DNA from: Pristiophorus japonicus
Lineage: Eukaryota
NCBI RefSeq assembly: GCF_044704955.1
Contig: NC_091984.1
Span: 123,318,001 to 123,382,000, forward strand
DNA length: 64,000 nt
Reading direction: 5' to 3'
The notes under the pieces: generated by a model
The model's input: the letters and a program-made list of their open reading frames with translations, nothing else
Told to the model about the DNA's origin: nothing
Databases searched by the model: none
Shown here: positions 1-64,000 of the stretch, piece after piece
Numbering within the stretch: position 1 is the stretch's first letter
How the letters are laid out: every line of letters starts with the position of its first letter
Translations under genes and position numbers: made by a program

Positions 1-136
1 GTGACTAAGATGCAATACATTTTTTTTTTTTTCAGTACAAAAAGGACAAAATCTGCTTTTTATAAAATCACTGGTGACTTTTTAAATGTTAGCACAATTC
101 TTCAACAAGACAGGCAGACATCTGTTTGCTCCTAAA

Positions 137-365
137 CTTGGCTTAGTGGTAGCTCTTCTCAAATCACAAATTTGTGGGTTCAAGTCCTACTCTAAAGACT
201 TGAGCACATAATCTCAGCTGACACTACTGTGCCATCCTGAGGGAGTGCTGCATGGTCAGAGGTGCCTTCTCTCGGGTGAGACGTTAGAGTTTTCGTCTGC
301 CCTCAGGTGGGCATAAAAGATCCAAAGAGCAGGGTAGTTCTCCTGCCCAATATTTATCCCTCAAA
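137..365 (+). mobile_element. Deu-domain tRNA-derived SINE (SacSINE1/AmnSINE1-like), 5' half
   Basis: A/B-box-like head (ggcttagtggtagc...gggttcaagtcc) then gagggagtgctgca...gaggtgcc...gagacgtta...aaaagatcc...aatatttatccctcaa; interrupted by a CR1 and resumes at 2477. Confidence 0.7.
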
Positions 366-2476
366 AATATATGAAGGCAGAGTTGGCGAAAGTGGACTGG
401 GAAAATAGATTAAAGTGTGGAACAGTTGATGAGCAGTGGCAGACATTTGAGATATTTCATAACTCTCAACAAAAATATGTTCCAATGAGAAGGAAAGACT
501 TTGAGAGAAGGGATAACCATCCGTGGCTAACTAAGGAAATAAAGGATGGTATCAAATTGAAAACAATGGCTTGCAAAGTAGGCAAGATTAGTGGGAGGCC
601 AGAGGATTGGGAAACTTAAAAAACAAGGACAAAAAATAATGAGGGGGACAATAGATTATGAAAGTAAACTAGCAAGAAATATAAAACAGATAGTAAGAGT
701 TTCTACAGGTATATAAAAAAGGAAGAGAGAGAGAGTGGCGAAAGTAAATGTTGGACCCTTAGAAGATGAAACTGGGGAAGTAATAATGGGGAACAGGGAA
801 ATGGCAGAGCAGCAAATATTTTATATTGGTCTTCATGGTCGAAGACACTAAAAACATCCCAATAATGAATAATCAAGGGGCTATAGGGAGGGAGGAATTA
901 TAACAATCACTAAAGTAGTAGTACTCGGTAATATAAATGGGACTAAAGATGGACAAGTCTCCTGGACCAGATGGCTTGCATGCTAGGGTCTTAAAAGAAG
1001 TGCTTGCAGAGATAATGGATGAATTGGTTGTAATCTACCAAAATTCCATGGATTCTGGAGAGCTCAGCAGATTGGAAAACCGCAAATGTAACACCACTAT
1101 TTAAAAAAGGAGGCAGACAAAAAGCAGGAAACTATAAATCAGTTAGCCTAACATCAGTCATTGGGAAAATGCTGAAGTCCATTATTAAGGAAGCAGTAGC
1201 AGGACATTTGGAAAAGCATAATTCAGTCAAGCAGAGTCAGCATGGTTTTATGAAAGGGAAATCATGTTTGACAAATTTTCTGGAGTTCTTTGAGCATGTA
1301 ATGAGCAGGGTGGATAAGAGGGAACCAGTGGATGTGGTGAATTTGGATTTCCAGAAGGTATTCAATAAGGTGCCACATAAGAGGTTACTGCAAGATAAAA
1401 GTTCACGGGATGGGGGGGGGTAATATATTAGCATGGATAGAGGATTGGCTAACTAACAGAAAACAGAGTCGGGATAAATGGGTCATTTTCCAGTTGGCAA
1501 ACAGCAACTAGTGGGATGCCACAGGAATCGGTGCTGGGGCATCAACTATTTACAATCTATATTAATGATTTGGATGAAGGGACTGAGTGTAATGTAACCA
1601 CGTTTACTGATGATACAAAGATGGGTGGGAAAGCAAGTTGTGAGGAGGACAAAAAAAAATTGCAAAGGGATCTAGACAGGCTAATGAATGGGCAAAAATT
1701 TGGCAGATGGAGTACAATGTGGGAAAGTGTGAGGTTATCCACTCTGGCAGAAAAGTTAAAAAGCAAATTATTAAAAATGGAGAAAAATTACAAAATGCTG
1801 CAGTACAGAGGGATCTGGGAGTCCTTGTGCATGAAACACAGTTAGTATGCAGGTACAGCAAGTAACCAGGAAGGCCAACATTCCAAGTGGGATGGAGTAT
1901 AAAAGCAGAGAAGTCCTGCTACAACTTAAACAGGGTTTTGGTGAGGCCACACCTAGAGTACTGCGTACAGTTTTGGTCTCCTTATTGAAGGAGGGATATA
2001 CTATCATTGGAGGCAGATCAGAGAAGGTTCACTAGGTTGATTCCTGAGATGTAGGGTTTGACTTAGGTCAACTAGGTTGGGTCTATACTCATGGGAGTTT
2101 GGAAGAATGAGAGGCGATCTTATTGAAACATACAAGATAATGTTGGTGTGGATAATGAGGAGGCTCGACAAGTTAGATGCAGAGAGGATGTTTCCAGTCA
2201 TGGGGGAATCGTTTCAGAATAAAACGCAGATGAAAAGGAATTTCTTCTCGGGGTTGTAAATCTATGGAATTCTCTGTCGTAGAGAGCTGTGAAGGCTGGA
2301 TCATTGAATATATTTAAGGTGGAGATACCGATTTTTAAGCGATAAGGGAGTAAAAACTTATGGGGAGTGGACAGGAAAGTGGAATTGAGCCCATGATGAG
2401 ATCAGCCATGATCTTATTCAATGGTGGAGCAGGCTCAAGGGGCCAAATGGCCCACTCCTACTTATGTTATGTTCTT
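366..2476 (+). mobile_element. CR1 LINE, 5'-truncated, frameshifted ORF2 (RT)
   Basis: Peptides [64 protein letters not shown]; 3' tail ttatgttatgttctta. Confidence 0.92.
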
Positions 2477-2672
2477 AACCAACATCACAAACCTATCTGG
2501 TCAGTACCTCATTTCTGCTGTATGACCCTTGCTTTGCACAAATTGGCTGTGTCATTTTCTACAATGCAATAGTGACTACACTTCAAAAAGTACTGCATTG
2601 GCTGTGAAACCCTTTATGATGCCTTGAGGATATATGAAAGGCACTATATAAATACAAGTCTTTCTTTTTCTT
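2477..2672 (+). mobile_element. Deu-domain SINE, 3' half (continuation of 137-365)
   Basis: ccaacatcac...caaattggctg...gtgactacacttcaaaaagtac..cattggctgt...gaaaggcactatataaatacaagtctttc; colinear with uninterrupted copies at 42430-42800 and 51705-52030. Confidence 0.7.
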
Positions 2673-2964
2673 TAGACCTTCTTGCCAAACGTTAGATTGA
2701 TCAAGATGAGTCCATCTTACGGCAAGAACATTATATAGGATTAGTTATGGAGGCCTTCAAGATTTGTGTGTGTTAAATCCTGCCAATTCCCCTCCCCCTG
2801 CCAAGACAGGAATCGGGACAATCTCACTGCGGTACACTCCCACAGACACCAATCACCTTACAGGACATCCCCCAAGCAACCATCTCAACAGCACACATCA
2901 GGACATTCAGAGGGGGATCGCAGACAAGCCAGATCATATCCTGACCCAACCTTCTCACATACAG

Positions 2965-3345
2965 TTCCAAGAAAAGCCATTGGATTTGATTGAGGCGCTT
3001 CAAATGCTAAAAGGATTAGATAGGGTAGATATGGAGATGTCCTCTGGTGGGGGAAAATAAGGAACAAGGGGTCTTAATCTGAAAGTTCGACTTGGCTCAT
3101 TCAGGAAACATTTTCTCTCAAAAGGGATAGTAGAAATTTGGAAATCTCTTCCAATTCTCCCAGCATCCTCAGCCTTTTGAAGGAGCAGTAAAGACTGAGA
3201 TAGATTGCTAACACAAAATCTAAGGGCATCAAGAGATATGGAGACAAGGTAGGTAAATTGAGTTGAGGTGCAGGTTAGCCATGATAAATAAATGAATGGC
3301 AGAACAGACCCAAGGGACTGAATGGCCTGCTCCTGTTCCTAGTTA
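2965..3345 (+). mobile_element. old CR1 3' fragment
   Basis: DLIEALQMLKGLDRVD remnant and CR1-type 3' UTR (gaatggcagaacagac..gggactgaatggcctgctcctgttcct). Confidence 0.7.
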
Positions 3346-4035
3346 TCAGAAGCAGGTACCAAGACTGATTTTTCCCTCTAATGTACAGGTCCACTGGAGT
3401 TCCTATTCTACCAGCCCTAGACACCAGCTTAATCAGCATAGCCCAGGAACTTTCTGCCCTTAACAACTTAGTTGCTCACAATTTAACCACCTTAGCTCCA
3501 ATCTTGTAGTGCAACTCAAGACTTTCTAGGAACATGGATGTTCTCCCACCCGAGACTGCATATTGAAAATACACAATAAACCAATGAGCCAGAGAGATAA
3601 TCAAATATCCAACAACATATTTTTCTCCCATCCCACTCAGATCATCAGAGTTTGGACCCATCCTCTGGTCCCCTACTTAAACACAAGTGATTCCCTTCCT
3701 CTTTTTAAAAAAAAACTTTCCATGGTTCTCGCAACTGGAACCAGAGGGAAAATATTTGAAAGCAACCACACAAGCCAAGACATATATTGCTCCATTATCC
3801 ATTCACACTTGAAAACCAAGACAAACAAAACCAACACCTTCGCCACGTAAAGAAAACACGTTTTATTTTAAAAAAGGACAATTATAGTAGTCCAAAATAT
3901 GTATAAACTCATACTGTCTGTAGTGTTTGGTACAGTACAGATGCAGAGGGGTCATTACTGAGAACACACAAGAACTAGTAAGTAGACGTTGAAAATTATT
4001 TTGGTTACATTTCTGGTATGCACCAAGAGTATTCC

Positions 4036-4235
4036 TGTTGTGTAACTAAAGCATGCATTCCCATGTTCTGTCACCAGGGAGCACATCACCTGAAGTCCCA
4101 AGGGATCCCAGCATCCCTTGGGAGCACTGTATATAAGCCGGCCCCTAACTCACTCTGGAGTGTCTTAATAAAGACTGAGGTCACTGTTACTTTAACCTCC
4201 CTGTGTGCAGTCTCATCTGTGTTAGGAACACAACA
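4036..4235 (+). repeat. 5' LTR of Gypsy element 1
   Basis: starts tgttgtgt, ends acacaaca, tatataag and aataaa inside, followed after 2 nt by the PBS. Confidence 0.85.
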
Positions 4236-7200
4236 ACTGGCGACGAGTATACAAATCCAACGCAAAGATGCAGCAAACTGTGGGCATCCTGGAGAAGTTC
4301 TCGGAAGGTGAGGACTGGGAAGCCTATGTCGAATGGGTAGACCAGTACTTTGTAGCCAATGAGTTGGACGGAGAAGGAAGCGCTAAAAAAAAAAAAAAAA
4401 AAAAGAGAGCGGTCCTCCTCACAGTCTGTGGGGCACCAACCTACAGCCTCATGAAGAATCTTCTGGCTCTGGTGAAACCCACAGATAAGTCATATGAGGA
4501 GCTGTGTATACTGGTTCGGGAGCATCTTAACCCAAGGGAGTGTGTGCTGATGGCGAGGTATAGGTTCTACACGTGCCAGCGATCTGAAGGTCAGTAAGTG
4601 GTGAGTTATGTCGCCGAGCTAAGGTGACTTGCAGGACAATATGAGTTTGATGGCTACCTGGAGCAGATGCTCAGTCTTTTTTGTACTGGGCATTGGCCAC
4701 GAGACCATCCTATGAAAACTTTTGACTGTAGAGACACCGACCCTCAGTAAGGCCATTGTGATGGACAGAAACGCCTGTGCTACCAGTGAAAACACCAAAC
4801 AAATCTCAGTACACAAGTGCTAGCAATGTTCATAAAATAACGAACTGTGTTTGCAAGCAGAAATGTACAGGGCAGAAACGACGAGTCTAACTGCCAGCAG
4901 GCCTCAGGTGACCCAGATGATTGAGTCCACAATGAAGGATGAATGAAAGGCAATTCACACCTTGTTGGCGTTGTGGAGGCTCCCATTCAACCTATTCATG
5001 CCGCTTCAAAGGGTATGTTTGCAAGAGCTGTGGAACAATGGGGCACCTCCTACGAGCTTGCAGACGAGCTGCAAGCTCTGCAAAACCTGCTAACCACCAC
5101 GTGGCAGAGGAAGTTCGGTCCATGGTGGATCAAAGCAATTTCGAGCCTCAGAGAGGAGGCAGATGCTGAAGTACACAGGGTGCACACATTTGAGATGAAA
5201 TGTCTACCTATAATGCTAAACGTAAAATTAAATGGCCTACCCGTAGCCATGGAACTGGACACTGGCACTAGCCAATCCATCATGAGTAAAAAGATGTTTG
5301 AGAGACACTAGTGCAACAAGGCATTCAGACCAGCCCTGAGCCCCATCCATACGAAACTGAGAACATACACCAAAGAGCTCATCACTGTCCTGGGCAGCAC
5401 CATGGTCAAGGTCACCTACGAGGACCTGGTGCACGAACGGGCTACTCTGGATTGTCTTGGGCGATGGCCCCACACTGCTTGGAAGGAGCTGGCTGGGCAA
5501 AATCCGCTGGAACTGGGACGACATCCGAGCCCCATCACATGTCGATGAGGCCTCATGTACCCAAGTTCTTAATTAATTTCCTTCCCTTTTTGAGCCAGGC
5601 ATTGGAAACTTTTCCAGGATGAAGGTGCAGATCCACTTGGTCCCAGAGGCACGACCCATTCACCACAAGGCGCGAGCGGTACCTCACATGAGGGAAGTGT
5701 GGGGAAATAGAGCTGGACAGGCTGCAACGCAAGGGCATCATCTCCGCAGTGGAATTCAGCAAGTGAGCCAGCCCAATTGTTCCAGTACTCAAAAGTGATG
5801 GCACGATCAGGATTTGCAGCGATTATAAACCAACTAGTAATAGTTTCTCACTACAGGACAATACCTACTACCCAAGGTAGATGACCTATTTGCGATGCTG
5901 GCAGGAGGCAAGACATTCACCAAGCTCGACCTGACTTCAGCCTACATGACGCAGGAGCTGGAGGAGTCTTTGAAGGGCCTCACCTGCACCAACACGCACA
6001 AGGGACTGTTCATCTACAACAGATGCCCGTTTGGAATTCGGTCGGCTGCAGCGATCTTCCAGAGAAACATGGAGAGCCTACTCAATTCTGTACCACACTG
6101 ATCTTTCAGGACAACGTATTGGTCATGGGTCGGGACACTGCCGAGCACCTACAAAACCTGGAGGAGGTCCTCCAGGGACTGGATCAGGTAGGGCTGCAGC
6201 TGAAGAGGTCGAAATGAGTCTTCATGGCAACAGAAGTGGGGTTTTTGGGGAGAAAGATCGCGGCGGATAGCATTCGGCCCACAGACACCAAGACAGAGGC
6301 TATCAGGAACGCGCCCAGGCCACAGAATGTCACGGAGCTGCGGCCGTTCCTAGGACTCCTCAACTATGTTGGTAACTTCCTACCAGGGTTAAGCACCCTC
6401 TTAGAGCTCTTAAATGTGTTATTGTGCAAAGGTGAGAACTGGGTATGGGAAAAAAAAAAGTAATTGCTTTTGAGAAAGCCAGGAACATTTTATGCTCCAA
6501 CAAGCTGCTGGTATTGTATAACCAGTGTAAAAGACTTGTGCTAGCATGTGACGCGTCGTCGTACGGAGTCGGGTGTGTATTACAACAAGCTAATGTTGCA
6601 GGGAAGTTGCAACCTGTCGCCTATGCTTCCAGGAGCTTGTTGAAGGCAGAGAGGGCCTACAAGCATGTTTGAGAAAAAGAGGCATTACCGTGTGAGTTCA
6701 GGGTAAAGAAAATGCATCAGTACCTGTTTGGCCTCAAATTTGAGCTGGAAACCGATCACAAGCCCCTCACATCCCTGTTCGCTGAAAACGAATTGGACCC
6801 AGAGGCGACTTCCCAGCTTCAGTGGAGGAACCAGAGAAGAGGATCACAGCAGTCGACATCGTGGATAAATAAAGATGGCGGCCGGACCACGAGGTGCAGC
6901 GCTGATGGAGCAACACGTGGCACCAACCGAAAGATGATTGGGGTAAAAATAGCAAGGCTCTCTTAAAAGGAGGCCTGCAACTCACCACACTTAAAGTTCC
7001 ACACTCTCAATGCAACAGCGAGTTAGATGTAAAATGTGTAATCGATGATCAGAGTTGTGTACATGCAATAAGCAAGGAAGTGTCACGTGATTGCGGTCGG
7101 AGCTACAAGTTATTTACTATGAGTAATATAACGTTGTGCGATGTAGGATTTCAACTGCATAGCGTCAATGCAGCCGGCAAACACCCATTGGGAGCACACA

Positions 7201-8069
7201 AGTCCAGCATGCTACCCAATACTGTAGCCTGCGTCCCTGGGACCAGAGTGATGCACCAGAGTGTGGCCACAAGCAGCTAATATATACAAGCTGCAGAGCA
7301 AGCGATCTCAGGAGGGCAACGGTATTCATACCCTGCCCGCGATCAGCTCCACCTTTCAGGCAGCCGATGGCACCAACCGCCATGAGCCTGAAAGAGCAAA
7401 CTGTGCTAAGGCGCAGACCAAGGCTACACCCGGGAACAAAGGATCACCCGCAATGGGTCTCCCAAATGGGACTGGGACCAGCTAGGATCCCAAACCAAAT
7501 AACGGCCATGCATGAGAGTCAGCAGTTCCCTGTGCACTGCTAGACAACTGCCCCTCAAGGAGCAGCAGCGACCTGGGGTGCAAGGAGAGGACAGGGAGAA
7601 TACAGACATCTGTGAACCTGCCCGACGCAAGAAGCAACGACAAAAGCCCCGAGAGCAAGCAACTTGAGCCAGTCGGGTTCGCACTGCCAGCACTGAGCAC
7701 CGTGCCGCCACCAGATTGCCTGGACACCATCCAGCAGTTCTGGCACTAGTTTGTCCTCACGTGCCGGTGCTGACCCCAGCACCGACTCCAAGTATATACC
7801 GAATCATTCAAATGTACTTGCCTCACCACAGTACCATGAATGCAATACTGTAAATGCAATTTTTTTTTTGGACTTCAATGTATGTGGGTGGGGGAAGAAG
7901 AAAGAGAATGGAGTGGTTATGGACACAAACAGAAACCACCAGCAACTCTACTGCCAACGAAACACCACTCACCCAAGGTGGAAACGACCCTCAAAGGGTC
8001 AACCAGATAGAGCTAAGCCCAGAGCACTGTCCATGCAAAGGCGATTTTCACTAAAGACTTGGAGAGTGA

Positions 8070-8292
8070 CGTCATGTATCCTACATGGTTACTGCTTATA
8101 CTATTACAAGGGTGTGCCACCGCAGTGAGAGATTTGTAGGTTACCCGTACAGGTGTGCCAGGCCAGTATTAAAGACAGGCCACCATGTGTGATGCTCACT
8201 CTGGAGTTACATTAAATGGACTAAGGTCAGCACAGTTCAAGCACAACACACTGTCTCGTGGAGTCATTATTAGAGCATCTGAAGACACAAGG
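8070..8292 (+). repeat. 3' LTR of Gypsy element 1 (different LTR subfamily)
   Basis: follows taaagacttggagagtga (PPT-like), starts cgtcatgt; similar along its length to the solo LTR at 49680-49913, not to 4036-4235. Confidence 0.75.
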
Positions 8293-9343
8293 ACAACCTT
8301 AAAAGTTGAGGATTTGTCAAGGGCACACTGGTAGAGCTAGAGGTGGACAAGTCGTAATTACCAATTGATAGGTGAGGCCTAATGTGTTCCACCTTGCAGC
8401 CAGCCAATTTGACATGGCAAGAGCTTGGAACTCTAGTTGAGTGAAGGAAATAAAAAAAAAGAGAAAGGAATCTCAAGTTTAGGGAAGCAATAAATCTAGA
8501 TTACCCTTCTATGGTTTTGATTTTAATTTCTGGCTCACTCTCCAATTTCCCCTTTCCCAACTAGAAATAAAATAACAATCTATCCTGCCCAAAGATGTGA
8601 AAGAGACAGTTTTGGATAGTCTTTGTAGCTTTTTTTTTGGCAAGTACAGAGTATTAAACCACCACTCAAATGCACTGCAGCTTTACGTAGAGTATGTTGC
8701 AGCAGTGCTAATTAATGAGTTGGTACCGGCAGAATAATGACCAAGATCAGTCATCAGCAGTTACCCTCAACATTGGCAGGACAGACTAGAGGTTTTTTTT
8801 GTTGCTTGATGTCATTAGAGGTCTGTTTACCAGATGGCAAATAGAAAAGTAACTATTACCAGCATTTTGGCATTTGAAGGACATATCTAACAGCTTAGTA
8901 ATGCCGACTGGGATTGAAAGCATCTGAAAACAGTATTTGAAAGAAAGACACTTATTTGGAGCCAAAATAATCTTTCTGGCACATCCATGCAAGAACTAAT
9001 TTCCTCTTGCGTCGGCCCCCTCCTGTTTTAGAAGGCCCAGATCTGCACACATTCCTTGTCCCCCCCTGCAGTTAGGTTTTGAGTGTTAAAACAAATGTCT
9101 AACTACATGCGGAATGATTACAGGTTTCACCCATTACTGAAGACTCCACAACAGACTCAATGTAGACATGAAATAAGCAGAGATGGCAAGTCCAGATTGC
9201 AGACACATCAGACAGTTAAAAAATAAGTCAGAGATCAATTGTTGGAAATATTCAAAATAGGAGAGAGTGTACACATTCCTGCAAGGTAAAAAGGGGGCAC
9301 ATTAAAAAAAAGAGTTCCATGGCTAAAGAGAGAGAGAATAAAG

Positions 9344-12300
9344 TGTAAAGTCCTGTCCCCTCAGTACTGATTCACACGAGGCATGTAGTAAAGTCAAGGT
9401 CACTCTGGACCTGCACCTTCATTTCACAGCTCTGGAATGCTGCACTTGCCTGAGACCTGTCCTTATATACCTGTCTCTTGCAAGTGCACCCCTGGTGGCA
9501 AGGTATGCTGGTGGTTACAGGTCATATCTTATTACAGCCATGTATAGCATGTTAGGATACAGTTATATATAATAATGTAAGATACATGACACCACCCTCC
9601 CCCAAGGTCTTATTGTCTTTATAGGTTCAGTCTCTCAGATGGTCTACGCTCTCGAGTGGAGCGTCGGAGTTGTGGTTCAGTTGTTTGCCTTGGTGTCTGT
9701 TTTTCTTTGGGTGTGGTTGCTGGCATCTCGCCTGGGCTGTCTGTTTCGTTTGGTGGGATTGTTGTTGACTCGTCTGGGCTGTCTGTTGGGATTGCCTTTT
9801 CCTCAGGTTGTTCCCTCTGTCTGTCCACCAGGTTCCGCAGTGTTGTTGGTAAATCGGCTTTTGACTTGGTCTACATGCCTCGGGCAGGTTTTGCCATTGT
9901 CCATTTGTACTACCAGTAGCCTATTTCCTTCCTTGCCCATTACTGTCCCTGCAAGCCATTTGGGACCCCTGCCATAGTTCAGTACAAACGCTTTGTCCCC
10001 TATTTCATTCCATCTCCCCCTCGAATTTCTGTGCATGTCTGGGAGGATTAATGAGAGCCTTGTTTTTAAAGTCCGTTTTATCAACAGTTGCGCAGGGTGG
10101 GAGGGGGGGGGGGGGAGATCCCAGTCAGTGAGTGCGGACGAGATCTGTATGCCAGCAGCAGTCGCGACAGGCGACCCTGCAGCGTGGGACCTTGGATTTT
10201 AAGCATGCCTTGTTTAATGATTTGCACTGCTCTCTCCGCCTGGCCATTGGAGGCCGGCTTGAACAGTGCCGTCTTGACATGATTTATGCCGTGGACAATT
10301 ATAAAGTCTTGGAATTATGCGCTGGTGAAGCACAGACCAGTGTCACTGACCAATATGTCAGGGATTCCGTGCGTTGCAAACATGGTTGCGAGGCTCTCCA
10401 TAGTGGTGGAGGTTGTGCTAGAGTTTAAAATGGTGCATTCGATCCACTTTGAAAATGCATCCACAACTACTAGGAACATTTTGCCCATGAATGGGCCCGC
10501 ATAGTCTACGTGCACCCGCGACCACGTTTGGTAGGCCAGGGGCTCAGTGGAACCTCCCTGGGGGCATTGCTGAGTTGGGCACAAATGGTGCACCTTTGGA
10601 CGCAGAGCTCCAAGTCCGCGTCAATAACAGGCCACCAGACGTGGGATCTGGCTATGGCCTTCATGAGAACGATCCCCGGGTGCTCGCGGTGGAGCTCCCG
10701 GACGAATGCCTCTCTGCCTCGAAGAGGCATGACTACTCGGCTGCCCCACATCAGGCAGTCTGCTTGTAGTGATAGCTTATGCATGCGCCTGTGAAAGGGT
10801 TTTAATTCCTCGGGGCAGGCATCGCGAGCCTCTGCCCAGTCAACGGTTAGGACACATCTTTTTACTAAGGATAACGTGGGGTCGCTGGCCATCCAGGCTC
10901 TGATTTGGCGAGCTGTCATGGGCGAACCTGTGGACTCAAAGGCATTGATTGCCATGACTATCTCAGTCCTGTTCGTCAGACCCTTCCGTGGTCACCAGGG
11001 GTAGCCTGCTGAGCACGTTGGCACAGTTGTCTGTGCCTGGTCTGTGCCTTATGGTATAGTCGTAGGACAGCAGCATGAGTGCCCACCGTTGAATTCGCGC
11101 CGAGGCGTTGGCGTTTATTGCCTTGCTCTGGGATAGGAGGGACGTGAGGGGCTTGTGGTTGGTTTCTAACGCGAACTTGGCCCCGAAAAGGTATTGGTGT
11201 ATCCTTGACACCGTACAAGCACGCGAGCGCCTCCTTCTCTACCATTCCGTACCTGCGCTCTGCCCGCGAAAGTGACCTGGAGGCATAAGCTATGAGTTGT
11301 AATTTGCCCGCACTATTGACATGTTGCAAAACGCACCCGACCCCATATGTTGATGCATCGCATGTGAGAACTAGCTTTTTACCTGGGTTAAAGAAAGTCC
11401 AAACACTGTTGGAACACAGAAGGTTGCTTGCCTTATTGAAGGTGCATTCCTGGGCGTCCCCCCAAAACCAATCGCACCCCTTTCTGAGTAGCACGTGGAG
11501 AGGCTCCAGCAGCGTGCTTAAGTTCTGCATAAAGTTCCCAAAGTAATTGAGTAGCCCGAGAAAGGCGCGCAGTTCTGAGACATTCCGGGGCCTGGGTGCC
11601 AGGCGAATTGCTTCTGTTTTGGACTCTGTTGGGCGGATTCCATCAGCGGCAATCCTTCTGCCCAAAAATTCAACCTCTGGTGCGAGAAACAAGCACTTGG
11701 ATTTTTTGACTCTTAGGCCTACCCAATCCAACCGCTTTAGTACTTCCTCCAAATTATGGAGATGGGAGTCGGTGTCCCTGCCCGTGATAAGTATGTCGTC
11801 TTGAAATACAACCGTCCCTGGGATGGACTTGAGCAGACTCTCCATGTTGCGCTGGAATATGGCAGCTGCCGACCTAATGTCGAATGAGCATAGATTGTAC
11901 ATGAAAAGGCCTCGCTGTGTGTTGATGGTGGTGAGTAGCTTGGATTCCTCGGTCAATTCTTGCATCATATACACCGATGAGGTCTAATTTTGAGAAAAGG
12001 TTACCTCCAACCAATGTGGCAAATAAGTCCTCCGCTCTGGGCAGCAGGTACTTGTTCTGTAGGCAGACTCTGTTTATGGTAGATTTGTAGTCCCCACAGA
12101 TTCGTACGGATCCATCAGGCTTCATGACTGGGATGATGGGACTTGCCCAGTCGCTAAATTCCACAGGTGATATAATGCCTTCCCGCAGATGCCTGTCTAG
12201 TTCATGTTCAATCTTTTCCCTCATCACATAGGGTACAGCTCTGGCCTTGTGATGGATCGGTCTAGCATAGTGTGTGATGTAGATTTTGACTTTAGTCCCT

Positions 12301-14532
12301 TTGAAAGTGCCCACACCTGGCTGAAAGAGATGTTCAAATTGCTTTGTAACTGTTGAGCAGGAGGTCCGCTCCTCTAATGACATGGCATGGACATCATCCC
12401 ATTTCCAGTTTAGTTTTGGCAGCCAGCTTCTCCCCAGCAGTGCTGGGGGGTCTCCAGGGACAATCCACAGGGGAAGTCGGTTCACTGTCCCTTTGTGTGT
12501 GACAGAGAGCATGGCGCTGCCGAGTACTGGTACGAATTCTTTGGTATAGGTCCTTAGTTTGGTGTCAACCCTTGTGAGTTTTGGTCTGTCTCTTTTATGC
12601 GGTCACAGTTGTTCAAATTTTTGAGCGCCCATGAGAGATTGACTCGCTCCCATATCCAGCTCCATGTTGACAGGTATCCCGTTGAGTAGGACCCTCATCA
12701 TTAGAGGAGGCGTCCTGTTGTAGGAGCAGCAGCTATTGATCGTGTTGACCCGCTGTACATCGGTGTCCCGGGTACTGTCCCTGCCATCTTCTGGTCCGCT
12801 TTCCGACCATCCGATTCGTATACCAGCCGAGCTGCCGTTTTTTTGCACCTGCGGGCCAAATGCCCTGTATATTCACAATTTCTGCAAACAGCCTGCTGAA
12901 ATCGACATCCCCTTGACGAGTGCCTGTTAATACGGATTCTTTTTCCCTCAATCTGTTTCAGCGAATACACTGACACACGAACACCAAAGCAGCTTATAAC
13001 AAAGCAGTCTTTATTAATTGTTTCACCGGCCGGGACTTATCAGAACAAAGGAACGCTCTCCCTCAGAGTGCGCCCACTTCCCTCGGACAAGCCCCATTAC
13101 AATGTAGGGGCGCAACGGTTATACACTTTCAGTACGTAATACAATTGAGGGACATTCAGTTCACCCTATCCTTTGTGATCCCTCCTTCCCTTTGTCCACT
13201 CATGAGCCGATACCTGGCCTTCCTTGCCCAATTAGATACAGGCAAGTGGTTATAGCAACTGTTTTGCACAAAGAGCTTTCTCACCCATTGCTTGTAAATG
13301 TTACAATTTTACTGGCATGACTAGTAACTAAGACCTTGAGCAAGTCTGTTATTTGTGCTGATGTTGTAACATTTGCAGTCTGACATTCTTTTAGTTATCC
13401 TTCCATGATTCACTGTCTCTATTGCTTATACATTTTCACACATTCTCATGCCCACCCCCACAACTCCAGCACAGACCTGTTTCATTGTTCAAAATGTTTC
13501 CAAAGAATGAGCTGCGTCTGGCTGATCTCTCTTGAGCTTCTCTCAGTTTGTAGTTGATTGCTCGCATTGTGGGTTGATGAGGTGTGAACGGCAGTTCCTG
13601 TGGCCCTTGATTGCTTCTGCCTGTTGTCGAGAGTCTGTTCTCCCGGTTTTGTCTGTGTGTGGGGGTAGCAGCTTGTTTAATGCTGTGAACTTCCGATATT
13701 TCGTTAGTTGTCGTACCTGCATTGTAAATCAACCTCGTTCCTTCTTCCCCTATCAAGAATGTCTGTGCATCCAGTGCTGCTGCCTCTAAGGTCAGGTTCT
13801 TGGTCTCTGAGCTTTCGGAATAGGCCTGCGTGGCCTATTCCTTCAATGAAAAAGTCTCTCAGCATTTCTCTCCTCAGTTCATTGGAGAACTCACATAAAC
13901 TAACCAACCTCCGAAGTTCCGCTACAAAGTCGGGTATGCTCTGGCCCACACAGCGTCTGTAGTTGTAGAACCTGTGTCTGGCCAGGTTTAGGCTGCTCGC
14001 TGGCTTCAGGTGGTCTCTTACCAGTGTGCTCAATTCTTCAAACGACTTGCTTGCTGGTTTCTCTGGTGCCAGATCATTCATTAAAGCGTATGCTTGCGAG
14101 CCACAGTTGGTCAAGAGATTGGCTCTTCTCTTGTCTGCCTTATCATCGCCTAACCAGTCTTTGGTTACAAAGCTTTGCTGGAGCCTTTCTATAAAGTCCT
14201 CCCAATTGTCTCCCGCATTGTACTTTTCATCTGATCCATTGTTTGTCATTCTGTGGATTCTGTAATCCCGTAACTCGTCGCCACTGTAAAGTCCTGTCCC
14301 CTCAGTACAGATTCACACGAGGCATGTAGTGAAGTCAAGGTCACTCTAGACCTGTACCTTTATTTCACAGCTCTGGAATGTTGCACTTGCCCGAGACCTG
14401 TCCTTATATACCTGTCTCTTGCAAGTGCACCCCTGGTGGTAAGGTGTGCTGGTGCTTACAGGTCATATCTTATTACAGTCATGTATAGCATGTTAGGATA
14501 CAGTTATATATAATAATGTAAGATGCATGACA
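9344..14532 (-). mobile_element. Gypsy LTR retrotransposon (Mag-like), near full length, frameshifted gag-pol
   Basis: 248-bp LTRs 9344-9591 and 14285-14532 (12 mismatches by eye), PBS TGGCGACGAG, PPT ttgggggagggtgg, Gag (14249 start), protease MELDMGAS, RT VVFQDDIL, RNase H TCDAST, integrase HHCC and WSRVHVDYAGPF..VVVDAFSKW..ILVSD; order PR-RT-RH-IN. Confidence 0.95.
12925..13448 (-). mobile_element. solo LTR, ERV-like (524 bp), inserted in gag of Gypsy element 2
   Basis: TG...CA ends, exact 4-bp TSD TGCC (12921-12924, 13449-13452), minus-strand AATAAA; removal restores Gag CWSCGGGHSSRGC. Confidence 0.8.
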
Positions 14533-15738
14533 GTGAATCAAATTTAGAAGGGATGCACAAGATAAAATTAGGGCACACGATAAAGAAAATCATCAAGAAC
14601 AGAGAGACAGTGTCGTGGAAGGGACTATGAAAGAAGGCTGACAGAAATGATCAAAGGAAATAGTAAAGATAATAAAAGTAAAAGGAATAGTTGGAGAAGG
14701 CAGAACCACTCACTAATGTGAGTTGGGGGGCAGGGGCAGAAAGAACAATAATTGTGGAGGAAGGTGGTATGGCAGAGATATTAAACAAATATTTTTATAT
14801 CAGTATTTACAAATACTGGGAGTGAGTATATCGGTGCTAGAGGAGGATGTGGAATAATTGTTACAGTAGAAAAAGCATTGGTTCTGAAAAATTAGCAGCC
14901 GAGAGTCACTGGACCCAGATGGCACACACCCTAGGCAGTTGTAGGTGGTCAGAGAGGAGATAGCGGAGGCTCTGTACATCATTTTTACAATCTCCCTAAA
15001 TATTCAAATTTTACCGTGGGGCTGGGGGTAACCTTTGCTCAAGGAGGGAGAAGGATAAATTAGGTAACTGTAAACCAGAGAGTCTGGTGGGAGAACTCTT
15101 TGAATACCTAATTCAAATCAATTTAGTAAACATTTAGAAGTGCAAAGGGAAATCAAGGACATCCAGCATGGATTTTATTTTAATGGCAAGTTATGTTTGC
15201 AGTGTTTTGAAGTGACTGATAAATGGAGGGAACACAGTAAATATGGAGTGAAGGCATTCGATGAGGTGCCTCAAAAGGTTTTTACACAAGTTCAGGTGCA
15301 TGGTGAGAGAAAAAATGTGGCAGCATCAATATAGTCAGTTGACAGCCAGGAAAGCGAGTGAGGTAAGTGGGTATTGCTCAGATTGGAGAAGGATTAGCAG
15401 TGGCATGCCGCAGGGGAAGTGCCGGATGTACATTTGTTTTCAGTCCCAGACTTAACAACAGGGAACACAACCTTGAAATCCACTGACAATACAAACATAG
15501 GGAGTGTGGCAAACAGTGAGGTGTACTGTAAAAGGCCTCAGGAAGAGACAGTGGTTAGTGGAATGGGCAAACGGGTGGCAGGCACAACATAATGTGGCTA
15601 AATGTGTAAGGTAATGCATTTTTGGAAGAAGAATACAGCAAGGCGGTGAATGAACAGAGAGAGCAAGGGGTTCAAATACAGAATTCCCTGAAAGTGCAAA
15701 TGAGGGTAGAAAAATCCATAATAAAAGGCCCATAATAT
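14533..15738 (+). mobile_element. old degraded CR1 ORF2 (host of Gypsy 2 and of the CR1 at 15739); continues at 20186-20780
   Basis: GPDGTHPR, QHGF, KAFDEVP, SGMPQG remnants; RT colinearity resumes at 20186. Confidence 0.7.
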
Positions 15739-18700
15739 GAGCCCAACAGGAGCGTTCGCAGTTCGAGAGGCCAGCGGGGAGTCAGGAGGTGGAACGGGAT
15801 GTTGCTGAGGTCTACAAAAGGCCAGCCAGTGCAGCTGCAGCAGGGAGGCAAAAAAGTAGAAAGAAATCAAATGGTGAAGTCACAGCCAAGGGGGTAAGTG
15901 ATTGGTAAGTAGTTTTTCTTTTTCCTTTCTAGATTAGTAAGTAACCTTTAGCATTGTTGTTGCCAATTTAAGTTTATCAAAGGGTTAAGTCATGGCAGGA
16001 CAGCTCAGACATGTGCTATGCTTCTCCTGTACTATGTGGGAAGTCAGGGACGCCTCCGGTGTCCGACGACTACATGTGCGGGAAGTGCATCAGCCTCCAG
16101 CTCCTGACAGACCGCATTGCGGCACTGGAGCTGCAGGTGGATGAACTCTGGAGCATCCACAATGCTGAGAATGATGAGAATAGCACGTTTACTGAATTGG
16201 TCTTACCACAGATAAAAGGGTACACAGCCAGATAGGGGATGGGTGACCAACAGGAAGAGCAGTGGAAGGAAGGTAGTGCAGGGGTCCCCTGACAAAACAG
16301 ATACACCGCTTTGGGTACTGTTGAGGGGGATGATTTATCAGGGGAGGGCAGCAGCAGCCAATTCCATGGCACAGTGGGTGGCTCTGCTGCACGAGGGCAG
16401 GAAAAAAAAAAAAAAAAAAAAAAAGAGTGGGAGAGCTATAGTGATCGGGGATTCGATTGTAAGGGGAATAGATAGGTGTTTCTATGGCCGCAACAGAGAC
16501 TCCAGGATGGTATGTTGCCTCCCTGGTGCAAGGGTCAAGGATGTCACGGAACAGGTGCAGGATTTAAAGTCCTTACTCTACAGCATGAAACCACACGAGA
16601 CACATTCTGGGGACAAGGTGGAGTCCTGTGACCTTCATTCTTCATTCACAGGACTCCAAACACGATGACCCTACATGGGACCTCCCTTTTTATACCTGTG
16701 TGATCAGGTAAGGAGTGTCTCCCACAAGTTCACCCCTTGTCAAGGTGTGCATCCAGCTTGAAAGTATACAGTAATAGTGGTGTTACATTGTGATAACATA
16801 CATGACACAGAACATTCTGAAAAGGGAAGGTGAACAGCCAGTTGTCATGGTGCATATAGGTAAAAAAAACTGGATGAGATCCTACAAGACGAATTTAGGG
16901 AGCTCAGAGTCAAATTAAAAAGTAGGACCTCAAAAGTAGTAATCTCAGGATTGCTAACAGTGCCATGTGCTAGTCAAAGTAGGATTCGCAGGATAGCTCA
17001 GATGAATATGTAGCTTGAGGAGTGGTGCAAAAGGGAGGGATTCAAATTCCTGGGACATTGGAACCGGTTCTGGGGGAGGTGGGACCAATACAAACCGGAC
17101 GGTCTGCACCTGCGCGGGACCGGAACCAATGTCCTAGGAGGAGTTAAACTAATATGGCAGGGGGATGGGAAACCAATGCAGGGAGATAGAGGGAAATAAA
17201 ATGGAGGCAGAAGCAAAAGATAGAAAGGAGAATAGTAAAAGTGGAGGGCAGAGAAACCCAAAGCATAAAACAAAAAGGGCCACATTACAGCAAAATTCTA
17301 AAGGGGCAAAGTGCGTTAAAAAGACAAGCCTGAAGGCTCTGTGCCTCAATGCAAGGAGTATTCGGAATAAGGTGGACGAATTAACTGCGCAGACAGCAGT
17401 TAATGGATATGATGTAATTGGCATCACGAAGACATGGCTCCAGGGTGACCAAGGCTAGGAACTCAACATCCAGGGGTATTCAACATTTAGGAAGGATAGG
17501 CAGAGGAAAAGGAGGCGGGGTAGTGTTGCTGGTTAAAGACAAAATTAATGTAATAGTAAGGAGGGACATTAGCCTGGATGATGTGGAATCGGTATGGTGG
17601 AGCTGCGGAATACCAAAGGGCAGAAAACGCAAGTGCGAATTGTGTACAGACCACCAAACAATAGAAGTGAGGTTGGGGACAGCATCAGAAGAAATAAGGG
17701 ATGTGTGCAATAAAGGTACAGCAGTAATCATGGGTGACTTTAATATACATATTGATTGGGCTAACCAAACTGGTAGCAATGTGGTGCAGGAGGATTTCCT
17801 GGAGTGTATTAGGGATGGTTTTCTAGACCAATATGTCGAGGAACCAACTAGGGAGCTGGCCATCCTAGACTGGGTGATGTGTAATGAGAAGGGACTAATT
17901 AGCAATCTTGTTGTGCGAGGCCCCTTGGGGAAGAGTGACCATAATATGGTAGAATTCTTTATTAAGATGGAGAGTGATAGATAATTCGGAAACTAGGGTC
18001 CTGAACTTAAGGAAAGGTAACTTTGACGGTATGAGGTGTCAATTGGCTAGAATAGACTGGCAAAGGATACTTAAAGGGTTGACGGTGGATAAACAATGGC
18101 AAACATTTAAAGATCACATGGATGAACTTCAGCAATTGTACATCCCTGTCTGGAGTAAAAATAAAATTGTGAAGGTGGCTCAACTGTGGTTAACAAGGGA
18201 AATTAAGGATAGTATTAAAAGCCAGGAAGAGGCATATAAATTGGCTAGAAAAAGCAACAAACCTGAGGAGAAATTTAGAATTCAACATAGGAGGATTAAG
18301 GGTTTAATTAAGAGGGGAAAAAAAAGAGTACGACGAGAGGAAGCTTGCAGGGAACATAAAAACTGACTGCAAAAGCTTCTTTAAAAATGTGAAGAGAAAG
18401 ATTAGTGAAGACAAACGTAGGGCCCTTGCAGTCGGATTCAGGTGAATTTATGAACAAAGAAATGGCAGACCAATTGAACAAATACTTCAGTTCTGTCTTC
18501 ACGAGGGAAGACACAAATAACCTTCTGAATGTACTAGGGGACAAGGAGGAACTGAAGGATATCCTTATTCGGCATGAAATTGTGTTAGGGAAATTGATGG
18601 GATTGAAGGTCGATAAATCCCCGGGGCCTGATAGTCAGCATCCCAGAGTACTTAAGGAAGTGGTCCTAGAAATAGTGAATGCATTGGTGGTCATTTTCCA

Positions 18701-18769
18701 ACAGTCTATCGACTCTGGATCAGTTCCTATGGACTGGAGGATAGCTAATGTAACACCACTTTTTTTTTA

Positions 18770-18809
<40 letters not shown>

Positions 18810-20185
18810 TGGGTAATTATAGACCGGTTAGCCTGACATCAGTAGTGGGGAAAATGTTGGAATCAATCATTAAGGATGAAATAGAAGCACATTTGGAAAG
18901 CAATGACAGGATCGGTCCAAGTCAGCATGGATTTATGAAAGAGAAATCATGCTCGACGAATCTTCTGGAATTTTGTGAGGATGTTACTAGCAGAGTGGAC
19001 AAGGGAGAACCAGTAGATGTGGTGTATTTGGACTTTCAAAAGGCTTTTAACAAGGTCCCACACAAGAGATTGGTGTGCAAAATCAAAAGCGCATGGTATT
19101 GGGGTAATGTACTGACATGGATAGAGAACTGGCTGGCAGACAGGAAGCAGAGAGTCGGGATAAACGGGTCCTTTTCAGAATGGCAGGCAGTGACTAGTGG
19201 AGTGCCGCAGGGCTCAGTGCTGGGACTCCAGCTCTTTACAATATATATTAACGATTTAGATGAAGGAATCAAGTGTAATATCTCCAAGTTTGCAGATGAC
19301 ACTAAACTGGGTGAGCTGTGATGAGGATGCCAAGAGGCTGCAGGGTGACTTGGACAGGTTAGGTGAGTGGGCAAATGCATGGCAGATGCAGTATAATGTA
19401 GATAAATGTGAGGTTATCCATTTTGGGGGCAAAAACATGAAGGCAAATTATCTGAATGGTGGCAGATTAGGAAAAGGGGAGGTGCAATGAAACCTGGGTG
19501 GCATGGTTCATTGAAAGTTGGCATGCAGGTACAGCAGGCGGTGAAGGCGGCAAAATGGTATGTTGGCCTTCATAGCTAGGGGATTTGATCATAGGAACAG
19601 GGAGGTCTTGCTGCAGTTGTACAGGGCCTTGGTGAGGTCTCACCTGGAATATTGTGTTCAGTTTTGATCTCCTAATCTGAGGAAGGATGTTCTTGCTATT
19701 GAGGGAGTGCAGCAAAGGCTCACCAGACTGATTCCAGAGATGGTTGGACTGTCTTATGAGAGACTGGATCAACTGGGCCTTTATTCACTGGAGTTTAGAA
19801 GGATGAGAGGGGATCTCATAGAAACGTATAAGATTCTGACGGGACTGGATAGGTTAGATGCAGGAAGAATGTTCCCGATGTTGGGGAAGTCCAGAACCAG
19901 GGGACATAGTCTTAGGATAAGGGATAGGCCATTTAGGACTGAGATGAGGAGAAACTTCTTCAGTCAGCATTGTTAACCTGTGGAATTCCTTGCCGCAGAG
20001 AGTTGTTGATGCCAGTTCATTGGATATATTCAAGAGGGAGTTAGATATGGCCCTTACAGCTAAGGGGATCAAGGGGTATGGAGAGAAAGCAGGAAAGGGG
20101 TACTGAAGGAGTGATCAGCCATGATCTTATTGAATGGCGGTGCAGGCTCGAAGGGCCTACTCTTGCACCCATTTTCTATGTTTCT
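15739..20185 (+). mobile_element. near full-length CR1 LINE (ORF1 Zn-finger/zipper + SGNH esterase; ORF2 APE-RT), frameshifted
   Basis: ORF1 DDYMCGKCISLQLLTDRIAALE, IVIGDSIVRG, CCLPGARVKDV; APE CLNARSIRNK, IMGDFN, SDHN; [30 protein letters not shown]; tail ttctatgtttctatg. Confidence 0.95.
16563..16807 (-). mobile_element. Gypsy solo LTR inserted in CR1 ORF1
   Basis: ends tttaaagtcc...catgaca resemble the LTRs of Gypsy element 2; 5-bp TSD cagga/cagaa; CR1 ORF1 resumes after it. Confidence 0.8.
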
Positions 20186-20884
20186 ATGAATGGGACAGAG
20201 TACAAAAAGGTTGTGATCAATTTGTACAAACCATTGGTGAGTGTATGGTGCGTAATTTCAGTTGTCTCATTAGAAGTACATTACAGCTACAGAATACGCA
20301 GTGTAGTTTCACAATAACAAACACAAATGTGAAATAATAGTTACAAGGAGAAGACTGGAGATACTGGGACTATTTCCGCTGGGAGAGAGAAGGCTTTGGA
20401 GGAGATTTAATGAAAGATTTTTTTTTTTTTAATTATAGGGGCTTTCAAAGAGTGAATGGGGAAAGACCATTTCCCCTGGTTAGGGAGTCTCAGAGGAAAA
20501 GGAATCATCAATTTAAATAGTTAAATAAAGTAAGGAGGGGTTAGGCAAATTTCTTTGCACATAGGGTTGCTGGAGCATGAAATGCTTTGTCACAGGGCAA
20601 GGTTGAGGCACAGACCATTGCATTTATCAATAGAGATTTAGGTAAATATTTGAAGCAGAGGAAGAGACAGGGCTATGGGGAAAGAATGGGGCAGTGGGAT
20701 TATTTTGATTTATCTGACAGAGCTAGCACAGACATGATGGATAATCTGTCTTGTAATCTTCTATGGTGCTACAGTGGAATGAGCATTGACAGTGGAGTAT
20801 TTACTTCCACTACTCAGTCAGGTCTTAAGTTACTGCTAACTAAGTCATTCTATTGTTATATTAACCATTTTGACAATATACGTG

Positions 20885-22130
20885 TTGGTCAGACTGCACC
20901 TGGAGTTTTGTGCCCAGTTTTGGTCCCCACACATGGTGGGTGATATAGTGGCTATGGAGAAGGTCCAGAGGAGAGCTACAAGAATGATTCCTAGCTTAAA
21001 GAACCTCAGATAGGCTCAAGGACCTTGGTCTATTTACTTTAGAGCAGCTAAGCCTTGGAGGTGACCCGATAGAAGAAGTCTATAAAATAATTAAAGGGCT
21101 GAATATTGACCCGATAGAAGAAGTCTATAAAATAATTAAAGGGCTGAATATTGTCCCTAAAGTTATTCCAGATTAACAGATTGGAGACATGTTTAAAGCA
21201 CGAGTAGGTCTTAGTAGTCGGTCATATCCAACAAAGACGTTGATGTGCTATCAATGGCATGTGTCTTCAAGTGGCTGTATCGGCCAATTCTGGATGCACA
21301 TAGTCTCTTGCATGTCGGACAAGGGAAGTTCGATGTGCCTGATGCTGACAGTACTGCCACCTGATGTCGTCTATCTCTAGTGTTCCGCAGGCGTTGACAT
21401 CAGCTTTCTTCGAAGGTCTGGCAGGCAGTCCTCGTGAGGGCTCACCACTGGATTTTATTAGCTGCTGGATTAGAGGTCCTTTGGTCGGATGCCACAGTAC
21501 TGGAGGTTAGCCTTGATGCAATCTTTGTAGCGCTTGTGGGGGCGCCCCTGGTGTCTTTGAACTTCAGAGCTCGCCGTGAAGAAGCGGATGAGGGATCCTT
21601 GACTCATCCATGCGGACGACATGTTCAGCCCACCGGAACTGGGCTCGCATGATCACCTCGATGCTAGTTGATTGTGCTCTCTCCAGAACCTCAAAGTTTG
21701 ACACCCGGTCTTGCCAGCGTATGAGGATAGATCTGAGACTGCGCATATGGAAAGCTTCTGAGTCGGAATAGGCTGGATATTAGGCATTTCTTCTTTTCCC
21801 AGAGTGTAGTGGGTCTCTGAAATACATTGCCGGCTGGTGCGGTCTCTCCATTGCCTTTGAGCCAGACCTGTTCTGGACTGGGACAGAGATCACATCGTAA
21901 AAGTGATCTCGTGGACTGGTTTTGATCTTCTGAGAGGGTCGGAGAGGAACATGCCAGACTTATTTTCCCTTATTGGCCATGGTTTTTTTTTTTGCTTCTC
22001 CAAAGAGATTCCATAACTGCGAGGGCAGTGGGGGATGGAAGAAGTGTCTCGTTATGATGCTCCGGTTGTCATGGTGTGGGACAGGCTTGATGGATGTGCT
22101 GGTCCTTTCCTGCCCATTAATTTTGTATGT
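20885..22130 (+). mobile_element. CR1 3' fragment split by an RTE insertion
   Basis: cacctggagttttgtgcccagttttggtcccc...gtccagaggagagctacaagaatgattcc; 3' part resumes at about 21766; contains a perfect 45-bp tandem duplication at 21062-21151. Confidence 0.65.
21205..21765 (-). mobile_element. RTE LINE 3' fragment
   Basis: ORF 21564-21746 LRSILIRWQDRVSNFEVLERA..SIE..QFRWAEHVVRMDESRIP is the typical RTE RT C-terminus. Confidence 0.85.
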
Positions 22131-23877
22131 TCGTATAGTTAACCAATCTGGATTTGTCATGTATCCCCTATATAGTCCCAATATTGTCCTATACTTTTAC
22201 CAAAGCCATGCAGTTTTCTGAAATCCTCTACCAGATATTGTGCACCTTCAGGTCCAACCATTGAGTCACTAAAGTACATCAAGCAAGCTACACTCAAGCA
22301 GTTGAACAATGCCATGCAATAAGCTACAGCCAGCACTAGTAATCGGTTATAAACTAGCTGTCGTAATGATATATCTATAAAATTAAATATTTTGCAAATA
22401 GCATACATTTCTTGTGAGCACATCACTTCCTGTCACACTTCAGCAAGTCCTCTGACTCAGAGTGACAGATCATCAGCTGCTACATTCTTAACACCAAAGC
22501 CAAAAGGCCCAGCGGGGAAACAATGGAGGAATTGAAATCTTGAATTTCTTAGAATGAAATCCACTCAAACCTTTGTTCTCACTATTTCTCACAAGCCCTT
22601 AATTCGATTGCCAGTTACAAAGGACTAGTCAGCCCAGCCAACTATAACAGTTATAAAACACATTATTCAGTCAACTTTGTTGAGAACAATGCAGCATTTG
22701 GTTTATCATTCTAGTTTTGAAATATTCAATGATTCAAGCTTTTGCAGCACTATGGCCTTATGACAATGATTATTTATATTAAAAAAAACTTGCCAGAAAC
22801 ACAGGGAATACAAGCTCTGTATGTATGAGTAACTGTAACCTAGCAAAGTCTCAACACCATTGCCATGGAGTCGTTATTCATTCCCTTTGCTTACAAGAAA
22901 CAAAGCTGCCCCACCCTCACCAACAACACAACTCCCCAGCCAAAGGACAGAGCCACAGTTGAAAGAAAATGTTCATCAGATCTACGCCAACAGAAGACCA
23001 GCATTTGGAATAAATTTCATATTTCAGGTTAAGAGACCAACAATGAGAAGAACCAAAGGCCAGGAAAGTCAGTTATTGCTGAAGCTTAGCCGGGCCTCCC
23101 AGCAACAGGTAAACAATTGCAATATACTACACATGCTGGAGAATTTAGATTTTCACCCCCAAGCCTTTTATCATATGAATTCTGCACCAACTATTTTATA
23201 TTATGAATGTGACAAGAACTTATTTATATAGACTCTAGGCTTTACAGCTGCACTTCTGAGATTCAAAACATTGAGAAATATTTGTGCAGCACACAACTTT
23301 GATATGAATTCTGGAAATGAAGCATTGGATATTTGCTTTTCATTTCAATGCTACAAAATTGTATTGGAAATTCCAGTTGATTAAACTATTTCCTCTGATT
23401 ATTGCACGTAAAACCTATGCATTTTTAGATGCGTGTCCACGTTTAAAAACAACCACCTGATAACTTATTAATTCTCTCAAATGGAGGTTGCCAACTCTGA
23501 TTGGATGTTTTCCTGGAGGTTATCACCACATGACCACCCGCCTCCAACCACCCCACTCGGTCGAACAGTGCTTTGTGCCAGGGAGAGCAAAAATCAGAGT
23601 GGATCAACCTGAAATGGTTCAATCATCTGCTGACATTTATTGTGAAGGCTCACAGATAAACAAAAGGCCACTTGGGCAAAGTACTACTGGAGAGTGTGAC
23701 TTGCACTCAAAAAGGAGCCAAAAACAAAATCAAGAGCCAGAGGGAAGGGAAACAATTGTTTAGTAAAATAAAGTTACAACCCATCTAAATAGGTAGCCAG
23801 ATTGAAATCATGGGGACATTTAATGCCAACATGTTATCCCAATCTAATTATGTGAACTGCAAAAGATAATGGGTTTA

Positions 23878-24403
23878 CAGATGCAGCATCCTGAATCCGG
23901 AACCCTCGGGACTGAGGCCATTCCGGATTTTGAACGTTTTGCTGAAGTCATGTATCCAGAAACACCCAAGCCCAGGTTCGGGTATTTCCGGATTTTGGAA
24001 CGTCAAAGCCGGGGGGCGGGGGGTAGTGGGGAGGAGGAGGAGGAAAGAGAGAAAGAGAGAGAGAGAAGGAGAGAGAGAGAGAGAAAGAGAGAAAGAGATG
24101 CTCGTCGATGAGCTGTTCGGGTCTTCGGGTGAGGCCCCGCCTCCGTGGAGTTGTTCGGACGGGGCCCTGCCATCGAGGATCTGATCGGGTGGGGACTGCC
24201 GCCGAGGAAGTGTTTGGGCGGGGCCCAGCCGCCGTGGAAGAGTTCCTTGTCTGGCCTGAGGTAGGTGAGGTCGGGCCCCGTGAAGTCAGCTCGCCGGGGG
24301 CAGGTGTGGTGTGGTGTCTGGATATCGGAACATTTTCCGGTTTCTGGACGACCACCACGGATCGGCCCGATGTCCGGATTCTGGATTTGGGAGGTCGAAC
24401 CTG
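23878..24403. mobile_element. pogo/Tigger-like non-autonomous DNA transposon (MITE), CpG-rich
   Basis: TA on both sides (23876-77, 24404-05); imperfect TIRs cagatgcagcatcctgaatccgga / tccggattctggatttgggaggtcgaacctg; internal tccgga repeats. Confidence 0.7.
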
Positions 24404-24524
24404 TATTAAATTTAGCCATGTCATTTTTCTATTCATATCGCAACAAATTTATTAAGTACTAACAGTTGCGTCTCTGGCAAGGCTCCATCCTTGGCTCACT
24501 CCTATTACATAAAATATACTGCAT

Positions 24525-25330
24525 AGATATAAGCCATTCAGTCCGAGTCTGTGCTGGTGTTTATACTCTACACTAGTCACCTCATTCCATCTGCCTCATC
24601 TTACTTAGCCTTTCACTATATCTTTGTTCCTTTTTCTCTCATGTACTCGTCTAGTTTCCTTTTGAAAGCATCTAAAGTATTTGCCTTAACCACTTCCTGT
24701 GGTAACGAGTTCCACATTCTAACCACTCACTGAGTAAAGAAATTTCTCATGTCCTTATTGGATTTTTTATAACTAGCTTGCATTTATGGCCCCTAGTTTT
24801 GGATTCGCCCACAAGTAGAAACTCTCGGGTCACCTCCAAGTCTTTTTGCCTTAACCTGTTCAATTTTTCCCTGTTAGCTGCAATCTCATCATTCTGGTAC
24901 CATCCTTATAAATCTTTTTGCACTTTCTCCAGAATATAAAAAAGGACATTGTAGCACTGGAGCCCAGAACTGTGCATAGTGATCCAAGTACAGCCTGGCC
25001 AGTCCTACACAAGTTCAACAGAACATCACTACTTTTAAATTCTATAAATCCCAGTGCTTTATTAGCATTTTTAATTGCTTTGCTGACCTGCAATGCTGCT
25101 TTTAATGATTTGTTCTGCATAGATTCCAGCACCATTTCTTCTCTGAAGTCATCTATAGTTCCCAGGTTGTGTTCCATCTCTTTCATATAGGAACACCATT
25201 AACTACCCAGCAGTCCTCTTCTGGCACTTTACCATCTCAGATAGATAAATCACTATCTATCTATTGTGCCTCTGCTAGCTCCTTCCTAGTTCCTTGAATC
25301 AGCATGGTTGCATAGCATTCAGATCTGGGG
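24525..25330 (-). mobile_element. old CR1 3' fragment
   Basis: ORF 24860-25186 QVSKAIKNANKALGFIEFKSSDVLLNL matches the CR1 RT thumb region. Confidence 0.75.
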
Positions 25331-26427
25331 TTTTATCTTTACTTTTGCTAGTTTGTCAATATTTTAAGAACATAAGAATATTTTCTCCATTTCTATTCCC
25401 ATTTGTATTAATATTCTGTTTAAGCTCATCCTCGTGCAGTGTCTTTGATCTCTCTGACCAAGCTTTTGATCACCTGTGCTAATTTCTACTTATGCTGCTC
25501 GATGTCAAATTCTTTAATTGCATAATACTCCTGTGAAGCACCTTGGGATATTTCATTGCGTTAAAGGCATTATAGAAATACAAGTTGTTATCTATTTCAA
25601 TTATATTCTTGAGTAAAGATAGAGGCAAAGTTGTTACTCAATACATCTGCCATTACCTGTGCATTTATCTTGCTCGTCCTTTAATGGTCCTATCCACAAT
25701 TTCATTTTCTTTGTTATTTGTGTATCTTTAAGAACCCATTTCTTCATATTCCAGTGACCACAGATTGCATTATAGTTTAAAAAGATGGAGTTAGTAAACC
25801 TAGCTGGAATCAAACATTTTTTTCACTTTACTAGTGAAGAGACACGTGAGGAAGTTCCGAAAGCTTGCCCCACATCTACAACCGTGTAATATTTTGAGGC
25901 ATTTACCTGTATGGCCTGGAGGGGAATCTTATTTTAATTCAGGTTCTCAGACTGCTAGAGAGGTTAGATTTTTCTTACAAAGCATTAACTCCCGAAGTTA
26001 CAACTTTGACACAAGGGGGCGATATTACGATCACAGGTCATGTTACCATTTAACTAGATATTGGCAGTAAAAGATGTACTGTAAATCACTGGGGTTAGGT
26101 GCTCAACTTACAGGAGTAATCAATGATGCTACGCTAACTTTTCTCTTTCCTGATGTTAATGTTTTCATCTCATAATACTCCTGTGAAGTGCCTTAGGACA
26201 TTTCACTACGTTAAAAGGCACTATTTTAATACAAATTATTGTGATTATTGACCTGCCATTGTGTGTTTTTATTTCAGATTTCCAACATTTACAGTTTTTC
26301 CTTCTTAATTGATCCCTTTTATACCACTTTGCCATGTTGACTGGGATACACTACCTCAAAAGGATTATGATGTTGCATTGAAATTGTGCCTTCTAAATGG
26401 ACATGGTGAGGTGAACGGACCATCATC

Positions 26428-27531
26428 ATGACTACTACTTATGAAGAATATATTGCTCCTCAGGGAACACTGGTGAAGCCTTACTACTGGTTGTGTTTCA
26501 CAAAAAGCTGTCCAAAATGTCCATATCACATCAAAACCGGGGAAGAGGCACGCATTTCCTATGTAGAATTTTATGAAACCTTTGGGTTTCCCTATGCTCA
26601 GCCACAGTCTAGCAGGCATCTGGTCTTCTATGAACTGAAGTTATCATCTGGTACTTTAGTGCAGAAAGGACATGTAACCAACTGTACTTTATACCACCTT
26701 CATCCAGAATCCATGTTCTTTGATATAGATGGCTACCTGGATACACTCATGTACTCCTATGAAAACATTGCTTATATTACCATCTACTCCAATTACACCC
26801 CATGTAATGAAAGAGCCCACTACTGCATAAACAAAATGTGTGATTTTTTGGCAAATTATCCCAGCACTAGGTTGGATATTTATTTCTCTGCATTCTATCA
26901 TATTGATGACTACTTCTCGGAATCTGGATGGAATAGAGAAGCTCTCCACAACTTGGCAGCACTTTGGCCGAGAGTAACCCTCAATCCCATCTGTAGTGGG
27001 ACGTGGCTAACTATTCTTCACAGATTTGTGAATGGTGTGCCTCGGACAGCACTTTACAACCCAGTTTCGCCGGAACGAGCTTTCGCGGACCTGAGCAATG
27101 CCCATCAGATAGGTGCCATCACTGGAGTTAATCCTGCTTACATAGACATCATACCTCAAGTGAAACATCAAAAGCAACATTTTAAACCAGCATGCGTGAA
27201 TTTGTACCCCTTTTCACAAGCACCGCCGCCAATTATAAATAGAATGGCATTCATGGCTCCACACCAACCATACATGAATTTTCCAAACATGCTGCTATTG
27301 CCTTGGTCTATGTACCCACTTCAACCACAGAACATTAAACCGAAGAATGTTGTGAGACACCTGAACATGCCCGACTCATCCAAATGGAAAGCACCAGCAA
27401 ATCCATCACCACACAATGTGAGAGTAGCTGAAATAGTCGAAGTTTTCGAAGTTCCGGTGAAGAAAAGACCAAACAATTCAAAGCAAAAGAGGAAGACAGG
27501 GAAAAGGGAAAAATCTACAAGAAGGGATTAG
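26428..27531 (+). CDS. APOBEC4: APOBEC4, putative C->U deaminase (AID/APOBEC family), 367 aa, single coding exon
   Basis: Diagnostic A4 sequence YEEY..GTLVKPYYWL..CPYHIKTGEEAR, FYELK.SSG.LVQKGH, HPESM (26701), SNYTPCNERAHYC (26788-26826), WNREAL..LA.LWPRV, KP.NVVRHLNMP, basic C-terminus; uninterrupted ORF. Confidence 0.97.
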   Translation: MTTTYEEYIAPQGTLVKPYYWLCFTKSCPKCPYHIKTGEEARISYVEFYETFGFPYAQPQSSRHLVFYELKLSSGTLVQKGHVTNCTLYHLHPESMFFDIDGYLDTLMYSYENIAYITIYSNYTPCNERAHYCINKMCDFLANYPSTRLDIYFSAFYHIDDYFSESGWNREALHNLAALWPRVTLNPICSGTWLTILHRFVNGVPRTALYNPVSPERAFADLSNAHQIGAITGVNPAYIDIIPQVKHQKQHFKPACVNLYPFSQAPPPIINRMAFMAPHQPYMNFPNMLLLPWSMYPLQPQNIKPKNVVRHLNMPDSSKWKAPANPSPHNVRVAEIVEVFEVPVKKRPNNSKQKRKTGKREKSTRRD

Positions 27532-27654
27532 CCGACAAAATCAGCCCTTTTAAACTGGTTAGAATCTCAAACTAAAGCAAGATCCCATTTAGATAGCACG
27601 AAGGGCCACAATTTGGCTCAATATAATCCACTATCATGGTGTTTACACAGGAAG

Positions 27655-29200
27655 TATAATTAGGAATAAGTCATTCAGCCCATCAATCCTATTCAATAAC
27701 TTTGGTTAGCCATGGCAGCTTCAATTTCTAATCACAGTTCCTTCCCTTTTTGCCCCATCCTGGAACACCCCAATTTCCCAAATATTGGTCCCCAAACCAA
27801 ATCAACACACTTTGCACCCGTTGTCTTCAGGAGCAGTGCATTCACATTCGGAAATCCTGGAAGAGTTTTTTTTTTCCTGGTTTCACTTTTCATGAACTTT
27901 GCTTGAATTCCATGAGCATCTCCCCTGGTTCTGGATTCTCAGTGTTGTTCCCCATCTCCTTTCTAAATCAAAACACTCAAGTCCAGGAAATACAATCCAA
28001 ATCTATCCAATCGATCATAATTTAGTCTTCACCCGATGCCAGGTATCATGCAGGTGAATTGTCTCAGTACTTTCCTCGAAGGCCAGTATATATTCTTTTT
28101 TTGGGCATCTCACCAAGCTGAACACAATATTCCAGTTCTCAAATACTCTAAAAATGGCCGTAGTACTTAATGGTTTTTATATTCCATTACCTATTGTACT
28201 GAATCTATCATCCCATTAGTCTTTATTATCAATTTTGCACTCCAAGCTAGCTTATGATATTAAAAACCAAAAGTGCTGGAAATACTCAGGTCAGGCAGCA
28301 TCTGTGGAGAGAGAAACAAAGTTTGTGTTTCAAGTCGATGACCCTTCGCTAGAACTCAAAATACCATTCTGGATAAGGGTCATCGACCTGAAACGGTAAC
28401 TCTGCTTCTCTCTCCACAGATGCTGTCTGACCTGCTGAGTGTTGCCAGCATGTTCGGTTTTCATTTCAGATTTCCAGCATTTTGCTTTTGTGCTAGCTTA
28501 TAACAGAGACCCTCAAATCCCTTTCCTAATCTACCATCCCAGCACTTCATTTTCATTACACTCCCACCTGCCATTCTTTCAGATAATGTGCACCACCTCA
28601 CAGTATGTTAAACTGCCTCTGCCATCATTCTGCCCACTTGTTTAGTCTTTAAATGCTCTTTTGCAATTTTTACTCTTCACAATTCATTATATCCACTAGT
28701 CAAGTATCATGAGGCGAGCACTGATCAGAGGGACACCACTTGTCCTCCAAGAATGCTCTTTATCCCAGCATACTACCTTCTACCTCAACCAATTTCCTAC
28801 CCATGACATGAGGCTATCACTAATGCTACAGGTTTTAGTTTTAGCTAGCAATCTCGTGTGGAACCATATCAAATCAGTTCTGAACATCCATGTACATTAC
28901 ATCCATTGATCTTCTGTCCATCACCTCATTGACTGTTGTGGACGTCTATTAGGTTAGACAGACAAGACCTACCTTTTGGTGAAACCATGCCATTGCTCCC
29001 CAATCAGCTTATACCTGTCCATGTACTTATTGCTGTCTCTGATGGATTCTAGCAATTTTTCCATGACGAAAAAACTCCCTAGCTTATAGTAACTTGGGCT
29101 GTCCCTTCCTCCTCTTGATTAAAAGGTTTAAAATTTAATACCTTCCAATCCTCTGGTCCGTGCACAAATCCAGCAACCTTTGGAAGGCTATTAATGAATC
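27655..29200 (-). mobile_element. old CR1 ORF2 remnant (host of the palindromic insert)
   Basis: reverse-strand QHGF-like (gaaaccatgc), GVP-like (gggacaccact) and CR1 3'-end-like sequence near 27660. Confidence 0.6.
28256..28491. mobile_element. palindromic Penelope-terminal-repeat-like retroelement with two decayed hammerhead motifs
   Basis: about 93-bp inverted arms 28262-28354 / 28367-28462; TSD gctagcttat at 28246-28255 and 28492-28501. Confidence 0.65.
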
Positions 29201-31149
29201 ACCAAATATTTTGCTTTTTTAACAAAAAAGTGATTCAGATTTTTAAAATATTGACCAAAAACTCCAAGCAAGTTATACTGATGCCAAAGACCCAACAGTA
29301 CAAGGGAGAATTGAAATGGGGGGGGGGGGGGAAAAAAAAAAAATCAATATTGTGCCTGGGTTACTGACCATCTCCATTGATGCTAATTCATATTCACCAC
29401 AGTATCAGGCTTGGCAATTTGCCAATCTATGGTTTAATTTGGAAAAGGAAGAACAGGTAATGAATATACAGAAAGTCTATACGGTAAGTGCTGGGACAGC
29501 TACTGAAAGCTTGTCATTTAATGCAAATAAAGCAATAAAAGGCAAGACCCATGTTGTGTAAAATAAGATTTTTAAAATCGTATCTCAAGGAGGGAAAGTT
29601 TACAGGAAACAGTTTTAAAATCCCAATGATCATATTGTGTTTTCTTTAAGTTTCAAATTGGGGATAGCAAGTCACAATTTAAAAAGATTAAAGACAAGTT
29701 ACCAACTTGTTTCGAGAATTGTATTTCCACCTGAAGCATGTTTTGATTGATCAGTTTATCACAGATATTGCCAGTATTGATCTGTTTATTATAAGGATAT
29801 TGCCAGTATTAATCAGATTAGACTTTGATTGTGGAAAGTGTCAATTAAATGAGTTTTACACATTAATAAAATCAAAAGTTAATCTTTTATTATAACATGT
29901 GCAGTTTAATTTAGTAATTTAAGTTTTCAAGCTGCGAGGAATATAAACAAACAGTCTTAAAAATAAACTACATGGGAATGGAAATTTTTTTTTTTATAAA
30001 CCAATGCTGCAAATTGTCTTCTGTACTTTAGAGTAGGAGCAAAATGCAATGCAGATTCCAGATATATACATGCAAGATGGAGAAGGGTTTACAAAACAGA
30101 ATAAAATAAAGAAACCCCCAAAAAGTACAACTCAATTTAAAAAAAAAGTCTGTTCTATACTTCGGCTAACTTAGACTACAACCCAGCCTTGCACCATAGT
30201 TTTAAAATGTCATGTGTGCTTTGCCAAAAAAAAAGTCCACAAGCATTAAACTAGCTATAAACTCACACACTGCATCAATACCAGCAGTCATCCATTAACC
30301 TCTGAATAGGCTTTATCAAACCACCTGGAGCATCAATTATATAAAAAGTCAGCTGAATCACTGGGCTAATATTCAACACAATTACTCATCCATTATTTTA
30401 TACATCATTTCTGAGAATTGCCCATTAGTATTGAAATCAACTGGCTACAGCCATCAGAATGAGGCTACAAATACACACTTCAAAATAGAAAATAAAGAGT
30501 ATTCCTGACTGGATATGGAATGCTGCAAAGAAAATGTCACAATGGGACAGATTTTGCAGTCAGCGGCGAATAAATGGCACAGTCGTTCATTATACTTGCC
30601 ACAGCAGTGGAACTTGCTGTGACTGGAAATCCAATTCAGCACTGTGCCTTCTACAGGGGATCTAGGACCTGTGTGAACAGGTCAAGCAAGTGTGCATCTC
30701 CTCAACCAATAAGGGAGAATCATGAACAATGCAGATTCTGAACCAGGAAGTGTCAGTTACAATATTGAATTCAATGCCAAATCATACAGAAATGAGAGAA
30801 AGATGGGATTGAGAAAAGGAGAACGAGAAAGAGAAGACGAGAGAAGTTAAAAACAATATTAAAAAAAATCTCCAACAGTAATTAAAATCTGAAGGAATGA
30901 GACTCCACACTTATTAAAGTTAATTTTCAGTGTCAGGGAGGTTGTTTGGTAGTAATCAAGACTTTTCACAAATTAAAAATTGACTACAAGCTCTAACTTT
31001 TTCCTGGAGAATTTAGTGGGTATCTATCACACAAGTACAGCAACTTCACATCCTTCAAGTATTTCAATGCCAAGTCTCTAGGCTTCATTCAAGGGTCATG
31101 TTCAACACGGACTCCAGTTCAGGGTGCATTTACACAATACCCAGATCAT

Positions 31150-34100
31150 CAAAATAGGTAATAATCTCAGGATTGCTACCAGTGCCACGTGCTAGTCAGT
31201 GTAGAAATAGCAGGATAGCTATGATGAATACATAGCTTGAGGAATGGTGCAAGAGGGAGGGATTCAAATTCCTGGGACATTGGAACCAGTTCTGGGAGAG
31301 GTGGGATCAGTACAAACTGAACAGTCTGCACCTGGGCAGGACTGGAGCTGCTGTCCTAGGAGGAGTGTTTGCTAGTGCTATTGGGGTGGATTTAAAATAA
31401 TAGAGCAGGGGGATGGGAACCTATGCAGGGAAACAGAGGGAAGTAAAATGAGGTCAGAATCAAAAGATAGAAAGGAGACAAGTAAACGTGGAGGGCAGAA
31501 AAATCAAAGACAAAGATCAAGATCAAAAAGGGCCACATTACAGCATAATTCTAAAAAGGACAAAAAGAGGTTTAAAAAAAAAAATCACAAGCCTGAAGGC
31601 TCGGTGTCTCAATGTGATGAGCATTCGTAATAAGTTGGATGAATTAACTGCGCAGATAGCAGTAAATGGATATGATGTAATTGGGATTACGGAGACATGA
31701 CTCCAGGGTGACCAAGGCTGGGAACTCAACATCCAGGAAAGATACAGAAAGGAAAAGGAAGTGGGGTAGTGTTGCTGGTCAGAGGAGATTAACACAATAT
31801 TAAGGAAGGACATTAGCGAGGATGAGGTGGAATCTGCATGGGTAGAGCTGCGGAATACCAAAGGACAGAAAATGCTAGTGGGAGTTGTGTACAGACCACC
31901 AATTATGGTAGTGAGGTTGGGGATGGCATCAAACAGGAAATTAGGGATACATGCAATAAAAAGGTACAGCAGTTGTCATGGGTGACTTTAATCTACATAT
32001 AGATTGGGCTAACCAAACTGGTAGCAATACAGTGGAGGAGGATTTCCTGGAGTGTATAAGGGATGGCTTTCTAGACCACTATGTCGAGGAATCAACAAGA
32101 GAGCTGGCCATCCTAGACTGGGTTGTGTATAAAGAGAGGATTAATTAGCAATCTTGTTGAGGGGCCCCTTGAGGAAGAGTGACCATAATATGGTAGAATT
32201 CTTCATTAAGATGGAGAGGGACACAGTTAATACAGAGACGAGAGTCCTGAAAAAGAAAGGTAACTTCGACGAGACGTAAATTGGCTAGGATAGACTGGCG
32301 AATAATACTTAAAGGTTGATGGTGGATAGGCAATGGCAGACATTTAAAGATCACATGGATGAACTTCAACAATTGTACATCCCTGTCTGGCGTAAAAATA
32401 AAAAAAACGGGAAAGGTGGCTCAACCGTGGCTTACAAGGGAAATTAGGGATAGTGTTAAATCCAAGGAAGAGGCATATAAATTGGCCCAAAAAAGCAGCA
32501 AATCTGAGGACTGGGACAAATTTAGAATTCAGCAGAGGGGAACAAAGTATTTAAATTAGGAGGGGAAAAAAAAAAAGAAGTGTATGAGTAAGCTTGCAGG
32601 AGACATAAAAACTGACTGCAAAAGCTTCTAGAGATACATGGAGAAAAAGATTAGTGGTGAAGACAAATGTAAGTCCCTACAGTCAGAATCAGGTGAAGTC
32701 ATAATTGGGAACAAAGAAATGGCAGACCAATTGAACAAATACTTGGCTTGTGTCTTCACTAAGGAAGACAGAAATAACCTTCTGGAAATACTAGGGGACC
32801 GAGGGTCTAGCGAGAAGGAGGAACGAAAGGAAATCCTTATCAGTCAGCAAATTGTGTTAGGGAAATTGACGGTATTGAAGGCAGATAAATCCCCGGGGCC
32901 TGATAGTCTGCATCCCAGAGTACTTAAGGAATTGGCCCTAGAAATAGTGGATGCATTGGTGGTCATTTTCCAACATTCTATCGACTCTGGATCCGTTCCT
33001 ATGGACTGGAGGGTAGCTAATGTAACCCCACTTTTTAAAAAAAAGGAGGGAGAGAAAACAGGGAATTATAGACCGGTCAACCTGACATTTGTGGTGGGGA
33101 AAATGTTGGAATCAATTATTAAAGATGAAATAGCAGCACATTTGGAAAGCAGTGACAGGATCGGTCCAAGTCAGCATAGATTTATGAAGGGGAAATCATG
33201 CTTGACAAATCTTCTAGAATTTTTGGAGGATGTAACTAGTAGAGTGGACAAGGGGGAGCCAGTGGATGTGGTGCATTGAGACTTTCAAAAGGCTTTTCAC
33301 AAGGTGCCACATAAGAGATTAGTGTGCAAAAGTAAAGCACCTGGTATTGGGGGTAATGTACTGACATGGATAGAGAACTGGTTAGCAGACAGGAAGTAGA
33401 GAGAGTAGGAATAAATGTGTCCTTTTCAGAATGGCAGGCAGTGACTAGTGGGGTACCTCAAGGTTCACTGCTGGGACACCAGCTATTTACAATATACATT
33501 AATGATTTAGATGAAGGAATTGAATGTAATATCTCCAAGTTTGCAGATGACACCAAGCTGGGTGGCAGTGTGAGCTGTGAGGAGGATGCTAGAAGGCTGC
33601 AGGGTGATTTGGACAGGTAAGGTGTGTGGGCAAATACATGGCAGATGCAGTATAATGTGGATAAATGTGAGGTTATTCACTTTGGTTGTAAAAACAGGAG
33701 GGCTGATTATTTTCTGAATGGTGCCAGATTGGTAAAGGGGGAGATGCAAAGACATGGGTGTCATGGTACATCAGTCATTGAAAGTTGGCATGCAAGTACA
33801 GCAGACTGTGAAGATGGCAGATTGGCCTTCATAGCGAGAGAATGAGTGTTTCGGAGCAGGGAGGTCTTACTGCAGTTGTACAGGGCCTTGATGAAGCCAC
33901 ACCTTGAATGTTGTGTACAGTTTTGGTCTCTTAATCGGAGAAAGGACATTCTTGCTATTGAGGGAGCGCAGCGAAGGTTCACCAGATGGTTTTTGGGATG
34001 ACAGGACTGACATATGAAGAAAGACTGGATCGACTAGGCTTATATTCACTGGAATTTAGATGAATGAGAGGGGATCTCATAGAAACATAACATTCTGACA

Positions 34101-34430
34101 GGATTGGACTGGTTAGATGCAGGAAGAATGTTCCTGATGTTGGGGAATTCCAAAACCAGGGGTCACAGTCTAAGGATAAGGGGTAAGCCATTTAGGACCA
34201 AGATGAGGAGAAACTTCTGAGTTGTGGGCATATGGAATTCTCTACCACAGAAAAGTTGTGGGGGTCAGTTCATTAGATATGGCACTCGTGGCTAAAAGGG
34301 ATCAAGGGGTATGGAGAGAAAGCAGGAATGGGGTTCTGAAGTGCAAGATCAGCCATGATCATATTGAATGGTGGTGCAGGCTAGAAGGGCCAAATAGCCT
34401 ACTCCTGCACCTATTTTCTATGTTTCTATC
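31150..34430 (+). mobile_element. CR1 LINE, truncated in ORF1, frameshifted APE-RT
   Basis: same subfamily as 15739-20185: [41 protein letters not shown]; tail ttctatgtttctat. Confidence 0.93.
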
Positions 34431-35142
34431 AGTCACACCAACACTACAACTTGTAGTGTAAATGCACCCAATGACTGAGACTCTGCTGATTATTTAACTG
34501 TTATACCTGTACTATGATTTCATTGAGAGTCAATCTGCTTATAAGCAAATTCAGGTATAATATGTATGAGTCTCCAGATCCTAAGTATTTACATGCAAGC
34601 AAATTCCTCTGTACAGTACATTTAATTGATAGTGCCAACGCTCACTCTTGAAGCCCATGTCGATAGCAGTTGCTCAGAGAGGTACCAGCTGGCACTCAGT
34701 TGTACCCGAGCAAGGAAGTTGGAGGAGGATGGCGGGGTGGGAAAAGAGAAAGTAGAAAATTGACCAGAAATAAAAGATTAATTTGTGGATGTCCAGTCCT
34801 TGAGTGATTAAGCTTCTGTATTCTCTGTGCACACCTCGGTTTGTAAAACAATGTCTTTGACAATGTCATTGGTGCTTGGCGGAAACACCTTACACCACCT
34901 CAAAAGAATACTAGAGAAACATCGACAGAGTGTGTTGTGTGCTTTGACTCTCAAAATACCTCAAGATTTAGTTTCAAAAAGGTGGTTATTGGTAAGATGC
35001 AATGACAGATAGATAGTCAAAACAAAACGAGCCAGTGTTTCCATCCCCAGCCTATCACAACACTTCAGAGGTCCCTTTGATCTCTGGGAGGGATTGTTAG
35101 GTTTTGTTTATACCATATGCTTATTGCCAGTTTACAGCTGTG

Positions 35143-37717
35143 TGATGGGGTAGCGTTGCTGGTTAAAGACGAAATTAATGCAATATTAAGAAAGGACATT
35201 AACTTGGATGATGTGGAATCGGTATGGATGGAGCTGCGGAATACCAAGGGGCAGAAAACGCTAGTGGGAGGTGTGTACAGACCACCAAACAGTAGTAATA
35301 AGGTTGGGGACAGCATCAAACAAGAAATTAGGGATGCATGCAATAAAGCAGTTATCATGGGTGACTTTAATCTACATATTGATTGGGCTAACCAAACTGG
35401 TAGCAATGCAGTGGAGGAGGATTTTCTAGACCAATATGTCGAGGAACCAACTAGGGAGCTGGCCATCCTAGACTGGGTGATGTGTAATGAGAAAGGACTA
35501 ATTAGCAATCTGGTTGTGCGATGCCTCTTGAAGAGTGACCATAACATGGTAGAATTCTTTATTAAGATGGAGAGTGACAGTTAATTCAGAAACTAGGGTC
35601 CTGAACTTAAGGAAAGGTAACTTCAATGGTTTGAGGCATGAATTGGCTAGAATAGACTGGCAAACATTTAAAGATCACATGGATGAACTTCAGCAATTGT
35701 ACATCCCTGTCTGGAGTAAAAATAAAAATGGGGAAGGTGGCTCACCCGTGGCTAACAAGGGAAATTAAGGATAGTGTTAAATCCAAGGAAGAGGCATATA
35801 AATTGGCCAGAAAAAGCAGCAAACCTGAGGACTGGGAGAAATTTAGAATTCAGCAGAGGAGAACAAAGTGTTTAAATTAGGAGGGGGAAAATAGAGTACG
35901 AGTGTAAGCTTGCAGGAAACATAAAAACTGACTTCACATATCTATAGAAGCTTTTGCAGAGAAAAGAAGATTAGTGAAGACAAACATAGGTCCTTTGCAG
36001 TTGGATTCAGGTGAATTTATAATGGGGAACAAAGAAATGGCAGACCAGTTGGTTCTGTCTTCACGAAGGAAGACACATATAACCTTCCGGAAGTACTAGG
36101 GGACCAAGGGTCTAGTGAAAAGGAGGAACAGAAGGATATCCTTATTACGTGGGAAATTGTGTTAGGGAAAATGATGGGATTGAAGGCCGATAAATCCCCG
36201 GGGCCTGATAGGATGCATCCCAGGAGTACTTAAGGAAGTGGCCCTAGAAATAGTGGATGCATTGGTGATCATTTTCCAACAGTCTATCGACTCTGGATCA
36301 GTCCCTATGGACTGGAGGGTAGCTAATGTAACACCACTTTTTAAAAAAAGGAGGGAGAGAAAATGGGTAATTATAGGCCGGTTAGCCTGACATCAATAGT
36401 AGGGAAAATGTTGGAATCAATTATTAAAGATGAAATAACAGCACATTTGGAAAGCAGTGACAGGATCGGTCCAAGTCAGCATGGATTTATGAAGGAGAAA
36501 TCATGCTTGACAAATCTTGTAGAATTTTTTGAGGACATAACTAGTAGAGTGGACAAGGGAGAACCAATGGATGGGGTGTATTTGGACTTTCAAAAGGTTT
36601 TTGACAAGGTCCCACATAAAAGATTACTGCACAAGATAAATGTTCACGGGGTTGGGGGCAATATATTAGCACGGTTAGAGGATTGGTTAACAAACAGAAA
36701 ACAGAGTCGGGATAAATGGTTCATTCTCTGGTTGGCAACCAGTAACTAGTGGGGTGCCACAGGGCTCAGTGCTGGGACCCCAACTATTTACAATCTATAT
36801 TAACGACTTGAAAGAGGGGACTGAGTGTAACGTAGCCAAGTTTGCTGACAATACAAATATGGGAGGAAAACACAAAAAATCTGCAAAAGGACAGACAGGC
36901 TAAGCGAGTGGGCAAAAATTTGGCAGATGGAGTATTATATTGGAAAGTGTGAGGTAATGCGCTTAGGCAGCAAAAATCAAAGAGCAAGTTATTATTTAAA
37001 TGGAGAAAGATTGCAAAGTACCGCAGTACAGCGGGACCTGGGGGTATTTGCGCATGAAACACAAAAGGATAGTGTGCAGGTACAGCAAGTGATCAGGAAG
37101 GCCAATGGTATCTTGGCCTTTATTGCAAAAGCAGGGAAGTCTTACTACAGCTATATATGGTATTGGTGAGGTCACACCTGGAATACTGCATGCAGTTTTG
37201 GTTTCCATATTTACGAAAGGATATACTTGCTTTGGAGGCAGTTCAGAGAAGGTTCACTAGGTTGATTCTGGGGATGAGGGAGTTGACTTGAGGAAAGGTT
37301 GAGTAGGTTGGGCCTCTACTCATTGGAATTCAGAAGAATGAGGGGTGATCTTATCGGGACATAAGATTATGAAGGGGCTCGACAGGTTGGATGCAGAGAG
37401 GATGTTTCCACTGATGGGGGAGACTCGAACTAGAGGGCATGATCTTAGAATAAGGGGCCACCCATTTAAAACAGATGAGGAGAAATTTCTTGAGGGTTGT
37501 GAATCTGTGGAATTCGCTGCCTCAGAGAGCTGTGGAAGCTGGGATATTGAATAAATTTAAGACAGAAATAGACAGTTTCTTAATTGATAAGGGGATAAGG
37601 AGTTATGGGGAGCATGCAGGGAAGTGGAGCTGAATCAATGATCAATGATCTTATTGAATGGCAGAGCAGGCTCGAGGTGCTGTATGGCCTACTCCTGTTC
37701 CTATTTATGTTCTTATA
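35143..37717 (+). mobile_element. CR1 LINE, 5'-truncated, apparently chimeric between two subfamilies
   Basis: APE VYRPPN, IMGDFN, SDHN; RT motifs; 5' part matches the 15739/31150 copies, 3' part and tail ttatgttcttat match the 366-2476 copy. Confidence 0.9.
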
Positions 37718-38419
37718 ACCTTGTACTGCTTTTGTTTTGTAAATAGAAAGTGCAGTGTTGGAGCTGGCTGCTTCCCAGTGAGGGGTGGGATATAAACCAA
37801 GGCTGAATCAAACTCAACACCCGTTGTATACACCTTCCAGCGACTGGTTGCAATTGGCAGAGGTGCTTGCTTTTGTGCAAGTGGCATGGTGGATCCAAAT
37901 TTTAAGTATTGTGGAGAGCAATATCACATGTTTCATGAATGGAACGGGAGCCCAGATAAAAGTTGCTTGATTACATTGATCTGAATTGAACATGATTTTT
38001 GTGCAAACACAAGTATCTATCCCTTGTTAAACTATAAATTAATCCATCAGGCAGGAGACACTTTCCTGCAAATGTGATAATTGTGGCCTGTGTATAATGA
38101 GCATAATTAGCTTGGGGAGGGGAAGTGGGGAGAGGATCTGTATATAAACACCAGAACAAACAAAATAAACCCATTATATACGGTTTACAATTACAGTTTG
38201 AAGTGCGAGACTTAATATTGGCTCATTAAATTGCTGGCAAGATTACTTTTTTTTTAGGTTTTGCAGAATTTTAAAATCGTGCATGAATGCAAGAAGTTGA
38301 ATTGAATGCTAATCATAGAATCATACTGCACAGAACGAGGCCATTCAGCCCAATCATCCCCATGTCTGGTCTTTGAGAGCAATGCAATTAGTAGTCTTTC
38401 CCCAGAGCCCTGCAATACC

Positions 38420-39420
38420 CGAGCAGGTGATTGTTATGATTCAGATTAGCTGTGAGTTGCTCGGAGTATTTGCCAATAATTCAGAGAAAAGGGAGGTTGA
38501 AGTTGGCCCAGTAGTTAAGGACGGAGTGGACAAGGTGAGGTTTTTTTAGGGGGTGATAACAGCAGGGAGGGGGAAATCACATCTTTAGGAGAGAACACCA
38601 TTTACGAGCTAGCATGAGAGCCAAGAAGGGAGGTGGAGTGGTCAGCAGTTTAGTGGGAATAGGGTCAAGAGAGGAGGAGGTAGGTCTCATGGGCAAAGTG
38701 AGCTAGACAGAGAGCGAGCGCGCGCGAGCACCAGAGAGAGAGAGCGCCAGAGCAAGAGAGCCAGAGAGAGAGAGAGAGCGCGAGAGCAAGAGAGCCACAG
38801 AGAGAATCATGGCAAAGGCTAGACAGTTAAGAGTTTGAAAATGCCCTTCTAAGTGACTTGTGGGAGTTTTATTTTTTTCCCCTGGGGTGGATGCAGAAAG
38901 GAGTGAGGTTGAAAGGAGATGAGAGTAATGAGGGTTTCAAGGAAGTGATCAGAGATGGCCTTGGCTGTGATTGAGATGAGATTGGGAGTAGAGGCGCCAT
39001 ATAAAAATGGCAAGGTCAAAGGGGTGGTCTTGAAAATGGGCAGCAGGGTTTATATATAGAGAGAGAGAGAGAGAGACAGGTTAAAAGAGGGAAGTGATCT
39101 CAAAAGGACAGAGGGACAAGTGGAGTGGAGATGGAGGTTGAAATCACAGAGGATGGGGAGTCGCTCAGTGCCGAAGTTGCTAGTCAGTTTGAAAGTGCCA
39201 TTATAAAATGACAGGAGGCACAGAGAGAACTTTTGGACTTATACAAGAGGGAGTCAAGCCTTGGAAAGCAAGAGAGAGTCAGATGGTAAAGGAATAGTGA
39301 AGGGTTTGAATAGGGATTTGGAAGGTCAAATAACCTTGTTGGGGAGAAGAGAAAGGAGGCATGACTGGGTAACAGGAAAAAAAGACAGACAGAGACGAGA
39401 ATGGCCCCAAGAGGGTTAGA
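38420..39420 (-). mobile_element. old L2/CR1-group LINE remnant with GA/GAGC microsatellites
   Basis: purine-rich + strand, gtgggaatagggtcaagagaggaggaggtaggtctcatgg resembles reversed L2 ORF2; no intact ORF. Confidence 0.45.
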
Positions 39421-41923
39421 GGAGGGAAAGAAAGAAAAGGAAGAAAAAAAAAAGAAAGAGAAAGGAAAAAAAAAAAAAAAAAGAAAGAGAAAAAGATAAA
39501 AAGAAAGAAAGAAATAGGAGTAATAGGCTCCGGTCTGGAGCGGAGGCCAAAAGATGCACGCAAATGGACACCAAGGAAATTCAGGTTACTGAACCACAAC
39601 TTAGTTAAGCTCAAACTACTTTACAATGTTGAGTTGGGAAGAAAGGTTTTTCTCTCCCAGTAGTAGGTTCGAGGTTGGATTTAAAGCAGTATCACAGGAG
39701 CCTCAACTCTGCATGTGACCCTGCTTGAAATAATCTAGCAATACTTGACCACGACACCAAGTGCCTGTAGTTGAATCAGGCTCCGTTTTACAGCAAGACA
39801 TCCTCCTTCACCTTAAATAGACATTATAAAGTCATCCAAAAGCTACTGAAATCATTCTAACCTTCAAGAGTCTTTAATGACCCAATATAACTCAATAAAA
39901 AAAAAAGACAAGACCAAACAACTTTTACTGAAAATCAAACACTGAAAATGCAAGACTCCACTATAAATGTTGATCAATACACATGGAAATGCAATTAGAT
40001 CAACATGGCATCTATTTTTAAATGCAGCCTAGCTGTCATTACTCTAGGCAGTAGCTCGAACCTGAGCTCTTGCCAAGTCTAACCCTAATCCGTTCATCAA
40101 ATCAGCAAACACAGGTTGCAAGGTCTCATTTCTTTCTGCAGCCATTGCTTCAGGACAAAGATAGGAGGAGGACTAAATCAACAAATAAACCAACCAGTCA
40201 GACAGATTAGTTCACCAGACTTGCTACTGGCATTGATTCAATGAACCAGTACAATCAATTTGTTTCAACATTTAGAATTCAGGAGAGTCTAACTTAATAT
40301 GTTCTTCATTTTGCACTTACTTCTGTCCGACCTCATTCACCTTTGTACAATTTAACAGATCTTTGGACAATAATTGAAGGACAGCATGACACATCAAAAC
40401 AAGAAGATTTTAGCAAAGTTATGAAAGCTACAGGTGGTATAGTCAGATATCATTTTATAGGAACCTCCCAGATCAACGGAAGACGAAGCCCTTAATTGTT
40501 TCAGCATCTGTTAACACAAGTTGATACTTGCTCCTTTTTTCTATATGCACACATCCTCCTTTAACACGCAAATGTCCTTTCCAGACATTCACTTTGCTTA
40601 TGCAATGTTTCACTAGGTTAGTTGTGTGGGCCACATTTTGATTTTACGCACTTCAGGCACAATGGGCTGAATGGCCTTCTATGCTGCAAGATTCTAAGAT
40701 TAGAGACCAGCTTTCGGCAGGTCACCTTGCATTGGTTTGAGCTCACACCAAGTGTAGTACAAATACTGTTGCTTCAAAGCAAAGCTATCTTTGTCCTGCA
40801 TTAATGTGCCTCAGCCTCCATCTCAACAATGACATTTTTCTATTTTCATCAGGGATTATCTTGTGGACTCTCAAGTGAGATAATCAAATCAGTACAAATT
40901 CAACAGGAGCTATTTGGAAACAATTATACTCTATATAGAGCAGTCGCACTAATCTGAAGATCGGCAGCCAAGTGGTTGCTGGATAGGTTAGAGTTTAAAG
41001 CTTGATCTTTAGGCCAAACAAAAAAAACCCTGTACTTTTAATATATTAACTCATTCTTTAAAGGTTTGATCATGTCTGTATTAGAGTTGAATCTTTTCTA
41101 CTGAAACCACTTCTACCAACAGGCTGCTGTGAACACAACAAAATTGACATTAATATACTGCTACTGACATAAAACAGTCTTCAAAGTTTGAGCACCTTCC
41201 AGTTTATATCCTCTCAGCTACTCCTTGCCCATCAAGTCAAATCTCCCTCCGGCCCCAGTCCTACTGCTCAACCCAGTTTGTTTACTTTTTCTCCCATCTC
41301 CCCCCATACCCGCCCCTCTCCAGGTTTATCCAAATAGCCCCCATTTGAAATGAGATTGAGAAAATGATTGAAGGCCCTTTCTTGGTCCATGGCTGGCACT
41401 GCATTACTTTGTGTAGCAGAGCAAACTTGGCAAAAAAAAACATCACAATCCATGTGTTAAATACAAAACACCATCATGCCGTTAACTAAATTATCAAAAA
41501 GCTGGACTGTTGCAGTGATAAGACAAAAACATATGATACAAAATAAATATATCACCGCTAGAGAGAGATGCTTCAAATTTACTGGTGAACAATTTGATTT
41601 TGAACTGCATGGCAATTTTACTGAAGGATCAGACTTTAGTTATGTGCGCGTATAGAATCTTGTGGAAAGCAGTCACGGATCATCAGGTCCGCACAGCAGC
41701 CAAGGACGCGATCCTTCCATGCAGTTCTTGTGGATGAGATAAGCACTGCGGCAGCATTAATCTGAAACTATGGCGAAGAAACTCAGCTAACGGATTATAG
41801 AAGTGACGCAAAAGTTGCACATTGAAACCTTTTTCAGTCACACTCCTGTGGTCTTTTATTTCTAGATAGGTTAACTAGAGTTTGAAATAGATCAAGACTG
41901 ACTCGTTTATCACATGGATAATT

Positions 41924-42003
41924 TTTTTTTTTGTTCATTGTCAGATCAACTCCAGCGCCAAAGATCACTTTGCGCTATTACACTTGATCTTAGCCAAAAG
42001 GCC
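41924..42003 (-). pseudogene. retroposed U2 snRNA 5' fragment fused to a non-U2 hairpin, with poly(A) and TSD
   Basis: minus strand GGCCTTTTGGCTAAGATCAAGTGTA (42003-41979) equals U2 nt 11-35; then 46 nt non-U2; A-tail; TSD catggataatt at 41913-41923 and 42003-42013. Confidence 0.85.
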
Positions 42004-42429
42004 ATGGATAATTACTGAAGGTGTAGAGCTGGCTAACGAAGGGACTGTTACCCAATTGCATTTGGTTTCGACTTCTGTGCTGAACTCACCCCTTCAGAGC
42101 TAGAATGGCTCTCGAAGAGCGAAAGACAATGCTGTGACCTACTGATGTCTCAAAAACAAAATTCCCCACTGTCTGTGTTGTTCTTGGCACAGCTTCACAG
42201 TCTGGTCTGTATTGTAGGGAATGAAAATAATAGAGCTGACTGCTGCAACATTCTAACTAGTGCGGTTTCGGAAAGAAAAATGGTTATCAAAATACACCCG
42301 GGAGGACTGGGAGGTGCAGAGACCGGTCAAGTGTTACAGCGATGTTTAAATCAAAATAAGACAGATTAACTGCAGTTTTAAAAAATCCTTTTTGATGTAG
42401 TTTTTGCTGTCCTGTTGACTTAGAAAAAG

Positions 42430-42800
42430 ACAGATTTAGACTTATGTAGCGCCTTTCACGACCTTGGGTCGTCCCAAAGCACTGTTGCAATGTAGGAAAT
42501 GTGGCAGCATGCAGCAGTGTGGTAATGGGCAGATAAAGCAGTGTTTATTATTTTTATAAAGTGATGCTGGTCGAGAGATATATATTGGCTAAGTTTCCCC
42601 TGCTAGACTTCAAAGCAATGCCATGGGATCTTTTACGTCACCCAAGAGGGCAGATGGGGCCTTGGTTTAACATCTCATCTGAAAGACGGCAAGCTCTAAC
42701 AGTGCAGCATTCCCTTAGTATTGCACTGGAGTGTCAGCCTAGATTTTGTGCTCAAGTCTCTGCAGTGGGACTTCAATCTACCACCTACTGACTCAGTGGT
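42430..42800 (-). mobile_element. Deu-domain SINE, near complete
   Basis: reverse complement of the 137-365 + 2477-2672 element (tagcgcctttcacgacc..gtcccaaagc..ccatgggatcttttacgtc..gtttaacatctcatctgaaagacggca..gcactggagtgtcagcctaga). Confidence 0.75.
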
Positions 42801-43249
42801 GAGAGAGCGACCGAGAGAGAAAGAGTGAGAGGAGAGAGATAACCACTGAATCAGGGCACAGAGTAAACTGCATAAACGAAGGAGCCTTCAGCTTTCTTCC
42901 GAGTTAGCCGATAGCAGCAATTAGTCGGTAGTCGCAACACCCTTGGGTTAGGAGAGGAGGAGATAGAAAGAAAAATAGTCCAGGGTCCCGGCTGCTGTTG
43001 TGGAAAGGCAGGGGGGAGAAACAACTCAGGGGCTGTGTCACTGATTTATAGATAACCCTGACTGGAAGGACACACGTGTGGAAATTGGGTTAGGTCAGGA
43101 TAGGCTCAGCCATGATATTTGCCATAATTGGAGAACTTGCCAACACTCATCAAGAATGGCTACTGGGCGGAGCTACTAGAGGGCAACTATGTCCGTGGAA
43201 CCTTAGCCAGTGAAGGAGCCAACACTTTTCGGAAGACCACTTTATAATC

Positions 43250-43441
43250 CAAGTTGTGCCTCCCTTATCTGGCACCCTTGTGACCTGGCCTGTGCCAAAT
43301 AAGGGATTTTTCCAGGGGAGGAGGTCGGCAGTGTGTCGGCGCGGCCCCAAAGTTGGGGTGGAGGTCAACCATGTTCTGTGCATGCACCCCCCGGCATCAT
43401 GCCAGATAAGGGGTGGTGCTGGATAAGGGCGGGCCAACCTG
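43250..43441. mobile_element. pogo/Tigger-like MITE
   Basis: TIRs caagttgtgcctcccttatctggcacc / ggtgctggataagggcgggccaacctg followed by TA; tips resemble the 23878-24403 element. Confidence 0.6.
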
Positions 43442-44235
43442 TATTACCTTCAAAATATATTTTATGAAGCAGCAAAAAAATATTTTCACTTTTAGGCTAC
43501 ACTGTACTCCGCTTAACAGCAGCGATCATGCATCAGCTTAAACATCTGTTCAACATCTACTCAAAAAATGAACACCAGTGACTGAAGTTTATAATTCACT
43601 GACATGCATAAGAAATAAGATACCAGTCCAGCCTAAAATCTATTCTGAAAGTTCAGATGTAAATGGAGAACTTCATTACAAGATTACAGATAAGTGATTT
43701 CCAACAGGCATGTTATTCTAACTTAATATTTCACTTTAGAAGCTTGTAATCTAGTGCTAAGGTATCACAGGCTAATTTTGGAAACACCTATTCAAGTTTT
43801 GCCCCACTCATTCACATCAGCCCACTGATGGCTCAGAAACTGCACCCATCACGACATCAAAATCCACCCATCCATCTTCTGTTCCCCACCAGCCCACTGT
43901 TACTTTCAAACCTATCCCAGTTGTGAAAAAATAAAATTGGTTTAGGCTTTAAATGTAGTAGACCCTGCTGCCTGCTCAGTTGGACCTTGGACTCTGTAGC
44001 ACTGTTCAAAGAAAATGAAGGGGCTCTTCCACCATCCTGGCCAACATTCATCCTCAACCAAAAACAACAAAAAATTTTTAAAAAAGACAGGTTAAATGGT
44101 GATTCATCCCATTTGCAACTTGCAAATTGGCTGTCAGATTGTCAACACAGCAACAGTGACTACACTTCAATAAAAGTTATTTGCTGCAAAGCATTTTCAG
44201 CTGTCCCAAGGACATGAGACATTACATAAATGCGA

Positions 44236-44625
44236 GGGTGTGGTAGTGTAATGGTTATGTAACGGGACTCATAATCCAGAGGCCTAGACTAATAACCCAT
44301 GAGAACAGGAATTCAAATCTCACCATGGCAGTATAAGAACTTGAATTCACTTAAAAAAAAAAATCTGGAAATAAAAAGCTGGCATCAGTAAAAAAGAAAA
44401 AAAAGTGACTATGAAGTCGTCGGATGGTTTTGAAAACCCAACTGAATGACAGATGTCCTTCAGGGCAGGAAATCTGCCGTACTTTCTCGGTCTCTCCTAT
44501 ATGTGACACCAATATGGTTGACTCTTAACAGCCCTCTGAAGTGGCCTGGCAAGCTGCTCAGTTGCAGCACCACCTTCTCAAGGGCAATTAGGGATGGGCA
44601 AATAAATACCAGTGACACCCAGATA
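44236..44625 (+). mobile_element. tRNA-derived SINE, probably Meta-domain (MER131-like)
   Basis: tRNA-like head ggtagtgtaatggtt..ttcaaatc, core atgtccttcagggcaggaaatctgccgt..tggttgactcttaac..ccctctgaa, LINE-shared tail caccaccttctcaagggcaattagggatgggcaa. Confidence 0.55.
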
Positions 44626-45429
44626 AAAAACATCCAAGTACTTTTTCCTGTTCAAATTTCACCTTGAAGCATAAACAAAAGCCACAATGTGACTGCACTC
44701 AATGAAAGTGCAGCCAAGATGTAACTTGAGATTATGGTAACTGGCTGTTGGTTATGCAAATAAAAAAAGTTGCATCTTCAGTCTTTCATAAATCAGAACT
44801 AAAAAAGCTTCCCATTGTTTTACAATGGGTGGATCAAAAAGGTCTGTTTTCCTTTCCTTAATTAAAAATATGGGTATTCAAGAGGTTTTTCCCTTTTAAT
44901 TTCAAAAGGCACACTGTGTTCTTCAAATAGATTGTTCCAATTTACATTGTTAATTTACTTGTCCCTTCCCATCATCTCAACCACCATCCCCCAATTCAGA
45001 TTGCCCTCAACCACCATCCCCCAATTCAGATTTCCAATTTTGCATCCGGGGTGGGGGTTTAAAACGTACGAGAATGGGAGCGAGTGGAAAGCATTTAAAA
45101 ATGAACAATGGGAAGAAAACAAATTTAGACGGTCCTGGATAAATTTAGTTTCACACAGTGCTGCTCATGCTTTTCAGCTGCACCTCCTGTTTATGACAAT
45201 AACTTATTTATCCAACACTCCCTGGTGTCAAAGGAAATCCTGAAATAAATGTTTGCAATTGTAGGACTGAACATACTTTTGATGGTTCATGAACAGTTCT
45301 CAGCTGGTGTGAACACTATTTTATTTGGAAGTATAAGCTGCCAACATTTCAAGGTTTCTTCTACAAAGAAAATGTTCAAAATTTCCATGACCATTTTTCT
45401 CGCAACACTCTGAAGCTCTGCAATCAAGT

Positions 45430-46515
45430 TTCCAGTCCCTACACGACGCTGAAACAGCCCTAATCACAAATCACACCCTCTGACTGTCAACGTGGTGCAT
45501 TATATCCCTCCTCAATCGCTCTGCAGCCTTTTAACTCAAATCAAGCACAGAGTCCTCCTCCAACATCTTGTCGAGCTTGGTGGGACAGTCATCACTTGGC
45601 TACACTCTTGCCTATCGAAATGCACCTCCACCAATGGCTCCTCTTTTCACCCACCCACTCACTATGAACTCTGAAGTTCCAAGGTTCAATCCTTACCCAC
45701 TTACTCATCAACAGGTTGGCCCTTGGTGCCATCATCTGCAGACATGGGGTCAGCTCCACATTTACAATGATTTTTGGCCCCCCCCCCGCCCACTACAAAC
45801 TTCATACCCTTGTCAATGGCTACATTTCCCTACCCGTCCACTCTCCGGCTTAACCAGACTGCTCCCAACCTCGGCATCCTAGTTGACCCCATATCCTCTC
45901 CATCAAATACTTCTTGCTTCCAACTTTGTAACATTGCCAGTCATTGCCCTCTCAGACCATCTGCTGCTGAAAGGTTCATCCAGGCCTTTGTCACCCCCAA
46001 ACTCAACTACTGCAATGCACTCCTAATCAGCTCCTCATTGTTCAGAAGCTTATCTCAAATCAATACTTTGTTACCAAATTTCTTAAACCTGCACCAAGTG
46101 CTGCTCGCCCATCATCCCTGTCCTTGCTGAACTACATTAGCTCATTGGCTTCCTACAACACTGCCATAGATTTAAATTCTCATCCTTAGGTTTAACTCTT
46201 TGCATGGCATCACCCCACTCTATTTCTGTAACCTCCTCTAGCTGTACAAACCACCCCAAAGTCTCCATTCCTCCAACTCTGGCCTCTTGTGCAACCTCTT
46301 CCCTTCAGCTGGCCAGGTCCCATGCTCTGGAATTTTTTTTCTTAAACCCCTCGACCTCTCCACATCCCTGTCTGCCTTCAAGACCTTCCTTAAAACCAAG
46401 CTTTTGCTCAATCCTCCAATACCAAGGACTTTGAAGTATAATCCAAAACATTGCAACAATGAAGTAACTTGGGACATTTTTCTACATTCGAGTTGTTTTA
46501 TAAATGCAAGTTGTT
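45430..46515 (+). mobile_element. L2 LINE 3' remnant
   Basis: IQAFVTPKLNYCNALL, catcatccctgtccttgctgaactacatt, tttaaattctcatcc; L2-type tail. Confidence 0.7.
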
Positions 46516-47041
46516 CTCATTGAATTTCATAAAATTCTACTAAACTGAAATTTCCAAATCCATTTTAGTGCATTAGACATATTTACTGAGGGCTATCTTC
46601 TTCGTAACTCTACTTATAAGCCAGAAATTCTCATCAATAATTTGCCTTCAAGTCAAGAAACTGTCACAACATTCACTACAGCAATGATTCTGAAGACATT
46701 TACAAGAGCATCAACTTCATAGTAGAAATTAAACTAATATTGGATTTTAGAAATTTTAAACTTGAAGATCAGTAACTATCCTCATTTCTTCCACTATCTT
46801 CAATGTTATCACTATAGTAATGGCTTAGCTCACTTCTTTTACAACCAAAGAAGACGACTACAGCTCCAGAAAATGTTAATAGCCAAGTGGCCAGATGTCT
46901 ACTGTGAGCATCGAATTCAGAGACCTTGGTGAGAATTAGAACCTTGACAAACACAAATCCAAGTTCCCTTGGTATTTTATGTGACCAGCCTGGGCAGGAT
47001 GAGAGGATGAATGGCAAGAAAAAAGAACCAAAGATGCTAAT

Positions 47042-47115
47042 TCAGCTGTGTTGTGTAGTATAGCGTGTGGGAGGTGGGTCTGCTTCAGCTGCATACGAGT
47101 ACATCAACCAAAGAC
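47042..47115 (-). CDS. unnamed membrane-protein gene, terminal coding exon ((G)LWLMYSYAAEADPPPTRYTTQHS*)
   Basis: acceptor ctaat..aatgcag|GT, phase 1 matches the 25-nt exon, TGA at 47044-47042, unique sequence. Confidence 0.65.
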
Positions 47116-48469
47116 CTGCATTGGCAGTACTTGGCACATTAGATATACATAAACCAAAGGAAGGAGTTGTGTGAATTTTGGAGAGCGAGGAAAAACAAGG
47201 AGAAAGTATTTAATATGTGCAACTATTTAAAGCATAAAGCCAGGTTTACAATCTGCCAATCAAGGGTTCCATTCAACCCAAGTATTTCAAATGAAGTTGA
47301 AAGGTCAGAATCAAATAGTTAACTGAAGGGACCACATCACCTTTCTCTAAATACAAAATGACTGTGTATTTTTACTGATCCATGAACTGAGTCACGTCAT
47401 TGGATAAAACGCAGCCCTGAAGTGACCCATCATTTTTTTTTTGATTTGATTCCAATCAATATGACTTAAATCTTTCCATAAATACTGAATACAATTTGAC
47501 ATTTGATGGGCAAATAATTTTATAGATTTCAATCAATACTTCAGAGTTAAATGTCTTTTTTTTTTAAAATAAAACATTCTTCTAATTTCTAATTTTTTTT
47601 TTTAAACATACATGTTCTCCACTCTATCAATAAAATCAAGAACCCTTTGAACTGAATGATTTACAGGCGCCAAATACTAGGAGCAAACATAAAGTACAGG
47701 ACAGGACAGAAAGTCCTGTTCATAAATAGTCAGTGCAAGTGAATAGGACAAGAGAAATGGCTTGAACTTATCACTGAAGTCTTCTTCAGACACAAGGAGG
47801 AACCCAATGCAATGATATTCCCATGTGGATCAGCCACACCTCTCTCTCAAAACAGCATAAGCCACTTTAAAAAAAAAAAGGAATCTGGAAAAACTCCTGG
47901 TTCACATTATCAATCAACTGGAAGACTGGCTCTCACATCTGAAGTTCTATTTACAACGCACATCCTTTTTCTGATAATACTAATTTGGCACGATATTTAA
48001 CATTTTCCAGTCTCAGCCTTTTACCCTACAAGGTTTCCTATATTCTTTAAACTTGTGGTATGCACACACAATATCGGTGTCTTAGTATCAGCAATAATGT
48101 CCCCATCCATGCAGGAACTGATGGATCCCTCCCACCACCAGAGAGGATTTTTAAATTTACAATTAGGACAAACACTTGGGTTAACCAAACATTGTCAAAA
48201 AAAAAAATGTCTCAGACAAATTGCTTCCCCTTCCTCAGTTCCTTGGAAAATGAGGGTTTACTTTGCCAGGCATTAACATTACATTTTGAGAGAGTTTATG
48301 GCTGAGAGTTTCTCTCAAGCGGCTTCAAATTACTGATGTTAACATACAAGATTTTACTCGGGTAAGCTCAGAATGAACACTAAATTTCTATACCATGTAA
48401 AATTAGCCCGAATCATTCCTCTACCTACTTAAAAATTCAAGAGTGCGACTCAGTGATTTGCTGGGTAGT

Positions 48470-49050
48470 CTACTTTATGCATGAATTAATAACACAGAAA
48501 ATATCCCAAGGTAATGGTCAGGAATACGGAAAAAATGAATGCTGAGCCAAGGAAGAGGTATTAGGAGGGTCGAGGAAAGGCTTGGCTTTAACGAAGGGTC
48601 TTGTAGGAGGAGTGAGGAATTCGAGAGAGTGGGCTTGGTTGATGAAGGGATGGGGTAAGCCGAAGAGGCTAGAGTCAGAGGAAGAGTTTGGGGCACAGGG
48701 TAGGGCATGTAGGGCTGTAGGAAGTTATGGAGCTCTGAAGGGATGAGGCTATGAAGGGATTTAAACAAGAATTTTGAGTATCGAAGGAGCCAAATGTTGG
48801 TCAGCTAGGACAGGGGCGATAGGCAAATGGGACAGGTTACAGACAGCAGAGTTTGGGGTGAGCTGAAGCTTAGAGAGTGAAAGACAGAAGGCCGACTAGG
48901 AGAGCACTCCAATAGTAGAGTCTGGAGGTGGTGACAAAGGCATGGGTGAGGTCAGCAGCACATGGGCTGAGGCAAGAGCAGAGACAGGCGATGTTAGAGA
49001 TGGAAGTAGACAATATTTGTGATGGAGGGGATTATGGGGTCAGAATCTCA
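48470..49050 (-). mobile_element. L2 LINE 3' remnant
   Basis: reverse FKSLHSLIPS..LQPY and aatagtagagtctggaggtg..acaaaggcatgg (HAFVTSRLYY). Confidence 0.7.
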
Positions 49051-49305
49051 GCCTAATCGCATGCATGCAGATCTTTTCAAAATGTTATCTCCATTCTACA
49101 GGTGAATTTTCAGCCTCGGACAATGGCCTGAAATTATTTATTATTAGATCCAAGCAAGGTCAAGTGACAAAACCAAGCAATATCCCCCAAGTTTAATATT
49201 TTATTTTAAATAAAGGATTCCTATGGAGTTTGACCAGTACTATTTTGATCCAAATGCAGCTCCCACTCAGCATGGAAGTACCACAGTTCGTCTCTCAATA
49301 GATAC

Positions 49306-49509
49306 TGTTATGTATGAAATAAAGGTACAAACTGAGTACTGTTTAAGTGAAGGTACATCCTTGGCCCTGCATTATTATGGTCCAAAGTGCCCGACTCCCA
49401 ATATGGCTGACCTTTTACACTTGAGCAGCACCATGTGCGTGCTGCTCAGTGGCCTCCAACAATGACGCCATCTGGTGGCTACAAACAGAATGTATGTACA
49501 TACATGACA
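49306..49509 (-). mobile_element. Gypsy-type solo LTR
   Basis: tgttatgta...tacatgaca inverted termini, about 204 bp, ends like the other LTRs in the window. Confidence 0.65.
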
Positions 49510-49679
49510 TACCTTCCATGTAGGTTTTTGCCCAGCCCTTTGGATTACCACTTTTGTGTTCATACTCTGTTTGCTACACAAACCCTCACTAGACAGGCAT
49601 TAGCACCCTACGGGAGCTAGTCACAGTTGCTGTAAACATGCTGGCTCAGGACACCATTTTGGGAGTTGCTATAAATGAT

Positions 49680-49913
49680 ACTCATGTATGTAGACCATGT
49701 ATACTAACTGTATAGTCACACCAAGTGTGCCATCAGAGGGCACTGCGGTGAGAGACTTGAAGGCCACCTGCCATAGGTGTGCAGCGCCCAGTATAAAAGG
49801 CTGCCCACCATGCTTGTGCCTCACTCGAGTTAAAATAAATGGGACTAAGGTCACAACAGCTCAAGTACAATACTAGACCTCATGGGGTCATTCATAAGAG
49901 TAAAGACATAACA
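49680..49913 (+). mobile_element. Gypsy solo LTR (same family as 8070-8292)
   Basis: tcatgtat..gtgtgcca..cagtataaaagg..ctcactc..aataaatgggactaaggtca..gacataaca. Confidence 0.75.
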
Positions 49914-49965
49914 GACAGTACTCCTGTTTGTTAGTCTGTTTATTTACATACACAACTTTACAAAC

Positions 49966-49990
49966 CAATTTCCACAACAGCAAAATTCAC
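49966..49990 (-). CDS. unnamed membrane-protein gene, 25-nt micro-exon (VNFAVVEI/G)
   Basis: acceptor tctctgttctgcag, donor G|gtttgt; phases 0 and 1 bridge the 53128 and 47115 exons and complete a hydrophobic helix. Confidence 0.6.
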
Positions 49991-50156
49991 CTGCAGAACA
50001 GAGATAATTTTTATATTTTTTAATATAAAGATCTGCACACAAATAATTAAAGGGAAGTAGTTCACATTGCAAGTATTGTCGACAGGATGCACCGTAGCAA
50101 GTCACAGACTTCTTTGGCAGCACCTCCCAAACCAGTGACAGCACCACCTAGAAGGA

Positions 50157-51037
50157 GCTGCAGAGCGACTTGGATAGGTTAGGTGAGTGGTCAAATGCAT
50201 GGCAGATGAAGTATAATGTGGATAAATGTGAGGTTATCCACTTTGGTGGTAAAAACAGAGAGACAGACTATTATCTGAATGGTGACAGATTAGGAAAAGG
50301 GGAGGTGCAAAGAGACCTGGGTGTCATGGTACATCAGTCATTGAAGGTTGGCATGCAGGTGCAGCAGGCGGTTAAGAAAGCAAATGGCATGTTGGCCTTC
50401 ATAGCAAGGGGATTTGAGTACAGGGGCAGGGAGGTGTTGCTACAGTTGTACAGGGCATTGGTGAGGCCACACCTGGAGTATTGTGTACAGTTTTGGTCTC
50501 CTAACCTGAGGAAGGACATTCTTGCTATTGAGGGAGTGCAGCGAAGGTTCACCAGACTGATTCCCGGGATGGCGGGACTGACCTATCAAGAAAGACTGGA
50601 TCAACTGGGCTTGTATTCACTGGAGTTCAGAAGAATGAGAGGGGACCTCATAGAAACATATAAAATTCTGACGGGGTTAGACAGGTTAGATGCAGGAAGA
50701 ATGTTCCCAATGTTGGGGAAGTCCAGAACCAGGGGTCACCGTCTAAGGATAAGGGGTAAGCCATTTAGGACCGAGATGCGGAGGAACTTCTTCACCCAGA
50801 GAGTGGTGAACCTGTGGAATTCTCTACCACAGAAAGTTGTTGAGGCCAATTCACTAAATATATTCAAAAAGGAGTTAGATGAGGTCCTTACTGCTAGGGG
50901 GATCAAGGGGTATGGCGAGAAAGCAGGAATGGGGTACTGAAGTTGAATGTTCAGCCATGAACTCATTGAATGGCGGTGCAGGCTAGAAGGGCCGAATGGC
51001 CTACTCCTGCACCTATTTTCTATGTTTCTATGTTTCT
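50157..51037 (+). mobile_element. young 5'-truncated CR1 with uninterrupted RT C-terminal ORF
   Basis: ORF 50170-50940 (256 aa) without disruptions; tail ttctatgtttctatgtttct; TSD aagga at 50152-50156 and 51038-51042 inside an older LINE 3' fragment. Confidence 0.95.
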
Positions 51038-51704
51038 AAGGACAAGGGCACAGGCACATGGGAACACCACCACCTCCATGATTCCCTCCAAGTGACACCA
51101 CGCCAACTTGGACACATTTTGTCATTCCTTCAGTCACTGGGCCAAATTCTCAAACCTACCACCCAACAGCACTGTGGGAGTACCTTCACCACAGATTGCA
51201 ATGGTTCAAGGTGGCTCACCACCCCCTTCTCAAGGACAACTAGGGATGAGCAATAAAATGCTGGCCTTACCAGGAACACCTACATTCAGAGAATTATTTA
51301 AAATAAAACACATGGTCTTATTACCCAGACAGGAAAGATTTATATTTACACAGCATCTTATTGCATCCTCAGAAATATCCTGCATCACATAATTTGTTTG
51401 TAGTTATGTGACTTATGTAGGCAAAAGTGCACCCATTTCCCAGCAGTCTGTTGAGGGAGGTATGTTGGAACGTCTTGCTTTCCCTTTCAACTATTACAAG
51501 ATCATAAACCTTCATTTAAAGGACTACATTGCCAACCATGCAGCACTCCATTGCATCATCTGCCTAGATTATATACTGAAGACCTACAGTTAAGAAACTA
51601 TAAATTTCTTACTTCAATTGAGCCAAGTGGGCACTGGCTGACTATTTAAATAGAACAGGATATAGCTGTTTATAAATTGTATTTCACCCTGTTCTGACCA
51701 ACAG

Positions 51705-52030
51705 TTAGCTGTAGCTCAGTGGTCGCACTCTTGCTTCTGGGTCAAAAGGCTGTGGGTTCAAGTCCCACTCGAGACTGGAGCACAAAAACTCTAGGCTGAC
51801 AATGCATTATGGAGTGAGCGCTGCATTGTCAGAGACACTGTCTTTTGGATGGGATGTTAAATCAAGGTCCTATCTATCCTTTCAGGTGGATGCAAGAAAT
51901 CCCATGGCACTATGTGAAGAACAGGGGCGTTCTCCCCCTGTGTCCTGGCCAACATTTATCCTTCAACCAGCACCTAAAAACAAATCACCTGGTCATTATC
52001 TCGACACTGCTTGTAGGACTTTGCTGGGAA
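51705..52030 (+). mobile_element. Deu-domain SINE
   Basis: gctgtagctcagtggtcgc..gggttcaagtcccactc head, Deu core aggtggatgcaagaaatcccatggcactat..gtgtcctggccaacatttatcc. Confidence 0.75.
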
Positions 52031-53127
52031 ACTAGGTCTGTATCTCTGTTTTCACTGGGAATACTAAAAACAATTCCATACAAAAGTACAAAGGCTATAA
52101 GAAAGATGTCGCAAAGTTTTTGAAAACAGGAAGATTGTAGAAAAAGTTAAATTTTTCTACTCAAATACACAAGTAATGTCAAAAATGAAGATAACCATGA
52201 CACACGTACATAGGATGAAGTCAGTCAGCAGTGTTTGTTTGGAGGGGTGTTTCCAGGGACTGATGTGCAACACACAAAGCCAAGTGTCCATTGCCAATTA
52301 GTTTTCTGTAAACATCGCATATGGGGAAATTATTTGAATCGGTTTAAAACCAGCTCTTTGATCAAGCTTTTGGTCACCTGCCCTAATTTCTCCTTATGGG
52401 GCTCGGACCTTTTTTGTCTCAATACTCGCGTGAAGCACCTTGGGACATTTCACTACGTTGAAGGTGCTATATAAATACAAGTTGCTGTTTTTACTCTGTG
52501 GCTCAGGGCAAGGGAGAGGGGGAGGAAAGTGCATTGGCATCATATGCAATTTTACAGTAAGGGCACAGCATGTCAAGTCTCACCTCCTGCTGATGGATGG
52601 GAACCAGCATTGAAGGTCATGATGCCCAACAGAAAACTGGCTATGGGGAAGGCTTGATGGACCAACTGGTCTTTTCTGGTCACTCAGTTCTTTATGTGCA
52701 GATACTCCAAGATAATTAATGTAGTTTTAAGTGTTGTATTTGAACAGACGATAGGAGGTCATAGCTTATTGCAGCAATTGACTGACAAGTCTTTGTTCCC
52801 TTAATTCAGGAGGGTTTGTAACATTTGCTGAACTGAAGTCAAATTGGAGAATCATAAGGCTTTCATCTTCACTTTTCAACGAGTGTAAACATGAACATAA
52901 TATTTTACAAAATGTCTTTGTCAGTATGTAATGTTGGCTCCAATGGCAGAATAATCTGTTAGCTGGATTTACTTTTGATTTGTGGAAAGCTATGGTGCCA
53001 AGAGGAAATTAGTGACCTAGTTTGATGCTCCTCGGAATGTAAACAGAATTTATTACAACCAGAAAGAAACAGATGATAAAAGTCAGAAAACCATAGGATC
53101 CATAAATTCAATGCACTCTCACCTTAC

Positions 53128-53198
53128 CCAATACATCACTTCAATAGAATTCAGCAGTGATGTCATTACCGATACAAGGACTAGCAGCCATCCCAATT
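53128..53198 (-). CDS. unnamed membrane-protein gene, internal exon ((E)LGWLLVLVSVMTSLLNSIEVMYW)
   Basis: strong acceptor tctttccttttgtgtgcttcag, donor TGG|gtaagg, only one open frame and it is hydrophobic. Confidence 0.75.
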
Positions 53199-53589
53199 CT
53201 GAAGCACACAAAAGGAAAGAGGACTCCTCTTATATGGTCATCTTCATTCATCAAACGATATAGGATTACAGTGTGACTTGATGGGTTCTGGGCAAACCAT
53301 TGTGCAGAGTAAACATGTATGATTGTAATTGTGACATTACAGATAGGCAGTGCCATATGTCTCTTATTTCAGTATTGTATATAAAGCCCCAGGGCCTTAC
53401 ATCAGTCTGTTTTGATACAAAGCCAATGTAAAACTAAACAAGCACTTATTCCAGAATATAGAGGGCATCAGATGATAGGATAAAAGCATCTAGTACACCA
53501 CTGTACAAAAGCATCTTCAGAGCTTGAAACAAAATGAACAGATGCCACAATCAATAAGCTCAAATGATTGTACATTTCCAGAATTTTTT

Positions 53590-53975
53590 TTTCAATTCAT
53601 TCCAGGATGTGGGTGTTGTTGGCAAGGCCAGTATTTATTGCCCATCCCAAATTGTCTGAGAAGATGGTGGTGAACCACCCATCTTGAACTGCTGCAATCC
53701 ATGTGGTGAAGGCACGCCCAGTGCCATTAGAGGGAGTTCAGGATTTTGATCCAGCGACATATTTCCAAGTCAGGATGATGTGCAACTTGGAGGAGAACTT
53801 ATAGGTGATGGCATTCCCATGCGCCTGCTGCCCTTGACCTTCTCAGTGGTAGAGGTTATGGGGTAGAGAGGTGCTGCAGAAGGCTTGGTGAGTTGTAGAT
53901 GGTACACACTGCAGCCATGGTGTGCCAGTGATGGAGGGAGTGAATGTTGAAGGTACCAGTCCAACTGCCCTCCCA
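53590..53975 (-). mobile_element. CR1-group LINE 3' fragment (tail shared with the SINE at 44236)
   Basis: ggatgtgggtgttgttggcaaggccagtatttattgcccatccc; homologous to 50085-50156 + 51043-51300. Confidence 0.65.
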
Positions 53976-54340
53976 CTAAACATCGTCATTTCTTTAAATT
54001 AATCCAAAAAAAAAGTGTTGTATACTGGTTGAAAACCATGCACAATCTCCTAGCAACAAAAGCATTGTTCCAATGAGTAAATGGCATGATTTCTAATCAA
54101 CTGCTTTGAGTTAGTTCTCAGCTCTAAAATTTCTATTCACCATTTAAACTGAAGTTAGCACTTGTGTCCAGTTGAGTTTCTTCAGTCATAAAATTAAATA
54201 TACTTTACACTTTCTTCAGCAATTTACATCCCTTGACTATATAAAAAGACTCTGAATATAGATCCCTATACAAACACTTTGTGGTATCTTGAGGTCTCCT
54301 TTCAAACTTCATAATTTACATTTTATTAAGTACAGCATAC

Positions 54341-54399
54341 CACAGATACAAAGCTGCATCAGAGAGTGAGGAGTGTATTTTCTGGTGGACTTAATGATC
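54341..54399 (-). CDS. unnamed membrane-protein gene, internal exon ((R)IIKSTRKYTPHSLMQLCIC/E)
   Basis: acceptor tttattcctttag, donor GTG|gtatgc; phases 2 and 1 fit both neighbours. Confidence 0.7.
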
Positions 54400-54811
54400 C
54401 TAAAGGAATAAATCCTCTAAAGCAGCAACTAGATAACCATGACAGCATTCAATACTAACAAGGAACAAGTGATAACATAATTAATAAACCACAAGTAGAA
54501 ACTGGGCAAAAATGCAGGGAAGGCAACTAATGACAAATATCACATTAGGGAGAAATCAAAACTAGGGCAATATCCTCAGTCCCTGGGGAGCATGAACAGA
54601 GAAGGGTCTCAGTTAAAATATGGGTATAATTTTGCTTTTTAAAAAAATGTAACTGAAGATAGATTTGATCGATGTGTTCAAAATCATGGGGTCTAGAAAG
54701 TAGAGAGAAAATGTTCCCATCAAGAGCCAGGGGACACAGATTTAAGGTGATTGGCAGAAAAACCAAAAGGCGACATGACGAAAAAAATAATGTTGCAGTG
54801 AATGGTTATCA

Positions 54812-55765
54812 AAGGCAGTCCCTCGAAATCGAGGAAGATTTGCTTCCACTCAGTTCTTAGGTGACTGAGCAGTCCAATATGGGAATTACAGTCTCTGTCA
54901 CAGGTGGGACAGAGTCGTTAAAGGAAAGGGTAGGTGGGGAATCTGGTTTACCGCATACGCCTTCCGCTGCCTGCGCTTGTTTTCTGCGACGAGACTCCCA
55001 GATGCTCTTCCTCCACTTACAGCAGTCTTTGGCCAGGGACTCCCAGGTGTCAGTGGAGATGTTGTATTTTATCAAGGCGGCTTTGAGGGTGCCCTTGAAA
55101 CATTTCCTCTGCCCACCTAGAGCTCGCTTGCCGTGTAGGAGTTCCAAGTAGAGCACTTGCTTTGGGAGTCTCGTGTCAGGTATGCAAACAATGTGGCCCG
55201 CCCAATGGAGTTGGTCGAGTGTGGTCAGTGCTTTGATGCTGGCCTGATCGAGAACACTAACGTTGGTGCATCTGTCCTCCCAGGATCTTGAAGACGTCGC
55301 TGGTGATATTTCTCCAGCGATTTGAGGTGTCTACTGTATATGGTCCAGGTCTCAGCCATACAGGAGGGCGGGTATCACTACAGCCCTGTAGACCATAAGC
55401 TTGGTGCCAGATTTGAGAGCCTGATCTTCGAACACTCTCAGGAGGCCGAAGGCTGCGCTGGCGCACTGGAGGCTGTGTTGAAACTAGTCGTCGATGTTTG
55501 CCTTTGCTGATAATAGGCTCCCGAGGTATGGAAAGTGGTCCACGTTGTTCAGGGCTGCGCCGTGGATCTTCATGGATTTGGGGTAGGGCAGTGCTGTGTG
55601 GCAGGGTCAGGTTGGAGGAGAACATTTGTCTTACGGATGTTTCATGTAAGGCCCATGCTTGCATACGTCTCGGTGAAGATGTTAACTACGACTTGGAGTT
55701 CAGCCTCTGAATGTGCGCAGAGGCAAGCGTCATCCGCGTTTTGTAGCTCAACGACAGAGGATGTG
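54812..55765 (-). mobile_element. RTE LINE 3' fragment inserted in a CR1 3' fragment (54650-55965)
   Basis: ELLHGKRALGGQRKCFKGTLKAALIKYNISTDTWESLA; terminal ggcagtccctcgaaatcgagga. Confidence 0.85.
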
Positions 55766-56964
55766 TTATGATCTGGAAATCATTGCCTAAAAAAAAGTGT
55801 GGTGGAGGCAGATTCAATCACGGCTTTTAAAAAAAGGTAATTGGATAAGTACCTCAAGAAAATAAATTGCAGGGCTACGGGGAAAGGACGAGGAAGTGCT
55901 CTTGAAGAGCTGGCACAGGCTGGTCAGGCTGAATGGCATCATGTTGTGTTGTAACCATTCTATGAAAATACTTTAGTTCATTAAATCATTGAAAGGGTGG
56001 CAAATTGTCCTGTGTTACAGCTACAGCATTAAAGTCTGCACCAACTTCCGCTCCTCCCCATACAAATTGGCAACCGATATTATTCGCAGCTATTGTGCAA
56101 AGCCATTCACCAGCTTCAACAATGAGGGTTCTTCAGCTACCCAACACATGGTCACATGGCTGGCATCCCATGCTGATCTTCTGTGCAAATCTTCAGAATG
56201 ACTGGTGGAAGAAGCCAACTGCTGCCCACCATCAACCTTTGTTCGAATAATTGGCACAACTGCAGTCAGATTCCCCGAGCACGCAACTCCGTGCCTGGCT
56301 GTGTCCCTAGAAAAATGCACACCAAGCAAATTCAGCTGAACTGGGAAATGATTCACTCCTGGCAGTAATAGTCAGCTTCAATACAGCCCTCAGCTCTCAA
56401 TACAAAGCCAAAAAGCTGATTGCATACTTGCCCTCTATTGAAGCCATGCAACCACATCCACATTCTTCTTTTGGGAAATAAGCGTATCAAAAACAATGTT
56501 ATTTTGTGCACAACACAATACACAAGAAGTTTCTGAATCCCCGCCAACCCCATTCTAATGAATGGAATTACCATTGCACAAATCAGTTCGAAGAGAGACA
56601 ATTAGTGGTATCTTGGGTACTATTCTAAAGCAAGATTTTAATACATATGCGCACAGATTGCCCATATGGATTCTCATACTAAATCGTTGTTTCATTCTAC
56701 GCAATGCGTAATGGACGAGCGTTTCTGCAGGATTTCAACCCAGATAACAGCAGAATCTGGACAGAATGAAATTTAACAGCGCAAACGATCGTGGAATTCA
56801 AAGTGCAAATGTGTTGCGGCCATCGCCACTTTACACTGGAGTTTCCCCGATCTTTTACACTGTTTTAAAATAAAATTAAACCTCTTCCAAGCAAATGGGC
56901 ACCAAAAGCAATTGGAAATCCTCACTGTGCCCAGAGGATTCTTGCATCTGCTCGTACAACCCAG

Positions 56965-56976
56965 TTATATATAAAA

Positions 56977-57020
<44 letters not shown>
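56965..57020. repeat. (TA)n(CA)n microsatellite
   Basis: direct reading. Confidence 0.95.
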
Positions 57021-57025
<5 letters not shown>

Positions 57026-57039
57026 CCCAGCAGAGCTGA

Positions 57040-57315
57040 GGGCCCAGCAAACACTGCGATCTGTGCGCACTAGGTCCGTGCAGAACAGGTCTCCAGTCGT
57101 CTTGGTTAATCCTTGCCACTGGACCAAGATCTAGCTCGGTCAAGCCTGGTGGTGCAACGGCCACCACACGTTAAAAACCACAGGCATCTTCTTCCCTTCA
57201 ACATGCAGTTCAGGTCTTGGAATATTAGCTCCTTCATTGAAACACCTGTGACCTCATCCCTTTTTGGCATGGAAGCAAGTTATTCTTGCTTTGAGGGGCT
57301 GCCTATGACGATGTT
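57040..57315 (+). mobile_element. short RTE-related element (RTE-type 3' end)
   Basis: ends tggaagcaagttattcttgctttgaggggctgcctatgacgatg, the reverse complement of the RTE terminus at 54812-54850. Confidence 0.55.
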
Positions 57316-59816
57316 TCATATACACAGCCATTTATGGAGCAGCTGGTGGATTTTAGTTTTTCCAGATTAAAACAACTTTTTAAAAAAAAAAGTGCGAAAT
57401 CAGAAGGCACCCAGCCCCCCTCAAAAGGGTTATAAAATATTAAAGTTGGAGTGTTTTAACCCAAAATTCATGCCCCTGACTGCAGTGTAGGTTTGCTCTT
57501 CTTTCCTATTGAGCATGCTTCCAACATCAGGATGTTAGAGGTTCACGGGACTTGAAAGGCAGCTTCCGACAGATTGGTATTTGTAGACACTACATTGGAT
57601 CAGTCTTGCTGATCCCCTAACTTTCAGCAGAGGAAGTGGAAAAAGGGGGTCGGAGTGGTCTATCAGCTCAAGACGGCTCTCCACCATCTACTGCAGGGCA
57701 GTTAGGGATGGGCAACAAATGCTGGCCTTGCCAGTTATGTCCACATCCTGTGAATGAAGAAAAATCTCCAGACCCGAGAGTAACACACAGTGCTCGCTGA
57801 GTGTAATATTAATGCAGAGCCAACTTTGTTAGATGGCACAGACTCCTCAGTAGCAGTGAGGAGCTCCAATGTGGATTTCCTACCAGGAGAAACCAGATTG
57901 CAGTCTGTAAACAAAATATAAATCACAAGGGATGCTCAAGGAAACAAATGCTTATAATAGGATACAATGAATTATCTAAAGTTAAACAATTTGTCTGCAT
58001 ACAATCATCAAAGGTCATTAATTTTTGAATGACAAACAGATCATAGTGCATTAAACAACTGCATTCAGTGCAGCCTGTGGCAGAGTTACAGATTAATGCC
58101 CTCCCTCAAAAAGAAAATGTATGCGTAAAACAGTTCTAAAAAAAAAAAAAGAGAAATGGAAATTTGTATTATGCTACATTTAGTTTAAATATAAAAGATA
58201 AAACTTTGGCCAACAAAGAAAAGTAGTGTAAATTGGAAGTTAATTGCCCAGCCTTCACGAGAAAAAATCAGGCAAATGTTGAGATGGGAAAGTGAGCACA
58301 TTTGCACTCAAAATATTTAATCCTAGATTAGCCTTATTCGTGTGACACTCTCCCCTAATTGCATCATTATAGTCACCAGTATTTCACCCTGATATTACAC
58401 AGCTCAAAACACATCTGGGTGGATACTTTAAAAAAACATTTATTTTATTGTTGGCTATCCTCTTCCCTTCACCCACAGGTTGAACGGGCACTTAATGATT
58501 CTTGTTCCACTATTACATTGTCAAAATCCTTGCGGAAAAGACCACGCATCCACCAACAGGCCACAAACTCCACGGTGCATCTGGTGCACTGTCAAACTTT
58601 ACAAATTATTGCTTTGGGGAATAAAAACAGCAATCAACTTTACGAGCTGCTGTACACAGGAAGAAAGATTGCATGCAGCACCCTTTGGAAATGTGAGCAG
58701 TGATCTGAAACAAGGCTTTCCTTCCATCAGTCTCAGGATTTTCCTCAGTCACTTCCACATCTTTCATTTGAAAAGTGGAGTTGCGGTTCATCAGTAATTT
58801 CTACTGGTCAAGTGTGGCTGCAGTGACAATATTTTAGTCAAAAACATCTCACATGCACTCAGTACCTGTGTATAAATTAAATAATCGATCACCATTCGGT
58901 AACCAAGGAAATAAAGCACTCAATCTTAAAACACTTGCAATAAACTGCTTTCCATCTTGCCAATAAATGTACAAAAAAAAAAGTAAAGTTCTCACGCTGT
59001 GAGAATACAAGTATTGAGGTCACATACCTTGTGACTATTTCTCATTATTTATTTACTAATCAGACATACAGTTAGCCACATCTAGGCTTCCAATTCACCA
59101 CATGTGGCCAGTGACTAATGTATTGCACAACATTGATTTAAAGTAACTGGACCACACACAGTCTGTATTTCACTGTAGGAAGCAGATGTTTCAGTCTGTC
59201 CTATCACAACTGGCTTGGCTTGCTGTAGTCAATCCAGTCAGCAACTGGACACTAATTCTCAGCTCCTTATATCACTCTACTGCCTTGTGGAAATGAGGCA
59301 AGTGACTGACCAAGAAACACACATTTTAATACATGCCTGAACAAACAGACTATAACTAAATACTTCAGACCACATGAAATTAACAACAAACTGTGAACAT
59401 GTGCAACAAGGTTGGTCAAATGTCACCTATTTTACAGAGCAGGATTCAATTTGAAGCATAAGCACATGGCCCAAGATGAGAGATTGAATGCTCTTGGGAG
59501 TTGGACATGCAGCTCCTCGCTAATGAAATGCTGAAACAAAAACAAACATTCTGGAATTGTTTTCCCACACCGGAGTAGGTGTGGCTGTTGTCAAAACAAC
59601 CAAGGAGGTTAAAAGTCACTTTGCAGATGTTCGAGAAGATTCGGTCATCTGTCATGAGCAATGGACAGATCATAATGGCTCCCGAGCCTCCTGACCCAGA
59701 CATTTCAGGCAACAGAAATTTAGCACCAGTCTCCTATTACAGCAACAAAAAACACAGCCAACCACACACATTAACTGGATAGATAAACCAGGAAACTTAA
59801 CAGCTCAATAGAATAC

Positions 59817-59890
59817 CTTGGGTAACAGTAGCTTTGATTTGGAATGCCTTTTGAATTTACAAAACATTGTTCACAATTCAATACTGGATT
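59817..59890 (-). CDS. unnamed membrane-protein gene, internal exon (NPVLNCEQCFVNSKGIPNQSYCYP/R)
   Basis: strong acceptor tctttgtttttgttttcag, donor AAG|gtattc, only frame 0 open. Confidence 0.7.
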
Positions 59891-60370
59891 CTGAAAACAA
59901 AAACAAAGACTGAAAATCAGGTATGTGACAGAGTTTAGTCCATGAGGGAATATATTCACTAGAAATAATTAAAAATTACTTTTTCCTCCCCTGCTGAAGG
60001 TGTTTTGATTGCTCGGTGTGATACAGCTCCACAGGGACCAATCAGTCTCTACCTTCAGCCATTATGCATGGGTGACCTTGAACAGTGGAGGGTCAGCAGG
60101 CCCAACAGGGATCCCTGGACAAAATAGGTTTACTGAACAATTCCCCACTCCCTATCAGAGATGCCGAGGCCAATTCTTGCACTTGCATTGCCATTCCAGT
60201 GGACAGCAGCTAACTCATTAGACATGGGGCCTTTGCAGTCTGTATAGCTACTTTCTCCCACCCTCTCTTACACTGAAGTGCCTTGGGTCATTTCACTACA
60301 TTAGTAGTTGTTGTTCACTGGTAATCATCCCGAGGCAGAGGCATGGGTGGAAACATTGTCGCATTTAAAA

Positions 60371-60374
<4 letters not shown>

Positions 60375-60433
<59 letters not shown>
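60375..60433. repeat. (GA)n microsatellite at the tail of a SINE
   Basis: direct reading. Confidence 0.95.
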
Positions 60434-60435
<2 letters not shown>

Positions 60436-60437
60436 GA

Positions 60438-60720
60438 GAACTTGCATTTATAAAATCGGCATTTATTATATCAGGATGTCCCAAAGCACTTTTACAGCCA
60501 ACATTTTATTTTTTTGAAGTCACTAAATGTAGGAAACACGGCAGCCAATTCGCACACAGCAAGTTCCCACAAACAGCAATGAAATAATGGCTGGTTCATA
60601 TGATTTTGAGATGTTGGTTGAGGGATAAACAAACACAGTCCAGGACACAACAAGAAACTCTCCCTGCTTTCCTTCAACTAGTGCCGTGGAATCTTTTACG
60701 CCTTCCTGAGGGGACCAGAC
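60438..60720 (-). mobile_element. Deu-domain SINE 3' part
   Basis: aacttgcatttata..tcaggatgtcccaaagcacttttacagcca..aatgtaggaaacacggcagccaatt..gatgttggttgagggataaa. Confidence 0.75.
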
Positions 60721-61178
60721 GAAAGGGAACTATAAACCACAGGAGCATGAAAGCAACAGCATCAATGTGAATTAGAGAAACAGAAAACTTATGATTCTAC
60801 ACCCCAACTCCTGCCTGAAAAGTGGCAATAGATTAGTGCACGATTGGTGGTATGGAGAGAACAAGTATCAGTGCATCTCTGGAATGAGTGACCCCAGAGG
60901 AGCAACCCGATTGAAAGGCAGGAACATTGTAAGAGTTGGAGTGGATAGATTCTACAGCAGCCAACAGACTTGCCAAGTAGAAGACTGCAGGAGCAAGACA
61001 TTTGCGACTAATCAGATAGGTGATTCATCTCCCGACTCAATGGCTAGATTCTTTTAAGGCTGTGTAATTACTGTAATAATGTGCATTAGAGTCTTCAGGT
61101 AGGTGTTTTCTCCCCCTCCCCCCAATAAACTTAAAACACAACATAAAAAAAGAGTAGAGTCCTTTATTCTGAACTTAC

Positions 61179-61231
61179 TTCTCTACTTTCAACTGACGTA
61201 GCCCAATAACCAGCTGTTTGATGTTTATATG
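61179..61231 (-). CDS. unnamed membrane-protein gene, most 5' exon found (xYKHQTAGYWATSVESRE)
   Basis: consensus donor GAA|gtaagt, acceptor tttcccatgctcatcgcag, phase 0 joins the 59890 exon; upstream exons presumably lie beyond the window. Confidence 0.6.
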
Positions 61232-61339
61232 CTGCGATGAGCATGGGAAATTGCACACACATACACACCACACAATTTGTACAGCTCAATGAGGTACTGG
61301 CGCCACCTAGAGCTACTTCTTGGGCATGTTAGTGTCTGT

Positions 61340-61840
61340 TGCACTGGGAAACCCAGTCTTCAAAACTCAAAGGGTGGGTGGGTAGCCTGGTTTGCCGTCC
61401 GCTCCTTCCGCTGTGTGCATTTGGTTTCTGCATGCTCTCGGCAATGAGACTACAAGTGCTCAGCGCACTCCCGGCTGCTCTTCCTCCACTTAGGGTGTTC
61501 TTGGGCCAGGGATTCCCAGGTGCTGGTGGGGATATTACACTTTATCAAGGCGGCTTTGAGGGTGTCCTTGAAATGTTTCCTCTGCCCACCTGGAGGCTCG
61601 CTTGCTGTGTAGGAGTTCAGAGTAGAGCGCTTGCTTTGAGAGTCTCGTGTCAGGCATGTGGACGATGTGGCCCACCCAACAGAGCTGGTCGAGTGTAGAC
61701 AGTGCTTTGATGCTGGGGATGTTGGCCTGAGCAAGAACACTGTCTACCCTTCCAGTGGATTTGCAGGATCTTGGAAGCAGCTACTGTGTATGATCCACAT
61801 CTCAGCTATATAAAAGAGGGCGGGTACCACTACTGTACTC
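61340..61840 (-). mobile_element. RTE LINE fragment
   Basis: PGGQRKHFKDTLKAALIKCNIPTSTWESLAQEHPKWRKS; paralogous to 54812-55765. Confidence 0.85.
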
Positions 61841-61844
61841 ATAC

Positions 61845-64000
61845 ACCAAGCTGCAAAGTCTTCCTCAATATCTTCCAGGCTATGATGGATAAAATTTTGC
61901 AAGGTTCCAAATTGCATATGCAATCAAGACAATATGCTGATCGCAACAAGCAGCAAGGAAGAAAATCCTTGAAGGGTTAGAGTGCTTCAAAAGATTGAAT
62001 TCCCACAATGTCAAATTGAAAAGGAGCAAACGTGCTTTTGTGCTGCCCGAGATTGTGTACCTTGGTATGAAAGTTGATGCAAAACACTTGGAACCAGTGA
62101 AGGAAAGGGTTGATGTGGTCAACCTACAGAATAGCCAGGATTTTCTGGGGCGTCAGCACGTGGGATCGATGGTGGGTCAGGTGGGAAAGTGTTTTTTTGG
62201 ACAGCAGGTCGGAACCACTCAACTATGCGCCTTTCCCAACGTTGGGTCTGCTCAGCGCTGACAGGCACCCAATTAAGCCGATTATTGCCTGGAGAGATCA
62301 AGAATACAATTTACCTTGTCTTTTCTGTTCAACTCCTCACCCATGGGAACCATGGCTGTCAACCTGGAGGTAGGAGTTCAGTGGCCATCGCTCTAGCCAA
62401 TTCGTTGATAGCTTCAAATGTACAGTAGAAAAGCTCCCACTTGACAGATCTTCACTTTCCTCAGCCACAAGCTGTTTCGCAGTCCATTTCCAAAACAGAT
62501 TCTACAGTCTCAACTTGGTCTACTGAATCTGACCATGATCAGCCCCAACAGCAGTACCATCAACCTTCTCTGCAATCACCTGATGCTGCACAGGACACCA
62601 GCACCCGACCACATTGTTGCCCAGGAGGCCAGGGAAGGCCTCACCATGGCCAGATTTACTTCACTTGAAGCCGTACACCCTGGACCACGTTGTCACCACC
62701 CCATACCAACAATATTTTTAAAAAAGGAGATTGAGAGCGTGAGAGCGAGCGATAGTTGGTGTAAGGATGTGCAGACAAAAAAAAAGGTAGGGAAGGCAGA
62801 GTGATGGGGATGTGTTGAGAGGCACAGCAAGATGAGGCTGAGTGTGGCTTTGTATAAACAGTGTGTGATCTACTGAGATCATTGAAAGGTTTGTGCTGCT
62901 GCATCCAGGTCCTCCTGACGACATCCCTGCTTGTACCCTCCTGTGCAATGTGCAACCAGGCTGCATTGTCTCCTGGGGAGGTCTCTTGCACTCATTGGAA
63001 GGGAAGGAAATCTCTCAGCATGCTGCAACTCCCTGCATAACATCTGGAGAGTCATGGGAGAGCATGTGCGCAGCCTTGCATATCTGTACAATGCTGTAGA
63101 ACACAGACAGCACAACGGTTAAGATAAAATTTTAACATGCTCCCTTTAAGGAAACCAGCTGATGTGTCATCAAATGATGTCACCAGACCCATTTCCTCCA
63201 ATTGGCCTGGGAAAACACACTGGTTGGGCTGAACAAGCTCCATCAAGGGAAATTCATTTCAGAGAGGCTGGGATGTAGCCAGCAGCAGAGTTCATCACCC
63301 ACCACAGCAAGTAAAAATATGCCCAATGTGAGTTAAAATCTTTCTTGGGAATGGTTAAGTACTGCGCATGTTTCTCACCCAGGTTAGCTCCATTGCACAA
63401 GCTCAAGAAGGATGTCCAGTGGAAGTGGACAAAAGAGCAAGAGGAAGCTTACAATGCTTGTAAGAGAAGTCTCTCTAGCGACGCTCTACTTGTGCACTAT
63501 GACAGAGCAGGAGCCTAAGTTAGCGTGTGATGCTTCCAACCACGTAATGGAAGACAGCCAAGATCACCTTCGTATCACAAACCTTCAAGGAGCGAAAGAA
63601 ACTACGTGCATATTGAAAAGAAAGCACTCACTATAATGTTTTGAATGAAGAAATTTCAACAGTTCCCAATCGGCAGAAAGCTTACCCCAATAACCGATCA
63701 CAAACCCCTCCTAGCAATATTGGGGCCCAGATCTGCCATCCCTGCAATGGCCGCATTAAGAATGCAAAGGTGGGCAGTGTTGTTGTCACAATATGACAAC
63801 ACGATTGAATATCACACTACAAAGCAAAACACAATCCCAGATGCCTAGTCCAGGTTGCCACATGAGGACTTGTGCATTGGGACTGAAGGTATGATTTTCA
63901 TACTAGGTGAAGGTGACGAAGACTTTCCCATGAATGCAAATGAGACTCAAAATGACTCAGTACTGAAAAGAGTGTGCATGAAAACACCTTGAATTGAGGG
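61845..64000 (+). mobile_element. old Gypsy pol remnant (RT-RNase H), split by a Harbinger element
   Basis: IFQAMMDKILQG, KLKRSK..EIVYLG, LACDAS, ITDHKPLLAILG..AALRMQRWAVLLSQYD. Confidence 0.85.
62133..63324. mobile_element. internally deleted PIF/Harbinger DNA transposon
   Basis: 3-bp TSD AAT (62130-62132, 63325-63327); minus-strand Myb/SANT-like remnant AWLHIAQEGTSRDVVRRTWMQ..FNDL; plus-strand transposase-tail-like AQEAREGLTMARF; weak TIRs. Confidence 0.7.

Follow-up and report, generated by a model that had tools for sequence, protein, structure and literature searches.

What is the short insert that joins part of a U2 snRNA to an A-tail at positions 41913-42013 (minus strand) of the window, i.e., the 64,000-nt stretch of Pristiophorus japonicus DNA analyzed here? 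In a preliminary description it was taken for a U2 transcript running into the 5′ end of a U2-specific retrotransposon, which, if multi-copy, would represent an snRNA-headed SINE family in sharks. We find that it is almost certainly a 5′-truncated, inert copy of a U2-headed SINE, which we call family A.

Anatomy of the insert

Read along the minus strand from 42013 to 41913, the insert consists of an 11-bp repeat, U2 nt 11-38, a non-U2 tail of 43 nt, poly(A) and the 11-bp repeat again. The repeats (catggataatt, 42003-42013 on the 5′ side and 41913-41923 on the 3′ side) are the sole direct repeat within 41700-42200, which confirms the target-site duplication seen earlier. The last base of the 5′ duplication is also U2 nt 11, a microhomology of 1 nt. 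The U2 match had been given as nt 11-35 and exact. Its start, a base that also belongs to the repeat, was placed correctly, but not its end: the match (41976-42003) continues to nt 38 with a single substitution at nt 36, giving 27/28 identity to the genome's own U2 gene. This substitution is present in other family-A copies as well. The junction falls at the insertion point of Keno, as had been proposed, but after nt 38 rather than nt 35.

The tail (41933-41975) is 3 nt shorter than in most copies and is followed by nine A (41924-41932) and two more A within the duplication, in agreement with the A-tail first noted. The hairpin reported earlier is real and is bigger than described. The tail segment comprises an inner hairpin (41976-41954) and the 3′ arm of an outer stem, in which U2 nt ~23-30 are paired with the tail. 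The predicted fold of the insert, U2 stem-loop I plus a long hairpin, has an MFE of -24 kcal/mol (z -3.2) and was equalled by 1/200 shuffles. Rfam returned a weak U2 match alone (26 bits, E 0.02), and the 400 bp on either side showed no repeat match when compared with the fetched loci and the window. Elsewhere in the window, a stop-free frame of 373 codons is seen at 26410-27528 (plus strand), and most of the remaining long frames resemble LINE or Gypsy-type fragments.

Family A and its relatives

A 36-nt pattern from the tail has 154 exact matches genome-wide versus 0 for the reversed control, and the tail is therefore not a chance sequence. We examined 86 of the 154 loci (the first 30 by position and 56 more, two duplicate pairs included); outside this set are 14 listed loci, most of which, the window copy included, belong to the genome search described below, and 54 others. 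U2 lies directly upstream of the tail in 85/86 examined loci, with a longer U2 head in 83/86, and poly(A) is present in 85/86. No promoter-like sequence was found upstream of the copies at the 86 loci. Direct repeats of 9-21 bp were seen around 20 of 28 loci, one 8-mer being left uncounted; we prefer this figure to the automatic duplication calls (60/86), some of which are spurious. The copies thus have the common 3′ ends, tail and poly(A), and the target-site duplications anticipated for a SINE. A one-off template-switch pseudogene, whose tail would be single-copy or never joined to U2 elsewhere, is ruled out by a tail that is multi-copy and joined to U2 at other loci.

A full family-A copy is ~270 nt long and consists of U2 nt 1-185, ~11 nt of U2 3′ flank, U2 nt ~8-38 again, the tail and poly(A). 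The window copy is such a dimer cut off inside its second U2 module, and two further loci (L055, L314) are truncated in the same module. What had looked like the head of the element, U2 nt 11-38, is the internal second module, and the insert is an ordinary 5′-truncated dimer insertion rather than a truncated and tailed U2-Keno co-transcript. Structures of the latter kind, U2(1-38) joined to Keno, exist in the genome and are distinct from the window element. A true monomer, in which U2 from nt 2 is joined to the tail, was found once genome-wide (L029). At one other locus (L018), the 5′ segment is inverted. This inversion, the direct repeats and the 5′ truncations point to insertion of the L1/Tx1 type.

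Family-A heads differ from the U2 gene by 2.2% (27 heads) and score 150.6 bits against the Rfam U2 family, and the linker between the modules is identical to the 3′ flank of the U2 genes on C19 and C1003. An 8-nt deletion is shared by 66/67 heads long enough to judge; judging from the Rfam structure line, we assign the missing nucleotides to the 3′ strand of stem IIa. The search for true U2 genes brought up two copies whose heads are intact. As the deletion, the linker and the tail are common to the copies and the tail has 154 exact matches, we conclude that family A propagates as a unit and not as separate chimeras. With its U2 head, a length below 500 bp, no coding capacity and a poly(A) 3′ end, it is by class definition a young family of the SINEU type. 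As to the features of Pol III SINEs, no tRNA, 5S or 7SL family was matched in Rfam, the head is U2, and there are internal runs of T4-T6; a classical Pol III SINE is ruled out by the U2 head without tRNA, 5S or 7SL match.

A DNA search of the shark's own genome (5.92 Gb) yielded 704 candidates, of which 40 were scored, giving 41 matches, 40 of them at 92-100% identity. Ten of 30 loci of that search represent one insertion in a 6.2-kb tandem duplication and are not independent. This tandem repeat (G000:C18:103.30-103.36 Mb; L008, L011-L016, L022-L024), which carries the family-A copy ten times, also contains a Keno 3′ end. Four DNA-type sequencing runs from one sample contained 63-72% of the query words; the values for other samples or organisms were 0.09-0.34, possibly from the conserved U2 part alone, and do not count as evidence.

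Family A has two sister families, B and C, with tails homologous to its own. Deletion-bearing heads number 468 genome-wide, and the first 30, sorted by eye, comprise 23 diverged family-C and 7 family-A copies. Family B, the more derived one, is represented by 4828 exact matches of a 31-nt pattern. The Rfam U2 scores are 111.9 bits for family C and 52.3 bits for family B, and the Sm site and the loop of stem-loop IV are kept in A, B and C. In the modelled fold, the B tail has the look of an A hairpin unit that was duplicated in tandem and re-paired into one longer hairpin. Two compensatory changes are seen in this hairpin, and the model suggests selection on the RNA structure of the B tail. The segment that follows the U2 5′ piece in family B (e.g., L097, L111) presumably resembles the 5′ sequence of U1; Rfam gave no U1 match for the family-B head. 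The extra 3′ end of family B includes a 12-nt match to U6, equalled by 1 to 81 of 1000 shuffles depending on the copy and the scoring. The genome also contains U6 genes in a tandem array at G000:C8:186.57-186.83 Mb, with a unit of ~2.57 kb. At four loci (L130, L029, L104, L124), fragments of B, C, A and Keno are stacked, each lying within or behind the next, often with one common target duplication.

U2 arrays, Keno and the spread of family A

True U2 genes gave 346 pattern matches, with arrays on C9, C19 and C1003. Two gene types, that of C9 and that of C19/C1003 (L064, L121), differ in their promoters, 3′ flanks and several substitutions; judged by its sequence, family A derives from a C19-type gene. 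Many U2 genes of the arrays are broken by B, C or a LINE, with poly(A) abutting nt 39.

An intact Keno-type Tx1 LINE is present in L123 (G000:C1003:15000-24999, minus strand) and in the C19 arrays (L117-L121). The L123 copy encodes an ORF1 of 569 aa with ZCCHC3-type RNA-binding and zinc-knuckle domains and an ORF2 of 1145 aa with endonuclease, RT and zf-RVT domains. ORF1 had seven matches, five of them with a species name, and all five are sharks; together with the 154 exact tails, this supports the multi-copy snRNA-headed SINE that had been suggested for sharks. The LINE shows the features of Keno, i.e., ORFs with AP-endonuclease and RT, insertion in U2 and a 3′ flank starting at nt 39, and in the available text of two papers (PMC4640811, PMC6136364) its insertion site is the one described for Keno and Utopia. 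In the arrays its 5′ end lies behind the promoter and U2 nt 1-38, mostly with a substitution that is absent from the gene, and the U2 piece was therefore copied along with the LINE RNA. The second U2 module of family A and the LINE break from U2 at the same base, nt 38.

Keno 3′ ends number at least 167 genome-wide, mostly outside U2 genes. Array copies are found at the U2 site, which is occupied by none of the first 30 of the 167 3′-end matches; the resident Keno is thus loosely specific and departs from the strict U2 specificity of Keno. A U2-SINE directly adjoins 7 of the 30 dispersed Keno 3′ ends. At L130:1760-2200 and L029:1590-1640 there is another Keno-like 5′ UTR, unlike that of L123. 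It represents a possible older partner of family A.

In our view these data are best explained, with a probability of about 70%, by a young U2-headed SINE of ~270 nt that has at least 154 copies, was likely inserted by the enzymes of a Keno-type element and is likely transcribed from source copies behind a U2 promoter. The hairpin tail would first have inserted into a U2 gene at the Keno site, yielding U2(1-38) plus tail, a monomer stage that has almost no surviving witness, with one monomer only. A jump of the reverse transcriptase from RNA of this form onto a 3′-extended precursor of C19-type U2 would have generated the dimer, and one master dimer would then have lost 8 nt of stem IIa and become unable to work as U2. 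RNA starting at U2 +1, polyadenylated or carrying an A-tract and probably bound by the Sm ring, would serve in trans as the template for target-primed reverse transcription at pyrimidine^A sites. The U2 5′ end may act as a homology arm through which copies re-enter U2 genes at +1 and regain a promoter. In the window copy, synthesis would have halted within the second U2 module, in its stem-loop I.

Mobilization of family A by a Keno-type enzyme is probable, as the intact LINE in the U2 arrays, the common break at nt 38 and the shared secondary targets support the link. Flanks of A, B, C and Keno meeting at the same base of other repeats were found in 11/3916 pairs, two of which are A-rich artefacts, compared with a mean of 0.225 and a maximum of 2 in 200 controls. 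The shared-site pairs include three of A and Keno (one marginal), one of B and Keno and two of C and Keno. One hot spot, antisense in an RNase H region, is common to A (L035, L274, L294), B (L193, L197, L200, L201, L207, L208, L218) and Keno (L179, L180, L188); from its motifs we take the host to be a Gypsy-like LTR retrotransposon. Mobilization by the Tx1 clade, which in SINEU is judged by shared targets, is thus indicated for family A indirectly and with a caveat concerning the nick base. The base preceding the nick is T in 11/17 A copies and C in 12/15 young B copies (Fisher p=0.005), as well as in 4/6 Keno copies. Since the nick base of A differs from that of young B, A may have been moved by another Keno subfamily or by another L1/Tx1 element. 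In addition, one A copy is inserted at nt 38/39 of another A head, at a place where B, C and A copies are stacked. This copy at the Keno site sits in a SINE head and not in a true U2 gene, which counts against the Keno model. The adjacency of Keno to the SINEs could also partly stem from Keno inserting at SINEs that carry its target, and A and Keno have no common 3′ tail.

An unlikely alternative is that a generic L1/Tx1 element moved transcripts that read through from host promoters, as has been suggested for crocodilian SINEU, the array copies being dead ends. Most A copies do lie at non-U2 sites, none was found linked to a promoter, and the nick preference of A is unlike that of young B. 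The 5′ extensions reported in SINEU-2 (Kojima, 2015, PMC4494074) would fit read-through, but no 5′ extension was found in 86 A or 30 young-B copies. Exact secondary targets in common with Keno and the insertions at nt 38/39 argue against this alternative as well.

The proposal with which we started, that the tail represents the 5′ end of a LINE specific to U2 and that a co-transcript from the U2 promoter was truncated, tailed and moved to give a short SINE of U2(1-38) and tail, is very improbable. It draws on a junction exactly at the Keno point, on the U2 nt 1-38 that Keno itself has at its 5′ end, on the single monomer at L029 and on the second Keno-like 5′ UTR, which makes an older donor lineage conceivable. 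Yet the tail is unlike the sense strand and UTRs of the resident Keno, which refutes the proposal for this element, and most copies are dimers. It had been asked whether longer copies extend into a Tx1/Keno ORF; none of the 86 examined tail copies reaches a LINE. Among 30 loci at which a non-U2 base comes directly after U2 nt 13-38 (25 B, 4 A and 1 Keno), there is likewise none where the tail runs into a LINE.

Several candidates for the origin of the tail were rejected. The tail has no similarity to the sense strand, 5′ UTR or 3′ UTR of the resident Keno. A weak antisense match inside Keno ORF2 (10/300 shuffles as good for A, 2/300 for C) emerged from a set of ten comparisons, and we do not read it as the origin. 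For U2 or the U2 array spacer, the best result was a 14-nt U2 match (7/300 shuffles), and for U6, 563-873 of 1000 shuffles were as good on the sense strand. No Rfam family was matched by the tail.

A processed-pseudogene burst from a variant U2 gene reading through a downstream monomer would account for heads 97.8% identical to U2 with a genuine 3′ flank and, through a single master, for the common deletion, but is the least credible of the alternatives: successive masters are implied by the several variants of the junction and by sister families C and B, which run to thousands of copies, and no such parent gene was found in the assembly.

Transcription, the Sm site and known elements

Family-A copies start at U2 nt 1-15 in 58/86 cases and at nt 1-2 in 23/86, with no upstream extension. 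Full-length B copies begin precisely at U2 +1, right after the promoter flank, with poly(A) abutting nt 39, on C19 (L121, three identical) and on C9 (L112). The young B subfamily of these array copies has 202 exact matches. Thirty dispersed young B copies differ from the array copies at 0-8 of 341 nt, and one dispersed B is identical to a C19 array copy, two private variants included. On this comparison, the array B copies may be sources, which fits the data, although the direction is not proven and they could be recent products instead. An exact pattern for a family-A copy behind the C19-type promoter had 0 matches, and no family-A copy in the C9 arrays was seen among the tail matches listed (0/86 examined). 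Promoter borrowing is thus structurally seen for B, and for A we infer it by analogy; the odds that family A is transcribed from a U2 promoter seem to us slightly better than even. For SINEU the question of transcription was left open, with flanking promoters as a suggestion (Kojima, 2015, PMC4494074), and the available text of a 2018 paper (PMC5786205) has the mechanism of such transcription as still undemonstrated.

The 5′ ends of truncated copies pile up near the Sm site. With duplicates dropped, 25 of 84 A loci are truncated between U2 nt 16 and 196, and 14 of these 25 begin at nt 110-125, immediately 3′ of the Sm site, which spans nt 99-105. Under a uniform distribution 11% would be expected in this interval (P=5e-8, the interval having been picked after seeing the data). 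The other truncated copies begin at nt 21-40 (nine copies), nt 95 (one) and nt 134 (one). In family B, which has another stem III sequence, all four Sm-less copies among 20 unselected loci start just past the Sm site, as do all four deep truncations among 30 young copies. Because reverse transcription runs 3′ to 5′, the enzyme would have stopped past an unwound stem III and before the Sm site, which a bound Sm ring fits best. Rival causes are purine-rich microhomology or a shorter processed RNA, and from the position of these ends we consider the chances even that the template RNA was bound by Sm proteins. If so, the pile-up would be a trace, left in the genome, of the proteins that coat the RNA. 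More tentatively, the sequences could be read as those of snRNP mimics that parasitize the U2 arrays of this shark in a closed cycle, with the U2 5′ end as Keno target and as homology arm setting a copy at +1 behind a U2 promoter, an RNA that retains the Sm site and stem-loop IV and whose Sm load causes the reverse-transcription stop seen in two families evolving separately, and dispersal by Keno. This would answer how the promoter-less SINEU get transcribed and would make them retroposons using the snRNP assembly pathway.

Family A resembles the crocodilian SINEU-1, -2 and -3 (PMC4494074) in its U2 head, length below 500 bp, poly(A) and duplications of ~10-20 bp. The recurrent 5′ addition of snRNA pieces, tandem insertions, a 3′ part without a matching LINE and a Tx1-clade partner inferred from shared targets are further points in common (PMC4494074). 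Such snRNA-headed SINEs, which lack an internal promoter, have been known only from crocodilians, and none were found outside them (Kojima, 2015, PMC4494074), whereas the host here is a cartilaginous fish. The shark head is, unlike that of SINEU, a nearly complete U2 with its 3′ flank; there are no 5′ extensions, the family is very young, and sister copies lie inside U2 genes behind the promoter. The partner is a U2-targeting Keno rather than the Tx1-Mar of SINEU (PMC4494074). An origin independent of the crocodilian SINEU is more likely. In the available portions of the literature (including PMC4758252, PMC5786205, PMC5381603, PMC7245038 and PMC5499810) no snRNA-headed SINE is described from cartilaginous fish; one may exist in Repbase Reports, in subscription papers or in supplements.

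With Keno, as far as described in the available text of PMC4640811 and PMC6136364, the window element shares the U2 breakpoint, and the resident LINE has the AP-endonuclease, RT and 3′ flank; the element itself, in contrast, is non-coding and has no sequence in common with Keno beyond U2. Like snRNA-LINE chimeric retrocopies and U2 pseudogenes (PMC4494074), family A shows a template switch onto an snRNA, poly(A) and duplications. Those retrocopies are independent one-offs (PMC4494074), whereas junction, linker, deletion and tail are here common to hundreds of copies. A further parallel is R2 of 28S rDNA (cited in PMC4494074). Transcription of R2 is from the promoter of the target gene, and target-derived 5′ sequence aids precise integration; R2 is autonomous, whereas here a non-coding SINE would use this route in U2 arrays.

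This one genome combines very young families with an intact partner LINE and with copies linked to a promoter, which makes the question of transcription directly testable. By inserting into the arrays, the SINE copies disable U2 genes there, and they are candidates for insertion markers. Apart from these families, a chimera of a retroposed U2 fragment, tRNA-like sequence and poly(A) was observed at L061 (G000:C1:17020588).
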